Position numbers and translations under genes: made by a program | Assembly: GCA_965207225.1 (NCBI GenBank) | Contig: CBDBLV010000005.1 | Span: 1,344,001-1,408,000, forward strand | Direction of reading: 5' to 3' | Length of the DNA: 64,000 bases | DNA from: Dehalococcoidia bacterium | GTDB lineage: Bacteria; Chloroflexota; Dehalococcoidia; Plut-88900 | Part shown: positions 1 to 64,000 of the stretch, one piece after another | How positions within the stretch are numbered: the stretch's first letter is position 1 | Layout: every line of letters begins with the position of its first letter | The notes under the pieces: generated by a model | Told to the model about the DNA's origin: nothing | What the model saw: the letters and a program-made list of their open reading frames with translations, nothing else | Databases searched by the model: none

Positions 1-1
1 C

Positions 2-100
2 CTGATAAACTTGATTGAGCAGTCGGCGCCAGAGGCACGGGAAAAGAACGTGAAAGAGTTTGTGCGAGGGCTTCGGGGCTGCGTAGAGGCAGTGGCTTAG
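2..100 (+). CDS. 3' end of a gene truncated by the window edge, probably tryptophan synthase alpha subunit
   Basis: Frame 2 reads LINLIEQSAPEAREKNVKEFVRGLRGCVEAVA*, resembling a TrpA C-terminal helix; lies directly upstream of aroH/aroF. Confidence 0.45.
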   Translation: MINLIEQSAPEAREKNVKEFVRGLRGCVEAVA

Positions 101-113
101 GAGTTGAATCGTT

Positions 114-506
114 TTGTGGTGTAGAGGAATAAGAGGAGCGACAATCGCGGAGGAGAATACCGAGGAGGCAATTCTCGAGGCTACAACAGAGCTATTGGAA
201 CACCTGATAAAGGCCAACGATATCCAGCTGGAGAACATTGCCGCGGCGACGTTCACCACGACTCTCGACCTGAATGCGGAGTATCCGGCGGTGGCGGCCA
301 GACACCTGGGATGGGTCGATAATGCGTTGCTCTGCGGCCATGAGATGGATGTGCCCAAGGGTCTTAAGAAGGTGATCCGGGTGCTGGTGCTGGTGAATAC
401 AGACAAACAACTAAAGGATATAAGGCACGTATACATGAAGGAGGCCAGACAACTTAGGCCAGGCTTTGCGGGAGCTGCGTACATAGTGGATGCGGACAGC
501 GCGTAG
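114..506 (+). CDS. aroH: Chorismate mutase, AroH class
   Basis: RGIRGAT N-terminus, DLNAEYPAVAAR, CGHEMDVP, HVYMKEARQLRP motifs; TTG start. Confidence 0.93.
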   Translation: MWCRGIRGATIAEENTEEAILEATTELLEHLIKANDIQLENIAAATFTTTLDLNAEYPAVAARHLGWVDNALLCGHEMDVPKGLKKVIRVLVLVNTDKQLKDIRHVYMKEARQLRPGFAGAAYIVDADSA

Positions 507-530
507 CCGGCCCAGGTCCGGGAGAGTCAG

Positions 531-1547
531 ATGATAGTGGTCATGAATGCAAACTGCTCGGAAGAGAACATCGATGCCGTAAAGAACCGGCTGACGACGC
601 TGGGGCTATCGGCGCACCTGTCCCGGGGCGAGGACAGGGTAATAGTGGGGGTGGTGGGGAAGACTTATCCCGACCTGAAGTCCAACCTGGAATATATGGA
701 AGGCGTAATTGAGGTTGTAACGGTTTCGAGTCCATTCAAACTGCCGAGTCGGGACTTTCACCCGGAGGATACGGTGATAAGGGTCGGGGACGTGGAGATC
801 GGGGGTGGGGAGCCGGTGGTGATGGCCGGTCCCTGCGCCGTGGAAAGCTGGGACCAGCTTCTGGAGACGGCGCTGGGTGTGAGGGATGCGGGTGCAAACA
901 TCCTGCGGGGCGGAGCGTACAAGCCAAGGACTTCTCCGTACAGCTTCCGGGGGATGGGGGAGGCGGGGCTGGAGCTGCTGGCCCGGGCACGGGAAGAGAC
1001 AGGGATGCCTGTTATCACTGAGGTGATGACTACAACCGATGTTGAAGTAGTGGCCCAGTATGCGGATATCCTGCAGATCGGGGCGCGGAACATGCAGAAC
1101 TTCAACCTTTTGGACGAGGTTGGGAAGTGCAACAGGGCAGTGATGCTGAAACGGGGCCTTTCGGCGACGATAGAAGAATGGCTGCTGGCTGCTGAGTACA
1201 TCCTGGCGCAGGGCAATCCGGACGTGATGCTCTGCGAACGGGGCATCCGGACTTTCGAAAAGTACACGCGAAACACGCTGGACCTGAGCGCCATACCCGT
1301 TATCCAGCGGCTGAGCCACCTGCCGATCATCGCGGACCCGAGCCACGCTACAGGAAAGTGGTACCTGGTGACGCCGATGGCGCTGGCGGCTGCGGCGTCG
1401 GGAGCGGACGGGCTGATGGTTGAGGTGCATCCGAGGCCGGAGGAGGCGCTCTGCGATGGGGCGCAGGCCCTGCGGCTGGACAACTTTGCGCTGATGATGG
1501 ACCGGATGCGGGCGATCACGAGGCCGCTACAGGGCGTTTATACGTAG
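531..1547 (+). CDS. aroF: DAHP synthase type I-beta with N-terminal regulatory domain
   Basis: AGPCAVES, RGGAYKPRTSPYSF, QIGARNMQN, ERGIRTFE, DPSH motifs. Confidence 0.96.
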   Translation: MIVVMNANCSEENIDAVKNRLTTLGLSAHLSRGEDRVIVGVVGKTYPDLKSNLEYMEGVIEVVTVSSPFKLPSRDFHPEDTVIRVGDVEIGGGEPVVMAGPCAVESWDQLLETALGVRDAGANILRGGAYKPRTSPYSFRGMGEAGLELLARAREETGMPVITEVMTTTDVEVVAQYADILQIGARNMQNFNLLDEVGKCNRAVMLKRGLSATIEEWLLAAEYILAQGNPDVMLCERGIRTFEKYTRNTLDLSAIPVIQRLSHLPIIADPSHATGKWYLVTPMALAAAASGADGLMVEVHPRPEEALCDGAQALRLDNFALMMDRMRAITRPLQGVYT

Positions 1548-1562
1548 TCGCTCGGGGGTGAG

Positions 1563-1694
1563 ATGAGAGTCCTGGTGTCGGTGGGGCTGGGTCTCGCTCT
1601 GATAGTGAGTGCGTGTGGGGGGTCTGGGGGACCATCGGAGCCGACGCCGGATGTCGGGGCGGAGGTGAGGACGACGGTACATGAGCCGCGATAG
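1563..1694 (+). CDS. Small putative lipoprotein, 43 aa (possibly a truncated remnant); not in the ORF track
   Basis: MRVLVSVGLGLALIVSACGGSGGPSEPTPDVGAEVRTTVHEPR: hydrophobic signal, lipobox VSA-C, Pro/Thr linker. Confidence 0.5.
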   Translation: MRVLVSVGLGLALIVSACGGSGGPSEPTPDVGAEVRTTVHEPR

Positions 1695-1770
1695 AGCTTT
1701 GGCCTATCACTACCAAGAAACACTGCGCGCGGGGCGATGTGACAGCCGCTCTTCACCCCTTGGGATTCTC

Positions 1771-1800
1771 TTGACCCTCTCAGAAGGGGGTGGCTATAAT
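1771..1800 (+). promoter_or_regulatory. Sigma70-type promoter for the desulforedoxin-like gene pair
   Basis: TTGACC-18 nt-TATAAT. Confidence 0.65.
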
Positions 1801-1861
1801 TGCCGGAAATCTCGTTGGGTGCGGGCGCGGGGCCCGGGCCCGATTTTCCAAGAGGCACTAC

Positions 1862-1981
1862 GTGGCAAATCAGACAGGCAAGCGGTACAAGTGTGAGAGC
1901 TGCGGGTCGGAGTTCATTGTGACCCGGGGCGGGGACGGCGCTATCACGTGCTGCGGTACCGAAATGCCCCTCAAGAAGTAG
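1862..1981 (+). CDS. Desulforedoxin-like mini metalloprotein 1, 39 aa
   Basis: GTG start after GAGG; MANQTGKRYKCESCGSEFIVTRGGDGAITCCGTEMPLKK with CxxC...CC as in desulforedoxin. Confidence 0.8.
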   Translation: MANQTGKRYKCESCGSEFIVTRGGDGAITCCGTEMPLKK

Positions 1982-2040
1982 TGGTCGGGGCCCGGATGCG
2001 GGGTCTTCCTGCTTCTAAATGACGGAGAGGACTTAAGGGA

Positions 2041-2184
2041 ATGCCAAACTTGCTGGGCAAACGATTCGTTTGCGAGAACTGCGGGACCCAGGTGCTGTGC
2101 ACGAAGGCAGGCGAGGGTGCAGTAAACTGCTGCAGCCAGGAAATGACCCTGCAGCAACCGAAGCCTCTGCCTTCCGCGGACTAG
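2041..2184 (+). CDS. Desulforedoxin-like mini metalloprotein 2, 47 aa; not in the ORF track
   Basis: ATG after GGAGAGG; MPNLLGKRFVCENCGTQVLCTKAGEGAVNCCSQEMTLQQPKPLPSAD; paralogous to the preceding ORF. Confidence 0.8.
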   Translation: MPNLLGKRFVCENCGTQVLCTKAGEGAVNCCSQEMTLQQPKPLPSAD

Positions 2185-2203
2185 GGTTTATCCCAAGAGT
2201 TTC

Positions 2204-2295
2204 ACCCTCATCCCCGACTTCTCGGGGATAGGGTCTAGCCTTCTCCCGACAAGGGAAGGGGTACCGGACACCCTCCCCAAGCCAATTGGAGAGGG
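2204..2295. repeat. Cluster of palindromic hairpins (REP-like or terminator) between convergent genes
   Basis: ACCCT-C-ATCCCCGA-CTTC-TCGGGGAT-AGGGT followed by two weaker CCCT..GGG hairpins. Confidence 0.5.
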
Positions 2296-2321
2296 CACCG
2301 GAAAAGTCCCAGAGAGGCGGG

Positions 2322-2954
2322 TTACGCTAACTTTCGGATGACCCCGATGACCCTTCCTTTGACGGAGAGGTTGGAGGGGTCGACGTATATGGGGTCCATC
2401 TGGGAGTTGGCGGGTTGAAGCCTGACTCTTCCCTGCTCTCGATAGATCCGCTTCAGCGTGACTTCTTCCTCAGACTCGAGCCAGGCGGCTACCATGTCAC
2501 CATCCTCGGCGGTTTCGGAATGCTGGAGGAGGACGATGTCGCCGTCGTCGATCAGGGCGTCGATCATGGAATCGCCTTTGACCTTAAGGGCGTAGACGTT
2601 TTCCATGCCGCTGACGAGGTCTTCGGGGACGTCCAGGGTCTCGAGGGCGGCCCAGGGCTCGGCGGTGGGGACGGGGAGGGGTTCGCCGGCGGCGATGGCG
2701 CCGAGGAGCGGGGTCTTGATTGCGCCGGAGCTTTGGCTTTCGTAACCGATGATCTCTATTCCCCGGGATACGCCAGCATCGCGGCGGATGTAGCCGTCGC
2801 GTTCGAGGGCTTTGAGGTGGTAGTCGGCGACGGAGGTGGAACTCATGTTGCACATCCGCACGACGTCCCTGACGCTGGGGGGATACTTGTGACTATCGAG
2901 AAAAGCGGTGATGGCTTCCAGGACTTCTTTACGTTTTTTGGACAATGCTTTCAT
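2322..2954 (-). CDS. lexA: SOS repressor LexA
   Basis: YPPSVRD winged HTH, IAAG cleavage site, VKGDSM catalytic Ser, VTLKR catalytic Lys. Confidence 0.97.
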   Translation of the reverse strand: MKALSKKRKEVLEAITAFLDSHKYPPSVRDVVRMCNMSSTSVADYHLKALERDGYIRRDAGVSRGIEIIGYESQSSGAIKTPLLGAIAAGEPLPVPTAEPWAALETLDVPEDLVSGMENVYALKVKGDSMIDALIDDGDIVLLQHSETAEDGDMVAAWLESEEEVTLKRIYREQGRVRLQPANSQMDPIYVDPSNLSVKGRVIGVIRKLA

Positions 2955-2970
2955 CGAGCACCTCTGTTGG

Positions 2971-3018
2971 GAACGGGCGTACTAAGCAGATATTAACCGA
3001 AAAATAGGAAGGTGTCAA
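2971..3018 (-). promoter_or_regulatory. lexA promoter with a downstream Gram-positive-type SOS box
   Basis: Minus strand TTGACA(3018-3013)-17 nt-TAATAT(2995-2990); GAAC-GGGC-GTAC at 2971-2982 is one mismatch from GAAC-N4-GTTC. Confidence 0.75.
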
Positions 3019-3144
3019 GGAGGTGTGAGGTGGAATCCCCCGGAAATTCCAAGAGATGTGTTCAGGCAGGGCAATTGAGCAGGGTGAATCAGGCGTTTTA
3101 GGTTCCTCGCGGGGCCTCGTATTGAGCGCTGGACAAGAGAAGGG

Positions 3145-3819
3145 TCAGGAATCTTCGGATTCGGCGGGAGTCTCTGCTGCGCCCGCTTCGGCGATGGCTT
3201 CTTCAGCACCTTCTTCGGTTTCCTCTGCGGCTTCGGCTTCAGCGGCGGCGTCGGCGGCTGAGACGCGGCCCTGGGCTGCCCGGACTACCATCTGGTCGGC
3301 GTCGGTAAGGACTTCAACGCCGTCAGGAAGCCGGAGATCGCTGACGTGAATTGACTGATCGACCTCGACCAGCACTGAAATGTCGGCCTCCACAGAGCTT
3401 GGGATGTCCATGGGAAGCCCCGATACCTGGATGGAGGACAGTATCTGGGAAATTACAGTCGAAGTCTTTGGAAGGGGCGACTCACCGACCAGTAAGACGG
3501 GGACATCGGAGGTGATGGCCCGTGTAACGTCGACCTGGAGGAAGTCTACGTGGACTATGGAGTCGGTAACCGGGTGACGCTGGACGTTACGGATGACGGC
3601 GGTCCTGGGTTTCTTCTCGCCATTGACCTTGACGGACAGGACGGCGTTACGACCGGCCTGCGTAAGGGCGTGGACGAGGTCGGAGGACTGGAGCTGGAGG
3701 GCTACGGAGTCGAGGTTTCGGCCGTAAATGTTGGCTGGGGTAATGCCGTCTCGGCGAAGGAATCGGGCCTTTTTGCCAAGGGCTTCGCGAACATCTACGG
3801 CCAACTCTAGGGTATCCAT
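3145..3819 (-). CDS. rplY: 50S ribosomal protein L25 (Ctc/TL5 type) with acidic tail
   Basis: LRRDGITPANIYG, QRHPVTDSIVHVDF, IHVSDL motifs. Confidence 0.95.
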   Translation of the reverse strand: MDTLELAVDVREALGKKARFLRRDGITPANIYGRNLDSVALQLQSSDLVHALTQAGRNAVLSVKVNGEKKPRTAVIRNVQRHPVTDSIVHVDFLQVDVTRAITSDVPVLLVGESPLPKTSTVISQILSSIQVSGLPMDIPSSVEADISVLVEVDQSIHVSDLRLPDGVEVLTDADQMVVRAAQGRVSAADAAAEAEAAEETEEGAEEAIAEAGAAETPAESEDS

Positions 3820-3956
3820 GGGACCGGTATCTCCCGTATGTTTTTTACATTTTTGCAGGCTTCAAAATTGAAGCCCGGCGCTAGCTATGTTATCATACAT
3901 CGTCCTCAGGCAGAGAAGAAGGGCGATGGCCCTAACCCCGCGGAGGAACTGTCTTA

Positions 3957-4775
3957 ATGGCAACACCGCTAGCTTTCAACAAGGAACAAGTCCAGAGGTA
4001 CAGCAGACATCTTATCCTGCCGCAAGTAGGCAGCAAGGGGCAACGAAAGCTCCTGGAGTCCAAGGTGTTGCTAATCGGGGCGGGGGGACTGGGCTCGCCG
4101 ACGGCACTGTACCTGGGTGCGGCGGGAGTCGGCACGCTGGGAATCGTAGATTTCGACGTGGTGGACCTTACGAATCTGCAGAGGCAGATCCTGCACCGTA
4201 ACAGCGACGTGGGAAGGCCGAAGGTTGACTCGGCGACGGACACGCTGAAGGGCATTAACCCGGACGTAAACGTGGTGTCCCACCCGGTACGGCTAAGTTC
4301 CGAGAATATATTCGACATCATCGAAGACTACGACGTTATCGTTGACGGGACCGACAACTTCCCGACCCGCTACCTTGTGAACGACGCCTGCGTGATGAGC
4401 AAGAAGCCGAACGTTCACGGCAGCATATTTCTGTTCGAGGGTCAGGCCTCGGTGTTCACGCACGACAAGGGCTGCTACCGATGCCTTTACCCGGACCCGC
4501 CACCCCCAGGCATGGTGCCCAGCTGTGCTGAGGCAGGGGTGCTGGGAGTCCTTCCTGGGATTGTCGGGACTATCCAGGCGATAGAGACGATCAAGCTGCT
4601 GCTGGGGCTCGGGGACTCGCTGGCGGGAAGGCTGCTAATCTTCGATGCGCTGGATATGGACTTCAGGCAGGTGAGGGTGCGTCGGGACACGGAGTGCCCA
4701 GTGTGCGGCGACAAACCCACGGTTACGGAACTTATAGACTACGAAGCCTTTTGTGGCGTTCTGGCCCACGCGTGA
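3957..4775 (+). CDS. moeB: MoeB/ThiF-family adenylyltransferase (no rhodanese domain)
   Basis: RYSRHLIL, GAGGLGS, NLQRQ, DGTDNFPTRY, CYRC, SCAEAGVLG, CPVC. Confidence 0.92.
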   Translation: MATPLAFNKEQVQRYSRHLILPQVGSKGQRKLLESKVLLIGAGGLGSPTALYLGAAGVGTLGIVDFDVVDLTNLQRQILHRNSDVGRPKVDSATDTLKGINPDVNVVSHPVRLSSENIFDIIEDYDVIVDGTDNFPTRYLVNDACVMSKKPNVHGSIFLFEGQASVFTHDKGCYRCLYPDPPPPGMVPSCAEAGVLGVLPGIVGTIQAIETIKLLLGLGDSLAGRLLIFDALDMDFRQVRVRRDTECPVCGDKPTVTELIDYEAFCGVLAHA

Positions 4776-4813
4776 TAATCAGAGACGCAGCAAGAAATGG
4801 AACTGCCTTATAC

Positions 4814-4843
4814 AGGGCGCCCTTCGAATCCGGGGGGCGCCCT
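4814..4843 (+). terminator. Hairpin, probable terminator after moeB
   Basis: AGGGCGCCC...GGGCGCCCT inverted repeat. Confidence 0.6.
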
Positions 4844-5025
4844 CTCTAATTTAAGGTCCGGCGGAGGAGTGGGAGGGGAAGAGGAGTGGTGAAAAGGCTA
4901 CCCAGTTTGAAGGGTAGTCGGGGGAAGGATCTCGGGAGATTACCCTGGAATGTTTGGCCTTGAGGTTACTTTTGCTTAGATAGGAAAAAGGGTTAGAAAA
5001 CCAAGAGACAGCTAAAGGAGGCAAA

Positions 5026-6471
5026 ATGGCGGCGAGCGGCGCAAAAGACATAATCAAGAGGTTGGCAGAGGAAGAGATCGAGTTTGTCGACCTAAAGTTC
5101 ACCGACCTGTTCGGGAGGCTCCAACACTTTTCGATCCCATCGGTGGAGGTGGATGACGCTCTCTTCGAAGACGGGATGGGGTTTGACGGCTCGAGCATCA
5201 GGGGGTTCCAGGCAATCAACGAGAGCGACATGCTGATCGTGCCGGACCCGACCACCGCATACCTCGATACGGTGTACGAAAGGAAAACTCTGAGCCTAAT
5301 CGGGGACATACGGGACCCAATACTCGGGAACGGGTACTCCCGGGACCCTAGGTACGTGGCCAAGAAGGCAGAGGCATACCTGACGAGCACGGGAATTGCC
5401 GATTCCAGCGCCTGGGGCCCGGAGCTGGAGTTCTTCATCCTGGACGACATCCGGTATGACAACCAGACCAATGCAGCTTACTACTACATAGACTCGCAAG
5501 AGGCGGTGTGGAACAGAGGGTCGGGGAAGACCATGGGAGACAGGGGAGAAGACGCTCCGAACTTGGGGCACAGGCCGCCCGGGAAGATGGGATATTCTCC
5601 AGCCCCGCCCCTGGACTCGATCACGGACATCCGGAATGACATTGCTACGGAACTGATGGCAGCCGGGATCCGGGTGGAGATGCACCATCACGAGGTCGCC
5701 ACGGGGGGGCAGAGCGAAATCAGCATCCGGTTCGACACCCTCAGGAACATGGGGGACAAGGCACTGCTGTACAAGTACATCGCCAAGAACGTTGCCAAGC
5801 GACACGGCAAGTCCGTGACTTTCATGCCGAAGCCGATATTCGGGGACAATGGATCGGGCATGCACGTGCACCAGAGCCTGAGGAAAGACGACACGAACCT
5901 TTTCTACGGCGATGGCTACGGCTCAACAAGCGAGATGTGCCGCCACTACATAGGCGGCCTGTTGAAGCATGGGCGGGCGCTAATGGCCTTCTGCGCACCC
6001 GGCACCAACTCCTACAAGCGGCTGGTGCCCGGGTACGAGGCCCCGGTGAACCTGATCTACTCACACCGGAACCGGAGCGCATGCATCAGGATTCCGGCCT
6101 ACTCGAATGCGCCGAATGCGGTGCGGGTAGAGTTCCGACCTCCGGACCCGTCATCCAACCCGTACCTGGCATTCTCGGCGATGCTGATGGCGGGATTGGA
6201 CGGTATCCAGAACAAGCTCGACCCCGGGGAGCCGATGGACGTGGACCTCTACGAGCTTTCGGCGGAGGAGGCCAAGGGCATACCGCAGGTGCCGGGAAGC
6301 CTTGACGAGTCTCTGCAAGCATTGAGGGACGACCACGACTTCCTGTTGAAGGGCGACGTGTTCACGCCGGACCTGATCGATACATGGATCGAGTACAAGC
6401 AGTTCAATGAGGCGGACCCGGTAAGGATGAGACCACACCCTTACGAGTACGCGCTGTACTACCACGCTTAG
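5026..6471 (+). CDS. glnA: Glutamine synthetase type I
   Basis: FDGSSIRGF, HHHEVA, FMPKPIFGDNGSGMHVH, RNRSACIRIP, DLYEL adenylylation loop. Confidence 0.98.
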   Translation: MAASGAKDIIKRLAEEEIEFVDLKFTDLFGRLQHFSIPSVEVDDALFEDGMGFDGSSIRGFQAINESDMLIVPDPTTAYLDTVYERKTLSLIGDIRDPILGNGYSRDPRYVAKKAEAYLTSTGIADSSAWGPELEFFILDDIRYDNQTNAAYYYIDSQEAVWNRGSGKTMGDRGEDAPNLGHRPPGKMGYSPAPPLDSITDIRNDIATELMAAGIRVEMHHHEVATGGQSEISIRFDTLRNMGDKALLYKYIAKNVAKRHGKSVTFMPKPIFGDNGSGMHVHQSLRKDDTNLFYGDGYGSTSEMCRHYIGGLLKHGRALMAFCAPGTNSYKRLVPGYEAPVNLIYSHRNRSACIRIPAYSNAPNAVRVEFRPPDPSSNPYLAFSAMLMAGLDGIQNKLDPGEPMDVDLYELSAEEAKGIPQVPGSLDESLQALRDDHDFLLKGDVFTPDLIDTWIEYKQFNEADPVRMRPHPYEYALYYHA

Positions 6472-6482
6472 AAGAGAAGCTA

Positions 6483-6519
6483 GAAACGGCGACCTGTCCA
6501 CCTCGCAGGTCGCCGTTTC
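6483..6519 (+). terminator. Strong hairpin after glnA
   Basis: GAAACGGCGACCTG/CAGGTCGCCGTTTC perfect 14-bp stem. Confidence 0.7.
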
Positions 6520-6524
6520 GCGTA

Positions 6525-7319
6525 ATGGCAGGAGGAGTAAAGATGATTGAGAAGCTGTTTGATCTTACGGATCGCGTTGCGATAGTGACGGGGGCGTCGT
6601 CGGGGTTTGGGGTGGTGTTTGCCCACGCGCTGGCCGAGGCCGGGGCGGACGTGGTGGTGGCGGCGAGACGGAAAGAGCAGCTGGAGCAGACGGCGGAAGG
6701 GGTGCGTGAACGAGGGCGTCGGTGCCTGGTGATGCAGACCGACATATCACAGGAAGACCAGGTGGATGACCTGGTGGCCAAGACGATGGTGGAGTTCGGG
6801 AGGATAGATATAGTCGTGAATAATGCGGCCCGAGGCGGGATGGCGATGTGGACGGAGACGACGACGCTGGAGGAGTACCGGACGATCCTGGACACTAACC
6901 TGATAGGCGTATTCATGCTGACGCAGAAGGCGGGTCGGGTGATGCTGGAACGGGGTTGGGGGAGGGTTATCAATATCTCGTCAGTGGAAGGGGTGCAGGC
7001 AGCGCCGGAGAATGACCCGAGCCTTGGATATTGCACGGCCAAGCACGGGATGGCAGGACTGACGCGGGAGACGGCAAAGCAATGGGCGAAGCGCGGCGTG
7101 ACGGTCAACCAGATCGGGCCAGGGTTCTTCCACACGGAGCTGACAGACCGTTTCCTGAGCGTGCCGGAGGTGAAGGCAGAACTCTCCGCGCTTTCGCCGA
7201 TGAACAGGGTCGGGCAGCCGGAGGAGCTAGTAGGGTTGCTGCTGCTCCTGGCTTCGGAGAACTCCAGCTACATCACGGGGCAGACGATCATGGTGGATGG
7301 GGGGTGGAGCATCTGGTAG
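6525..7319 (+). CDS. Short-chain dehydrogenase/reductase; true start may be 6543
   Basis: TGASSGFG, NNAA, YCTAK (YxxxK), VDGG. Confidence 0.92.
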   Translation: MAGGVKMIEKLFDLTDRVAIVTGASSGFGVVFAHALAEAGADVVVAARRKEQLEQTAEGVRERGRRCLVMQTDISQEDQVDDLVAKTMVEFGRIDIVVNNAARGGMAMWTETTTLEEYRTILDTNLIGVFMLTQKAGRVMLERGWGRVINISSVEGVQAAPENDPSLGYCTAKHGMAGLTRETAKQWAKRGVTVNQIGPGFFHTELTDRFLSVPEVKAELSALSPMNRVGQPEELVGLLLLLASENSSYITGQTIMVDGGWSIW

Positions 7320-7329
7320 GGTCGCCCCG

Positions 7330-7944
7330 TTAGTTGTACCGGGACATGGCGGCGTCCAGGCCTGAGGTCAGGATGCAGGCTATGGCGTCGGAGACGGTAG
7401 AGACTGCGCTGGTAATAGTCTCCTGTTCTTCGTTGGAGAAGGGGCCTAGGACTCGGGCGATGGCGCCGGTCTGCCCGGTGGGGTCCCGGCCGATGCCTAC
7501 CCTTATGCGGGGTATTTCCTCGGTGCCGAGGGCTCGGATGATGGACTTGATACCGTTGTGGCCTCCGGCGCTCCCCTGCATACGGATGCGTACCGTGCCG
7601 AGGGGCAGATCCATGTCGTCGTAGATGATTAGGAGCTTGTCCTCGGGGACGCGCCAGCGGGATGTGATGTAGTGGACGGCCTCGCCGCTGAGGTTCATGA
7701 AGGTGCGGGGCTTGCCGAGGAGGACCCGATGGGCTTTCCCTTCAATGTTTACCCGACCCTCGGCCCATTTGAGCGGGCCGCGCCGGCCGTCCCAATTTAA
7801 GCCGTGGTCGGCGGCGAACTGGTCGACGCATTCGAAGCCGACGTTGTGACGGGTGCCGACGTACTCGGGGCCGGGGTTTCCGAGACCTACTACGACGAGG
7901 TCAAAGGGGTCGGAGGCCCACTTTTTTCTCTTGAAGGGCCACAT
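7330..7944 (-). CDS. pth: Peptidyl-tRNA hydrolase
   Basis: VGLGNPG, TRHNVGF, KPRTFMNLSG, GGHNGIKS, RIRVGIGR. Confidence 0.96.
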   Translation of the reverse strand: MWPFKRKKWASDPFDLVVVGLGNPGPEYVGTRHNVGFECVDQFAADHGLNWDGRRGPLKWAEGRVNIEGKAHRVLLGKPRTFMNLSGEAVHYITSRWRVPEDKLLIIYDDMDLPLGTVRIRMQGSAGGHNGIKSIIRALGTEEIPRIRVGIGRDPTGQTGAIARVLGPFSNEEQETITSAVSTVSDAIACILTSGLDAAMSRYN

Positions 7945-10014
<2,070 letters not shown>

Positions 10015-11124
10015 CTACGCGTTTGAACCCTTGAACCCGAGACGTTGAAGGACCTCGCGCAGGGTGTCTATCACCACGTCGATGTCGTCCTCTGTGACGT
10101 GGCCGAGGTGGCCGATGCGGAAGACTTTGCCTGCCAGGGGGCCCGGGCCTCCGGCGAGGACAACCCCGTATTCCTCCCGGCAGATTTTCAGGAGTTGGGC
10201 CAGGTCTACACCCTCGGGGGCGTTGATTGCGGTGACGGTGTTGGAGGCGAATTCCTCCTCGGCGAGGAGGGATAGGCCGAGGGAACGGGCGCCGTCACGG
10301 GCGCGTCGGGCGACGGAGGCGTGGCGTTCAAATACGTTGGCCAAGCCTTCCTGAGCTATTGCTTCGAGGCCGACGTCCAGGGCGTAGAAGGTGGAGACGG
10401 CAGGGGTCCAGGGAGTCTGGCCTCGTTCGAAATAAGACTGGAGCTGGCCGAAGTCCCAGTGGAACCGGGGCATGGTAGAGGTCCTCCATGCCTCCCACGC
10501 TCTCTGGCTGACGCTGATCATGGAGAGGCCGGGCGGGGACATCCAGCCCTTCTGGGAGGCGGTGGAAACGACATCGCATTCCCAGGCGTCGACGGGGAGG
10601 TCTATAGAGCCGATGCTGCTGATGGCGTCGACGAGGAGGAGCCTATCGTGGGAGCGGGTGATTTCTGCGATGGAGCGGAGGGGGTTAGTTACGCCGGTGG
10701 AAGTTTCGTTGTGGGTTACCAGGACGGCCTTGATGGAGGGGTCGTCGGAAAGGTGCTTGTCCACATCATCCGGGTTTATAGCCTTTCCGTAGGGGGCTTC
10801 CAGTTTGACTACATCCGCGCCGAAGGCCTCGGCGATCTGGACGTAGCGCTGCCCGAAGGAGCCGATGGTGAGTGCGAGGACCCGGTCTCCGGGGGACAGG
10901 GTGTTAACTACAGAGGCCTCCATGGCGCCGGTGCCGGAGCTCGTCATAACGTACAGGTCGTTCTCGGTCTGGAAGAATTCTTTGAGGCGGACGGTGACGC
11001 GCTCCAGGAGCTCCTTGAATGCCGGGCCGCGGTGGTTGATCATCTGCGCGGTCATGGCGTCCAGGACTTCGTCGGGGACGGGGGTGGGGCCGGGGATGCG
11101 GAGGTGGATTTTCTTATCTGGCAT
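10015..11124 (-). CDS. Class V PLP aminotransferase (serine-pyruvate/alanine-glyoxylate family)
   Basis: IPGPT, SGTGAME, HNETSTG, DAISS, SQKG, FRIGHLG. Confidence 0.92.
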   Translation of the reverse strand: MPDKKIHLRIPGPTPVPDEVLDAMTAQMINHRGPAFKELLERVTVRLKEFFQTENDLYVMTSSGTGAMEASVVNTLSPGDRVLALTIGSFGQRYVQIAEAFGADVVKLEAPYGKAINPDDVDKHLSDDPSIKAVLVTHNETSTGVTNPLRSIAEITRSHDRLLLVDAISSIGSIDLPVDAWECDVVSTASQKGWMSPPGLSMISVSQRAWEAWRTSTMPRFHWDFGQLQSYFERGQTPWTPAVSTFYALDVGLEAIAQEGLANVFERHASVARRARDGARSLGLSLLAEEEFASNTVTAINAPEGVDLAQLLKICREEYGVVLAGGPGPLAGKVFRIGHLGHVTEDDIDVVIDTLREVLQRLGFKGSNA

Positions 11125-11174
11125 GGCTTTTTCTCGGTTAGATTTTAGCCGATTGTGAGCTTAGGAAAAGGGCG

Positions 11175-12383
11175 CTATTTGTCGACGAAAACGAGGGTGC
11201 GCCGTTTGCCGACTTTCATGCGTGCTCCGGGCACGAGCTTGGACCGGTTAACGGCGTACTCGGAGAGCTTGCTGCCGTCCAGTTCGACGCCGCCGCCGTC
11301 GATGAGGCGTCGGGCTTCGCCGGTGGAAGATGCGGCTTTGTGTTCAACGAGGAGTCGGGGGATGAAGGCGGCATCTCCGTCGCTCAGGGAAGCGAGGGGG
11401 ACTTCGGTGACGATGTCGTCGGCTTCTTTGCGTTGAACGATGCGCTCGAACTCGGTCTCGGCGGAGGCGGCGGCCTGGGGGGAGTGGAACTGGGCGACGA
11501 TTTCCCGGGCGAGGCGTTTCTTGAGGTCAAGGGGGTTCACGGAGCGGGAGGCGAGGGCCTGGGACAAGTCGGAGACTTCGTTGTCGGGGAGGTCGGTGAC
11601 CAACTCTAGGTAGTTGGGGATCAGATCGTCGTTGAGGCGCATGACCTTGAAGTAGGTGTCCTTCGGTGGTTCGGCGACGCCGATGTAGTTGTCGAGGCTC
11701 TTGCTCATGCGCTGGACGCCGTCGGTGCCGACCAGGATGGGGACGAGGAGGCACTGCTGGGGTTTCTGGCCCACCATGCCCTGGAGCTCGCGCCCGAGGA
11801 GCAGGTTGAACTTCTGGTCGGTGCCGCCGAATTCGACGTCTGCTTCGACTACTGTCGAGTCATAGGCCTGGAGGAGAGGGTAGAGAAGCTCGGTTATGGC
11901 GATGGGCCGGTTGGCCTTGAAGCGGTTGGAGAAGTCCTCCCGGGCGAGGATCTGGGCGACGGTGAAGCGGCTGGTGAGGGAGATGACCTCGGTGAGGGTG
12001 AACTTGCCGAACCAGTCGCTCTGCCATCGGACCTCGGTACGGTCTTTGTCCACGACTTTGAAGAACTGCTCCATGTAGGTGCGGGCGTTCTCCTGTACCT
12101 GCTCGGCGGAGAGCATCTGCCGGGTGGCGGACTGGCCGCTGGGGTCGCCGATCTGGGCGGTCCAGTCGCCGACGATGAGGATGACGCGGTGGCCGAGCTC
12201 CTGGAACTGGCGCAGCTTGCGCAAGCCGACGGTGTGGCCGAGATGGATATCGGCGCGGCTGGGGTCGAAGCCCATCTTGAGGCGAAGGGGTCGGCCGGAG
12301 TCCAGGAGGTCTTCAAGCTCCTGCTGGCGGATGATCTCGGCGACGCCACGGGTGAAAAGGTGAGCGTATTTTTGATTAGTCAT
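11175..12383 (-). CDS. tyrS: Tyrosine--tRNA ligase
   Basis: GFDP..HLGH, IGDPSG, GGTDQ, RMSKS, C-terminal S4 domain. Confidence 0.97.
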   Translation of the reverse strand: MTNQKYAHLFTRGVAEIIRQQELEDLLDSGRPLRLKMGFDPSRADIHLGHTVGLRKLRQFQELGHRVILIVGDWTAQIGDPSGQSATRQMLSAEQVQENARTYMEQFFKVVDKDRTEVRWQSDWFGKFTLTEVISLTSRFTVAQILAREDFSNRFKANRPIAITELLYPLLQAYDSTVVEADVEFGGTDQKFNLLLGRELQGMVGQKPQQCLLVPILVGTDGVQRMSKSLDNYIGVAEPPKDTYFKVMRLNDDLIPNYLELVTDLPDNEVSDLSQALASRSVNPLDLKKRLAREIVAQFHSPQAAASAETEFERIVQRKEADDIVTEVPLASLSDGDAAFIPRLLVEHKAASSTGEARRLIDGGGVELDGSKLSEYAVNRSKLVPGARMKVGKRRTLVFVDK

Positions 12384-13306
12384 CGGCTGGGACTCGCGGC
12401 GAGGACTTTGCGGGCCACTTTCACGTCGTTGTTCATCTGCTCAATCAGCTCCGGGACGCCGGAGAAGCGCATGTCGCTGCGGACGAGGGCGAGGAAGTCG
12501 ACGGAGAGGTGCTGGCCGTAGATGTCCTCGTCGAAGTCGAAGATGAAGACCTCCGTGGCGCGGGTCTCGCCTTCGAAGGTGGGTTTGCTGCCTACGTAGG
12601 TTATGGAGTCCAGCATGCGGTCGTCCAGCAGGGCACGGGTGGCGTAGATGCCGTCGGCGAGGAGGGCGCGGTCGGGTGGGACCTGGATGTTGGCGGTGGG
12701 GAAGCCGAGGAGGCGGCCACGCTTGTCTCCGACGACCACGGGGCCCGAGAGGCGGAAGGGTCGGGCCATTAGGCGCATGGCGAGGTCGACGTTGCCGGTG
12801 GAGAGGGCTTCGCGGATGGCGGTACTGCTGACGGTGAGGTCGCCTTCGCGGATTACGTCCTGGCAGACGACTTCGTAACCGTGTTCAGTTCCGAGTCGCG
12901 TCAGGGTGGGCACGTCTCCCTCCCGGCCCTTGCCGAGGGCGAAGTCCTGGCCGCAGACTAGGGCTTTCATGTTCAGCCTGGTCACAAGCTGTTGGACGAA
13001 TTCCGAGGCCCTGAGCTGGGACACTTCCCGGGTGAAGTTGATGGCGACGACGTGGTCGATGCCGAGGGCTTTGATTGCTTCGAGGCGGGAGTCGAGGTCC
13101 ATGAGGTACTGGGGATGGAAGGCCGGGGCGAGGACGGTCAACGGATGGTTGTGGAAGGTTACGACGGCGGAGTCCAGGCCGCGACGCCCGGCTTCTTCGA
13201 TTGTGCGCTGAAAGAGGGTCTTGTGGCCTAGGTGGACGCCATCGAACACTCCGATGGCTACGGCTGTGTGGGTGTCGGGCGGGGGGCCGGCGAGCTCTTC
13301 CAGCAA
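12380..13306 (-). CDS. ribF: Bifunctional riboflavin kinase/FAD synthetase
   Basis: GVFDGVHLGH, SSTAIR, GRLLGFPTAN; TTG start. Confidence 0.96.
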   Translation of the reverse strand: MLEELAGPPPDTHTAVAIGVFDGVHLGHKTLFQRTIEEAGRRGLDSAVVTFHNHPLTVLAPAFHPQYLMDLDSRLEAIKALGIDHVVAINFTREVSQLRASEFVQQLVTRLNMKALVCGQDFALGKGREGDVPTLTRLGTEHGYEVVCQDVIREGDLTVSSTAIREALSTGNVDLAMRLMARPFRLSGPVVVGDKRGRLLGFPTANIQVPPDRALLADGIYATRALLDDRMLDSITYVGSKPTFEGETRATEVFIFDFDEDIYGQHLSVDFLALVRSDMRFSGVPELIEQMNNDVKVARKVLAASPSR

Positions 13307-13440
13307 AGGGTGGACCTATATCCGAATACGACCCCTACCGAGGGATAGGGGTCACTGGGTAGGATGGTAGCACGGGCATCGGGACAAGTCTACCAAGCAG
13401 ACGGATTCGGGGGGAAGGGGAGGCCCTGGCGTGTATTCAG

Positions 13441-14146
13441 TTGTGGGGTTTCGGGGTTTGGGTTTGTCTGTTGGGTTTTGGGTCGGCGATGGAAGACGCA
13501 CCTGGTGAGCCGTTGGTCCCTACCATGCGGTGTTCCAGCTGTCCAGGGCCATGGAGGTCCGCCGGGGGGCGGATTGCAGCCGGCCGCACCCTTATGCTCG
13601 ATGTGTGCTCCGGCTGTTCGGGCAGACAGCCGGGCTTTGACCCGCTCCCAGGCGCCTAAGGGCGCAGTGGGGGCCAGTGATCGGGCGGGTAGCCCCCGGG
13701 GGAATTTCTATTACGTGGCGCAACCACGGGTCCTGGCCGCCCCAGCTACCCCTGTGCTTGATTTGGTGTGGCGTAAGCTCGCCGACGGGCCAACCTCCGA
13801 GAGAGCTACTCTCGTGCGGGGTTTGCCGGCCCGCCACCCCTATCTTGATATAGCGCAAGTTCGCTACAGTCCGACCTCCGAGACGGTCTCTCGGCGGGGG
13901 GTGGCCGGTCTGCTTGGCTTCTATCCAGGGCGTCTTTCCATCGCCTGGGGGACAGGGAAGGGACACGGAACCCAGTGGGATGAGGAGATGGCGACGTTCG
14001 CTTGTGCCGCAACCTTCCTGCCTCGCAAGGGGGGCGATTGGCCGGTCGCCCCTACAAGAGAGGGGAGAGGTCTTGGGATGGGCTAGGGCGTTGAGTCCTC
14101 GGTGTCGGGTCTCGGGGGCTTCCCTGGGTTTTTGGTTCCTCCTTAA
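13441..14146. ncRNA. Putative large structured non-coding element, copy A (unassigned family)
   Basis: Closing stem 13485-13505 with 13925-13945, many internal hairpins, frame motifs shared with 46560-47102, no credible ORF. Confidence 0.55.
14032..14055 (-). repeat. GTAG-type REP palindrome inside element A
   Basis: Minus strand GTAGGGGCGACCGGCCAATCGCCC; related copy at 46446-46469. Confidence 0.65.
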
Positions 14147-14173
14147 GGTGGTGTCGGGTCTAGACTTAGAACA

Positions 14174-14202
14174 AATATAAGGCTCAAGTGTTTGCATGTC
14201 AA
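14174..14202 (-). promoter_or_regulatory. Sigma70-type promoter pointing into element A
   Basis: Minus strand TTGACA-17 nt-TATATT. Confidence 0.65.
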
Positions 14203-14303
14203 GGGGTAATGTCATATTTGGGGGGAATGTCTGAACTGTGATTCGTGGGATTGATGGATTGGTCTGATATGTTGGGGGGAGGGATACCCCCAGCCCCCCA
14301 GGG

Positions 14304-14419
14304 GAACCCTCACCCCCTTGATCCCCCTCTCCCTTAGGGCCTATAAGGGAGAGGGGGAAGGAAGAACAGAGGCAGACGTGGGTGCAACGCACCCACGTCT
14401 GCCTCTAGTTCATTACTGG
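14304..14419. repeat. About 116-bp double-hairpin intergenic repeat, family R1 copy 1
   Basis: CCCCCTCTCCCTTA..TAAGGGAGAGGGGG plus an 18-bp stem AGAGGCAGACGTGGGTGC/GCACCCACGTCTGCCTCT; homologs at 46271 and 47207. Confidence 0.9.
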
Positions 14420-14486
14420 AGGGAGGGGGATGGGATGGGGTTGGATGGCTTTGAGGGTGTGGCCTAGTTTGAGTAAACTGGACGGT

Positions 14487-14644
14487 ATGGCTGAGGCGAA
14501 TTTTGTGGACAAGACGATCTGGACGGGGGACAACCTCGATATTTTGCGGGGTCGTGCCCGCATTGCAATCGGATCAAAGAGGATAGGGATATGGCTTACC
14601 TGATGGCTTGGTTGGGGGAGGGGTGGGAGTTAGGATACAGATAG
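14487..14644 (+). pseudogene. Internally deleted remnant of an N4/N6 DNA methyltransferase-HNH fusion gene
   Basis: MAEANFVDKTIWTGDNLDILRG (MTase-like N-terminus, GDNL motif) joined out of frame to CPHCNRIKEDRDMAYLMAWLGE (HNH C-terminus); upstream TTGAGG-17-TAAACT ends 7 nt before the ATG, suggesting a leaderless transcript. Confidence 0.65.
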
Positions 14645-14650
14645 TAATCT

Positions 14651-15178
14651 ATGAAGGAAGATGCCAGAAGAGAAATAGAACGAGCTCACGGTATGATCGA
14701 TGCATTGGAAAAGGAGTTGGTTTCGCTGGATCATTTATATTTCGCGTTCCCAGATACCAAAACCTCTTTATTTGAGCGGTCGTACTCTAATGCCTCCACT
14801 CAAGTAGTGCCAGCTTTATTTATTTCGCATAGTCCTACCAGTGCAATAGAAGGTCCCGCAGCAATAAGAACGATTGTCGACCACAAACATCCCTTGCCAT
14901 CAGATTATGTACGAATGCCCCGCGTGAAGGACACTCGCGTGCTTATGGAAAAGGTTCCGTCCAAAAGCGTCAAAAGGCTATTGGGTAAGCGCTGTCTAGT
15001 GATTGAGAAATGGGGTAATGAGTTTGTATGTAGAGTGCCACACTACATTAGAGAAAGTGCTAAGGATGGCACTTCGGCCATAGTTGCGATTCCACCACCC
15101 GGAAAGATGTGGAATCTGACGGTAGTCAAAAAGCTCCAAGATGTGTGTCGGACTATGGGGAAGCCAATATCTACTTAG
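14651..15178 (+). CDS. Hypothetical protein, AT-rich, 175 aa
   Basis: Open ORF with atypical composition, starting 6 nt after the stop of the HNH-tail frame. Confidence 0.6.
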   Translation: MKEDARREIERAHGMIDALEKELVSLDHLYFAFPDTKTSLFERSYSNASTQVVPALFISHSPTSAIEGPAAIRTIVDHKHPLPSDYVRMPRVKDTRVLMEKVPSKSVKRLLGKRCLVIEKWGNEFVCRVPHYIRESAKDGTSAIVAIPPPGKMWNLTVVKKLQDVCRTMGKPIST

Positions 15179-15230
15179 CAATAACCATACCTGAACTAAG
15201 AGACGGCTTCGGAATGGTTGGGGGGGTGGG

Positions 15231-15426
15231 GAGGGGCTATGCAGCAGGTTCAATTCGATTTCCAGTTCAAGATTATGGAGGTGGACCATGTGGTGCCGAG
15301 AAGAGTCCGGGAGGGGAAGACAACGTGGAAAATCTGCATCTGCTGTGTCCGAACTGCAATCGGATCAAGGGGGATAGGGATATGGCTTACCTAGTGGCGA
15401 GGTTGGGGGAGGGAGGATATATGTGA
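15231..15426 (+). pseudogene. Frameshifted HNH endonuclease C-terminal fragment
   Basis: FKIMEVDHVVPR / GGEDNVENLHLLCPNCNRIKGDRDMAYLVARLGE across a frameshift; DH..P..GG..NL..LC..CN..K is the HNH signature. Confidence 0.75.
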
Positions 15427-15917
15427 TTCAACTAGTCACCTTAAGCCTTACTGCCGTAGCTGCTCTTGCCGCGGTTATAGGTGCAGTGTTCGCTTGGCTC
15501 AGTCATCGCGCTAGGTTGCGCAGCGAATTGCCAAATATAAAAGTAGGAGGATGGACCTATGAGACTCCCCGCCAACTTTTTTCTTCTCTGATTCACTTTT
15601 GGTTTGAAGTAGGGGTTGACCATAACAGCGTAGGCTGGGAAGTGATTAGAGTTGAAGCCAACAAGTCTCGCGGTAGCAAATGTCTATTGGCCTCTGTGAA
15701 TGGAGAACCCACATGGCAAGATTCATATGAATTGATCTATCCGACCAACAGAGGGCGTCTTAGAATAAAAGAGACCCAGGGATCCGGGTGGCTTACATTC
15801 ACATGCCAACGCGCGTCGAGAAAAGAAGGAAAATACAGGAAGAAGAGAGTCGCTGTGCCATACGTGGTGTGGGAGGAAAGTTATTCTATGGAACCCAAGC
15901 CTCAAGATCATACGTAG
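15423..15917 (+). CDS. Hypothetical protein with N-terminal membrane anchor, AT-rich, 164 aa
   Basis: GTGA overlap with the HNH fragment stop, GGAGG upstream, hydrophobic N-terminus. Confidence 0.6.
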   Translation: MIQLVTLSLTAVAALAAVIGAVFAWLSHRARLRSELPNIKVGGWTYETPRQLFSSLIHFWFEVGVDHNSVGWEVIRVEANKSRGSKCLLASVNGEPTWQDSYELIYPTNRGRLRIKETQGSGWLTFTCQRASRKEGKYRKKRVAVPYVVWEESYSMEPKPQDHT

Positions 15918-16051
15918 CTTGGGATTGCAAATGCCTCAGATTCCTCGCGGGGCATGGGAATGGGATGTAAGGGGTGTGGGGAAGGGGTGTATACTCTGCG
16001 ACAACCAGTCGGGATTCGGGTCGAAGCCATGGGAATTGAGGGGGTAGAAGC

Positions 16052-17380
16052 ATGTCGCAGTTGAGGGTTGTACATTACCTGAACCAGTTTTTTGCGGGGA
16101 TTGGCGGGGAAGAGAAGGCGGATACGGCCCCGGGCTCGGAGGGCGGTCCGCTGGGTCCGGGAATCGCCCTTAATCAGGCGCTGATTTCTTCGGAGGAAGG
16201 GGAGGTGGCGGCGACGGTATATTGCGGCGATACGTATTTCACGGAGAACCAGGAGGAGGCGCTGGAGCGGATCGTGGAGCTGGTGGGGGAGTCGGGGGCG
16301 GAGGTGCTAGTGGCGGGGCCGGCGTTTGGGTCGGGTCGGTACGGGCTGGCGTGCGCGCAGGTGTGCCAGAGGGTCGGGGCTGCGCTGGGGATCCCGGTTG
16401 TTTCGGGGATGCACCCCAGGAACCCGGGGGCGGAGCAGTACAGGGGACAGGTGTACATGGCTTCGACTTCGGATACGGCGGTGGGGATGGGGGTGGCGAT
16501 AGAGGTGATGGCGAAGCTGGCGGTGAAGCTGGGTCGGGGGGAGGAACTCGGACCTGCGGACGAGGACGGGTACATACCGACGGGTCGGGTGAAGACGCAA
16601 GTACACGAGAAGACGATGGCGCAGCGGCTGGTGGACATGGTGCTGAAGAAGGTGAACGGGGAGCCTTTCGAGACGGAGTGGCCCCTGCCTTCGATGGAGA
16701 AGATAGAACCTGCGCCGGCTATAGGGTCGGTGGCCGGGGCAAGGATAGCGCTGGTGACGGAGGGGGGAGTCGTGCCTCGGGGGAACCCGGACAAGATCCC
16801 GAGCGGGTGGGCGAAGCACTGGGCGCGTTATGACATCGGCGAGGTGTCGGACTTCACCCCCGATAAGTGGCAATCCGTCCACGGTGGCTTCGACACAACC
16901 AAGCTGAATGAAGATCCCGACAGGGTCCTGCCCCTCGACGTGATGCGGGACCTCGAGAAAGAGAAGGCCATAGGCAAGGTCCACGAGTACATGTATTCCA
17001 CCGTAGGGAATATCGGCTACGTGGCGGACATGAAACGGTTCGGAGAGGACATAGCGGCGGAACTGCAGGCGGCGGGGGTACAGGGGGTGATCCTGACCGG
17101 GACCTGAGGCACCGGCACGCGTAGCGGGGCTACGCTGGCGAAGGAGCTGGAGAGGGCCGGGCTGCCGACGGCATTTATCACGGCGATGGTGCCGCTGGCA
17201 CAGAGTATCGGGGCGAACCGGATCGTGCAGGGGAAAGCGGTGACAACGACGACGGGAGATCCCGATCTCCCGCCGGATGAGGAGAGGGCTTTCAGGCGTC
17301 GGCTGGTGGAACGGGCGCTGAAGTCTCTGGAGTCGACCCCCGAAGGGCAGGAGGTGGTGTGGGGGGAGGACCGGGGCTAG
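16052..17380 (+). CDS. grdB: Glycine/betaine/sarcosine reductase selenoprotein B-like protein, 442 aa, Sec at codon 352 (TGA 17105-17107)
   Basis: HYLNQFFAGIGGEE, CGDTYF, AGPAFGSGRYG, HGGFD; homology continues in frame past TGA (GATLAKELERAG..GANRIV..GDP). Confidence 0.88.
17108..17138 (+). promoter_or_regulatory. Bacterial SECIS element
   Basis: GCGTAGC-GGG-GCTACGC stem-loop starting 11 nt after the in-frame UGA, G-containing apical loop. Confidence 0.75.
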
Positions 17381-18915
17381 ACGGCGACGCGTTCCAGGTC
17401 TTTCAGGATGGCTCGGGCGGCGTTGTAGCCCGGGGCGCCGGTAATCTCGCCGCCGGGGTGGGTGCCTGAGCCGCACATATAGAAGCGGTCGATGGTCGAG
17501 CGGTAGGGCATCCGGCCTGTGAAGATCTGCTTACTGGTGATGTCTATGTGTCGGATGTTGCCGTCGGTGAGGAACTGGCGGATTTCAATGTCCTCGGGGG
17601 TTTGGAGGGTCCAGTCGACGATGGACTCACGGAAGTTGGGGGCATAGGTTGTGAGGATGTCGATCAGCTGCTCTCCCACCTTGGGCCCTTCCACGTCCCA
17701 GGAGCCGTCCTTCAACTCAGCAGGCGCGTAAAGCGTCCACGAAGACAGCACATGATGGCCCGCCGGGGTCAACGATTTGTCGTAGATTGAGGGCATCTGG
17801 ACGTTCATCACGGGGCAGCTGGAGGGGTAGCCGTTCTTGGCGTCGTCCCAGCTTTGCTGGAAGTACTCCACCGAGGGACAGATTCGGAAGTAGGCGGTGA
17901 GCCGGGGGTCGTAGCCTTCGCCGAGGTAGCTGCTGAAGTCGGGGAGCTCACGGAGGGCTACGAGGAGCTTGACGCAGTTGGCCCGGGTGGTGAGGCCGTC
18001 GACCTTGGAGCGGGTGGCGGGGTCGACATCTGCGGAGTCGATGAGGTCATTGTAGGTGCGCTTGGGGTCGGCGTTGGAGACGACCATGAAGCTCCTGATC
18101 TCCTCGCCATTTTCTAGGCGGACGCCGACGGCGGTGCCGTTTTCGACGATGACCTTGTCGACGACGGTGTTGAGGCGGATCTCGACGCCGAGGGACTCGG
18201 CGTAGCGGGCCATGGAGAAGGGAAGCTGGCTCATGCCTCCGCGGGGGATGCCGTAGTTCTCGGGCTTGGTGAAGGCGTTGACGCGGAGGTAGGCGAGGCT
18301 GAGGATGCTGCCGGGGGCGCTCGGGTCACCGGCGTCCTGGGCGTCGATGAAGTGGGCCTTGACCTGGGGGTGCTCGAAGTGCTGGTCAACGAGGTCCCTC
18401 ATGCTGACGGTTAGCATGGTCTCCCAGACTTCCTCGTCGCTGGTGCCCCGGACGTCCTGATAGACCTCGGCGATGGTAGGGGGTTCTCGGAACCAGTAGC
18501 GATGCAGGATGGCGGAGGCGCGTTCCCAGAAGGACGCCCATTCCGGGAAGGCCTGGGCGTCCTTTTCGGAGAAGCGGGCCAGCTCTCGGGCGTTCTTGTG
18601 GTTTTCCCGGTAGGTCATGATGTAGTTGCCGTCCGGGAAGGGGTCGAAGCGAAAGGTGGTGAAGGGGATGATGTCGAGGCCGTTGTCACGCAGCTTGAGG
18701 TCGTCGATGACTCGGCCCTGCATGATGTGCAGGATGTAGGCGCAGTACGGGATGTTGAAGCCGGGAGCGAGTTCGTCGGTCACCACAGCGCCGCCGACCA
18801 TCTCGAGGCGCTCCAATACGAGGACCTTCAGGCCCTCCTGGGCGAGGTACCCGGCGGTGACGAGGCCGTTGTGCCCCGCCCCGATGATGATGGCGTCGTA
18901 CTGGTGCTGCTGCAT
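17377..18915 (-). CDS. Phytoene dehydrogenase-like (PYROXD2-type) FAD oxidoreductase
   Basis: IIGAGHNGL, ERLEMVGGA, GGMSQL, SNADPKRT, CGSGTHPGGEITGAPGYNAA. Confidence 0.9.
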   Translation of the reverse strand: MQQHQYDAIIIGAGHNGLVTAGYLAQEGLKVLVLERLEMVGGAVVTDELAPGFNIPYCAYILHIMQGRVIDDLKLRDNGLDIIPFTTFRFDPFPDGNYIMTYRENHKNARELARFSEKDAQAFPEWASFWERASAILHRYWFREPPTIAEVYQDVRGTSDEEVWETMLTVSMRDLVDQHFEHPQVKAHFIDAQDAGDPSAPGSILSLAYLRVNAFTKPENYGIPRGGMSQLPFSMARYAESLGVEIRLNTVVDKVIVENGTAVGVRLENGEEIRSFMVVSNADPKRTYNDLIDSADVDPATRSKVDGLTTRANCVKLLVALRELPDFSSYLGEGYDPRLTAYFRICPSVEYFQQSWDDAKNGYPSSCPVMNVQMPSIYDKSLTPAGHHVLSSWTLYAPAELKDGSWDVEGPKVGEQLIDILTTYAPNFRESIVDWTLQTPEDIEIRQFLTDGNIRHIDITSKQIFTGRMPYRSTIDRFYMCGSGTHPGGEITGAPGYNAARAILKDLERVAV

Positions 18916-18940
18916 GATTGGTTGTCTCCGGGGGTCGGGG

Positions 18941-20032
18941 CTAGTTGAACATGATGACGCTTCGGGCGATGTGGGCGTCCCGCATGTCTTCGAAGGCCTG
19001 GTTGATGTCCTCCAACTGGATACGCTTGGAGATGATTTCGTCGAGCTTCAGGCGGCCCTGTCGGTAGAGCTCCATGTACTGGGGCATGTCGACGCGGAAG
19101 TGGTTTGAGCCCATGTTGCTGCCCTGGAGTCGGCGGCCGTCCAGCAAGGCAGGCCCGTCAATGGTGACCTTAGTGCCCTGCGGAATCATGCCGATGACGG
19201 TAGCGGTGCCGCCCTTGTCGAGCATGTCATAGCACTGCTCGGCGGTTACGGCCTTACCTATGGCTTCGAAGGAATAGTCGACCCCAAGCCCACCAGTCAT
19301 GGCCTTGACCCTGTCGACAACGTCACCCTTGGAAGCGTCTATTACGTCGGTAGCGCCGACTCTCTGGGCGAATCCCAGCTTGTCCTCCACGGCGTCAATG
19401 GCTATGACCTTTGCCGCTCCGGCGATGAGAGCGCCGTTGATGGCGCTCAGTCCCACGCCGCCGCAGCCGACAACGGCTACTGTGCTGCCGGGCCTGACCC
19501 TGGCAGTATTCATGGCCGCTCCGACACCGGTGGTAACGCCGCAGCCGATGAGGGCCTGTACTTCGATGGGCACGTCTTCTTCCACTACTACCGCTGCGTT
19601 TTCGTGGACGAGCATGTACTCAGCAAAGGAGGAGAGGTTCATGGCCTGGTGGATCACCTCGTCGCCCTTGTGGAGGCGAGGGGCCTCGTCGCGGCTCCTC
19701 TTCAGGCCGACGCCCCTGCAGTTCACCATCTCTCCTTGAATGCACTTGTCGCAGGTGCCGCAGAACACGGACAGGCAGGTTATGACCCGGTCTCCGGGCT
19801 GATGGTAGGTCACCTGGGACCCGACCGCAGCGACGGTGCCTGCGGCCTCGTGGCCGAGGATGGTGGGGAGGGGGCACTTGTAGAGGCCGTCGACGTAGTG
19901 GAGGTCACTGTGGCAAACGCCGGATGCGCCGGTCTTGACGAGGATTTCTCGGGGGCCGGGTTCGCCGACGTCAACCTCTTCAATCGAAACCTCTTCGTAG
20001 GGGGCTCTCATCACGGCTGCTTTCATCTTCAT
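18941..20032 (-). CDS. Zn-dependent alcohol dehydrogenase (class III-like MDR)
   Basis: CHSD, GHEAAG, structural Zn CxxCxxC, GCGVTTG, GCGGVG. Confidence 0.93.
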   Translation of the reverse strand: MKMKAAVMRAPYEEVSIEEVDVGEPGPREILVKTGASGVCHSDLHYVDGLYKCPLPTILGHEAAGTVAAVGSQVTYHQPGDRVITCLSVFCGTCDKCIQGEMVNCRGVGLKRSRDEAPRLHKGDEVIHQAMNLSSFAEYMLVHENAAVVVEEDVPIEVQALIGCGVTTGVGAAMNTARVRPGSTVAVVGCGGVGLSAINGALIAGAAKVIAIDAVEDKLGFAQRVGATDVIDASKGDVVDRVKAMTGGLGVDYSFEAIGKAVTAEQCYDMLDKGGTATVIGMIPQGTKVTIDGPALLDGRRLQGSNMGSNHFRVDMPQYMELYRQGRLKLDEIISKRIQLEDINQAFEDMRDAHIARSVIMFN

Positions 20033-20094
20033 GTCGGGTGTCCTCCTTGGGGGTGTGGGGCGGGGGTCCTAGTTGCTCCGATTGCCAGTCCTGA

Positions 20095-21177
20095 TTAGTT
20101 GAAAGTCAAAACGCTGCGGGCCATGTGGCCTTCCTTCATGTCATCGAAGGCCTTGTTCACGTCTTCCAGGGGAATCTGCTGGGAAATCATCTCCTTCAAC
20201 TTCAGGCGCCCCTGGAGGTAGAGCTCGATGTAGCGGGGCATGTCTATCCTGAACCTGTTGGAGCCCATGCTGCTCCCGCCGATCTTCCGCTCGCTGAGGA
20301 GGGACGGGCCGTCAAGGTGAATCTCGGTACCCTCGGGGATCATGCCGATGACCGTGGCCGTCCCGCCGTCGTCGAGCATGTAGTAGGCCTGTTCGGCAGT
20401 CTGCTTCAGGCCGATTGCTTCGAATGAATAGTCGACTCCCCGGGGGGAGAGAGCCCTTACTTTTTCCACTGCGTCGCCGGTGGAAGCGTCTACAACGTCC
20501 GTCGCTCCGAGTTGCATTGCCAAGCCAAGCTTCGTTTCCACGGTGTCAATGGCTATGATTTTTTCCGCGCCTGCGAGGACCGCACCCTGGAGGGCACTCA
20601 GGCCTATGCCACCCAAGCCGAGAACTGCCACAGTGCTGCCGGGGGCCACCTTTGCGGTGTTCAGCGCCGCCCCGACTCCCGTAGTGACTGCACAGCCGAT
20701 CAAAGCCACCTCTTCAAGGGGCACGTCTTCCCGGATCTTACAGGTGGCGTTTTCGTGGACGAGCATGTACTCGGCGAAGGTGGACAGGTTGGAAAACTGG
20801 TGCATGACGTTGCCGTTCTGGGTCAATCTGGGAGGCTCGCCGGGGGGGCGCTTCATGCCCTTGCGCCGGCACAGGTGGGGACTGCCGCTCAGGCACTTGT
20901 CGCATACACCGCAGAAGACCGAGAGACAAGTAATGACATGGTCTCCGGGTTTTACGTAGTCCACCATGGAGCCGACGGCCTCGATGACTCCGGCGGCCTC
21001 GTCGCCAAGAACGGTGGGCATGGGGAAGGAGTACTTGCCCTCCATATAGTGAAGGTTGCTGTGACACACCCCGGATGCAACTGTCCGAATCACCACTTCG
21101 TTGGGGCCCGGGTCATCGATCTGGACATCCTCGATGGTCAGGGGGACGTCGACTTCGCGCAGTACGGCTGCTCGCAT
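20095..21177 (-). CDS. Zn-dependent alcohol dehydrogenase paralog with altered catalytic-metal motif
   Basis: Paralog of the neighbour but CHSN and GDEAAG. Confidence 0.9.
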   Translation of the reverse strand: MRAAVLREVDVPLTIEDVQIDDPGPNEVVIRTVASGVCHSNLHYMEGKYSFPMPTVLGDEAAGVIEAVGSMVDYVKPGDHVITCLSVFCGVCDKCLSGSPHLCRRKGMKRPPGEPPRLTQNGNVMHQFSNLSTFAEYMLVHENATCKIREDVPLEEVALIGCAVTTGVGAALNTAKVAPGSTVAVLGLGGIGLSALQGAVLAGAEKIIAIDTVETKLGLAMQLGATDVVDASTGDAVEKVRALSPRGVDYSFEAIGLKQTAEQAYYMLDDGGTATVIGMIPEGTEIHLDGPSLLSERKIGGSSMGSNRFRIDMPRYIELYLQGRLKLKEMISQQIPLEDVNKAFDDMKEGHMARSVLTFN

Positions 21178-21369
21178 TGGTTACCTCCTGAATAAAGGGC
21201 GGTAAGCAGTGTGGAGTCAGGTCGGGTATTAGGGGAGTTTATTATCCCGTGTTAGGCGGCGTCAACAAGGCTGAGGCTAGCTTCAGGCTTCAGCCGATTG
21301 CGGAGCTTTCATGTAAGATAGCCAGGCGGTGGGGTCTACCAGAAGCAGCGCCAACCATTTCTCAGGAGC

Positions 21370-21921
21370 ATGTCAATGACAGGTGAATTGGGGGCCAAGG
21401 TTATCAGGGAAGCCGAGTTCGACCAGAGATACATCGGTTACATTCGTATCCTGGGGTGCCTATGGCTAGTGATAACAGTGGTCGGGATCCTGCTGATACC
21501 CTTCTGGCTGATATTCAGCCTCTGGTTTGCGCCCGAGTCATTGCGGCGGCTTTCGGCACGGGTGACTGCCAACAGCGTTGAAATCAAGAAGGGGGTGTAT
21601 TTCCGAAAGGAGATCACCATTCCGCTGAACCGCATCACCGACGTCCGTCTCCACGATGGGCCGCTGATGCGCTTTTACGGCATCCGGGGGATCAGGGTCG
21701 AGACGGCAGGTCAGTCCGGACAGTATTCCGGCACAGAGGGTGACCTAGTCGGGGTGGTTGACCCGGTGGCGTTCAGGGATGCTGTCCTACGGCAGCGAGA
21801 GATTATGGTGGAGGGGGGACAGGCCGCTGCTAGTGCTCCCGCCGCCGGGGCGCCGACCGACAGCGCCTCGGTGCTGGCAGAGATACGGGATATTCTTGCC
21901 AGGATAGAGTCGAAGGGCTGA
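21370..21921 (+). CDS. Membrane protein with bacterial PH (bPH_2/YdbS-like) domain
   Basis: Hydrophobic segment followed by G...K.ITIPL.RITDV...GPLMR.YG....VETAG. Confidence 0.8.
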   Translation: MSMTGELGAKVIREAEFDQRYIGYIRILGCLWLVITVVGILLIPFWLIFSLWFAPESLRRLSARVTANSVEIKKGVYFRKEITIPLNRITDVRLHDGPLMRFYGIRGIRVETAGQSGQYSGTEGDLVGVVDPVAFRDAVLRQREIMVEGGQAAASAPAAGAPTDSASVLAEIRDILARIESKG

Positions 21922-21928
21922 GGCGGCC

Positions 21929-23011
21929 TTGCCGGGCCGGGATAGCCCGACACAGGCTCCGTTGCTCCAGCGATACCTGCCGTCTATCTCCCCAATCCTT
22001 TCGCTCCTCATCATTGGTTCTCTGCTCATGTACGCCCTCGCCTGCACTTCTCCCGCCGATGAGACTGGGCCCTGCGTGGAAGACGGGCGGGTCCTCAACG
22101 TCGGGTTCTACGCCTATTTCGAGCCTGTCAGCTACAGCGCCAACGAAGATCCCGCGTCCGACGGCTTCAACACGCACGCCGGCTACGAAGCCGACCTCCT
22201 AACCGCTCTCGAAGCTATGGAGGATACCGGGCTCTCCTTTTACCGTCGAGGGATTGCAGTGTGGGAAAACATTTGGCTTCTTTCCGCTGATCCTGCCTAC
22301 GACATTGTAGGTGGCGGAATCACCATCCTGGACTCCAGGACGATGGATGACACCGGCAACTCTGTGGTCGCTTTTACCGAGGGCCATATCCAGTTTCGCC
22401 AGTCGCTATTGGTCCGCTCCGAAGATGCAGACAGGCTGGCCCACTATTCAGACCTGAATAGTGATGTGCGCGTCGGCGCTCTTGCCGGCACCACGGGAGA
22501 GTTCAGATTGCTGGAAATCACCGTACTGGTGGATGGCAACGGTGTTTTGGCCACCGGCACGCGCATTGAAACGCCCGAAGGGGCGTTGATCGCAGACGGC
22601 GCTGGCTATGTCATAACGCCAGCCGGGGAGTCCCCCAATCTTGTCGGAAGACGCCTGCTGTACCCCCCGTCGGATGCCATGCCTCAAGTCGTCTACCTGG
22701 GGTACACCGAAGGTGAGAAGGAGCTTTTCGACGCCCTCCGGGCAGGCGATATAGACGCCGTGGCCAGGGGCGAAATCGGCAACCGGGACGCCGCCAGCGT
22801 AGAGAGCGGCGAGTTCATTGTCACTGCCCTAGACGACAAGGTTGAGCAGGGCGGCTTCACCCTCGCGGTCCAGGACGCAGACTTGCTCTCATGTCTGAAT
22901 GAGAGAATCGGCCGGTTGACCGATAATCGGCGCATTGGCTACGCGGAATGGCTGGAGGACTCCTCGGTGTTCATGCGCCGGGCCCAACAGTGGAACGACC
23001 GGGACCGCTAG
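21929..23011 (+). CDS. Amino-acid-type substrate-binding lipoprotein (SBP family 3-like); start uncertain
   Basis: Lipobox ALA-C, F.PVSY, GYEADL, GGITI..SR, GTTGE, G.IDAV. Confidence 0.75.
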   Translation: MPGRDSPTQAPLLQRYLPSISPILSLLIIGSLLMYALACTSPADETGPCVEDGRVLNVGFYAYFEPVSYSANEDPASDGFNTHAGYEADLLTALEAMEDTGLSFYRRGIAVWENIWLLSADPAYDIVGGGITILDSRTMDDTGNSVVAFTEGHIQFRQSLLVRSEDADRLAHYSDLNSDVRVGALAGTTGEFRLLEITVLVDGNGVLATGTRIETPEGALIADGAGYVITPAGESPNLVGRRLLYPPSDAMPQVVYLGYTEGEKELFDALRAGDIDAVARGEIGNRDAASVESGEFIVTALDDKVEQGGFTLAVQDADLLSCLNERIGRLTDNRRIGYAEWLEDSSVFMRRAQQWNDRDR

Positions 23012-23045
23012 CCACCCCCTCCCGAACCGCCGATAGCCGTCGGGG

Positions 23046-23504
23046 TTACTCAGTGGTAACCCTTTCTCCCTGGCCGAGAAGGGCGGCCTTGAGGGTGTGC
23101 CAGGGCAGGGTGGCGCACTTGACGCGCATGGGGAACTCGCTGACGCCCGACAGGGCGGCCAGCTTGCCCAACTTGTCTATAGCCTCCATCATGTCCATGT
23201 CGATTTCGCCGGTAACGGACTGATGGAAGGTCTCTAACAGTTCCTCGGTGGCCTTCCTGTCGAGGCCTTTGACCAGTTCGGTCATCATCGAGGCGGAGGC
23301 CTTGGAAATGGCGCACCCTTCCCCCTGGAAACCAACCTCCCTGACGGTGTCACCATCCATTACGACTTCGACGTTTATCATGTCGCCGCAGAGGGGGTTG
23401 TAGCCCTGGGCGGAGCCGTTGGCGTTTTGGAGGCGTCCGAAATTTCTCGGGCGGTTGTTGTGGTCCAGCACGGCCTGCTGGTACAGCTCCGAAAGCTCAC
23501 TCAT
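23046..23504 (-). CDS. sufU: SUF system SufU/NifU-like protein
   Basis: LYQQAVLDH, NPLCGD, GCAISKASAS, RVKCATLPWH. Confidence 0.95.
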   Translation of the reverse strand: MSELSELYQQAVLDHNNRPRNFGRLQNANGSAQGYNPLCGDMINVEVVMDGDTVREVGFQGEGCAISKASASMMTELVKGLDRKATEELLETFHQSVTGEIDMDMMEAIDKLGKLAALSGVSEFPMRVKCATLPWHTLKAALLGQGERVTTE

Positions 23505-24751
23505 GGGTTGAAGACCTCGATAACCTTGTCCAGGCCCTTGACCAGGGCGTCGATATCCGACCTGGTATTGTAAAACGCGAGGGAAGCCCTGGCGGTGGCG
23601 GGTACGCCGAAATGCTGCATGACGGGCTGGGCGCAGTGGTGGCCGGTGCGGATGGCGACGCCTTCGGTGTCGAGGATGGTGCCTACGTCGTGGGCATGGA
23701 TGCCTTCAAGCAGGAAGGAGACTACGCCAGCCTTTTCGCGGGCGGTGCCGAGGATACGGACTCTTTCGATGGATGAGAGGGCTTCGTGGGCGTAGTGGAG
23801 AAGTCTCTTTTCGTAGTCGAAGATGCGGGCCATGCCCACGGACTCCACGTAGTCAATTGCTGCACCCAATCCTATGGCTCCTGCGATGTTGGGGGTACCG
23901 GCCTCGAATTTGTAGGGGAGGTCGTTGTAAATCGTCTTTTCGAAGGTCACGGACTTGATCATATCGCCGCCGCCCTGATACGGGGGCATGGCATCGAGGA
24001 TATCCGCCTTGCCGTAGAGGACTCCCATGCCCGTGGGGCCGAAGACCTTGTGGGAGGAGAAGGTAAAGAAGTCGCAGTCCAGGTCCTTCATGTCGACGGG
24101 GCCATGGGGCACGGCCTGGGCGCCGTCAATGAGAACGGGAATGTCTCGGGCGTGGGCCATCTCCACTATGGTCTTGACGGGATTTATGGTGCCGAGGGCG
24201 TTGGAAGTGTGGGCCATTGCGACCAATTTCGTCCGGGGCCCTAGCATCTGCTCATATTCATCAATGAGGAGTTCGCCGTCCTCGTTGAAGGGGACGACCT
24301 TTAGCTCGGCGCTGGTCTGCTCGCAGAGCATCTGCCAGGGGACGATGTTGGAGTGGTGCTCCATTTCGGAGATGACGATCTCGTCACCCGGGCCGACGTT
24401 GGCGGGGCCGTAGCTGCCAGCTACGAGATTGATTCCGTCCGTGGTGCCCCGGACGAAGATGATCTCTTGGTCTTCCGAGGCGTTGATGAAGCTGCGCACC
24501 TTGGCTCGGGCGCCTTCGTATTCGGCGGTGGCCATTTCGCTGAGGGCGTGGAGGCCCCTGTGGACGTTGGCGTTGTATCGGGCGTAGTAGTCGGAGATGG
24601 CATCAATGACGGACTGGGGCTTCTGGCTGGTTGCGGCGTTGTCGAGGTAGACGAGGGGCTTGCCCCTCACCTCCTGATTGATGGCCGGGAACTGGCTCCT
24701 GAGCCGCCTGGCTTCAGCATCGTCAATGGGGCGGGCGCCCTCGGGGCTCAT
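23501..24751 (-). CDS. sufS: Cysteine desulfurase SufS
   Basis: YLDNAATSQKP, EHHSNIVPW, SSHK, RTGHHCA. Confidence 0.97.
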   Translation of the reverse strand: MSPEGARPIDDAEARRLRSQFPAINQEVRGKPLVYLDNAATSQKPQSVIDAISDYYARYNANVHRGLHALSEMATAEYEGARAKVRSFINASEDQEIIFVRGTTDGINLVAGSYGPANVGPGDEIVISEMEHHSNIVPWQMLCEQTSAELKVVPFNEDGELLIDEYEQMLGPRTKLVAMAHTSNALGTINPVKTIVEMAHARDIPVLIDGAQAVPHGPVDMKDLDCDFFTFSSHKVFGPTGMGVLYGKADILDAMPPYQGGGDMIKSVTFEKTIYNDLPYKFEAGTPNIAGAIGLGAAIDYVESVGMARIFDYEKRLLHYAHEALSSIERVRILGTAREKAGVVSFLLEGIHAHDVGTILDTEGVAIRTGHHCAQPVMQHFGVPATARASLAFYNTRSDIDALVKGLDKVIEVFNP

Positions 24752-26073
24752 GGGTTGGCCTCGAAGGCGCCTGATTCGGCGCAGCGGGTTAGTTTTTCCC
24801 GAACGAGGCCCGACATATATTCGCGAATCCGGGGGTCAGGAGCGAGGGCCAAGACGGCCTCGGCAAAGCCGTAGGTCAGGATGCGTCGGGACTGGGCAGG
24901 CCCGATTCCCCGGCTGGCTAGGTAGAAGATTGCTTCCTCGTCCAGCTGGCCGACGGTTGCTCCGTGGGAGCACTTGAGGTCGTCGGCGAAGATTTCGAGC
25001 TGGGGCTTGGTGTCGACCATGGAACGGTCGGAGAGGAGGAGGTTGTTGTTGGTCTGATGGGCATCGACCTGGTGAGTGCCGCGTCGGGCGATGATCTTGC
25101 CGTTGAAGACGGCCCTGGCGTTGTTGGTAAGTACGCCCTTGTAAAGCTGCCGGCTGGGGGTAAAGGATGCGGTGTGGTCGACGGAAGTGTGGTTGTCGAC
25201 GTGGCCGTTAGCCGAGGCGATGTAGAGGCCGTTCATGGTGCACTCGGCGCCCTCGCCTTCAAGAGAAACTGACAAATCGTTGCGGGCGATTCTTGCGCCG
25301 AGGTCGAGGGTGAAGGAAGTGAAGGCGCTGTCCCGGGCGAGGGTGACGTTTGTTGTGCCAATGTGGAAGGTCTCGGGGCCTTCTTCCTGGACCTTGTACC
25401 AAGCGAGCCGGGCACCCTCTTCAAGCACGATGTTGGTTACGGCATCGGTCAGGCAGACACAATCGCCGCTGGTGTAGTGCTCGAGAACCGTAGCGGAGGC
25501 GCCCTTTTCGATGATGATGAGGTTGTGGGGGTGGGCCATGGAGGGGGTCGGGGACTCGTTAGCGAGGAAGGAGAGGAGGATCGGGGTTGACGGCATGACG
25601 CCGGCGGGAACCCTGATGAAGCCGCCATCCTCAAGGAAGGCCCTGTTGAGGGAGACGAAGCCGTTGGTGATGTGGGCAGGGTTAACAGCCAGACGGCCTT
25701 CTACTGGCTTGGAGGAGTCACTAAGTGTTTGTGCGAGGCTCGTCACTTCGATGGGAAGTGCATTGTCTTCCAAACCGACGCTGGAGGCATACTTTCCGCC
25801 AACGAATCGGAGCCCGGGGACGTCCAGGGAAGAAATCGAGGAGTCAGGGTAATCCGCGGCTCGGGCCAGGGTGAAACGCTGCCTGGCTATGGGGGCGACG
25901 TTGGTGTATTTCCAGTCCTCGTCGCGGGTGGTGGGGAAGCCGAGGGACTCGAACTCACGAAAGGCATCGCGCCTGAGGGATTGCAGCCAATCGGGGGTCG
26001 AGCCCTCTTCCCTAGTCTGTAGGGCTTCGAACTCACTAACGAAGGAGTGTTCGCTGCTGCGGACTTGTACCAA
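24748..26073 (-). CDS. sufD: Fe-S cluster assembly protein SufD
   Basis: EDWKYT, KPQLEIFADDLKCSHGATVG, FYLASRG. Confidence 0.95.
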   Translation of the reverse strand: MVQVRSSEHSFVSEFEALQTREEGSTPDWLQSLRRDAFREFESLGFPTTRDEDWKYTNVAPIARQRFTLARAADYPDSSISSLDVPGLRFVGGKYASSVGLEDNALPIEVTSLAQTLSDSSKPVEGRLAVNPAHITNGFVSLNRAFLEDGGFIRVPAGVMPSTPILLSFLANESPTPSMAHPHNLIIIEKGASATVLEHYTSGDCVCLTDAVTNIVLEEGARLAWYKVQEEGPETFHIGTTNVTLARDSAFTSFTLDLGARIARNDLSVSLEGEGAECTMNGLYIASANGHVDNHTSVDHTASFTPSRQLYKGVLTNNARAVFNGKIIARRGTHQVDAHQTNNNLLLSDRSMVDTKPQLEIFADDLKCSHGATVGQLDEEAIFYLASRGIGPAQSRRILTYGFAEAVLALAPDPRIREYMSGLVREKLTRCAESGAFEANP

Positions 26074-26105
26074 TTTGGAGGCTCTTTGCGGGTGTGGCTG
26101 AGGTG

Positions 26106-26861
26106 TCAGGCCGTGGCGACCTGATCGCGGACCCAGTCGTAGCCGTGCTCTTCGAGGTGCTGGGCGAGACTACCGTCGCCCGACTCTACGATGCGTCCGT
26201 CCATCAAGACGTGGACGAAGTCGGGGCCGACGTATTCGAGGATTCTCTGGTAGTGGGTAATCAGCAGGACGGCCTTTGAAGGGCTCCTCAAGCGGTTAAT
26301 GCCTTCGGAAACGATACGGAGGGCGTCGATGTCGAGGCCGGAGTCGGTCTCGTCGAGGACGGCGAGGTCGGGCTCAAGGACGGCCATCTGGAGGATCTCG
26401 TTGCGCTTTTTTTCGCCGCCAGAGAAGCCGTCGTTGAGGGGGCGGTTGAGGTAGGAAGGGTCCATCTCCACCACCTGGAGCTTGTCCTTGAGGAAGCGGT
26501 AGAACTCGACGGCGTCCAGTTCCGTTTGCCCTCTGTGCTCCCTGAGGGAGTTGTAGGCGGTCTTGAGGAACTCCTGGGTGGAGACCCCCGGAATCTCATA
26601 GGGGTACTGGAAGGCCATGAAGATGCCTTCACGGGCGCGTTCCTCGGGGGGGAGGTCAAGGATGGAGTTGCCCTTGTAAAGGATGTCGCCCCGGGTGCAG
26701 GTGTAGGACTGGTGGCCGGAGAGGACTCGGGCGAGGGTGCTCTTACCGGAGCCGTTAGGCCCCATGATGGCGTGGAACTCGCCGGCGTTGACGGTCAGGT
26801 TTATTCCCTTGAGGATTTCAACATCGCCGACTCCGGCGTGGAGGTCTCTGATTTCAAGCAA
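26106..26861 (-). CDS. sufC: Fe-S cluster assembly ATPase SufC; TTG start at 26861, ORF-track extension is spurious
   Basis: [32 protein letters not shown]. Confidence 0.96.
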
Positions 26862-26875
26862 TTGAAGTTTCTTCC

Positions 26876-28312
<1,437 letters not shown>

Positions 28313-28430
28313 ACTTATGCCCCGCCTGACTGGGTATTAGGGGAACAGAACGGAGGATTTTACATCAAAAACCGGGGCCTGCCAAAAAGCGGACGCCCCG
28401 GTGAGCCGCCTAGATTGTCGTGCGAGAGAA

Positions 28431-28451
28431 TTATAATCCCTTTTATTATAA
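28431..28451. promoter_or_regulatory. AT-rich palindromic operator candidate between divergent sufB and fumC
   Basis: TTATAAT-CCCTTTT-ATTATAA. Confidence 0.5.
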
Positions 28452-28604
28452 AAATCTATAGAAAAAAGGTCTCGGAAGCGGCATTTTGATTTCAGGCGGT
28501 CCCGGGGTCGAGGCAAGAGGTTCGGTTGAGCACGGTTCGGTTGACGCCTCCTAACGGCCTCTTTACAGTTGTCCCCCGAGACGCGAATCCAAGGAGAATC
28601 TCCC

Positions 28605-30002
28605 TTGACTGATGACAAACCGACCAGAATCGAAAAAGATTCAATGGGCCCAATGGAAGTGCCGGCCGACGCCTACTATGGCGCTTCAACGATGCGGGCC
28701 GTACTGAATTTTCCTATCAGCGACCTCCGGTTTCCCCGGTCGTTCATCCGGGCGCTGGGCCTAATCAAGCTGGCCGCTTCGGAAGTGAATTGCGAGCTGG
28801 GGCTGCTGGACTCGGACAAGAAGGACGGAATCGTGCAGGCCGCACAGGAAGTGGTGGACGGGAAGCTGGACGATCACTTCGTGCTGGACGTATTCCAAAC
28901 GGGCTCGGGAACCTCGACTAACATGAACGCCAACGAGGTGATAGCGAACCGGGCGTCGGAGATCATGGGCGGGGGGATCGGGTCACGGGTGGTGCATCCC
29001 AATGACCATGTTAACAAGGGGCAGTCTTCCAACGACGTCATTCCGACTACCATGCACCTGGCCGCCCTGACCGAGATTGAGACTAACCTACTCCCAGCGC
29101 TACAGAGAACCCAGGCGGCGCTTGAAGCCAAGTCCAAGGAATTTTGGGACATCATCAAGACGGGTCGAACACACCTGCAGGATGCGACTCCCGTGCGGCT
29201 GGGCCAGGAGTTCAAGGGGTATGCGAGCCAGATAGAGCTTGGGATCAAGCGTCTGGACCACGCCCGCGAGGAGCTTTCCCAGGTTGCGCTGGGAGGCACG
29301 GCGGTGGGGACGGGGGTGAATACCCATCCCGAGTTTGCTGCAAGGGTCACGGGACGAGTGTCGGAGCTTGGGGAGGTGAAGATCAGAGAGACGGAGCACC
29401 ACTTCCAGGCCCAGAACACCCTCGACGGGGTGGTGGAGGCCAGCGCCGTTCTGCGCACCATCGCCATCAGCATGACAAAGATAGCCAATGACATCCGGTG
29501 GATGGGGTCGGGGCCGAGGGCGGGGATAGGAGAGCTTGCATTGCCCGAGGTGCAGCCCGGAAGCTCGATCATGCCGGGCAAGGTGAACCCGGTTATTCCG
29601 GAGTCGGTGATCCAGGTCTGTGCCCAGGTCAAGGGCAACGACGCGGCCATCGCCGCCGCAGGGCAGGACGGCTATTTCGAGATCAACCTGATGATGCCTG
29701 TGGCCGCGTACAATTTGCTGCAGTCGATATCCATTCTAGCCGCTGCCGCGGACAACTTGACAAAGCAGTGCATAGAGGGGCTTCGTGCCACGGACCAGGG
29801 CCCGAGCACCGTGGAGCGAGGGTTGATGATTGGGACTGCCCTGGCCCCAGTGGTCGGGTACGACATTTCCGCCCAGATAGCCAAGGAAGCTGCGAAGAGC
29901 GACCGCACGATTCGGGAGGTTGCGCGGGAAATGACGGACCTTTCGGAGGAAGAGTTGTCGCGAATCCTGGACCCGGAGAGGATGGTCGAGCCCCGGGCGT
30001 AA
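28605..30002 (+). CDS. fumC: Class II fumarate hydratase; TTG start after AAGGAG preferred over 28569
   Basis: RIEKDSMG, QTGSGTSTNMN, GRTHLQDA, GSSIMPGKVNP. Confidence 0.95.
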   Translation: MTDDKPTRIEKDSMGPMEVPADAYYGASTMRAVLNFPISDLRFPRSFIRALGLIKLAASEVNCELGLLDSDKKDGIVQAAQEVVDGKLDDHFVLDVFQTGSGTSTNMNANEVIANRASEIMGGGIGSRVVHPNDHVNKGQSSNDVIPTTMHLAALTEIETNLLPALQRTQAALEAKSKEFWDIIKTGRTHLQDATPVRLGQEFKGYASQIELGIKRLDHAREELSQVALGGTAVGTGVNTHPEFAARVTGRVSELGEVKIRETEHHFQAQNTLDGVVEASAVLRTIAISMTKIANDIRWMGSGPRAGIGELALPEVQPGSSIMPGKVNPVIPESVIQVCAQVKGNDAAIAAAGQDGYFEINLMMPVAAYNLLQSISILAAAADNLTKQCIEGLRATDQGPSTVERGLMIGTALAPVVGYDISAQIAKEAAKSDRTIREVAREMTDLSEEELSRILDPERMVEPRA

Positions 30003-30017
30003 GTATTGGCGAAATAG

Positions 30018-30048
30018 AAAGGCGTCGGCGCACTCCGCCGACGCCTTT
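30018..30048. terminator. Bidirectional intrinsic terminator
   Basis: AAAGGCGTCGGCG/CGCCGACGCCTTT 13-bp stem between convergent genes. Confidence 0.8.
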
Positions 30049-30071
30049 GCGTTCCGGGATCGGTCTCGCCT

Positions 30072-31166
30072 CTAGTCCGGGAACTGGATTACCGAGCGGA
30101 GAACTTCGCCGCGCTCCATTTCCTCGAAGGCTTCTTCCACGTCGTCGAGCTTGATCAGCTTGGTGACGGCCCTGTCCAGATCGAGCTTGCCCTGCAGGTA
30201 CCAGTTGGCAAACATGGGGAAGTCCCTCGATGGCAGGTTGTCGCCGTACCAGCTGACCCTGAGGGAGCCTCCAAGTCCGAAGAACTGGAGCATGGGGAGC
30301 TCCATGACCATGGTCGGGTCGGGGACGCCGATGAGGGTGCAGGTTCCGGCGAGATCTCGGGACCAGAGGGCCTGGAGGAGGGTGGCGGGGGTGCCTACGG
30401 CCTCAAAGGAGTGGTCTACGCCGTTGCCGCCGGTAATTTCCTTGATGGCTTCTACTGGGTCGGCCTTCGTGGCGTCAACGGTGTGGGTGGCGCCGAACTC
30501 TTTGGCCCATGCGAGCTTGTTGTCGGCGATGTCTACACCGATGATGGTCTTAGCATTGGCCAGCTTGGCACCCATGATCACGCTGCACCCGACCCCGCCA
30601 CAGCCGTAGACCGCTACGGTGCTCCCACGGCGGACGCCGCCCGTGTAGAGTGCCGCACCGATGCCGGTGGTCACACCGCATCCTAGGAGGCACGCCTGGG
30701 CGGGGGGGCATTCTCGGGGGACGGGGACGGCCTGCCTGGCCGAGACAACGGTGTGGGTGCAGAAGCCGCCGATGCCCAGGGCAGGTGAAAGCTGCTTGCC
30801 GTCGCTCTTCGCGGTCATCCGGGGCTGGGCGTTGAGGCTTGCGGAGCAGAGGTGGGGCTGGCCGATGGCGCAGAAGCGGCAGTTTGCACAGGGGGCCCTC
30901 CAAGCGATGACGACGTAGTCGCCGACAGCGGGGGACTCCACGCCCTCGCCGGCCGCCTCCACGATGCCTGCGACCTCGTGGCCGAGGAGGAAGGGGAATT
31001 CGTCGGTGATCTTGCCGAGCTTGTAGTGGAGGTCGGTATGGCAGACGCCGCTGGCCTGGACTCTTACAAGGACTTCCCCGGGCCCCGGGTCTTCAACGAC
31101 CATGTCCTCGACGCGGGTCGGGGCACCTGCCTCCCTGGAAATAACGGCTTGAGCAATGGTTGCCAT
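30072..31166 (-). CDS. S-(hydroxymethyl)mycothiol dehydrogenase-like Zn MDR
   Basis: CHTDLHY, DEFPFLLGHE, SRDLAGT, GGSLRVSWYGDNLPSRDFP resemble actinobacterial MscR. Confidence 0.8.
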   Translation of the reverse strand: MATIAQAVISREAGAPTRVEDMVVEDPGPGEVLVRVQASGVCHTDLHYKLGKITDEFPFLLGHEVAGIVEAAGEGVESPAVGDYVVIAWRAPCANCRFCAIGQPHLCSASLNAQPRMTAKSDGKQLSPALGIGGFCTHTVVSARQAVPVPRECPPAQACLLGCGVTTGIGAALYTGGVRRGSTVAVYGCGGVGCSVIMGAKLANAKTIIGVDIADNKLAWAKEFGATHTVDATKADPVEAIKEITGGNGVDHSFEAVGTPATLLQALWSRDLAGTCTLIGVPDPTMVMELPMLQFFGLGGSLRVSWYGDNLPSRDFPMFANWYLQGKLDLDRAVTKLIKLDDVEEAFEEMERGEVLRSVIQFPD

Positions 31167-31331
31167 GAACAGCCTCCGTATAGTGGGTTGTTAAGGAGTA
31201 ATGGTAGCATAAGGGTGGGGAGGGGGAGGGTGGAAAGCTAGAGGTCTCAACAGAACGAGAGTGGTCGAGCAATTTTCGATATAAATTGAAGGTAAGACGC
31301 TCGACTTTTCCTCTGAGGGAACCCGTATTTC

Positions 31332-31360
31332 TTGACACTGAAATTGGGCGTTCCTATAAT
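31332..31360 (+). promoter_or_regulatory. Consensus sigma70 promoter for rpsU
   Basis: TTGACA-17 nt-TATAAT. Confidence 0.85.
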
Positions 31361-31416
31361 CGGAGACCGATTGTTCAAATAAACTAGCGATACAAAAACT
31401 AGGGGAGGAGCCCAAA

Positions 31417-31602
31417 TTGTCCGAGGTAAGGTTGGGGCGAGACGAAAATTTCGAGAGCCTGCTGAAGCGGTTCAATAAGAAGGTCCAGCAGAACGGGATA
31501 CTATCCGAGGCGAGGCGTCGGGAGTACTACGAAAAGCCGAGCATCAAGCGGAAGAAGAAGGCCGCCGCGGCGGCACGAAAGCGACGAAACGCTCGACGGT
31601 AA
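31417..31602 (+). CDS. rpsU: 30S ribosomal protein S21
   Basis: ESLLKRF, EYYEKPS..RKKK; GGAGG RBS. Confidence 0.96.
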
Positions 31603-31629
31603 TACGGGGGTACACCGACAGATCGCCCG

Positions 31630-32085
31630 ATGTCGATACGCGAACAGTTGGATGCAGACCTGCTGGAGGCGGTGCGCAACAAGGATGGACTAAAGCGCTC
31701 CGCCTTACGTCTTATTAAGGCCAGCGTGCAGTCGGAGGAGAAGTCCCGGGGCAAGGAGCTGGGGGACGACGACGTGGTGCAAGTTTTGACTCGGGAGGCG
31801 AAGCGGCGACGGGAGAGCATTACGGCGTTCCGGGACGGCAACAGGCCCGACCTGGTGGAAAAAGAGGAGGCTGAGCTGGCGATTATTGCAAAGTACCTGC
31901 CGCAACAGCTCACCGAGGAAGAAGTGAGAGAGATAGCCCAGTCGGTGATTGAGGAAGTGGGGGCATCGGGGCCGGGGGAGCGGGGGAAGGTGATGGGCAA
32001 ATTGATGCCACAGGTAAAGGGCAAGGCGGATGGGAAGATGGTGAACCAGATAGTAGGGGAGCTGCTGGCCGGGAAGTCGGGTTGA
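31630..32085 (+). CDS. GatB/YqeY domain protein
   Basis: KRRRESI.AF..G.R.DL, YLPQQL.EEE, GKVMG...GKADG; typical position after rpsU. Confidence 0.92.
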   Translation: MSIREQLDADLLEAVRNKDGLKRSALRLIKASVQSEEKSRGKELGDDDVVQVLTREAKRRRESITAFRDGNRPDLVEKEEAELAIIAKYLPQQLTEEEVREIAQSVIEEVGASGPGERGKVMGKLMPQVKGKADGKMVNQIVGELLAGKSG

Positions 32086-32230
32086 GAAGTATGAAGTCGG
32101 GTGAAGGGACCCGGGCCTGGGTTATTATTGACTCGGGGCTCGGGTCTTTCTTTGTTAAGAAGGAAGTTCACTACTGCCACCCAACATCAGAGACGCGGGT
32201 AGAGCAAAGGGAGTTGCCTGAGTGACCGAT

Positions 32231-32268
32231 AGACGCTTGAGATTCCTCGCGAGGCCTCGGAATGACAG
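32231..32268. repeat. Short REP-like repeat family R2 (AGATTCCTCGCGRGGC..CGGAATGAC)
   Basis: Related copies at about 3091-3125, 15938-15962, 47352-47378 and degenerate at 60014-60040, all intergenic. Confidence 0.7.
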
Positions 32269-32310
32269 TGCAGTCTCCGCGAGGGGATGACGGGTTACCA
32301 AGAACTGACG

Positions 32311-33006
32311 ATGAGATTTGGTGTAGTGGTGTTTCCGGGGACGTGGAGCGACGTGGACTGCTATCACGTGCTGGATGAGGTGCTGGGGCAGGAGGTCAGC
32401 TACGTCTGGCACAAGGAGACGGACCTGTCTTCCTACGATTGCGTGGTCCTGCCGGGCGGGTTTTCGTATGGGGACTACTTGAGGTGCGGGGCCATTGCAC
32501 GGTTCTCGCCGGTGATGGAGGCGGTGGTGGACTTTGCGGGGAGGGGTGGGGTGGTAGTCGGGATATGCAACGGTTTCCAGGTGCTGAGCGAGTCGGGGCT
32601 GCTGCCTGGGGCTTTGATGAGGAACGACAGCCTGGAGTTCCGGTGCCAGTGGGTTAACCTGCGGGTCGACAACACTGCCACTACGTTTACCAAGAATTGT
32701 GGACCGGGGCAGGTGATCCGGGTGCCGATATCCCATGGCGAGGGGCGGTACTACGCCGACGAGTCGACGCTTAAATCGCTTGAAGAGGAGGGTCGGGTGC
32801 TTTTCCGGTACTGTGATGATGAGGGGTCGGTGACACCGGAGTCGAACCCCAACGGGTCGTTGAACGGGATAGCGGGCATAGCGAACCGGGAAGGGAATGT
32901 GCTGGGGATGATGCCGCACCCGGAGAGATGCTGCGAGCCTTTGCTCGGTGGGACGGACGGGTTATATGTGTTTGAGTCGATTGTCGATACTCTAACGAGG
33001 GTATGA
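32311..33006 (+). CDS. purQ: FGAM synthase glutaminase subunit; start may be 32287
   Basis: [30 protein letters not shown]. Confidence 0.96.
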
Positions 33007-33057
33007 CCGACTTCCCGCGCTAAACTCTCTATATGATTCCGAACAGAACCCTTCCCG

Positions 33058-33912
33058 ATGAATCCGACTGACGCGCCGCACAGCGGAGACAACTGCCCAC
33101 GATTCTGCCGCATGTGCGGCCTGCAACTGGCGCCCGATTGGCGATTCTGCACCCACTGCGGAAGCTCAGTCCTTCCGCAGACAGGTGTTATCGAAAAGGG
33201 AGGGGAAGGGCTCCCTATTCCAGCTAGTCGGGGTGGGGCGGGGTGGGGGGTCAAAGATGTAGCGCTAGGCACGGGCTTTTACATAGTCCAGGCCGTCTCG
33301 ATTCTGGCGATAGTCTACCTAGTAGCCGAGGCTGTAGAAGCCGACTATACGGGCATACCACTGCTGGTTGGGATGTTGCTGGTCCAGCTTGCCCTCCCGT
33401 TGACTGTGTGGATATTCGTTGTCTCGCGTCGCAAGGTCCGGTGGAGTGCTCTAGGGTTGTGGAGGTGGCCGGCTTGGAGGGATGCAGGGTGGGGGGTGGT
33501 AGTGCTGATAGCGGAGATAGCGGTGCAGGTGGCCTACTACGTGGTCCTGGAGAGGGCGGGTGTTGACACGGAAGACCTTTCGCCAACGCCCTTTGTTGAG
33601 GCGGGCAGCGAATACCTGATTGGCCTGGCAATCCTGGCGATTGGGGTTGCGCCCATAGCGGAGGAGCTTTTCTTCAGGGCGTTTGTGTTTGGGGGGCTGG
33701 CGGGGAGGGGGGGATTCTGGTGGGCGGCGACTACAAGCGCTCTTCTTTTCATGGCGGCGCACCTGGAACCGCTCAGTTTCCCGCCGCTCTTCGTCTTGGG
33801 GTTGCTGCTGGCGTGGCTTTATCATAGGACGCGCGCATTGTGGGCGCCGATGCTGGTGCACTTTGGAAATAATGCGATAGCGGTTGGTGTGCTACTTGCT
33901 GATGTCTACTAA
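33058..33912 (+). CDS. CPBP (CAAX/Abi) intramembrane metalloprotease with N-terminal zinc ribbon
   Basis: FC..CG...FC..CG zinc ribbon; EELFFR, F.AAH, H..NN. Confidence 0.88.
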   Translation: MNPTDAPHSGDNCPRFCRMCGLQLAPDWRFCTHCGSSVLPQTGVIEKGGEGLPIPASRGGAGWGVKDVALGTGFYIVQAVSILAIVYLVAEAVEADYTGIPLLVGMLLVQLALPLTVWIFVVSRRKVRWSALGLWRWPAWRDAGWGVVVLIAEIAVQVAYYVVLERAGVDTEDLSPTPFVEAGSEYLIGLAILAIGVAPIAEELFFRAFVFGGLAGRGGFWWAATTSALLFMAAHLEPLSFPPLFVLGLLLAWLYHRTRALWAPMLVHFGNNAIAVGVLLADVY

Positions 33913-33954
33913 CGAAACTTACGTGCTGATTCAGCACTCTCATAGGAAATCAGA

Positions 33955-36156
33955 ATGCCAGTAAGCAGGGAAGAGCTAGACCAACTGGCGATCTCCGAGG
34001 AAGAGTACGAGCTAGCCGTGGACAAGCTCGGTCGGGAGCCGAACCTGGTGGAGCTGGGGATAATCGGGTCCCTGTGGAGCGAACATTGCAGCTATAAGCA
34101 CTCGAAGCCGTTGCTGAGGATGTTCCCTTCAGACGGTGAGAGGGTGCTGGTGGAGCCCGGAGCCGAAAATGCGGGCGCGGTGGATATCGGGGGTGGGCTG
34201 GCGGTGGTGATGAAGATAGAGTCGCACAACCATCCGTCGGCGATCGAACCGTACCAGGGGGCGGCGACGGGGGTGGGGGGGATAGTGCGAGACATATTCA
34301 CGATGGGGGCAAGGCCCATCGCCCTGCTCAACTCATTGCGTTTTGGGCCGCCCGATACAGCACGAAATCGATACTTGTTCAACGGGGTGGTGGGGGGAAT
34401 AAGCGGGTACGGCAACTGCCTGGGGATCCCGAACGTCGGGGGTGAGGTTGTGTTTTCGCCGACGTACTCGGGGAACCCGCTGGTGAATGCGATGTGCGTC
34501 GGGCTGGTGAGCACGGACGGTCTGTTAAAGGCGCGGGCGGAAGGGACGGGCAACCTGATTTTGCTGGTGGGCGCCGACACGGGCAGAGATGGGATTCATG
34601 GGGCGTCGGGGCTGGCCTCTAGGACGTTCGAGGAGGAGAGGGAACTCAGGCCAACGGTGCAGGTTGGGAACCCGTTCCTGGAGAAGGTGCTCATCGAGGC
34701 CTGCCTGGAGCTTTCGGAAGCCGGTCTGCTGGTGGGGCTGGCTGACCTGGGGGCGGCGGGCCTGACGAGTGCTGCTGTTGAGAGCGCGGGTCGGGCGGGG
34801 AGCGGGGTGGATATAGACGTGGGTCGGGTGCCGCGTCGGGAGGAGGGAATGACGCCTTACGAGGTCATGCTCTCCGAGTCTCAGGAACGGATGCTGCTGA
34901 TCATCTCGCCGGAAAACAAGACTGCGGTCGATAATATTACGGAAAAGTGGGACTTGCACTCGGACGTTATAGGTCGGGTGACGGATGACGGTCGGGTGAA
35001 AATCAGAGACGACGAGCAACTGGTGGCCGATCTGCCTGTGAGTGTACTGACAGATGCGCCACAATACAGAATCGACGGGAAGAAGCCTGAGGGTCTTTCG
35101 GAATTGCAGGACTTTGACTTCGATACGCTGGCTCTGCCCGAGGAGGGGCCGGAGTCGGTGCTGCTGAGGCTTCTGGCGTCGCCGAACGTGGCGAGCAAGG
35201 AGTCGGTATTCAGGCAGTATGACCACCAGGTGATGACGAATACTGTAGTCCCACCGGGGAGCGACGCAGCGCTGATAAGGGTGAAGGGGACCAAGAAGGC
35301 AATATCTCTTTCGACGGATGGGAATGGCCGGTTCTGCTACCTGGACCCGTTTGCGGGGGGCGCCATTGCGGTGGCGGAGGCATCCCGGAATGCTGCGTGT
35401 GTCGGGGCACGGGGGATAGCGGTGACGGACTGCCTGAACTTCGGCAACCCGGAGAAGCCGGAGGTGTACTACCAGTTGGAGGAGTGTGTACGCGGGGTGA
35501 CGGAGGCATGCAAGATCTTCGGGATGCCGGTAATAAGCGGCAACGTGAGCCTGTACAACGAGACGATGGATGAGCCCGTATACCCTACTCCCGTCGCTGG
35601 GGTGCTGGGTCTTCTGGAGGATGTCTCGCTGGTTTGCGGGATGGGGTTCAGGAATGAAGGTGACGTGGTGCTGCTCCTGGGGCCCGCGCCCAGTGCTACG
35701 GGGCTGGGCGGGAGTGAATACCTGGAAGTAGTCCACGAGAAAGTGGCAGGGAAGCCATCGATAGACCTGGAATTGGAAAAACGGGTGCAGGAGTTGTGCG
35801 TGGCGCTAATAGAGGAAGGGATGTTAAATTCAGCGCATGACTGCTCTATGGGTGGTTTGGCAGTGGCGCTGGCGCTCTGTGCGATTCAAGGAGAAATCGG
35901 GATAGAGTGTGAGGTCGGGGGGAAGGGGAGGTGGGATGCGGTGCAGTTTGGGGAAGTGCAGTCGCGGATTGTGGTCTCGGCAAGGCCGGGAGACGTTGAG
36001 AAGGTGAAGGAGATGGCGGAGGGGGCTCGCGTGCCGGTGACGGAGTTTGGGGTGGTGGGGGGAGAACGGTTTAGGATCGGCGTGGACATTGATCTACCCC
36101 TAAATGAGGTTGCCGAAACTTGGAGAAATGGTCTGCTCAAGGCTATGCATCAGTAG
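33955..36156 (+). CDS. purL: FGAM synthase subunit PurL
   Basis: [43 protein letters not shown]. Confidence 0.98.
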
Positions 36157-36263
36157 TTTTGAGCCGATTCGCGTCCTTGTCCCGTTCTGCCAGCGTTATA
36201 TAATTGCCGTTGGGGTGGAAGCCCTACAGACATTGCCAAAATTAGTCGTCTACAGAAAGGTTC

Positions 36264-37463
36264 GTGGCCGAATTGAGAGTGATATTCCTGGAAGAAGTCG
36301 AGAACGTCGCCAAGGCCGGAGACGTAAGAGAAGTCAAGAACGGATACGCCCGAAACTACCTTTTCCCGAAGCAGCTGGCAGTATTAGCCACGCAGGATCA
36401 GATGCGTCGGGTTGAGGCGCTGAAGCGGGCGGAGGCATTGAGGCAGAACAATGCAGAGGCCCGGGCTGCGCTACTGGCACCCAAGCTGGAAGGCTTGTCG
36501 GTGTCTCTAGAGGCCCGGAGCGGCCCGACGGGACGGCTCTACGGATCTATCAACGCGTCGGCTGTGGCGAAAGCGATTTCGGAGGCGTCGGGTGAGGATG
36601 TCGGGGCTAGGGATGTGCTGCTGGAAGAGCCTATCAAGGCTGTCGGGAGCTACGAGGTAACGGTGGGGCTGGGCGCGGAGGTTGAGCCAGTGATCAGGGT
36701 GGAGGTTGTCGAGGCTGAGCCGGCCAAGCCGACGACTAAGCGCAAGGCGAGGGCGTCAAAGGTGAAGGAGGTAGTAGCAGAGGCGGAAACAGTAGTTGAA
36801 GAGGCCACCGTAGCTGAGGCGGTTGAAGAAACCGCTGTCGTCGATGAAGTGGAGGAGGCTCCTGCTTCGGAGCTGGTCGAAGGGGCAGTTACTGCCGAAT
36901 CAACAGAAGCATCTGCCGAGGTAGGGGATGCTCCCATCGCGGAAGATGAAGCAGCGGCCGAGTCTGAGGTTGTTGAAGAGGCCCCTGTTGTCGAGGTAGA
37001 AGAAGAGACCGTTGTTGCGGAAGCGGAAGGCGCGGTTGCCGAAGCGGAGGAGGTGGACGACACAACTGTCGAGGAGGACGCACCAGAGGCAATGGCCGTT
37101 GCGGAGACTCCGGAAGAGGCCCATGCTGCCGAAGGGGAACCCGCGGCCGAAGCTGAAGTAGTTGAAGATGCATATCCTGCGGAAGAAGCGCTTGAGGAAA
37201 CCGTTGCTGAAGTAGTGGAGGAAACCCCGACTGCCGAGGTCATAGAGGAGGCAGTGGTGAGTGATGAGGTGGAAGAGGAGGCCGAAGCAGCTGAGGAAGA
37301 GGCTCCTGTAGAAGAGACTGCCGAGGCGGAGGCAGTGGTGGAAGAGGAAACGAGTGAGGAAGAGGGGACTTCGTCTGACGGGAATGAACCGTCGGCAAAG
37401 GAGTCAGCGGCCGCAGCGGCGGTGCGGCGGGCGAAACGCAGACAGCAACAGGCCGAGCAGTAG
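36264..37463 (+). CDS. rplI: 50S ribosomal protein L9 with a long acidic low-complexity C-terminal extension
   Basis: GYARNYLFP, GRLYGSI, PIKAVG in the first ~150 aa; E/A/V-rich tail follows. Confidence 0.92.
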   Translation: MAELRVIFLEEVENVAKAGDVREVKNGYARNYLFPKQLAVLATQDQMRRVEALKRAEALRQNNAEARAALLAPKLEGLSVSLEARSGPTGRLYGSINASAVAKAISEASGEDVGARDVLLEEPIKAVGSYEVTVGLGAEVEPVIRVEVVEAEPAKPTTKRKARASKVKEVVAEAETVVEEATVAEAVEETAVVDEVEEAPASELVEGAVTAESTEASAEVGDAPIAEDEAAAESEVVEEAPVVEVEEETVVAEAEGAVAEAEEVDDTTVEEDAPEAMAVAETPEEAHAAEGEPAAEAEVVEDAYPAEEALEETVAEVVEETPTAEVIEEAVVSDEVEEEAEAAEEEAPVEETAEAEAVVEEETSEEEGTSSDGNEPSAKESAAAAAVRRAKRRQQQAEQ

Positions 37464-37515
37464 TTTAAGCGCCAAGTTATCCGGGGGAGGCGCCCGATTG
37501 GGCGTCGGGGGATGA

Positions 37516-38889
37516 ATGTACGCGGAAAAGCTGCCGCCACATGATATAGATGCAGAGGACTCTGTTCTGGGGTCGCTGCTCATCAACGGGGAAGCGATTA
37601 ACGAGGTCGCACCCCTGCTGGACGCCGACGATTTCTATCGAGAGTCGAACCGGTGGTGTTATGAAGCGTGCGTCGACCTTTACAACCGGGGCGTGCCTAT
37701 AGACCAGGTCTCGGTTGAAAGCGAGCTAAACCGCAGGCAGCGGCTGACCAATATGGGCGGTGCCGCTTACCTTAGCCACCTGGTTACGGTGGTGCCGACT
37801 TCGGTGCACATCAAGGCCTATGCGGGCATCGTGCGCAGGATGGCGACGATGCGGCGCATCATCGAGTCGGCGGGGCAGATTTCGAAGATCGGGTATGATG
37901 CGGGCCCCGACGAAGAAGAGGCGCTGAGCCGGGCCGAGGACATCCTGTTCCGGCTGAGGAGCGGGCAGAGGTCTCAGGACTTTGTGCACATCCGGGAAGT
38001 CCTGGACGAGTACCTGGAAGAAGGGGGCACATTCACTAGAGACGAGGGAGAAGGACCTCTATCGGTTGCGTTGACGGGGTTTCACAACCTGGACACTCTG
38101 CTGGGAGGACTGCACCGGTCAGACCTGATTATCCTAGCGGCGAGACCGAGCCTAGGGAAGAGCAGCCTGGCGTTGAACATCACACGGACTGCGGCTCTGG
38201 ACCAGGGCGCCCGAGTGGCTGTGTTCAGTTTGGAAATGAACAGAGAGCAAGTGGTGCAGCGTTTGCTTTCCAGTGAGTCGGGAGTGGATACGAGGAACTT
38301 TAGACTTGATGAGTCGGGACTTCAAAAGTTCACGGTGGAAGAATCCGAGAGAGTCGTAGATGCAACAGGTAAATTGGGCGGTGCTCAGATCTATATAGAT
38401 GACTCTCCTAACCTGAATATCGTCGAGCTTCGGAGCAAGGCCAAACGACTTCACAGGGAGCAACCCTTAGACCTGATAATTGTCGATTATATGGGTCTGA
38501 TGCTCCAGCGTGGAGACAACAACGTTGCGGAGATGAGCGAGATATCAAGGCGGCTCAAGTTGCTTGCCAGGGACCTGAACGTGCCGCTGGTGGCGCTGTC
38601 GCAGCTGAGTCGGGCGCCGGAACTCAGACAGGACCACAAGCCGATGCTGTCGGACTTGCGGGAGAGTGGGAGTATCGAGCAGGATGCGGACGTGGTGATG
38701 TTCATATACAAAGCGGATAAGTACTACACGGAGCAGCAGTGGGGGAAGCTGTTCCCCGACGAGATGTACCCGAAGGGAATAGCGGACATCATAGTCGGGA
38801 AGCACAGGAACGGGCCAACGGGGACGATACAGCTGCGGTTCGTGGACCATCTGGCCAAGTTCGAGCCGTTACCGGTGGGTGTGGCTTAG
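37516..38889 (+). CDS. dnaB: Replicative DNA helicase
   Basis: LPPH, AARPSLGKS, FSLEM, LSQLSR, SDLRESGSIEQDAD, KHRNGP. Confidence 0.98.
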   Translation: MYAEKLPPHDIDAEDSVLGSLLINGEAINEVAPLLDADDFYRESNRWCYEACVDLYNRGVPIDQVSVESELNRRQRLTNMGGAAYLSHLVTVVPTSVHIKAYAGIVRRMATMRRIIESAGQISKIGYDAGPDEEEALSRAEDILFRLRSGQRSQDFVHIREVLDEYLEEGGTFTRDEGEGPLSVALTGFHNLDTLLGGLHRSDLIILAARPSLGKSSLALNITRTAALDQGARVAVFSLEMNREQVVQRLLSSESGVDTRNFRLDESGLQKFTVEESERVVDATGKLGGAQIYIDDSPNLNIVELRSKAKRLHREQPLDLIIVDYMGLMLQRGDNNVAEMSEISRRLKLLARDLNVPLVALSQLSRAPELRQDHKPMLSDLRESGSIEQDADVVMFIYKADKYYTEQQWGKLFPDEMYPKGIADIIVGKHRNGPTGTIQLRFVDHLAKFEPLPVGVA

Positions 38890-38896
38890 GACTCGG

Positions 38897-39613
38897 ATGT
38901 CGGGGTTTGAGGGTTTCAGGGCGAACTCTCAGAAGACGGCGATTCCCAACGTCTTCTTCACCCAACTCATGCCGCAAATCAAGGATGCGGCGGAGCTGAG
39001 AATTGTGCTTCACGTGTTTTGGGCAGTGCAGCAGAAGAAGGGTTCACCCCGATTTGTTACATTCAGGGAATTGCTTGGGGACAAGGTCCTAGGCCCAAGC
39101 CTGGGCAAGGACCTGACGGAGCGGGTGGAGGCATTGGAGTCGGGGTTGAAGGGGGCGGTGGAGAGGGGGGTGTTGATAAGCGCCAGGGTCGAGGCGGAGG
39201 GCCTGGGGCACGAGCTCTATATGCTCAACACCCCTGAGAATGCACGGGCGGTGGAGAGAATGACGGGTGAGGGGGTCAGTGTTCCACCAGTAACGATCGA
39301 GGTATCCGGCGAGGATGCAAAGCCCAACATATACTCTTTGTATGAAAATAACATAGGCCCGCTGACTCCACTAATCTCGGAGGAGATCGAGGCGGCGTTG
39401 CGGCAGTTTTCCGAGGAATGGATAAGGGAGGCAGTACAGGAAGCGGTGCGATACGAGGCCCGGAGCTGGCGTTATATCGAAGCGATCCTTAGAAAATGGA
39501 AGACGGAAGGGAAAACAGGTGGAGCGGCTCGGGGACATTCTGAAACAAGATCGGATACGGACAGGTATTTCAAGGGGAAGTACGGACACCTCGTCAGGCG
39601 AAGGTTTGACTGA
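38897..39613 (+). CDS. DnaD-domain replication protein
   Basis: IPNVFF N-terminal domain; YENNIG.LTP..., W.YIEAIL.KW C-terminal DnaD motif. Confidence 0.85.
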   Translation: MSGFEGFRANSQKTAIPNVFFTQLMPQIKDAAELRIVLHVFWAVQQKKGSPRFVTFRELLGDKVLGPSLGKDLTERVEALESGLKGAVERGVLISARVEAEGLGHELYMLNTPENARAVERMTGEGVSVPPVTIEVSGEDAKPNIYSLYENNIGPLTPLISEEIEAALRQFSEEWIREAVQEAVRYEARSWRYIEAILRKWKTEGKTGGAARGHSETRSDTDRYFKGKYGHLVRRRFD

Positions 39614-40931
39614 AGAGGCTGCCGGTCATCCCGACTGCGAGATATGCAAGGGTATCGGGTGGGTGACGCCCGACGTGTCGTTCGGCCACCCCGATTTCGG
39701 GAAGGCGACACCGTGCAGCTGTCTGAAGGCGGAATGGGAAGAGCGGATCCCGGAACGGCTGGAGCAGTACAGTAATCTCGGGCCTCTGTCCCGACTCACT
39801 TTCGACAACGTAATACCGCAGGGTCGGAGCCCGGACGAAGACAACAAGAGGTTGTTTCAGTCCGCATATGATGCGGCCAAGAGGTATGCGGCCGAGCCTC
39901 GGGGGTGGTTGGTACTCACGGGTAACAGCGGGAGCGGAAAGACACACCTTGCTGCAGCAGTGGCCAATCATTGCATTGGTCTGAGGATTCGAACATTCTT
40001 CATGGTTACTCCCGACCTGCTGGACCATCTGAGGGGAACGTTCGGGCCGAACAGCGAGGTTACATACGATGAACTCTTTGAGCAGGTGCGCAATGTTCCG
40101 CTGCTAATACTCGATGACCTCGGGTCTCAGACCAGCAGCCCATGGGCCGCGGAAAAGCTGTTCCAACTCCTGAATCACCGGTTCAACACTCAACTTCCGA
40201 CGGTGATTACAACTAACATACCACTGGAACGGCTGGACGAGGGCCTGCAAAGCCGCCTGACGGACCCGATGCTTTCGACGGTGATTGAGGTTGAGAGAAG
40301 GTCGTCAGTGCTGAGCTCGATGGACAGCCTGAACCTGGCATTGCCGGCGAACATGACCTTTGAGTCGTTCAAGCCAGGGGGGAGGGGGCTGAAGGGGGAG
40401 GCAAAACAGAATCTGGAGGGCGCTTATAGAGCAGCGCTCAATTTCGCGGAGTCGCTGGACGGCTGGATGGTGTTGATGGGGCCGCCGGGTAGGGGGAAGA
40501 CGCATTTGGCGGCGTCGATAGCGCACTATCACAGGAGTAGGGGGAGGGATGGGCTGTTCATAGTAGTGCCTGACCTTCTCGACTACCTGAGATCCACCTA
40601 TGCGTTAGATTCCCGAATAACTTACGACGAACTGTTCAATAAGGTTAGAACTGTATCGCTGCTAGTTTTGGATGACTATGGAGAGCAGGCAGCGACCCCC
40701 TGGGCGAAAGAGAAGTTGTACCAAATCCTAAATTATCGTTACAACGGCAGGATGCCGACTGTGATAACAACGGCGCTTTCCCCGGATGATATGGATGAAA
40801 GGATAGGCTCGAGGATGGCGGACCCCAGTTTGACGATGCTGTACAGTATCGATCAAGTGCCGGACTACCGGAGTGGGGATGTGAGAGTGGGACGTCCGAG
40901 GCGGGGGGAGGGGATGAGGGGGCGAAGGTAG
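39519..40931 (+). CDS. DnaC/DnaI/IstB-like helicase loader with two tandem AAA+ domains
   Basis: CxxC..CxC N-terminus; Walker A GNSGSGKT and GPPGRGKT; Walker B LILDD and LVLDD. Confidence 0.88.
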   Translation: MERLGDILKQDRIRTGISRGSTDTSSGEGLTEEAAGHPDCEICKGIGWVTPDVSFGHPDFGKATPCSCLKAEWEERIPERLEQYSNLGPLSRLTFDNVIPQGRSPDEDNKRLFQSAYDAAKRYAAEPRGWLVLTGNSGSGKTHLAAAVANHCIGLRIRTFFMVTPDLLDHLRGTFGPNSEVTYDELFEQVRNVPLLILDDLGSQTSSPWAAEKLFQLLNHRFNTQLPTVITTNIPLERLDEGLQSRLTDPMLSTVIEVERRSSVLSSMDSLNLALPANMTFESFKPGGRGLKGEAKQNLEGAYRAALNFAESLDGWMVLMGPPGRGKTHLAASIAHYHRSRGRDGLFIVVPDLLDYLRSTYALDSRITYDELFNKVRTVSLLVLDDYGEQAATPWAKEKLYQILNYRYNGRMPTVITTALSPDDMDERIGSRMADPSLTMLYSIDQVPDYRSGDVRVGRPRRGEGMRGRR

Positions 40932-40980
40932 CGGTAATGTCTACCGAATTCTGAATTGTCCACACTAAGGCGAAACAACT

Positions 40981-41298
40981 GTGTCCTGCGTATTTTGTGA
41001 CATCATCTCGGGGGTGGAGAGGGCGAATGTGCGCTATGAGGACGAGGAGTTTATCGTCTTCGACAACAAGCTGACCTGGGCGCCGGTGATGCTGCTGGTG
41101 GTGAGGAAGCGGCACATGGACCAGGAGGAGTACTGGCAGGACATGTCGGAGGCGGGGCGGATTGCGGTGGAGATGGGGAAGCGCCATTGCCCCGACGGCT
41201 TCCGCCTGGTGTCCAATTTCGGGGATGACGCGATGCAGAGCCAGGAACATGGGCATCTGCACGTGATCGGGGGGAGGTTTCTCGGGCCCTACGTGTAA
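40981..41298 (+). CDS. HIT-family protein
   Basis: CVFC, QSQEHGHLHVIGG. Confidence 0.88.
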   Translation: MSCVFCDIISGVERANVRYEDEEFIVFDNKLTWAPVMLLVVRKRHMDQEEYWQDMSEAGRIAVEMGKRHCPDGFRLVSNFGDDAMQSQEHGHLHVIGGRFLGPYV

Positions 41299-41313
41299 CC
41301 CAGGGCTCGAGGG

Positions 41314-42186
41314 CTAGTTCTCGGAGCTGGGCTGCTGGCGCTGGCGTAAGAAGTCTTCCAGGCTCTTGATGATTTCATCAGAGCGAAGGGGTTCCTCTTT
41401 CTCCTCGGGCTGGTGAGAGCTCTCGAGTTGGCGTACGTAACGCTTCAGCTTCGGGTTCTGTTCCAGAGCCTGCTCCACCTGCTTGTCGAGGCGGTCGCCG
41501 CGGCGGCGGAGGTCCTGGATGTCCAAGTCGAGGTCCAGGATGGGCAGAAGACGGCGAAGGACGGCTCGCCATGCCTTCGGGTTGGCGGTGGGGAGGTAGT
41601 GGGGGGTGCCCGTCCAGAGGCTAATGCTGGGGATGCCAAGCTCTTCGCAGGCGTGCTCCAGGACGGCATGGATGGAGGTCGGGCCTTCGTAGTCGGTGAA
41701 CTGGAGGTCGTACTCGGCGAGGTCGTCACGGGCGCCGCTGTCATTTACGGCGGCGGAGACGATGGGCTCCCGTGTGTGTGGGGTGGAGTCGTAGAAACTA
41801 CCGAGTAGGATCAGTTCGTCGGGGTCCTGGTCCTGAAAGGCGGCAAAGAAATCATCGGTGAAACTGCGCCACCTTAGGTGGGGCTCGGTGCCGAGGAAGA
41901 GGATGAGATCGTGTTCGCCGTACAGGTTCTCCCAGTAGTAGAACTCGTTGGTGAGGAAATCAAGGCTCTTGATGACGCCCTCGGAAATCTTGCCGTAGGG
42001 TCGGGCGTTAGTGAAATCGTAAAAGGGGTCGGGGTCCAGTTCGGCGAACTTGGTGGGGTTCAGTTTGCTCTTCAGGTAGGACACTGCTCCCGAAGACACC
42101 TCACCGGCATTGGCCCAACCCGAGAACCCGGCCAGCACCTTGGGTTTCCTGAGTTCTGGCGTTTCCGAGATGATGAGGTTGCTCAT
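41314..42186 (-). CDS. PAC2 (proteasome assembly chaperone) family protein
   Basis: GWANAG, FYDF..RP, EPHLRW, PHTR, YEGPT, PHYL. Confidence 0.88.
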   Translation of the reverse strand: MSNLIISETPELRKPKVLAGFSGWANAGEVSSGAVSYLKSKLNPTKFAELDPDPFYDFTNARPYGKISEGVIKSLDFLTNEFYYWENLYGEHDLILFLGTEPHLRWRSFTDDFFAAFQDQDPDELILLGSFYDSTPHTREPIVSAAVNDSGARDDLAEYDLQFTDYEGPTSIHAVLEHACEELGIPSISLWTGTPHYLPTANPKAWRAVLRRLLPILDLDLDIQDLRRRGDRLDKQVEQALEQNPKLKRYVRQLESSHQPEEKEEPLRSDEIIKSLEDFLRQRQQPSSEN

Positions 42187-42367
42187 GGAGAATGCCTATC
42201 AGCCTGCAAATGGACTGGGCCGATATCGGTGCGAGGGGCGAAGGGGCTATCAAAGTCCCTGTTGGTAGTATACCAGCAAGGGGGGAGTCGGTGCTATTTG
42301 GAGAAGCGTCTGCAAAGAAGGAGGGGATGCGATTAGAATTTCGGCTGATCCAAATCCGAGGGATGGA

Positions 42368-43447
42368 ATGAACGAATACACAAGATTCGATGCTGGTGAG
42401 CTGCATCGGCTGGCGCGCTCGATATTGATGGGGTGTGGGATGAGCCATGACGATGCGGATGTGGCCGCGGGGGTGCTGCTCTATGCGGACCTGCGGGGAA
42501 TCGACTCCCATGGTGTAGCCCATCTTTCGGCGCACCAGTCTTACGTGAGGGGGATTAAGAATGGGAACGTAAACCCCTGCCCGGATGTCCAGACGGTGAG
42601 CGACAACGGCACGCTGGCGCTGGTAGACGGAGACGGGGGGCTGGGTCCAGTTGTTGGACACAGGGCGATGCAACTCGCGATTGAAAAGGCGCGGGTCTCG
42701 GGGGTGGGGCTGGTGGGGGCGTGCAACAGCAGGCACTATGGGTCTGCGGGGTACTACGCGGAAATGGCGTTACCCCACGACATGATCGGTATATCGATGA
42801 CGCAGGCGTCGCCGGCTGTACTGCCGACCCACGGAGCGAAGCGGAAACTGGGAACAAATGCAATTAGCTTCGCAATTCCCGCGGGCAAGGATCCACCTTA
42901 CGTGCTGGATATGGCCACGAGTGCCGTTGCAGTAGGCAAGTTGGAACTGGCGCGGCGGAAGTCGGAGGCAATACCGGTAGGTTGGGCGGTGGACTCGGAG
43001 GGTAGGGAGACGACGGACCCCAATGATTACTGGAGTGGAGGGGCGCTGGTGCCGCTGGGGTCGTCGCCGGAGCTAAGCAGTCACAAGGGTTTCGGGCTGG
43101 GGATGCTGGTTGACATATTGTCGGGGGTGCTGACGGGGGTGGGGTTCGGGGCGACGATGTCTCGTGAAAAGAGGGTGGTGGGACACTTCTTCGGGGCGTT
43201 CCGGGTGGACGGGTTCCGGCCGGTTGAGGAGTTCAAGGCGATGATGGATGAAATGATCCGCGACATGAAGTCGACGCCCAGGGTCCGAGAGGACCAGCCC
43301 GTGCTAATTCCCGGACAGATCGAACATGAGACCCGCCTGGAAAGGCTGCAGAACGGTGTTCCCCTGCATGGAGAGGTGGTGGAGACGTTGCAGGAATACG
43401 CCAGGGAATTCGGCGTTGAGTTTCCGGGTCCGAAGTCGAGAGGATAG
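42368..43447 (+). CDS. Ldh_2 family oxidoreductase (ComC/AllD/DpkA-like)
   Basis: ADLRGIDSHG, HYGSAGYY, GTNAI, DMATS, HKGFGL. Confidence 0.92.
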   Translation: MNEYTRFDAGELHRLARSILMGCGMSHDDADVAAGVLLYADLRGIDSHGVAHLSAHQSYVRGIKNGNVNPCPDVQTVSDNGTLALVDGDGGLGPVVGHRAMQLAIEKARVSGVGLVGACNSRHYGSAGYYAEMALPHDMIGISMTQASPAVLPTHGAKRKLGTNAISFAIPAGKDPPYVLDMATSAVAVGKLELARRKSEAIPVGWAVDSEGRETTDPNDYWSGGALVPLGSSPELSSHKGFGLGMLVDILSGVLTGVGFGATMSREKRVVGHFFGAFRVDGFRPVEEFKAMMDEMIRDMKSTPRVREDQPVLIPGQIEHETRLERLQNGVPLHGEVVETLQEYAREFGVEFPGPKSRG

Positions 43448-43461
43448 AAGGGAAACCATCT

Positions 43462-44295
43462 GTGGGGGAAATAAAGCGGATCGCAATACTGGGGGCGGGA
43501 CTATACTCCGAAATCCTGTTGGAAGTGATGACTTCAGATAAAGAGAGGGAGCGGGGAGTCGAGGTTATAGCGACCCACAGGAGGGCTGAGCGTCGGGCGG
43601 AGATCGCGGAAAGGTTTGGGATACGGGTGCTGGAGTCGAACAGGGAGGCGTGCGAGGGCGCGGACATGATCATTCCGCTGGTGAGGCCGGAGCAGATGGG
43701 TACGCTAATGAAGGAGGTTGGGTCAGTTATCAGGGAAGGGCAGATAGTAGCAACGGGCGCGGCTTCGCTTCCCCTTAGCTGGTACAGGCAATACCTGGAG
43801 GCGCCTTGCACTCTTGCCTGGGTGTTCACGCCGGTGTTCATGGGGAAGGGGGAGGGGTACATCGGGATGGCGTTCGAGCCTGGGACCTCAGAGGACCAGG
43901 TAAAGGAACTGAAGGAATACTGGGTCCGATTCGGGAACGAGATAATGGTGGTCGAGGACGGAAACCAGGACGCTTTTACCGTGCTGCAGGCGTGCAGCCA
44001 GTTCTTCCTGTACCCGGTAGTGAAGGCGATGGTCGGGTATGGTCGGGAGGCGGGGCTGCCCGTTGAGGTAGCGAAGGCTGCGTCTCTCGCGGCGCTGAGA
44101 TGTGCATCGAGGGAGCTGGAAGGCGTGGACTGCACCCCGGAAGGGCTGGAGGCGTTCATGGACTACGCCCGGGTCCCGGGGAACATGACCTTCGCGGGAA
44201 TAAAGGTGCTGGAGCGTCGGGGGGTGGAGGCGGCATTCAAGGAATGCCTGGTTGCGGCGCAGAGGCAGTCGGAGGCGAATCGGTCGGGGCTATAG
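43462..44295 (+). CDS. Divergent pyrroline-5-carboxylate reductase-like protein
   Basis: Rossmann IAILGAG, VRPEQM, C-terminal PGNMT.AG...LE..G. Confidence 0.65.
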   Translation: MGEIKRIAILGAGLYSEILLEVMTSDKERERGVEVIATHRRAERRAEIAERFGIRVLESNREACEGADMIIPLVRPEQMGTLMKEVGSVIREGQIVATGAASLPLSWYRQYLEAPCTLAWVFTPVFMGKGEGYIGMAFEPGTSEDQVKELKEYWVRFGNEIMVVEDGNQDAFTVLQACSQFFLYPVVKAMVGYGREAGLPVEVAKAASLAALRCASRELEGVDCTPEGLEAFMDYARVPGNMTFAGIKVLERRGVEAAFKECLVAAQRQSEANRSGL

Positions 44296-44994
44296 GGAGT
44301 TGTCCGGTCTGGGGCGGGACATGAGCTCCTGGAGCTTGTCGAGGTTGAAGTCGGGGGACTTACAGAACTCGATGATGGGTCGCTCCCAGTCCTCCATCTG
44401 AACTGAGGCATCGGCGATTCGGGCGGCGATGCCGGCGGGGATGGTGATCACGCCGTGCTTGTCACCGTGGATGATATCTCCGGGATGGACCTCGACTCCT
44501 CCCACAGTTACCGGACATCCGACGGCCTCCAGGTGGACGTAGGCGTGGGATACCAGCACATCAGAAGCGAAGAAGTGAAAGCCGAGATCTTCAACCTCGT
44601 CCAGGTCGCGCACACCGCCGTCGGTGACCGTACCGACACAGCCGAGGGCCTTGTGGATGTTGCCGTTGACCTCGCCCCAGAAGGATCCGATGGCGTTGGG
44701 GTAGTCCAGGTCTTTGATGACGACGACCCGGGGCCCGGGGACGCTCTGCACGTGCTCCCAGAGGTCTCTAGGTTTAGGGCCCTGGCCTTTGAAAGCGGGA
44801 GAGCGAGCGCTGATAACGGCTGTACAGGCGTAGCCGACCATGTTGCCGAGGCTGGGGAGCTGGCACTTGATCTCGGGGCCCATGAAGCCGACGCTTCTTG
44901 ACTGGATGTCAAAGGTCTCGATGGCGTTGGCGATGGTAGGGGAGGTGATTTCTCGGAGGGCCTCCAGCTGTGCAGGTGTCAGTGTCGTGGACAT
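44290..44994 (-). CDS. RraA/HMG aldolase family protein
   Basis: TIANAIE, WGEVN, TDGGVRD, PGDIIHGDKHGV. Confidence 0.88.
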   Translation of the reverse strand: MSTTLTPAQLEALREITSPTIANAIETFDIQSRSVGFMGPEIKCQLPSLGNMVGYACTAVISARSPAFKGQGPKPRDLWEHVQSVPGPRVVVIKDLDYPNAIGSFWGEVNGNIHKALGCVGTVTDGGVRDLDEVEDLGFHFFASDVLVSHAYVHLEAVGCPVTVGGVEVHPGDIIHGDKHGVITIPAGIAARIADASVQMEDWERPIIEFCKSPDFNLDKLQELMSRPRPDNSL

Positions 44995-45015
44995 GATTTC
45001 TCCGTAGATCGGGGG

Positions 45016-46026
45016 TTAGGCGGGGTCCTTAAGGCTGACCCTTTCCCTGACGGCGGGGTTTACGAGGTTGAGAGGCCAGTGACCGGTGAGGACACGGACC
45101 ATCTCCTCTCCGACGCGGCGGTGAAGGAGGTCGAAGGCGTTGTCGGAGTAAGAGGCGGTGTGGGGAAGGATGGCGACGTTGTCCATCTTGAGCAGGGGAT
45201 TGCCGGGGTCTACGGGCTCCTTTTCGAAGACGTCCAGGCCGGCGCCTGCTATTTCACCGCCTTGGAGGGCCTCGATGAGGGCAGGCTCGTCGACAACGGG
45301 GCCGCGGGAGGTATTGATGAGGAAGGCGGAGTTCTTCATCCGGCGGAACTGCTCGGCGCCCATGAGGTGATGGGTGTCGGGGGTGAGGGGGGTGTGGAGG
45401 GAAACGTAGTCGGACCTCTCAAGAAGCTCTTCGAAGGAGACGAGCTTTATCCCGACCTCGTCTGCCTGCTCCTGGGATATGAAGGGGTCGTAGCCGATGA
45501 CTTCGAGGCCGAAGACGCGGGCCTTCCGGGCCACGGCGCGGGCGATGTTGCCGCAGGCGACCAGTCCCAGGGTCTGGCCATAGATGGAGCCCATAGGATA
45601 GAGCAGGTCCCGGCCCCAGTTGCCGGCGCGGGTCCAGCCGTCCAATTTAATCAGCTTCTTGGCGGAGGCCAAGAGGAGCATCAGGGCGTGGTTGGAGACT
45701 TCTTCCCAGCAGAAGTCGGGGACGTTGGCGATGACAATGGAGTGGTCGGTGAGGGCCTGGGGATCCAGGGTGTCGATGCCGACGCCGTAGCGGACGACGA
45801 CCTTGCAGCCCGGCGGCAACGCGGCGGCAGCCTTGGCGCGAATCGGGGCGCGGATGTTGAGGATGCCGTCCATGCCTTGCGCGGCTTCAATTACCTCGTC
45901 CTCGGTCGTGCAGGGGATGGGTATGAGCTCGGCGCCGATCCGGGCGAGGGTATTGGTCTCGACGTCCAGGGGGGCGCCGAGGTTGTCGGGGTCGGTGTGA
46001 AGGACTCTGAATTTGGCTTGAGTCAT
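45016..46026 (-). CDS. D-2-hydroxyacid dehydrogenase (CtBP/PGDH-like); start at MTQAKF after GGAGG
   Basis: RYGVGID, CGNIAR, SLHTP, INTSRG, LDVFEKEP, PHTA. Confidence 0.92.
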   Translation of the reverse strand: MTQAKFRVLHTDPDNLGAPLDVETNTLARIGAELIPIPCTTEDEVIEAAQGMDGILNIRAPIRAKAAAALPPGCKVVVRYGVGIDTLDPQALTDHSIVIANVPDFCWEEVSNHALMLLLASAKKLIKLDGWTRAGNWGRDLLYPMGSIYGQTLGLVACGNIARAVARKARVFGLEVIGYDPFISQEQADEVGIKLVSFEELLERSDYVSLHTPLTPDTHHLMGAEQFRRMKNSAFLINTSRGPVVDEPALIEALQGGEIAGAGLDVFEKEPVDPGNPLLKMDNVAILPHTASYSDNAFDLLHRRVGEEMVRVLTGHWPLNLVNPAVRERVSLKDPA

Positions 46027-46110
46027 GACAAGTTTCCTCCGATCGAGGCATATGGTAGCCGTGACATACCGGACGGGCAACTCGCCGGTCTTTTATTCGG
46101 TTGTGGGTTT

Positions 46111-46152
46111 TTGATTGAACGTTGATTGAATTCATAGCCGGTTTGATTGAAC
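46111..46152. promoter_or_regulatory. Three phased TTGATTGAA direct repeats (operator candidate)
   Basis: Copies at 46111, 46122 and 46143. Confidence 0.55.
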
Positions 46153-46270
46153 GACGCCTAAAAGGGATTTCTGGGGATTTCGCGTGGCGGATGGGGGCAA
46201 GGGGAAAGGGTGGGGTTTTGATTGTTTTGCGGTTTCAGGCACGGCTTTGATTGTTTAAGGAACGTGGAGT

Positions 46271-46387
46271 GAACCCTCACCCCCTTGATCCCCCTCTCCC
46301 TTAGGGCCCTTAAGGGAGAGGGGGAGAGAAGAACAGAGACAGAGGTCGGCGCTTTTGCGCCGACCTCTGTCTCTAGTTCAATACTGG
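46271..46387. repeat. Family R1 double-hairpin repeat, copy 2 (variant second stem)
   Basis: Same frame as 14304; second stem AGAGACAGAGGTCGGCGC/GCGCCGACCTCTGTCTCT. Confidence 0.9.
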
Positions 46388-46445
46388 GTAGAAGGGAAGG
46401 AATACCCCTCAGCAGCATAGGGAGACCCTCACTCCGCACCGGGGA

Positions 46446-46523
46446 GGGCGACCCGCCGGTCGCCCCTACGGGAACCCGGCCTCGCCCCTCGGGATGGATT
46501 CCCGATCGGAGTCGGGAATGACG
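46446..46523 (-). repeat. GTAG-type REP followed by a CGTCATTCCCG-type REP
   Basis: Minus strand GTAGGGGCGACCGGCGGGTCGCCC and CGTCATTCCCGACTCCGATCGGGAATCC palindromes. Confidence 0.7.
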
Positions 46524-46559
46524 GGTGGGCAAGTCGGGGATGGCGGTGGGGTTGTGCGG

Positions 46560-47102
46560 TTGTGGGGTCTGGGTCTGCATTTTGTCTGTTTTGGCTGAGT
46601 AGGCGATGGAGGTCCAAACTCATATGCAGGGGGCGGGAGGCCAGCCTGCGCAGCCCCATAGGTTTGATATTGGTTCCGGGGGCGACCGAGAACGTCTCGG
46701 CGTGGGGCCATGCCCGTATACCAGTGGCGCTCACCCCCTCTATGAGGAGGGAGCGCGAACCCGCTACCGCCGTCTATGTGACGACGGTGGAGTCACATGG
46801 CGCTCACCCCTGTATGAGGGGGGAGCGTCGAACCCGCTTCCGTCGTCGACGTAGACGACGGTGGAGTCCCGCAAGGGCTCTAAGGCCCTGAGCCCGACAA
46901 AGTGGGGCCGTCCTTGTTCACCGGCAAGGTAAATGCCGGTTACGCAAGTACCCCGGTTAGGGGGCGTTTTGGGCAGAGTCTCTAAGAGAGGGGGCCTGCC
47001 CGTATCGAGTCGATGGACCATCCATCGCCTGGATGGTCAGGGAAGGGGCACGGGACCCGGTGGGGTCTCGGAGGCTTCCCTGGGTTTTTTGTTCCTCCTG
47101 AA
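46560..47102. ncRNA. Putative large structured non-coding element, copy B (unassigned family)
   Basis: Closing stem 46601-46616 with 47014-47030; internal 73-nt-period duplication; frame shared with copy A. Confidence 0.55.
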
Positions 47103-47131
47103 ATCATCGAAACTTAGTTCGAACCAGGAAC

Positions 47132-47159
47132 AGTTTAGCACGGGTGTAATAGAAGTCAA
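47132..47159 (-). promoter_or_regulatory. Sigma70-type promoter pointing into element B
   Basis: Minus strand TTGACT-16 nt-TAAACT with TG extended -10. Confidence 0.55.
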
Positions 47160-47206
47160 GGGTCTTGGGTGCGGGTTTTGGGGGAATATCCCCCCGCCCC
47201 TCAGGG

Positions 47207-47322
47207 GAACCCTCACCCCCTTTATCCCCCTCTCCCTTGGGGCCTATAAGGGAGAGGGGGAGAGAAGAACAGAGGCAGACGTGGGTGCAACGCACCCACG
47301 TCTGCCTCTAGTTCAGTACTGG
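47207..47322. repeat. Family R1 double-hairpin repeat, copy 3
   Basis: Near-identical to 14304-14419. Confidence 0.9.
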
Positions 47323-47639
47323 GGAAAGGGGGGGACCGCCCACCCCGCCCCAGATTCCTCGCGGGGCATCGGAATGACATGGCGGGAGGTGGGCTGGAAT
47401 GTTCAAGGGTGACGGATTGGCCACGGTGAGAGATCTCTCCCGGGGTATTGGGATGGGAGGATAGGGGGATCGGAACGGCGAGATAGGGGCATCGGGGTGG
47501 GGTTAACCGTCTGTGAGGACCAGGTCAGATTCCTGGGCGGGCAGTTGTGTTGCTAAAGGTGCGGGAAAATCAATATAATTGAAATATCGGGGCCGTGAAA
47601 TTTTCCGGTTCCGGACTCTCGGGGAAAGAGGTGTCTGAG

Positions 47640-47744
47640 ATGAAGAAGAAATTCATCATAATTGCCCTGATAGCGGCGGTAGTCGGGGCTGCGGCCAAGA
47701 TACTCAGGGGCCGCATGTCCAACAAGGAGGCGGAGGCGGACTAG
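47640..47744 (+). CDS. Small single-pass membrane peptide, 34 aa; not in the ORF track
   Basis: MKKKFIIIALIAAVVGAAAKILRGRMSNKEAEAD; GAGG RBS; TTGCTA-18-TATAAT upstream (47550-47579). Confidence 0.7.
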   Translation: MKKKFIIIALIAAVVGAAAKILRGRMSNKEAEAD

Positions 47745-47831
47745 CGGAGTCCGATCTGCCGAAAAGCGCTCGAGGCTGTGACAGGTCTGGGGCGTAGTGA
47801 CTGAACCGTATAACCGGCTACGGGACGGGTA

Positions 47832-48833
47832 CTAGACGAAGTACCTGACCCTCTCTTTCTTGTACTCCTTGGTACTGAAGAGGATCTCGTAGTCGGTTAT
47901 TCCTGTTTTCTCCGAAATTTGCCGGGCGATGCTCCGGCATTTTTCGTCGGTGCGGGAGTGGACCATGCTGAAGAGGCTGTAGGGCCAGTCGGGGTAGGTG
48001 GGGCGCTGATAGCAGTGGCTGACCTGGGGGAAAGAGGCGGCCAATTCTCCGACTTCCCTTATCCGCTCCTCGGGGACCTTCCAGCAGACCATGCCGTTGG
48101 AGGTGAACCCGGCGTTCTGGTGCCGTAAGACGGCAGCGAACCGGCGCATCAGGCCCGATTCCTGGAACCAGGTTATCCTTGCCAGCAGGTCGGGGACGGA
48201 CATGCCAAGGCGCTTTGCCATACCGTCGAAGGGGCGCGGGGCCAGGGGCACGTCTTCCTGAAGTTCGCGGACGAAGGCCCGGTCTTCTTCGGTAAGGGGG
48301 CCGGCAGCGGGCCGGGGCTTCTTTTTGGCTCGGGCTTCGGGCTCCAGCTTTTCCTCGTCTTTGGTCATGTCCAGCTTGACGCCGATCTTGAAGAGGTGCT
48401 TGGTGGGGAGGAGGCGGTATTTTTCGGCGCCGGCGCGGGTGGCGAGGGAGTCGAGCTCGGTCTCAAGCTCGGCCTCGGGGGGCACGGCGAGGGTGAACCA
48501 GATGTTGAAGTAGTGGTCACGCTTGTAGTTGTGGCTGACGCCCGGGTGCTCACTGATGACGTCGGCGACCTGGTCGACTCGGTCCTCGGGGGCGCGTACG
48601 GCGACGAGGGAGCTCTTGTAGCCGAGGCGCCGGGTGTCGAATATGGCGTTTAGCTCGCGGATTATGGCGTCGTCCTTAAGCTTGGCGATCAGGGAGATAA
48701 CCTCGCCCTCCGTCATGCCGAGTCGCGTCCCGATCTCAGCGAAGGGGGTCTCGACGAGGGGGAAATCCCACTGGAGGATGTTCAGGAGCTCTTTTTCGGT
48801 GGCGGTGAGGGCGGGGGTGGTTTTGGCGACCAT
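47832..48833 (-). CDS. Fused siroheme decarboxylase AhbA-AhbB (Lrp/AsnC-like, NirDL-like)
   Basis: Two halves: Q.DFPL..PF..HPGVSHNY.R..FNIWFT and Q.DVPL..RPF..VSHCYQRP..WPY.LFSMVH..YKK. Confidence 0.88.
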   Translation of the reverse strand: MVAKTTPALTATEKELLNILQWDFPLVETPFAEIGTRLGMTEGEVISLIAKLKDDAIIRELNAIFDTRRLGYKSSLVAVRAPEDRVDQVADVISEHPGVSHNYKRDHYFNIWFTLAVPPEAELETELDSLATRAGAEKYRLLPTKHLFKIGVKLDMTKDEEKLEPEARAKKKPRPAAGPLTEEDRAFVRELQEDVPLAPRPFDGMAKRLGMSVPDLLARITWFQESGLMRRFAAVLRHQNAGFTSNGMVCWKVPEERIREVGELAASFPQVSHCYQRPTYPDWPYSLFSMVHSRTDEKCRSIARQISEKTGITDYEILFSTKEYKKERVRYFV

Positions 48834-48872
48834 GCTTAATCCTGGTGATAAGGGGGTCGGGAGGGGGTGGGG

Positions 48873-49868
48873 TCAGCCTGCGGCGGTGGGCGCGGGCTTT
48901 ACGCCGAAGTTGTCCTTGTAGAGGTCGTAGACACGGTCCAGGTGCTCCTGGGGGAGGTCAGGGAGGTCGGGGGCCTGGGCGTAGTCCTCGAGTTGGGCGG
49001 GATCGGTTGCCGTCAACAGCACCGAGGATACGGTCTCCTGCCCAAGGCAGTATTTCAAGGCTGCCTGGCCAATGTTGAGGCCAGTGTCCTCGGTGAGGAA
49101 GCCGATCTGGTCGACCTTGTCCATGCTTTCGTCGAGCCATTCGCGTTTGCGGTAGCTGCGGTGGTCGGTCTCGGGGAATACGGTGTCCCGGTTGACTGTG
49201 CCGTCCAGCAGGCCGCTGGCGTGGGGGACACGGACGAAAAGGCCGGTGCCGCAATCTTGGGCGATGGGGAAGAAGTCCTGGGCCGGGTCCTGCTCCAGGA
49301 TGCTGTAGATAATCTGGAGAGTGGATACCGAACGCTCCTGCATTGAAGCCTGACCCTCTTCGAACCAACCGATGTCGGGGCCGAGGGCTACGCCGTAGTA
49401 GCGGATCTTGCCCTCTTTCTTCAGGTCTTCGAGGGTCTCGAAAACGTCGTCCCGCTCTATGACGTTGATGCGAGGGTTGTGAAGCTGGTATACGTCTATC
49501 CAGTCGGTATCGAGGCGTCGGAGGCTCTTTTCGCAGGCCTCGCGGATGAAATCGGGCTCGAAGTTCTGGGGTTTCTCCTTGTGACGGATACGGGCGGTAA
49601 AGGTGTAGAAGTCGTAGCCGACCTTTGTACAGAGGACGACATCGTTGCGCTGGCCCTTGAGGGCCTTGGCTACGACTTCCTCGTTGGCGCCGGAGCTGTA
49701 CTGGTCCGCGGTGTCGAAGAGGTTGATTCCGAGGTCCAGGGCGTTGTGGATAAGGGCTATGGACTGCTCTTCGTTGACGTTGCCCCACCAGTTGCTGACG
49801 AGGGTCCATGTGCCGAATCCGCATTCGGAGACTAAGAGGTCGGTGTTGGGGACGGTGCGGTACTTCAT
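48873..49868 (-). CDS. Aldo/keto reductase
   Basis: GFGTW, FDTADQY, TKVG, SLRRLDTDWIDVYQLHN, GKIRYYG. Confidence 0.92.
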   Translation of the reverse strand: MKYRTVPNTDLLVSECGFGTWTLVSNWWGNVNEEQSIALIHNALDLGINLFDTADQYSSGANEEVVAKALKGQRNDVVLCTKVGYDFYTFTARIRHKEKPQNFEPDFIREACEKSLRRLDTDWIDVYQLHNPRINVIERDDVFETLEDLKKEGKIRYYGVALGPDIGWFEEGQASMQERSVSTLQIIYSILEQDPAQDFFPIAQDCGTGLFVRVPHASGLLDGTVNRDTVFPETDHRSYRKREWLDESMDKVDQIGFLTEDTGLNIGQAALKYCLGQETVSSVLLTATDPAQLEDYAQAPDLPDLPQEHLDRVYDLYKDNFGVKPAPTAAG

Positions 49869-50446
49869 ACGGGGACGGCCGTGCCGACGGCCTCCTTGAT
49901 GCGGTTGATCTCGGTGCGAAGAGTCTCGTCGGGGACGACGGCCTGGGCGCCGGTGACGTTGATGGGCTCTTCAAGCTCCACCCATGAGACGCAGCCCCCG
50001 TATCGGGACAGGACGGGTATGGAGCGGGGGCGTTTGAGTTTCATGGCCCTGAGCAAGATGATAGACAAGGGGTGCTTGGGGCGCCATTTGAGGCGGTACT
50101 GGGCGTAGTCGTCGGTGCAGATGTAGAAGTCTTCGAGGGCAGAGACGCGCTCGGGTTCAGAGACTTCGAGGATTTCAACTACCTCGGCGAGGGTGTCTAT
50201 GATAACGGTGTCGGGAGGGGGGGCGTGGTTCTCGGTGAGGGCGAGGGCGTCGTGCCACTGGGGTTTGAGGAGGTCGGGACTCTGGTGTTCGTAGGTTGGG
50301 TAGAGGAGGAAGCGGTTGCCTTCCAGGACGAAGCGCTTCTGCTGTTCACGGATGCCTCCCTTGCGGAGGACGAGGAACTGTTCGCCCCGGGCGAGGGCCC
50401 GGGTGATTACCGCCCATTCCTTCAGAGCCAGGGATACGAAGCTCAT
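49865..50446 (-). CDS. DUF1802 family protein
   Basis: ALKEWA, RKGGIRE, FLLYPTYEHQ, YGGC.SW. Confidence 0.85.
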   Translation of the reverse strand: MSFVSLALKEWAVITRALARGEQFLVLRKGGIREQQKRFVLEGNRFLLYPTYEHQSPDLLKPQWHDALALTENHAPPPDTVIIDTLAEVVEILEVSEPERVSALEDFYICTDDYAQYRLKWRPKHPLSIILLRAMKLKRPRSIPVLSRYGGCVSWVELEEPINVTGAQAVVPDETLRTEINRIKEAVGTAVPV

Positions 50447-50455
50447 GGGTCGGGC

Positions 50456-51475
50456 CTACACCTGGTCCCTGAGCCAGCGGGAGACTTCCTTGGCGTGGTA
50501 GCTGAGGATGATGTCTGCGCCGGAGCGCTTGATGCCGGTAAGGATTTCCATGGTGACTTTCTTTTCGTCGAGCCAGCCATTACGGCCAGCGGCCTTGACC
50601 ATGGCGTATTCACCGCTGACGTTGTAAGCGCCGAGGGGTTGACGGAAGGCTTCTCGGGCCCTGGAAATCACGTCCAGGAAGGCGAGGGCAGGCTTGACCA
50701 TGATTATGTCGGCGCCTTCCTGGATGTCCAATTCGATTTCGAGAAGGGCCTCACGGGCATTGCGGGTGTCCATCTGGTAGGAGCGGCGGTCGCCAAAGGA
50801 GGGGGTGGACTGGGCGGCGTCCCGGAAGGGTCCGTAGAAGGAGGAGGCGTACTTGGCGGAGTAGGCCATGATCGGGGTGAGGTCGAGATCGTTGCGGTCA
50901 AGCATGTCCCGGATTGCGCCAACCACACCGTCCATCATGTTGGAAGGGGCGACGATGTCGGCACCGGCCTCGGCGTGGGATAGGGCAGTCCTGCTGAGGA
51001 GCTCGAGGGTTTGATCGTTATCGACGTATTCGTCGACGATGACGCCGCAGTGGCCGTGGTCGGTGTATTCGCAGAGGCATACGTCGGTGATGACAATGGT
51101 CTCCGGGCAAGCGTCCTTGATGCGGGCGACGGCTTCCTGGATAACGCCGTTGGGGTCGTAGGCACCCGTCCCTATACCATCCTTTTCATTGGGGATGCCG
51201 AAGAGGAGGACTGCCTTTACACCGAGGGCTGCGACCTCTTCGGTCTCCCGGGCTGCGAGGTCGGGGGAGAGCTGGAAGACGCCGGGCATGGAGTCGACGG
51301 GCCGCTTCTGGCCCGAGTCCTGGGTAACGAACATGGGGTATATGAAGTCGCTGGGGCTGAGGGTGGTCTCCCTGGTTAGGTCGCGCATGGCCTGGGTGCG
51401 GCGCAGGCGTCGGAGGCGCTGGGTGGGGAAGCCCGTGCCCCGGGTGGTCGCAATCTGTTCAAGCAAAGTGGTCAT
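50456..51475 (-). CDS. hemB: Porphobilinogen synthase
   Basis: RLRRLR, DVCLCEYTDHGHCG, FYGPFRDA, MVKP, AYNVSGEY. Confidence 0.97.
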   Translation of the reverse strand: MTTLLEQIATTRGTGFPTQRLRRLRRTQAMRDLTRETTLSPSDFIYPMFVTQDSGQKRPVDSMPGVFQLSPDLAARETEEVAALGVKAVLLFGIPNEKDGIGTGAYDPNGVIQEAVARIKDACPETIVITDVCLCEYTDHGHCGVIVDEYVDNDQTLELLSRTALSHAEAGADIVAPSNMMDGVVGAIRDMLDRNDLDLTPIMAYSAKYASSFYGPFRDAAQSTPSFGDRRSYQMDTRNAREALLEIELDIQEGADIIMVKPALAFLDVISRAREAFRQPLGAYNVSGEYAMVKAAGRNGWLDEKKVTMEILTGIKRSGADIILSYHAKEVSRWLRDQV

Positions 51476-52998
51476 TGCCGAGCTCCTACTTGCTTAAGTA
51501 TAGCGTCAATCAGGCCGGGTATGGTGTGTTCCCGGGCCACGATTGTAACATCGAGGCCGAGCTCCCTTGCCGTGGAGGCAGTGACAGGGCCAATACAGGC
51601 TATGCAGGTGTTTTTCAGAGGCTTAACGTCACCTTCCAGGATTTCGACCAGGTTCTTGACCGTGGAAGAACTGGCGAAGGTGGCGATGTCGACTTCTCCG
51701 GACCTGAGGCGTTGGATTGCCCGTTCAGGAATTTGCCTAGGGCCTGCGGCTGCGTAGGTGCAGAACTCATCGACGGCGGCACCCAACTGGGCCAGGCCAT
51801 CGGGGAGGGTGGGGCGGGAGCCTTCGGCCCTTGCCAGCATCACGCGAGCGCCCAGTAAGTTCATGGCTTTGAGGGAGTCCAGAAGGCCTTCGGCTGTGTA
51901 GGTGGAAGCCGTTACGGCAACTTCGTAGCCATGACCTGAAATCGCTTTTGCGGTCTCGGGGCCGATGGCGGCTATTTTCAGGCCGTTGAGGGTTTCGGGT
52001 CGGGCGCCGAGGGCCTGGAGGCGGTCGAAGAAGAAGTTTGCGCCGTTGACGCTGGTGAGGATAAGCCAGTCGTATTTGGGGATACTGGCCACCGCGGTTT
52101 CGAGGGCCTTCTTATGTTTGTGGGACTGGGTAATCTCGATGGCGGGGAGCTCAATGACCTCCGCGCCGAGGGCGGAGAGCCGGAAGGACAGGGCGCTGGC
52201 CTGCTTTCGGGCGCGGGTGACGAGGATGCGTTTGCCTGAGAGGGGCCGGGTCTCATGCCACCCTATTTTTTCTCTGAGTGCAGCCACTTGGCCGATTACG
52301 GCCACTGCCGGGGGTCGGAGGCCGGCTTCCGAGGCCCTTTGCACGATGTCAGCGAGGGTACCGCTGATGGTCTTCTGGTCGGGGGTGGTGGCGTCCTGGA
52401 TAAGGGCGACGGGTGTGCCACGGGGCTTGCCGGCCTTGATGAGGCGGTCAGCGATGGAAGCGAGGTTTCCCAGGCCCATGAGGACGACGATGGTGTCGGG
52501 GCCCTGGGCGAGGGCGTCCCAGTCGACGGAAGCCCGGGACTTTTCGGGGTCTTCGTGGCCGGTGACTATGACTATGGAAGAAGAGAGGTCTCGGTGGGTA
52601 ACGGGGATTCCGGCGTAGGCGGGGGCGGCTATAGCCGAGGTGATACCGGGGACGACTTCGAAGGGAATGCCGGAATCGGCGAGGAATTCGGCTTCCTCTC
52701 CACCTCGGCCGAAGAGGAAGGGGTCGCCGCCTTTGAGCCTGACCACAAGGTTGCCTTTTCGGGCCTCGGCGACCAGGATTTCGTTAATCTCGTCCTGGGT
52801 TTTGGTGTGGTGTTTCGGGGTCTTGCCGACGTAGACCAGTTTACAGGACTCGGCGGCGTGGTCAAGGAGGTCGGGGTTGACGAGGCGGTCGTAGACTATG
52901 ACGTCGGCGCGCTTGATGTACTCGAAGGCCTTGACGGTGATGAGCCCGGGGTCGCCGGGCCCCGCGCCGACGAGGGCGACGAAGCCTTTACCCATCAT
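51472..52998 (-). CDS. cobA: Uroporphyrinogen-III C-methyltransferase / synthase fusion (CobA-HemD)
   Basis: VGAGPGDPGL, RLKGGDP, GRGGEE; HemD half TSVNG, IGPET, FASSSTV. Confidence 0.95.
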   Translation of the reverse strand: MMGKGFVALVGAGPGDPGLITVKAFEYIKRADVIVYDRLVNPDLLDHAAESCKLVYVGKTPKHHTKTQDEINEILVAEARKGNLVVRLKGGDPFLFGRGGEEAEFLADSGIPFEVVPGITSAIAAPAYAGIPVTHRDLSSSIVIVTGHEDPEKSRASVDWDALAQGPDTIVVLMGLGNLASIADRLIKAGKPRGTPVALIQDATTPDQKTISGTLADIVQRASEAGLRPPAVAVIGQVAALREKIGWHETRPLSGKRILVTRARKQASALSFRLSALGAEVIELPAIEITQSHKHKKALETAVASIPKYDWLILTSVNGANFFFDRLQALGARPETLNGLKIAAIGPETAKAISGHGYEVAVTASTYTAEGLLDSLKAMNLLGARVMLARAEGSRPTLPDGLAQLGAAVDEFCTYAAAGPRQIPERAIQRLRSGEVDIATFASSSTVKNLVEILEGDVKPLKNTCIACIGPVTASTARELGLDVTIVAREHTIPGLIDAILKQVGARQ

Positions 52999-53918
52999 CC
53001 AACCACCCCAGAAAGCAACTCTGCTGCACCTTGAGCTTTCAATTGCTCGGCGAGTTGGATGCCGAGGGATTCCGCATGTTCGGGGCTGCCCTGGATGGAC
53101 CCGGTGATGATTTCCAGGGTGTCGGGGTGGCCTACCAAGCCGGACAGGTTGAGGGAATTGCCGGTGACGGTCGCATAGGCCGTGACGGGGGCGAGGCAGC
53201 CGCTGCCAAGCTCCCGGAGGAAGGACCTTTCGGCGTCGACGGCTTGTCGGGTGGGGGTGTGTTGTATTGCTGAGAAGAGTTGGTTGATTTCGGTGTTGGC
53301 GGCGAGGGTTTCTATGGCGAGGGCGCCCTGGCCCATGGCGGGGAGGCAGGTCTCGGGGGGGAGGTATTCGGAGATGCGGCGCTGCCAGCCCATGCGGATG
53401 AGGCCAGCGGCGGCGAGGACTATGGCGTCGTAGTCGCCGTTGTCGAGCTTGCGGATGCGGGTGTCGATGTTGCCGCGGATGTGGGTGATTTGCAGGTCAG
53501 GGCGGGCGGCCTTGATCTGGACGGCGCGCCTGGGGCTTCCGGTGCCGACTCGGGCGCCGGGGGGGAGGTCTTTCAGTACTGTGCCGTTGGATGATAGGAG
53601 AACGTCTCGGGGGTCGAGGCGCTCAAGGACGGCTGCGAGGGTGAAGTCATTGTCAACGTCAGTGGGCATGTCCTTCAGGCTGTGTGTTGCGGCGTCAATC
53701 TCTCCCGAACGGAGCTTGTCCTCAAGGGTGGAAACAAATACGCCGCGAGCGTTGAGCCTGGCGATGGGAGAGACTTTGTCGTGGTCTCCGACGGCGTGGA
53801 TTAGGACGATTTCGACCTGCAGGTCGGGGTGGGTGCGGGAGAGGCAATCGGAAGTTTCGCGGGCCTGGGCGATGGCAAGGTCGCTGGCCCGCGTCCCGAG
53901 CTTGATCACGCCTTTCAC
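52995..53918 (-). CDS. hemC: Hydroxymethylbilane synthase
   Basis: GTRASDLA, HSLKDMP, GTGSPRR, IRGNIDTR, GQGAL, GC. Confidence 0.96.
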   Translation of the reverse strand: MKGVIKLGTRASDLAIAQARETSDCLSRTHPDLQVEIVLIHAVGDHDKVSPIARLNARGVFVSTLEDKLRSGEIDAATHSLKDMPTDVDNDFTLAAVLERLDPRDVLLSSNGTVLKDLPPGARVGTGSPRRAVQIKAARPDLQITHIRGNIDTRIRKLDNGDYDAIVLAAAGLIRMGWQRRISEYLPPETCLPAMGQGALAIETLAANTEINQLFSAIQHTPTRQAVDAERSFLRELGSGCLAPVTAYATVTGNSLNLSGLVGHPDTLEIITGSIQGSPEHAESLGIQLAEQLKAQGAAELLSGVVG

Positions 53919-53931
53919 AGTAAGGCCCCGT

Positions 53932-54576
53932 TTACTTGCCTGCTTTTCCGTTGCCGGTGAGGGATGCGAAGAGGTAGCGGCGGGCGTCGGCGAGGCGACG
54001 CTGTTTGACGAGGGATATGAAGCCGTCGTCGATGGACTTCTGCCATCGGGATGGGCTGACGTTGTGGCCTTCGCCGCGGACCTGGAGACGGACCTTTGAC
54101 ATCACCCTGGCGAGGCCACTGTATTCGGGAGGGAACTGCTGCTCGACCTGGCGTCGGAGCCACCGGGCGAGGGCCGGGCTGGCTCCCCCCGTGGATATGG
54201 CGAAGGTGATGTCTCCTCGACGAACGATGGAAGGGGCGATGAAATCGCAGTAAGGGGTGTCGTCGACGACGTTGACGATCAAGCCGAGGCTGCGGCCTTC
54301 GATGCCAACCTTTCGGTTGAGGGGCATATCGTCGGTGGCGGCTATGAGGAGGTAGAAGCCTTCGAGGTCGGAGGACTGGAATTCCCTGGGTATGTGGGTA
54401 ACGAGGCCCTTGTCGATGCGTCGTTGGAGCCGGGGAGTGACGGTGGGGCTTACGACGGTGACGCGGGCGTCGGCATCCAGTAGGCCCTTGACCTTGCGTT
54501 CGGCGATCTGGCCGCCGCCGACGACGAGGCAGGGTCGGTCCTGGATGCTGAGGAAAGCAGGGTAGTAACTAGGCAT
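53932..54576 (-). CDS. Precorrin-2 dehydrogenase / sirohydrochlorin ferrochelatase (SirC/CysG-N family)
   Basis: YYPAFL, VVGGG.IA.RK, NVVD...CDF..P, ISTGGASP. Confidence 0.92.
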   Translation of the reverse strand: MPSYYPAFLSIQDRPCLVVGGGQIAERKVKGLLDADARVTVVSPTVTPRLQRRIDKGLVTHIPREFQSSDLEGFYLLIAATDDMPLNRKVGIEGRSLGLIVNVVDDTPYCDFIAPSIVRRGDITFAISTGGASPALARWLRRQVEQQFPPEYSGLARVMSKVRLQVRGEGHNVSPSRWQKSIDDGFISLVKQRRLADARRYLFASLTGNGKAGK

Positions 54577-54671
54577 GGAATGAGCGAATTCGGCTAATCA
54601 AAGCGATAGGTTAGCTGTTCCAGGGAAATTTTACACGAATTGTGCAGGTGGGGCAGGGAGGGGAGGTCGGT

Positions 54672-55358
54672 TCAGGAGAGGACGCGGTCGACGATGCCAG
54701 AGAACCAGCCCCAGGTCTGGCTTCCAAGGAAGGCTCCGACTATTGCCTGTATGGTCTTGCCGGTCCAGACGATGAGTAGAAACCTCTTAAGGGGGAACTT
54801 GATGGCCCCGGCGGCGAGGCCTGCGGCGTCAAAGGCGGGATTGGGGACTATGGAGAGGAGGAACAGGGTGATGCTGCCTCGTCTTTCCATCCAGCTTTTG
54901 GCCCGGGCGAAGAGCCTGCTACGCTTCTCGAGGAGCTCGCCGCCCTCATAGCCTATGGCGTAGCCGGTTATCTCTCCGAGGGTGGCGGCGACGCCGGCGA
55001 CGATGCCGACAAGGAAGGGGTTGAGCCAGGCCCCGGCGCCGATGACGACCAGGCTGCTGGCGCTGGGCAGGAAAATGGTGGCAGCGCCCAAAAAGGTGAA
55101 GATGAATACACCGACATAACCGAGGGAGATGAGGTTCTTTTCGTCGAAGAGGTAGTCGTGGAGGAAGAAGGCGCCGATGCTAAAGCCGATGGCGGCGATT
55201 GCTGCCCCAGCAATGAGATGCTGGCGCCTGATTCCAGCCCGCTCCAGAAGCAAACGCATGCCCGAGAGCATGCCGTGGCGCGGAGAGGTCTGCTGACTTG
55301 CTTCTGAGTCGAGTTCCTGGGGCTCGGGGAGGTCATTGACGGAATAGCTGTGAGACAC
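54672..55358 (-). CDS. DedA/VTT (SNARE-associated) membrane protein
   Basis: LGEITGY..GY.G, PNPAFDAAG..AG. Confidence 0.8.
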   Translation of the reverse strand: MSHSYSVNDLPEPQELDSEASQQTSPRHGMLSGMRLLLERAGIRRQHLIAGAAIAAIGFSIGAFFLHDYLFDEKNLISLGYVGVFIFTFLGAATIFLPSASSLVVIGAGAWLNPFLVGIVAGVAATLGEITGYAIGYEGGELLEKRSRLFARAKSWMERRGSITLFLLSIVPNPAFDAAGLAAGAIKFPLKRFLLIVWTGKTIQAIVGAFLGSQTWGWFSGIVDRVLS

Positions 55359-55521
55359 AGCACACCTTCCAGGCGGGGGAATGAAACCATGGGGCAGGGA
55401 ACGATGAAATTATACCGAAAAGGCGGGGGCGGAAACAGGAATCAAAGAGATCCATCACGGCTCCAAGCCAATCCTTTAGAATAGCCGGTATTTTGATGCG
55501 ACTGCAGGCATTGCGGGAAAG

Positions 55522-56775
55522 ATGAGGGATTCCGGCATAGAGTCGGGGGCCGGGGGATATCCCAAGTTCAGATTTGTCGTGCTGGCCTTCCTGGGCTTGT
55601 CCAACATCCTGAACTCCCTGATCATGCTCTCGCTGGGCATAATGCTGCCCAACATTTCGGATGACCTGGGGCTATCGTCATCGCAGCAGGGGTTCCTGGG
55701 GTCGTCCATGTTCATTGGGACGATGCTGATGTCGATGCCTGCTGGGCTATGGCTGTCCAAACCCAATGCCAGCAGGGTTCTGCTGGGGGCGCTGGCCTTC
55801 GGGACGACGTTCGTGATTGTCCAGGCATGGGCCCCGAACTACACGGTGCTGCTGCTGGCGCGCCTTGCGTTTGGCGTGGCCATAGTGGCACGGCAGCCGG
55901 CGCGGGCCGTGCTGACCGCACAGTGGTTCCCCAAGCGGGAGATCGTGCTGGTCAACGGCTTGGTCAATACCACCTATGGGGCCTCGGCGGTGATTGCGCT
56001 GCTGCTGACTCCCTTCTTGCAGGTGTGGCTGAATGACAGCTGGCGGTGGACGCTCACGATTTACGGGCTCATTTTCATGGTCGTGACCCTGATATGGGCG
56101 GTCATTGGGAAGGAGCGGAGGACAGAGGAGCCCATCAATGTTCCCGGGCTTAGGGATGAAGAAAAGGTTGGAGAAGCATCGCCCTGGGGGGTGCTGAAAG
56201 ACCGGGACGTCTGGATGGTGAGCATGGGGATGATCGGGATGCTGGTCATGGAGTTCCCGCTGCTCACCCTCTGGCCAACGCTGATGCTTCGGGAGCGGGG
56301 AATCGAAGAGACGGTGTCGGGAGGCATGTTGCTGGCGGCGGCGATATCCGAGGGCATTGGGAACATAATTTTGTCGACAATGTTCATGAGCCGGGGGTCG
56401 AGGGGAATGCGAAGGCTGGCGGTGGCGGGCCTGGTAGTGCTGCTGGTCGGGACGGCGGTGGGGATGAACATGTCCACGTCGATACCGCTCCTGTGGACAT
56501 ACGCGGTATTTCACGGGGTGGGGTTCTCATTCATCGGACTAATATGGACGGTGCCGTTCGAGATACCGAACATTACGCACAGGCAGATTGCGGTGGCGTC
56601 CGGGTTCATAGAGGGTGTGGGGAGGCTGGGAGGGGTGCTGGGGCCCGCGTTTGTCGGGATTGCGTGGGACGCAACCGGAGACCGGGTGTGGCCGATGGTG
56701 ATAAGCTCTTTCTTCGGGCTTACAATGGCCGCCGCCGGGCTGATGCTGTTCAGGGACAGGTCGGGGCCCGACTAG
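55522..56775 (+). CDS. MFS transporter
   Basis: About 12 hydrophobic segments, MFS-like motifs. Confidence 0.85.
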   Translation: MRDSGIESGAGGYPKFRFVVLAFLGLSNILNSLIMLSLGIMLPNISDDLGLSSSQQGFLGSSMFIGTMLMSMPAGLWLSKPNASRVLLGALAFGTTFVIVQAWAPNYTVLLLARLAFGVAIVARQPARAVLTAQWFPKREIVLVNGLVNTTYGASAVIALLLTPFLQVWLNDSWRWTLTIYGLIFMVVTLIWAVIGKERRTEEPINVPGLRDEEKVGEASPWGVLKDRDVWMVSMGMIGMLVMEFPLLTLWPTLMLRERGIEETVSGGMLLAAAISEGIGNIILSTMFMSRGSRGMRRLAVAGLVVLLVGTAVGMNMSTSIPLLWTYAVFHGVGFSFIGLIWTVPFEIPNITHRQIAVASGFIEGVGRLGGVLGPAFVGIAWDATGDRVWPMVISSFFGLTMAAAGLMLFRDRSGPD

Positions 56776-56784
56776 AACCAGGAA

Positions 56785-58029
56785 TTGATTAGCTCTCCCC
56801 CAGATGCACTAAGGCCGTCACGCTACCGGTGGGTAGTGATGATGACGTTTAACGTGGCACACGCCTCGGCGATTGTGGGGGCACTGGTCCTGGGCGTGCT
56901 GCTGCCCACGATGTCAGAGGACCTGGGGTTGTCGCCGCTGCAACAGGGGTGGCTGGGGTCGTCGGCGATAATCGGGAGCCTGATACTCTCGATTCCCTTC
57001 GGCCTGTGGATGTCGCGCTACAGGCCGATGATTCTGACGGCGATAACTCTCTTCCTGGGCGCCGGATTCGTATTCATGCAGGCGGCGGCGTCCAACTTTG
57101 CGATACTGCTGCTAGGACGGCTGCTCTTCGGGATCACGCCCGTGGCCCGGGAGGCATCCCGGGTGCTGCTGGTGCGGCAGTGGCTGCCGGCAAGGGAGAT
57201 ACAGCTTTCGAGCGGGATTCTCAACGCGGTTTTCGGGATATCCCTCACGATCAGCTTTGTTGTCGCACCCCTAATGCTGGAGGCCTTCGACAACAACTGG
57301 CGAACAACGCTGTACGCATGGGGATACTTCAGTGTCGGGATGGCCGTGGCATGGGTGTTGCTGGGTCGGGAGAACCGGACGGTGGAATACGAACAGGACT
57401 CGGGATCCCAGGAGGGTTCTCCTATGAAGAGCCTGTTCAAGTATAAGGAGCCGTGGCTGCTGGGGGTGGCGATTCTGGGATATGCGATTGCCCAGATGTC
57501 CCAGTTCACGTTCTGGCCGACGTTCATGAAGGAAGAATACGGGATGTCCGAGGTCAGGGCCGGGATGGTAATTGGGGTGGTGGGGGTAGTTGTGGCCGCC
57601 GGGGGGCTGGTGATGCTGCCGGTGATAAAGAGGTTCGGGGGTTACCGGATCCCGCTCATAGGAATTGGGATACTGATAGCAGCGACCAACCTGGCCGTGC
57701 TGTTCACGGGGTCGATGCCCATCCTGGTGGGGGCTTTCATAATCAATGGGCTGGCCAGAGGGGGGTTCTGGATCCCCTTCACGTCGCTGCCGTTTGAGCT
57801 GCCGGGGATCCTGCCCCGGGAGGCGGCGGTGGTGCAGGGGATGATGTTCTCGATGCTTTGGCTGGGGAGTGTCGTGGGGCCGCTACTGGTGGCCATAATT
57901 CAAACTGCCACCGGAAGTCTGCAACTGGCAATGATCATCTCCGCGTTGTGCCCAATCGCCGTCACTGTAACCGGGCTGTTTATCTCGTCGCGGACCGGAG
58001 GGGGCGAGTCGGACGGCACGCACAGATGA
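56785..58029 (+). CDS. MFS transporter (paralog of the upstream gene)
   Basis: About 12 hydrophobic segments; shared LGLS..QQG.LGSS and QW.P.REI. Confidence 0.85.
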   Translation: MISSPPDALRPSRYRWVVMMTFNVAHASAIVGALVLGVLLPTMSEDLGLSPLQQGWLGSSAIIGSLILSIPFGLWMSRYRPMILTAITLFLGAGFVFMQAAASNFAILLLGRLLFGITPVAREASRVLLVRQWLPAREIQLSSGILNAVFGISLTISFVVAPLMLEAFDNNWRTTLYAWGYFSVGMAVAWVLLGRENRTVEYEQDSGSQEGSPMKSLFKYKEPWLLGVAILGYAIAQMSQFTFWPTFMKEEYGMSEVRAGMVIGVVGVVVAAGGLVMLPVIKRFGGYRIPLIGIGILIAATNLAVLFTGSMPILVGAFIINGLARGGFWIPFTSLPFELPGILPREAAVVQGMMFSMLWLGSVVGPLLVAIIQTATGSLQLAMIISALCPIAVTVTGLFISSRTGGGESDGTHR

Positions 58030-58060
58030 TGATAGGCGGCACACAACCCCATCAGTGGCG

Positions 58061-58714
58061 CTAGAGCCCGGCGAAGGGGCAGCGATGGCTGATGCAGGCA
58101 GAGGCGACATCCAGGTCCACAATGGGCGGAAACCCGACCTGCCTTAGCATCTCCGACGCCGCACAAAGAGGCAGCCCGACCACGTTGAAGTAACAGCCGT
58201 TGACGGGGGCGGCAGGGTGGAAGTCGGTATCCTGAATCCCATAGGCGCCCGCCTTGTCCAAGGGCGAACCGGTGGCTATGTAGGCCTCAATTTCCTCGTC
58301 GGTGTAGGGGCGCATGAGGACGGAGGTGTTGACATGGGCGACTATGGGTTCGGAGGGGCGGGGAGGGATGAGGGCGATGCCCGTGACCACTCGGTGGGGC
58401 CTTCCACGCAAGGCAATAAGCATGTCCCTGGCCTCCTGGTCATCGGCGGGTTTGCCGAACATGCGGCTCCCGAGGCAGACAATGGTGTCGGCGGCGAGGA
58501 CGTGGGCGTCGGGGCGGAGCTGGGAGACGACGTCGGCCTTGGCGAGGGCGATCCGGTGGGCAACATCCTCGGGTCTGGCCGATGGATTTATGAGGGATGT
58601 TTCGTCGATGTCGGCGGGGCAGACCTCGTAGGGGATGCCGAGGGCGTCCATGATTTGAGTGCGTCTCGGGGAGCGGGAGGCGAGGATGAGGGTAGGAGCT
58701 TCTTCGGCGTAGAT
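58061..58714 (-). CDS. maf: Maf-family nucleotide pyrophosphatase; probable non-canonical ATC start at 58714
   Basis: LILASRSPRR lies upstream of the first ATG (58651); AADTIV, GKP, DKAGAYGIQ, NVVGLP. Confidence 0.9.
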   Translation of the reverse strand: MYAEEAPTLILASRSPRRTQIMDALGIPYEVCPADIDETSLINPSARPEDVAHRIALAKADVVSQLRPDAHVLAADTIVCLGSRMFGKPADDQEARDMLIALRGRPHRVVTGIALIPPRPSEPIVAHVNTSVLMRPYTDEEIEAYIATGSPLDKAGAYGIQDTDFHPAAPVNGCYFNVVGLPLCAASEMLRQVGFPPIVDLDVASACISHRCPFAGL

Positions 58715-58717
58715 GGG

Positions 58718-59884
58718 TTAGCTCCTTTCGAGGATGGATATGGACTCGACATGGTGTGTCTGGGGAAACATGTCGATGGGTACGGCCTCTCTGAGTCTGT
58801 ATCCCCCGGAGATGAGGATGCGCAGGTCCTGGGCGAGGGTGTTCGGGGCACAGGAGACGTAGGCGATTGTTCGAGGGGCGAGTTTGGCCAAGAAGTCAAG
58901 AACTGTTGGGTGGCAGCCGGTGCGAGGGGGGTCGAGGATTACGGCGTCGGGGCGGGCGTCGAGGGCCGGGAGAATTTCCTCGGACTTCCCCTTGACTACG
59001 GTGACGTTGGGGAAGGGTCGGCAGTTAATGACAGCGTCCTCAATAGCGGAAGGAGATTCCTCCAGCGTGATTATCTCCCGGTAGTAGGGGGCGAGCAGGA
59101 CAGCGAAAGTGCCCACGCCTCCGTAGGCGTCGGCGAGGAGCTCGTCGCCGGTGGGATTGAGGCGGTCACGAAGCTCGGAGGCCATGCGCTCGGCCTGGGG
59201 TGTGTTGACCTGGAAGAAGGAGGGGCTGGAGACTCGGAAGGGGTAGCCGAAAAGGGACTCGGTGAAATGAGCCTGCCCCGACTCGAATTTAAGGCCGGAA
59301 ATGTTGAGATGGGGTTGCACTAGGAGGTCTGCTGTGGCGACACCGCATCGGACGGAGACTTGGCGCAGGCCCTTGCCCTTGTCTTGAAGGTCGGATAGGA
59401 CAGAGTTTATGCGGTCGTGCATGAGGAGGCAGCGGTCGATTTGGAGGTGGCGTCGGGTGCCGGCGCGGGTGAAGCCGAGCTTTCCCTCGCGGTTGACGGA
59501 GAAGCGGGCGTGGTTTCTGTAGGCAGTAGTGGAAGGGGAAGGGATTGTCTTGTCTACGCAGGGTTCGGAAATGCCTCCGGTCTCCTGCAGATGACGCTTC
59601 AGGATGTCACGCTTGATTTCAAGCTGGCGGGGGTAGGCGACGTGCTGCCACTGGCAACCTCCGCATTCTCCGAAATAAGGGCACGGGGGCCGGACGCGGT
59701 GGGGGGAGGGGTCGATGACCTTAGTTATTGCGAGTGTTTTGGAAGCCTTCCTACCCTCAACTACCTCGACCTCAACGGTCTCGCCGGGGATGGCGAAGGG
59801 CACGGGTAGGGACTCGCCATTCAGGTAGGCGAAGGGTTCGCCGTTGGGGGAGAGGGTGTGGGGGGTGAGGGTCACTGCTGGCAT
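58718..59884 (-). CDS. rlmD: 23S rRNA m5U methyltransferase, RlmD/TrmA family; start at MPAVTL
   Basis: CPYFGECGGCQWQH, YRNH, SFFQVN, DPPRTG, YVSC, DMFPQTHHVE. Confidence 0.9.
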   Translation of the reverse strand: MPAVTLTPHTLSPNGEPFAYLNGESLPVPFAIPGETVEVEVVEGRKASKTLAITKVIDPSPHRVRPPCPYFGECGGCQWQHVAYPRQLEIKRDILKRHLQETGGISEPCVDKTIPSPSTTAYRNHARFSVNREGKLGFTRAGTRRHLQIDRCLLMHDRINSVLSDLQDKGKGLRQVSVRCGVATADLLVQPHLNISGLKFESGQAHFTESLFGYPFRVSSPSFFQVNTPQAERMASELRDRLNPTGDELLADAYGGVGTFAVLLAPYYREIITLEESPSAIEDAVINCRPFPNVTVVKGKSEEILPALDARPDAVILDPPRTGCHPTVLDFLAKLAPRTIAYVSCAPNTLAQDLRILISGGYRLREAVPIDMFPQTHHVESISILERS

Positions 59885-60091
59885 GAGAGAAGCGTACATA
59901 GAGAGGGGTGATATCGCAAGGCGAGGCGTATTTGACATGGGGGAGGGGGGTTTGGGAATATGGACGGCGTTTCTGGGGGAGCGAGGCTTGGGGGAAGTGC
60001 TCGCACAGGTCCTAGATTCCTCACAGAGCCCCTGAATGGCTGTGGGAGAGGGAGATGCGAGGAAGGGGCAAATCCTAGCAAGGTGGAATAG

Positions 60092-61483
60092 ATGACGAAA
60101 CCGCGCACTGTCGGAGAGCTTAAGGAGTCGGGGTACGAGGTACTGCCGATCAAAGCGGAGGTCAGGCGCAACCTGATCCGGAAGCTGGAGTCGGGGGAGG
60201 GGCTTTTCGACGGGATCCTGGGGTACGAGGACACGGTACTGCCCCAGATGGTGAATGCGCTGCTGGCCGGACAAGACATCATCCTCCTCGGGGAGCGGGG
60301 GCAGGCCAAGAGCCGTATGATCAGAGGCCTGGTGAGCCTGCTTGACGAGGAAGTGCCGGTGGTTGAAGGGTGCGAGATCAACGACAATCCGTTTGCTCCT
60401 GTGTGTCGGGCGTGCAGGGACAGGGTGGAAGAGCTGGGGGACAAGGCGCCGGTGGCCTGGCTGAACCGGGAGGACCGGTACGCCGAGAAGCTAGCCACCC
60501 CCGACGTGACTATGGCTGACCTGATAGGGGACATCGACCCCATTAAGGTCACAGAGGGCCGATATTTGTCGGACGAACTAACGGTGCACTACGGCCTGGT
60601 CCCGAGGACCAACCGGGGCATCTTCTGCATTAACGAGCTCCCTGACCTGGTAGAAAGGCTGCAGGTCGGTTTGTTCAACCTGATGCAGGAGCGGGACATC
60701 CAGGTAAAGGGGTACCAGATCCGGCTTCCGCTGGACATCCTGGTGGTGGCAAGCGCGAACCCGGAGGACTACACGAACAGAGGCCGGATCATCACGCCCC
60801 TGAAGGACAGATACGGGGCCCAAATACGGACCCATTACCCGAAGACGCCGGAAGTGGAAATCGAAATAATGGAGTCGGAGGCGCGGCGGTTTGACGATGG
60901 CAGGAAGACGGTGACGCCGCACTTCATGAAGGAGATCGTGGCGCAGGTGTCGGCGCTGGCGAGGCAGAGCCCCGACGTGAACCAGAGGTCGGGGGTGAGC
61001 GTAAGGATAACGACGGCGAACTACGAGAGCATGTTGGGTAATGCGCTGCGTCGGGCTTTGCAGACGGGAGAAAAGACGGCAGCGCCCAGGATCTCAGACT
61101 TGACGTATCTGAAGGCGTCTACACTGGGGAAGCTGGAGCTGGAGACGGTGGAGGACGAACGTAGCGAGCAGGTGTTGGACGGGCTGGTGGACCGGGCCGT
61201 GGCCAATGTGTTCGCGCGTTACTTTGAAATTGCGGACTTTGCAGCGCTGCTGACCCAGTTCCAGGAGGGGGCAAGCGTGGTGCTCACTGATATGTCCCAT
61301 TCCCGGACGCACGGTCGGCTGGTGAAGAAGCTGGGAGGGTTCGACAAGGGGCTGAAAAAGCTGGGCTGCGACAAGCCGGCTACAGCGGCCTCGGGGGTGG
61401 AGTTCATACTGGAGGGGCTGCACCTGAACCGGAAGCTGAACAAGGTGTCGGCGCAGTCGGGGGAGATCAGCTACGGGGCGTGA
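60092..61483 (+). CDS. Mg-chelatase-like AAA+ ATPase (ChlI/MoxR-related)
   Basis: GERGQAKS, INELPDL, SANPEDYTNRGRIITPLKDR, SGVSVR. Confidence 0.85.
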   Translation: MTKPRTVGELKESGYEVLPIKAEVRRNLIRKLESGEGLFDGILGYEDTVLPQMVNALLAGQDIILLGERGQAKSRMIRGLVSLLDEEVPVVEGCEINDNPFAPVCRACRDRVEELGDKAPVAWLNREDRYAEKLATPDVTMADLIGDIDPIKVTEGRYLSDELTVHYGLVPRTNRGIFCINELPDLVERLQVGLFNLMQERDIQVKGYQIRLPLDILVVASANPEDYTNRGRIITPLKDRYGAQIRTHYPKTPEVEIEIMESEARRFDDGRKTVTPHFMKEIVAQVSALARQSPDVNQRSGVSVRITTANYESMLGNALRRALQTGEKTAAPRISDLTYLKASTLGKLELETVEDERSEQVLDGLVDRAVANVFARYFEIADFAALLTQFQEGASVVLTDMSHSRTHGRLVKKLGGFDKGLKKLGCDKPATAASGVEFILEGLHLNRKLNKVSAQSGEISYGA

Positions 61484-62466
61484 CCCCGGGCCACGGCCAT
61501 GATCATGCCGGCGAGAGCCTGGGAGTCGTGCCTGATCTGGGGCCCAGGCCCGATCAAGGGCCCGCGCAGTATACGGCCAACCATGCTGTCGCACTGTTCG
61601 TAGTCGAGTTCTACGGGATACGCATCGCTTGAACCGTAACGCTCGACGGCTTCCGAGGGCAATGGGGCATCGTTGACCAGCAGGTAGTCGATGCGGCCAT
61701 TCGGGCCCAAGTAGCGCTTCACTTCCCCGACAAAGTTCGAGACCTTAAAGCCGTCAGACTCCCCGGGCTTTGTCATGATGTTGGAAGCATAGAGGACCGG
61801 GGCCGGGGTGCGGGCTATGGCGTCTCCCACACCTTCGACCATGAGGTTGGGGATGATGCTGGTGTAGAGGTCGCCGGGGCCCATGACCACGAGATCGGCG
61901 TCCAGGATGGCTTCCACTACCGGTGGGTACACAAGAGCGGGGGGGTCCAGGTAAACGTAGTCTATGTGAACGCCCGGATTGAGCCCCCGGACGTCTATGC
62001 TGGCCTCACCGGATACTACAGTGCCGTCAATGAGTCGGGCCTTCAGATTGGTGTCGGTCAGGGTTACGGGAAGGACACGGCCTGTAATCTGCAGCATTCG
62101 CCCAGCCTCGATGATGGCCAAGGCCATGCTGCCGGTAATCTCGGTCAGGGCAGCGAGAATCAGATTGCCGAAGCTGTGGCCCTGGAGGTCCCGGCCGCGG
62201 TCGAATCGGTAGTCGAGGAGGCGACGGAGTATGGAGTCGTTGGGGTTGTCGGGGCTGAGGCCGAGGAGGCACTGTCGCACATCTCCGGGAGGCAATTGGC
62301 CGAGCTGGTCGCGGAGCCGGCCGGAGGATCCTCCGCTGTCAGACATGGAGACGATGGCGGTGAGGTTGGGGGTGTGGTGCTTGAGGCCGTTCAGGACGAC
62401 AAAATTCCCTGTGCCGCCGCCGATTACGACGATTTTCGCGGTGTTGGGATCGGGAGGATGAGCCAT
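61471..62466 (-). CDS. yvcK: YvcK/GlmR (CofD-related, UPF0052) protein; start at MAHPPD
   Basis: IGGGTG, DSGGSSG.LR, PPGDVR, GHSFGNL, GPGDLYTSIIPNL. Confidence 0.92.
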   Translation of the reverse strand: MAHPPDPNTAKIVVIGGGTGNFVVLNGLKHHTPNLTAIVSMSDSGGSSGRLRDQLGQLPPGDVRQCLLGLSPDNPNDSILRRLLDYRFDRGRDLQGHSFGNLILAALTEITGSMALAIIEAGRMLQITGRVLPVTLTDTNLKARLIDGTVVSGEASIDVRGLNPGVHIDYVYLDPPALVYPPVVEAILDADLVVMGPGDLYTSIIPNLMVEGVGDAIARTPAPVLYASNIMTKPGESDGFKVSNFVGEVKRYLGPNGRIDYLLVNDAPLPSEAVERYGSSDAYPVELDYEQCDSMVGRILRGPLIGPGPQIRHDSQALAGMIMAVARGHAP

Positions 62467-62580
62467 AGCGGGTGGGATGATAAGGGGGTGGGGTAGGAGG
62501 TGCAAGGGGCGATTATCCATTAGGTCGAGCCCCGGGTGGCACAAGTAGGGTGATATACTCACGGCTACTTTTTGGGGTGA

Positions 62581-62979
62581 GTGCGAATAGTGGCAGATGA
62601 CAGGTTTCCGAGCGTAGGAGTAGACATAACGGAGATACCGCGGATCAGAGCAGCCCTGGAGAAATGGGGCGAGAAGTTCCTGGACCGGGTATATACGCCA
62701 AAGGAGATTGCCCGGTACCGGACTCGAGTGCCCGACCTGGCGGCCCGGTTTGCCGGCAAAGAGGCGGTGATGAAAGTACTGGGGACGGGGAATCGGGGAG
62801 TTGCGTGGCGGGAGATCGAGATTTTGCCGATGCCGAGTGGGAAACCGACTGTGAAGCTGTACAGGAGAGCTGAGGCCCGGGCGCGGAAGCTGGGGATGGG
62901 TGAGGTTGCGATAAGCCTGTCTCACTCGGATGAGTTTGCAGTGGCGTCGGCGGTGGCGATGGTGGAGAGGCTGGAATGA
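62581..62979 (+). CDS. acpS: Holo-ACP synthase; start may be 62590
   Basis: GVDI, FAGKEAVMK, SLSHS. Confidence 0.94.
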   Translation: MRIVADDRFPSVGVDITEIPRIRAALEKWGEKFLDRVYTPKEIARYRTRVPDLAARFAGKEAVMKVLGTGNRGVAWREIEILPMPSGKPTVKLYRRAEARARKLGMGEVAISLSHSDEFAVASAVAMVERLE

Positions 62980-62995
62980 AGGGGTCGGTGGGTAG

Positions 62996-64000
62996 ATGAA
63001 GATAGTAAGCAGCGCGGAGATGAGGGAGATTGAAGCTCGGTGCGAGGCGGAGGGGATAGCGACTGCGGAGCTGATGGAGAATGCGGGACGGGCGTTTGCG
63101 GAAGAGGTGCGAGAGTGGGGGGAAGGGGTGGCGGGTAAGAACGTGGTGGTGCTGGTCGGGCCGGGGAACAACGGCGGCGACGGGCTGGTAGCAGCACGGT
63201 ATTTCCATGACTGGGTGGCCAATGTCGATGTTTGTTTGTGCTCTCCCAGGCCGGAATCGGACAAAAATCTTGGATTGCTCCTAAGTAGAGGGCTGCAACC
63301 GACAAACGCATACGAGGGGAACGAACTTGCAGCATTGGGGCATGTGCTGGGGTCGGCGGGAATAGTGGTGGATTCGGTGCTAGGGACGGGGAGGTCGAGG
63401 CCGATAGCGGGAAAGATCGGAGAGGTCTTCGCGGAATTGAAGAGGGCGAGGGAATTGAACACATCCCTGCGAGTTGCGGCCATGGACCTGCCGTCGGGTG
63501 TAGATGCGGACTCGGGGCAGGCAGACCCTGTGGGGCCGCAGGCGGACCTTACAGTAGCCCTCGGATATCCAAAGATTGGGATGTTTGCGTTTCCGGGGGC
63601 GTCGAGGGTGGGGGAGCTTCGGGTTGCGGACATCGGGATTCCGGGTGGGCTGTCAGATGACATATCGCTGGAGATGCTTACAGGCCTGATGGTGAAAGCA
63701 CTGTTGCCGAAGAGACCTGCGGACTCCCACAAGGGAACGTTCGGACGGCTGGTGGTGGTGGCCGGGTCTGGGCAGTACGTTGGGGCTGCGTACCTGGCGT
63801 GTGCGGCAGCAACGAGGGTCGGGGCCGGGCTGGTGACGCTGGCGTGCTCTCCGGCAGTGAGGGCAATAGTCGGGGCACGGGCGGCGGAGGTGACGTACAT
63901 CCCACTGGGGGATGAGGCCGAGGTGCAAGATTGGAGGGCGGCGATAGTCGAGGGCGTGGCACAGGCGGACGCACTGCTGGTCGGGTGCGGACTGGGAAGG
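62996..64000 (+). CDS. nnr: Bifunctional NAD(P)HX epimerase/dehydratase, truncated at the window end
   Basis: LMENAG, GPGNNGGDG, GTG, DLPSG, HKGTFG, GAGLV. Confidence 0.93.
   Translation, partial: MKIVSSAEMREIEARCEAEGIATAELMENAGRAFAEEVREWGEGVAGKNVVVLVGPGNNGGDGLVAARYFHDWVANVDVCLCSPRPESDKNLGLLLSRGLQPTNAYEGNELAALGHVLGSAGIVVDSVLGTGRSRPIAGKIGEVFAELKRARELNTSLRVAAMDLPSGVDADSGQADPVGPQADLTVALGYPKIGMFAFPGASRVGELRVADIGIPGGLSDDISLEMLTGLMVKALLPKRPADSHKGTFGRLVVVAGSGQYVGAAYLACAAATRVGAGLVTLACSPAVRAIVGARAAEVTYIPLGDEAEVQDWRAAIVEGVAQADALLVGCGLGR

Follow-up and report, generated by a model that had tools for sequence, protein, structure and literature searches.

What kind of genetic unit is present twice in the window (the whole 64-kb stretch of DNA that was analysed), where two sequences share an ordered set of motifs around interiors that do not align with each other? 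The two sequences, copies A and B, lie at 13441-14146 and 46560-47102, and all the sequence statements that an earlier note had made about their common frame were checked and found to be correct. It is proposed here, with about an even chance of being right, that they represent an undescribed, dispersed, promoter-driven structured-RNA unit, which would also feed transcription toward host genes and whose function is putative. No described RNA or mobile-element family matches the unit.

In both copies, a long-range helix (P2) closes the interior. It consists of GGCGATGGA paired with TCCATCGCC (13485-13493 with 13937-13945 in copy A; 46602-46610 with 47021-47029 in copy B), a single unpaired nucleotide (T at 13936 in A; A at 47020 in B) and an extension whose sequence differs between the copies, AGACGC/GCGTCT in A (13494-13499/13930-13935) and GGTCCA/TGGACC in B (46611-46616/47014-47019), so that the reported 9-bp stem, 1-nt bulge and 6-bp helix are present in both. 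A second helix, CAGGGAAG/CTTCCCTG, forms the base of hairpin P1 (13953-13960/14119-14126 in A; 47038-47045/47075-47082 in B). The motif AGGAGG (plus-strand CCTCCT) is located at 14138-14143 and 47094-47099 and, as had been noticed, is not followed by ATG, GTG or TTG within the next 15 nt. The sigma70-like promoters pointing into the copies from the same side were also recovered, both on the minus strand, with an R1 repeat just past each of them. R1, of which the genome holds about 103 BLAST pieces of at least 80 nt, provides terminator-like hairpins upstream of both promoters and, additionally, downstream of copy B. The features are listed below, in the order of the predicted RNA.

14290..14420, minus strand: R1 repeat upstream of the copy A promoter; 19-bp terminator-like hairpin at 14407..14367, then TTCTTCCTTC on the minus strand
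14174..14202, minus strand: promoter of copy A; -35 TTGACA (14202..14197), 17-nt spacer, -10 TATATT (14179..14174); 11/12 matches
14144..14173, minus strand: transcribed leader of copy A, weakly structured; probable start near 14167, judged from the -10 position
14138..14143, minus strand: Shine-Dalgarno-like AGGAGG of copy A, then an A-run (plus-strand T-run 14129-14133)
13953..14126, minus strand: hairpin P1 of copy A, expanded form; base CAGGGAAG/CUUCCCUG, conserved internal loops and small palindromic inserts
13930..13945, minus strand: helix P2 of copy A, 5' arm on the RNA; GGCGAUGGA, bulged A, AGACGC
13500..13929, minus strand: interior domain of copy A
13485..13499, minus strand: helix P2 of copy A, 3' arm on the RNA; GCGUCU, then UCCAUCGCC
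13441..13484, minus strand: A/C-rich, G/U-poor single-stranded tail of copy A; proposed Rho loading site
13393..13440, minus strand: terminal segment of the copy A element, with ..CUGAAUA.. and CCGAAU..; ends at the host promoter
13364..13392, minus strand: ribF's own promoter, outside the element; -35 TAGACT (13392..13387), 17-nt spacer, -10 TACCAT (13369..13364)
12380..13306, minus strand: host gene of copy A, bifunctional riboflavin kinase/FAD synthetase (ribF); 308.9 bits against a cut-off of 295
47132..47159, minus strand: promoter of copy B; TTGACT, 16-nt spacer, TAAACT; 9/12 matches
47094..47099, minus strand: Shine-Dalgarno-like AGGAGG of copy B, without start codon
47038..47082, minus strand: hairpin P1 of copy B, minimal 45-nt form
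47014..47029, minus strand: helix P2 of copy B, 5' arm on the RNA
46617..47013, minus strand: interior domain of copy B, 410-nt type
46602..46616, minus strand: helix P2 of copy B, 3' arm on the RNA
46560..46601, minus strand: A/C-rich tail of copy B
46334..46375, minus strand: terminator-like hairpin of R1, separating copy B from its host gene
45016..46080, minus strand: D-2-hydroxyacid dehydrogenase family gene, host of copy B; phosphoglycerate dehydrogenase and glyoxylate reductase scored highest, each under its cut-off

The order on the RNA is thus an open leader, AAGGAGG without a start codon, hairpin P1, helix P2 (9 bp, a bulge and 5-6 covarying bp) around a modular interior of 180-535 nt, the A/C-rich tail and an end segment that abuts the host gene's own -35 box at a constant spacing of about 48 nt. 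The whole element measures 0.5-0.9 kb. The promoter of ribF was found to be conserved in six genomes, in two of which its -35 box reads TTGACC.

A search with the frame motifs by BLAST against the genome and its relatives, which the earlier note had suggested, placed A and B among 42 loci of the 4.03-Mb genome, 36 of them with all frame motifs; with 42 loci, the likeness of the two copies is far beyond chance. Frame segments are 83-100% identical between copies (BLAST within the genome). The family is present in 9/9 genomes searched of one Dehalococcoidia genus, which are soil bacteria, with 13-36 or more matches per genome. Outside the genus, BLAST matched 0/32 genomes and a covariance model gave one unconvincing match among 145 genomes; this match (L072, 32.7 bits) falls where a histidine-kinase gene begins, lacks the second arm of P2 and was not counted. 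The element is missing upstream of nusA in 2/6 genomes, of katG in 1/6 and of the copy-B gene in 1/4, and these empty sites have possible remnants or broken synteny, with an upstream flank that was non-syntenic in two tries. Copies are situated at synteny breakpoints.

The interiors had been described as unrelated and as variable cargo. It is true that those of A and B do not align and that the middle is exchangeable, but the interiors are neither unique nor free cargo: each type recurs in other copies, and they form a limited set of module types, shuffled among copies and partly made of small palindromic repeats. The type of copy A is a 441-449-nt interior found in six copies, with two further copies showing the same closing sequence and longer interiors, and within the interior of copy B about 72 nt are duplicated in tandem (46725-46794 self-matches 46798-46868). 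Interiors and promoters differ even at orthologous loci; hence, the copies are mosaics. The AGGAGG motif is nearly invariant in 23 aligned copies.

The extension of helix P2, which was not used to find the copies, keeps at least 5/6 pairs in 50/53 copies from four genomes. The compensatory covariation proposed for this helix falls into two main sequence types, which represent two module types and not many independent events. The CAGGGAAG/CTTCCCTG helix, also noticed earlier as conserved, is kept in 18/18 aligned copies, with two pairs changed on both sides, and for hairpin P1 as a whole 97.4% of cells are paired compared with 92.9% in shuffles (0/500 reach the observed value), with 7 pairs changed on both sides. 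The minus-strand fold of copy B has a z-score of -7.5. Leaders fold at about -0.2 to -6.3 kcal/mol, and a 5'-terminal hairpin masking the AGGAGG was rejected since these folds are weak and inconsistent. The tail has a mean composition of A 48%, C 38%, G 9.5% and U 4.4% (47 copies) and an unpaired probability of 0.84, against 0.41 in the body. A G-quadruplex in the complement of the tail was also considered and discarded, as by eye it is not conserved in copy B.

The Rfam 15 covariance models, which include 6S, tmRNA, RNase P, SRP, T-box, riboswitches, group I/II introns, OLE, GOLLD, ROOL, raiA and HEARO, gave no match at gathering score in the whole window, in agreement with the earlier failure to recognise any known RNA class. 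When matches up to E = 10 were inspected, all those above 20 bits lay in flanking R1, and the few within the elements stayed below 20 bits, far under the gathering scores. No coding frame is common to A and B, and nine frames of A and B and three of a four-copy sister family gave no match to Pfam or PHROG; the protein-coding reading was rejected on these grounds, and the earlier description holds: the elements form a family, are large and non-coding, fold strongly and have a conserved frame.

Promoters were scored in 57 copies, 38 from this genome and 19 from three relatives. All 57 have a sigma-70 promoter with a score of at least 9 of 12.5, whose -10 ends 30-37 nt before AGGAGG; a score of at least 9.5 was reached by 46/57, compared with 2% of shuffles and 0/57 on the opposite strand. 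In A and in B, the promoter is the sole promoter-like site of its region (shuffles mean 0.3). The gene next after the tail is co-oriented in 37/41 copies, and the neighbour on the promoter side has the same orientation in 17 cases and the opposite one in 25, these counts resting on our own codon-usage gene caller. Promoter position and downstream-gene orientation together place the RNA on the window's minus strand, which is the predicted transcribed strand.

Each copy would then be a self-contained non-coding transcription unit on that strand. A near-consensus sigma-70 promoter would fire into the element, and the RNA would begin with an open leader of about 25-30 nt and an exposed AAGGAGG without a start codon, fold into the conserved hairpin P1 and a large domain closed by P2, and end in a 45-nt A/C-rich unpaired tail. 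The ribosome-binding site lacking a start codon and the dense folding may render the RNA long-lived against RNase J, which is encoded in the genome (562 bits). Rho, loading on the tail, would terminate transcription, or else an R1 hairpin would do so in copies that have one downstream; the tail is C-rich, G-poor, untranslated and predicted to be unstructured, as expected of a Rho-dependent terminator, and Rho is encoded (596 bits). Termination would be incomplete, so that the unit would also deliver polymerases into the host gene, whose promoter begins 2-6 nt past the last base of the element. The family is old within the genus and occupies conserved loci, and it evolves as recombination between copies exchanges promoters, hairpin P1 inserts and interiors.

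The host genes are unrelated and include rpoB, nusA, rpsO, recA, gyrB, uvrA, rnhB, leuS, glnS, def, folD, ribF, katG, moaA, cofG and lgt. A sigma-70-like host site occurs within 130 nt after the tail in 13/31 copies (4.5% of shuffles; 0/31 on the opposite strand), the host promoter often begins 47-55 nt after CCCCACAAC, and homology with element-less genomes picks up again 2 nt (nusA), 4 nt (one G007 locus) and 6 nt (katG) before the host -35. This junction at three loci, together with the co-orientation of the next gene, the exposed Shine-Dalgarno-like sequence close to the 5' end, the presence of RNase J and compact copies such as A that have no intrinsic terminator after the tail, would also fit a purely cis-acting second promoter with a long 5' leader. 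In that case, the element would act as a strong promoter that is mobile and that gives the mRNA a stabilising 5' end, polymerases would run through into the host gene and the RNA would never be a separate product; we regard this as possible, though rather unlikely. Against it, host promoters are conserved whether or not the element is present, so that the host genes have no need of the unit, a point that also counts against the proposed RNA unit, and an untranslated 0.5-0.9-kb RNA with a C-rich open tail is a textbook Rho substrate. Furthermore, in about 8/31 downstream stretches an R1 hairpin was seen by eye between tail and host gene, which makes read-through less likely there. In the RNA library described below, no contig joined the element to ribF, where ribF is itself uncovered, and this is not evidence of absence. 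LexA control, an idea taken from recA and uvrA as hosts, was rejected: a near match to the Cheo box (CGAAC-N4-TTTCG) occurs only in the leader of copy B, and the leaders of other copies have no second half-site by eye.

The promoter-driven RNA unit must also be weighed against a selfish or neutral repeat of the BOX/ERIC/Correia kind, in which DNA palindromes would sit in tolerant spacer, the promoter would be incidental and the frame would be kept by gene conversion. The restriction to one genus with many matches per genome, the shuffling of modules even at orthologous loci, the position at synteny breakpoints and the small palindromic repeats in hairpin P1 inserts and flanks, which occur elsewhere too, agree with such a repeat. 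So do the wobble pairs, for the minus-strand counts of G-U versus A-C are about symmetric (4 v 5, 10 v 13 and 7 v 3 in interiors; 7 v 6 in the P2 extension; about 11 v 11 in hairpin P1 outside one hairpin) and, giving no strand signal, mean that the helices could be DNA-level palindromes. What makes this reading improbable is that a near-consensus promoter stands at a fixed distance in 57/57 copies of four genomes despite changing sequence type, that the orientation bias is strong, and that the 30-nt P1 loop motif and the stretch from AGGAGG to P1 are almost invariant between species whose RibF is only 76% identical. Neither terminal inverted repeats nor target duplications were found: neither A nor B has an inverted repeat of 12 nt or longer linking its two outer ends, and the 24-nt stretches preceding the element promoter and the host -35, when compared with each other, scored 5.4 within copies (n=10), against 4.9 between copies and 5.05 after shuffling. 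These results also speak against a classical non-autonomous transposon, and integration at the -35 box or a target duplication was dropped, as no direct repeat was found between the sequence before the element promoter and that before the host promoter.

A more speculative view, which we consider doubtful, is that the unit is or was a promoter-targeting mobile element, which would always insert the same way round, its last base coming to lie 2-6 nt before the -35 box of a sigma-70 promoter, and would wire about 35 housekeeping genes together. If so, core genes such as rpoB, nusA, recA and gyrB would have gained a second promoter that is strong, together with a large folded RNA and new flanking sequence upstream of their own promoter. 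We know of no transposon with such a -35-box target rule. The element carries none of the usual transposon ends.

The strand had been left unresolved, promoters being said to favour minus, and G-T pairs plus. The promoter argument stands, and the G-T argument fails because the wobble counts are symmetric. A plus-strand RNA, running from the G/T-rich end to hairpin P1 and the T-run, which in both copies resemble an intrinsic terminator, would fold about as well as the minus strand (-289.9 kcal/mol, z = -6.6). It is nevertheless very unlikely, since no copy reached a promoter score of 9.5 in the stretch scanned on the plus strand and the RNA would be antisense to the host promoter region. In addition, among the pieces of one RNA library listed over copy A, cover is confined to 13470-14144, and two contigs end 5-10 nt past 14144, i.e. 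16-21 nt beyond the plus-strand T-run. These contigs give a weak hint of expression of copy A, as they do not show strand and DNA carry-over is possible.

A retron-like or guide-RNA element, whose end pairing would serve a reverse transcriptase or RNA-guided nuclease encoded elsewhere, is hardly credible, since only the long-range pairing of the interior's two ends speaks for it and against it stand 30 or more copies with their own promoters, no Rfam match to retron, HEARO or other families, no reverse transcriptase gene within the window or beside one of the 42 loci (the four RVT_1 genes of the genome, C2:158 kb and C5:1.548, 1.554 and 1.671 Mb, come no nearer than roughly 16 kb to any copy) and no match to the TnpB/Cas12f zinc ribbon PF07282 in the 92%-complete genome. 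The retron likeness and the co-occurring nuclease raised in the earlier note found no support in these searches.

Among described systems, the putative mobile promoters of Nijveen, Matus-Garcia and van Passel (2012) come close: closely similar non-coding sequences with a promoter, upstream of many non-homologous genes of one genome, defined on 50-100-nt stretches at -150 to -50 of the start codon, with no known insertion-sequence link and an unknown spreading route (PMC3575422). They are delimited by an identity of 80% or more across 50 nt or more, in front of genes of the same genome that are not homologous, and the frame segments, at the 83-100% identity given above and in front of unrelated genes, lie within these limits. 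The present family is similar in that a promoter-bearing sequence precedes many non-homologous genes without a link to a known insertion sequence, but its unit is 0.5-0.9 kb long, is predicted to encode a large folded RNA, lies upstream of and additional to the host's own promoter and occurs in 30 or more copies per genome. BOX elements are modular, with conserved ends and a variable middle. Correia elements, ERIC and REPINs are promoter-bearing intergenic repeats (PMC3575422). With all four, the family shares a dispersed, hairpin-forming, gene-adjacent and modular organisation, (predicted) transcription and the capacity to carry promoters. However, these repeats are 100-300 bp long, several times shorter than the present unit; terminal inverted repeats occur in most of them and target duplications are frequent, neither of which was found here, and the present family shows strict co-orientation with the next gene and a fixed junction at the host -35.

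The STAB-SD of Bacillus thuringiensis cry3A is a 5' Shine-Dalgarno sequence without a start codon, thought to hold the 30S subunit and block 5'-exonuclease. The present copies likewise have an accessible Shine-Dalgarno sequence near the predicted 5' end (AAGGAGG at 30-37 nt after the -10 in 57/57 copies, in a weakly folded leader) in a genome that encodes RNase J. Whereas STAB-SD itself is short and belongs to the leader of a single mRNA, here the motif opens a multicopy unit of several hundred nucleotides and its stabilising effect is a prediction. OLE, GOLLD, ROOL, raiA and HEARO/omega-RNA resemble the family in size, dense folding, intergenic location and unknown function, but they gave no covariance-model match and have one or few copies per genome with a conserved core, unlike the present 30 or more copies in which the core is the variable part. 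In retron msr-msd RNA, inverted repeats also pair both ends of a variable middle; the present unit differs in having no adjacent reverse transcriptase, a middle of 180-535 nt, its own promoter and a position before a housekeeping gene.

If the RNA is made as predicted, one genus would possess a set of at least 30 large structured RNAs, paralogous to each other and each linked with its own core gene, and to our knowledge no counterpart of such a genus-wide set has been described. The family would offer a test of how promoter-bearing repeats rewire expression, and its fixed junction with host -35 boxes turns the manner of its spread into a testable question. Annotators of Dehalococcoidia genomes should not take these 0.5-0.9-kb gaps for genes, as long spurious open frames occur inside them. 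The copies also mark sites of genome rearrangement. An IS481 transposase is present in four near-identical genome copies (three identical, one 99.7%), only one of which adjoins an element.

In our reading each copy of the element is self-contained and has the minus strand as its transcribed strand; its promoter, architecture, position, conservation and mosaicism are observed, and we infer the remainder. Inspection of copies A and B bore out the frame that the earlier note had described; both have the second helix CAGGGAAG/CTTCCCTG, the T-run, CCTCCT, and an inward promoter with the dispersed repeat R1 beyond it. The long-range helix P2 closes the interior domain in both copies.

Arms of helix P2 in copies A and B (window coordinates; the RNA is read from the minus strand)
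13485-13493 with 13937-13945: copy A, 9-bp stem, GGCGATGGA with TCCATCGCC
13494-13499 with 13930-13935: copy A, extension beyond one unpaired base, AGACGC with GCGTCT
46602-46610 with 47021-47029: copy B, 9-bp stem identical to that of A, extension GGTCCA/TGGACC

The BLAST search of frame pieces against this genome (G000), proposed in the note as a check, returned further copies: 46 clusters, four of which were 26-nt matches assigned to a sister family and excluded, leaving 42 loci of 60-860 nt. All frame elements were found in order by pattern searches at 36 of the 42, the other six being one 133-nt fragment and five loci that fail one search pattern. On the promoter strand (minus in the window), the order runs from the promoter through a leader of ~25-30 nt, AAGGAGG and an A-run to hairpin P1 (minimally 62-71 nt; 90-240 nt with inserts), which is followed by the P2 5' arm CCAGGCGAUGGA, an interior of 180-535 nt, the P2 3' arm UCCAUCGCC, and an A/C-rich tail of ~45 nt terminating in CCCCACAAC-YGAAUA; another segment of ~45 nt comes after it. 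The interior is variable, as claimed, in that those of A and B cannot be aligned, yet it is made up of recurring types rather than one-off sequences, since the lengths cluster at 287-293 nt (n = 14), 366-387 nt (n = 8) and 441-449 nt (n = 6). The interior of copy B carries a ~72-nt tandem duplication (46725-46868, 87.5% identity). The four sister-family copies (L094-L097; contig C3:166960-168085 and 255433-256558, C5:1330350-1331475 and 1736716-1737841) share with the main family both helix P2 and an interior of the GGTCC type, and differ in promoter and 5' module; the latter has AAGGAG then ATG in three of the four, and its long frame extends through flanking repeats, with no Pfam or PHROG match.

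No family match was found in Rfam. Copies A and B have no common reading frame, and nine frames gave no Pfam and no PHROG match. The likeness of the end pairing to a retron did not hold up: the genome has four reverse-transcriptase genes (C2:158087-158773, C5:1548409-1549095, C5:1553608-1554405 and C5:1671488-1672288), none of them near or linked to a copy. Two of the four have identical 586-aa frames, which may be of the group II intron type. No TnpB-type zinc ribbon was found in the genome.

A sigma-70-like promoter is present in all 57 copies with sufficient upstream sequence (38 from this genome and 19 from its relatives G005, G007 and G008). These promoters are of three main types, with 30-37 nt from the -10 end to AGGAGG, and score at least 9.5 of 12.5 in 46 of the 57, compared with 2% of shuffles and none of 57 on the opposite strand. 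According to a purpose-made codon-usage gene caller (2,924 genes, 81% coding), the next gene past the tail, the host gene, is co-oriented with the promoter strand in 37 of 41 copies (one-sided binomial probability ~5e-8, calculated by hand), the 42nd copy lying at a contig end; promoter-side neighbours number 17 in the same and 25 in the opposite orientation. In profile scans, which for the last 17 were limited to E up to 1e-60, the 37 co-oriented hosts were mutually unrelated; at the cut-offs used, eight of the 37 had no family match. Among the hosts are ribF (that of copy A), a 2-hydroxyacid dehydrogenase (that of copy B), rpoB, nusA, rpsO, recA, gyrB, uvrA, rnhB, leuS, glnS, def, folD, katG, moaA, cofG, lgt, FBP aldolase/phosphatase, a thiolase, CoA-transferases and amidohydrolases. 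An IS481 transposase also stands as a "host", and among four near-identical IS481 copies only that one adjoins an element. Three of these genes are identical and the fourth is 99.7% identical (C1:39217-40341, C4:457473-458597, C4:503570-504694 and C5:1203825-1204949), which suggests recent transposition.

Co-orientation would also be expected of a pure leader of the host gene, the first of three main rivals; against it stand the hosts' own promoters, which are retained and conserved across species (ribF TAGACT-17-TACCAT, nusA TTGCAA-18-TATAAT, katG TTCCAA-17-TACTAT). In the 130 nt past the tail, 13 of 31 copies have a sigma-70-like site, compared with 4.5% of shuffles and none of 31 on the opposite strand, and in about nine copies it begins 47-55 nt past CCCCACAAC; in the remaining copies other repeats (R1, small palindromes, a TTCAATCAA array) are inserted between tail and gene. 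In relatives without the element, homology restarts 2 nt (nusA) and 6 nt (katG) upstream of the host -35, and 4 nt upstream of it at a G007 locus compared with this genome, where one of the two is without the element. In ~10 copies the stretch that separates the tail from the host gene contains a module AGGCGTCATTCAATCAAAACAGCTACGAGTTCAATCAATGTTCAATCAA with tandem TTCAATCAA units (e.g. window 46100-46200); several hosts have it immediately upstream.

The 131-nt 5' part of copy B has BLAST matches in nine of 41 genomes, namely this one and all eight of the same genus (13-36 matches per genome), and in none of the remaining 32, which represent three further genera of the family plus 29 other families. 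From 23 copies a covariance model was built that spans AGGAGG, minimal P1 and the first P2 arm; it matched six of six genus genomes (at least 30 matches each) and one of 145 other genomes of the class. This lone hit, which lies where a histidine-kinase gene starts and lacks the second P2 arm, was rejected.

Presence of the element at orthologous loci
ribF: six of six genomes (RibF 76-95% identical)
katG: five of six; missing in G006, where a possible remnant remains
nusA: four of six; missing in G001 and G006
copy B gene: three of four genomes having the ortholog; missing in G007 within 1.5 kb

At ribF, this genome and G008 differ in promoter type and interior despite 95% identical RibF; the copies are mosaics, for which recombination between paralogues is the simplest origin. 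Of 18 downstream flanks of relatives' copies with BLAST hits here, 11 match within ~300 nt of a copy, some perhaps via shared repeats, and seven match sites with no copy inside 4 kb. Synteny breaks exactly at the element in both cases traced, and the upstream flank of a G007 copy matches the surroundings of a different copy here. When L093 and L051 (G007) are compared with C5:1315682-1317121 and C2:69067-69600, gene order changes between species precisely at element copies, which suggests that element repeats mediate rearrangements. A selfish repeat, the second main rival, would accord with copies at such breakpoints; against it, neither outer inverted repeats nor target duplication was found.

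Folding is strong, as the note's "packed with hairpins" implied (copy B minus strand -259.8 kcal/mol, z = -7.5; plus strand -289.9 kcal/mol, z = -6.6), although part of the packing is accretion of small palindromic repeats, since palindromes in the P1 inserts (e.g. CCCCGAG-N3-4-UCGGGG, GGGGCGACCGGCCAAUCGCCCC) have relatives in the flanks. Across 18 copies of expanded P1, scored on the alignment from which the structure was derived, 97.4% of cells are paired (92.9 ± 0.5% in shuffles; 0/500 reach this value), and 26-58% pair when partners are slid by 1-3 columns. Both-side changes occur at seven pairs (reached by 5/500 shuffles) and represent few events, because five of the seven separate two insert subtypes; at two pairs of the base helix they look independent. 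A 30-nt loop motif of P1, GAGGACUCAACGCCCUAGCCCAUCCCAA, is nearly invariant in six ribF orthologs. The base composition of the tail over 47 copies is A 48%, C 38%, G 9.5% and U 4.4%, and its unpaired probability is 0.84 (body 0.41). Like REP repeats, small palindromic units (CGTCATTCCCGA..TCGGGAATCC; CCCCGAG-N3-4-TCGGGG; GGGGCGACCGG..TCGCCCC) are dispersed in intergenic DNA and nested in elements (e.g. window 46440-46530; loci L005, L007, L026). R1 is a ~130-nt two-hairpin repeat (window 14290-14420, 47190-47320, 46280-46400) whose second hairpin, 19 bp then UGUUCUUC, resembles a terminator when read on the minus strand; the genome has ~103 BLAST pieces of at least 80 nt, with very high depth in DNA runs.

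The strand had been left open in the note; promoters and gene orientation point to minus, and wobble pairs give no signal (minus-strand counts of G-U v A-C are, for three interior types, 4 v 5, 10 v 13 and 7 v 3, and for the extension of P2, 7 v 6). A plus-strand RNA, the third main rival, would end at P1 and the T-run, which resemble an intrinsic terminator on that strand in A and B, and no promoter serves it (0/57 copies at ≥9.5). Metatranscriptome library X1 gave 15 contigs, which carry neither strand nor level and may include DNA carry-over; the eight pieces listed all lie inside 13470-14144, depth on ribF is zero, and the sole depth outside the element is the 14224-14297 bin next to R1. 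Two contigs extend 5 and 10 letters past 14144; they overrun the plus-strand T-run by 16-21 nt and stop 13-18 nt before the predicted start. Since the contigs are 90-99% alike, they may come from paralogues or relatives.

For the minus-strand unit, the exposed AAGGAGG without start codon would act, by analogy, like STAB-SD, a stabiliser; RNase J is encoded in the genome. The open A/C-rich tail is a putative loading site for Rho, also encoded, and the R1 hairpin, where present after the element, would end the RNA. Termination would be leaky, with read-through toward the host gene, which would explain the persistence of co-oriented copies only. The RNA may have its own role, or the unit may matter chiefly as an additional promoter upstream of the host's.

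Among known concepts the "putative mobile promoter" (PMC3575422) comes nearest, and its formal definition covers the family; in contrast to those promoters, the present unit has a far greater size, encodes an RNA that folds and supplements the host promoter, not replacing it. Size, the lack of inverted ends and the orientation rule set it apart from Correia, ERIC and BOX repeats; its copy number and variable core distinguish it from orphan large RNAs. No published description was found among the papers listed in full-text searches on Dehalococcoidia structured RNA and Chloroflexi noncoding repeat families.

Two host leaders have conserved structures of their own. Between the ribF promoter and its TTG start (window 13307-13363; alignment A2, columns 1500-1570), a hairpin GACCCCTATCCCTCGGTAGGGGTC is conserved in six genomes. 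The nusA leader (L034, L088-L092; alignment A4, columns 1740-1800) has a hairpin and T-run, GGAAGTGGGCGC..CCCACTTTTTTT, conserved in all six, as expected for an attenuator, and a tRNA gene lies upstream of nusA on the opposite strand.
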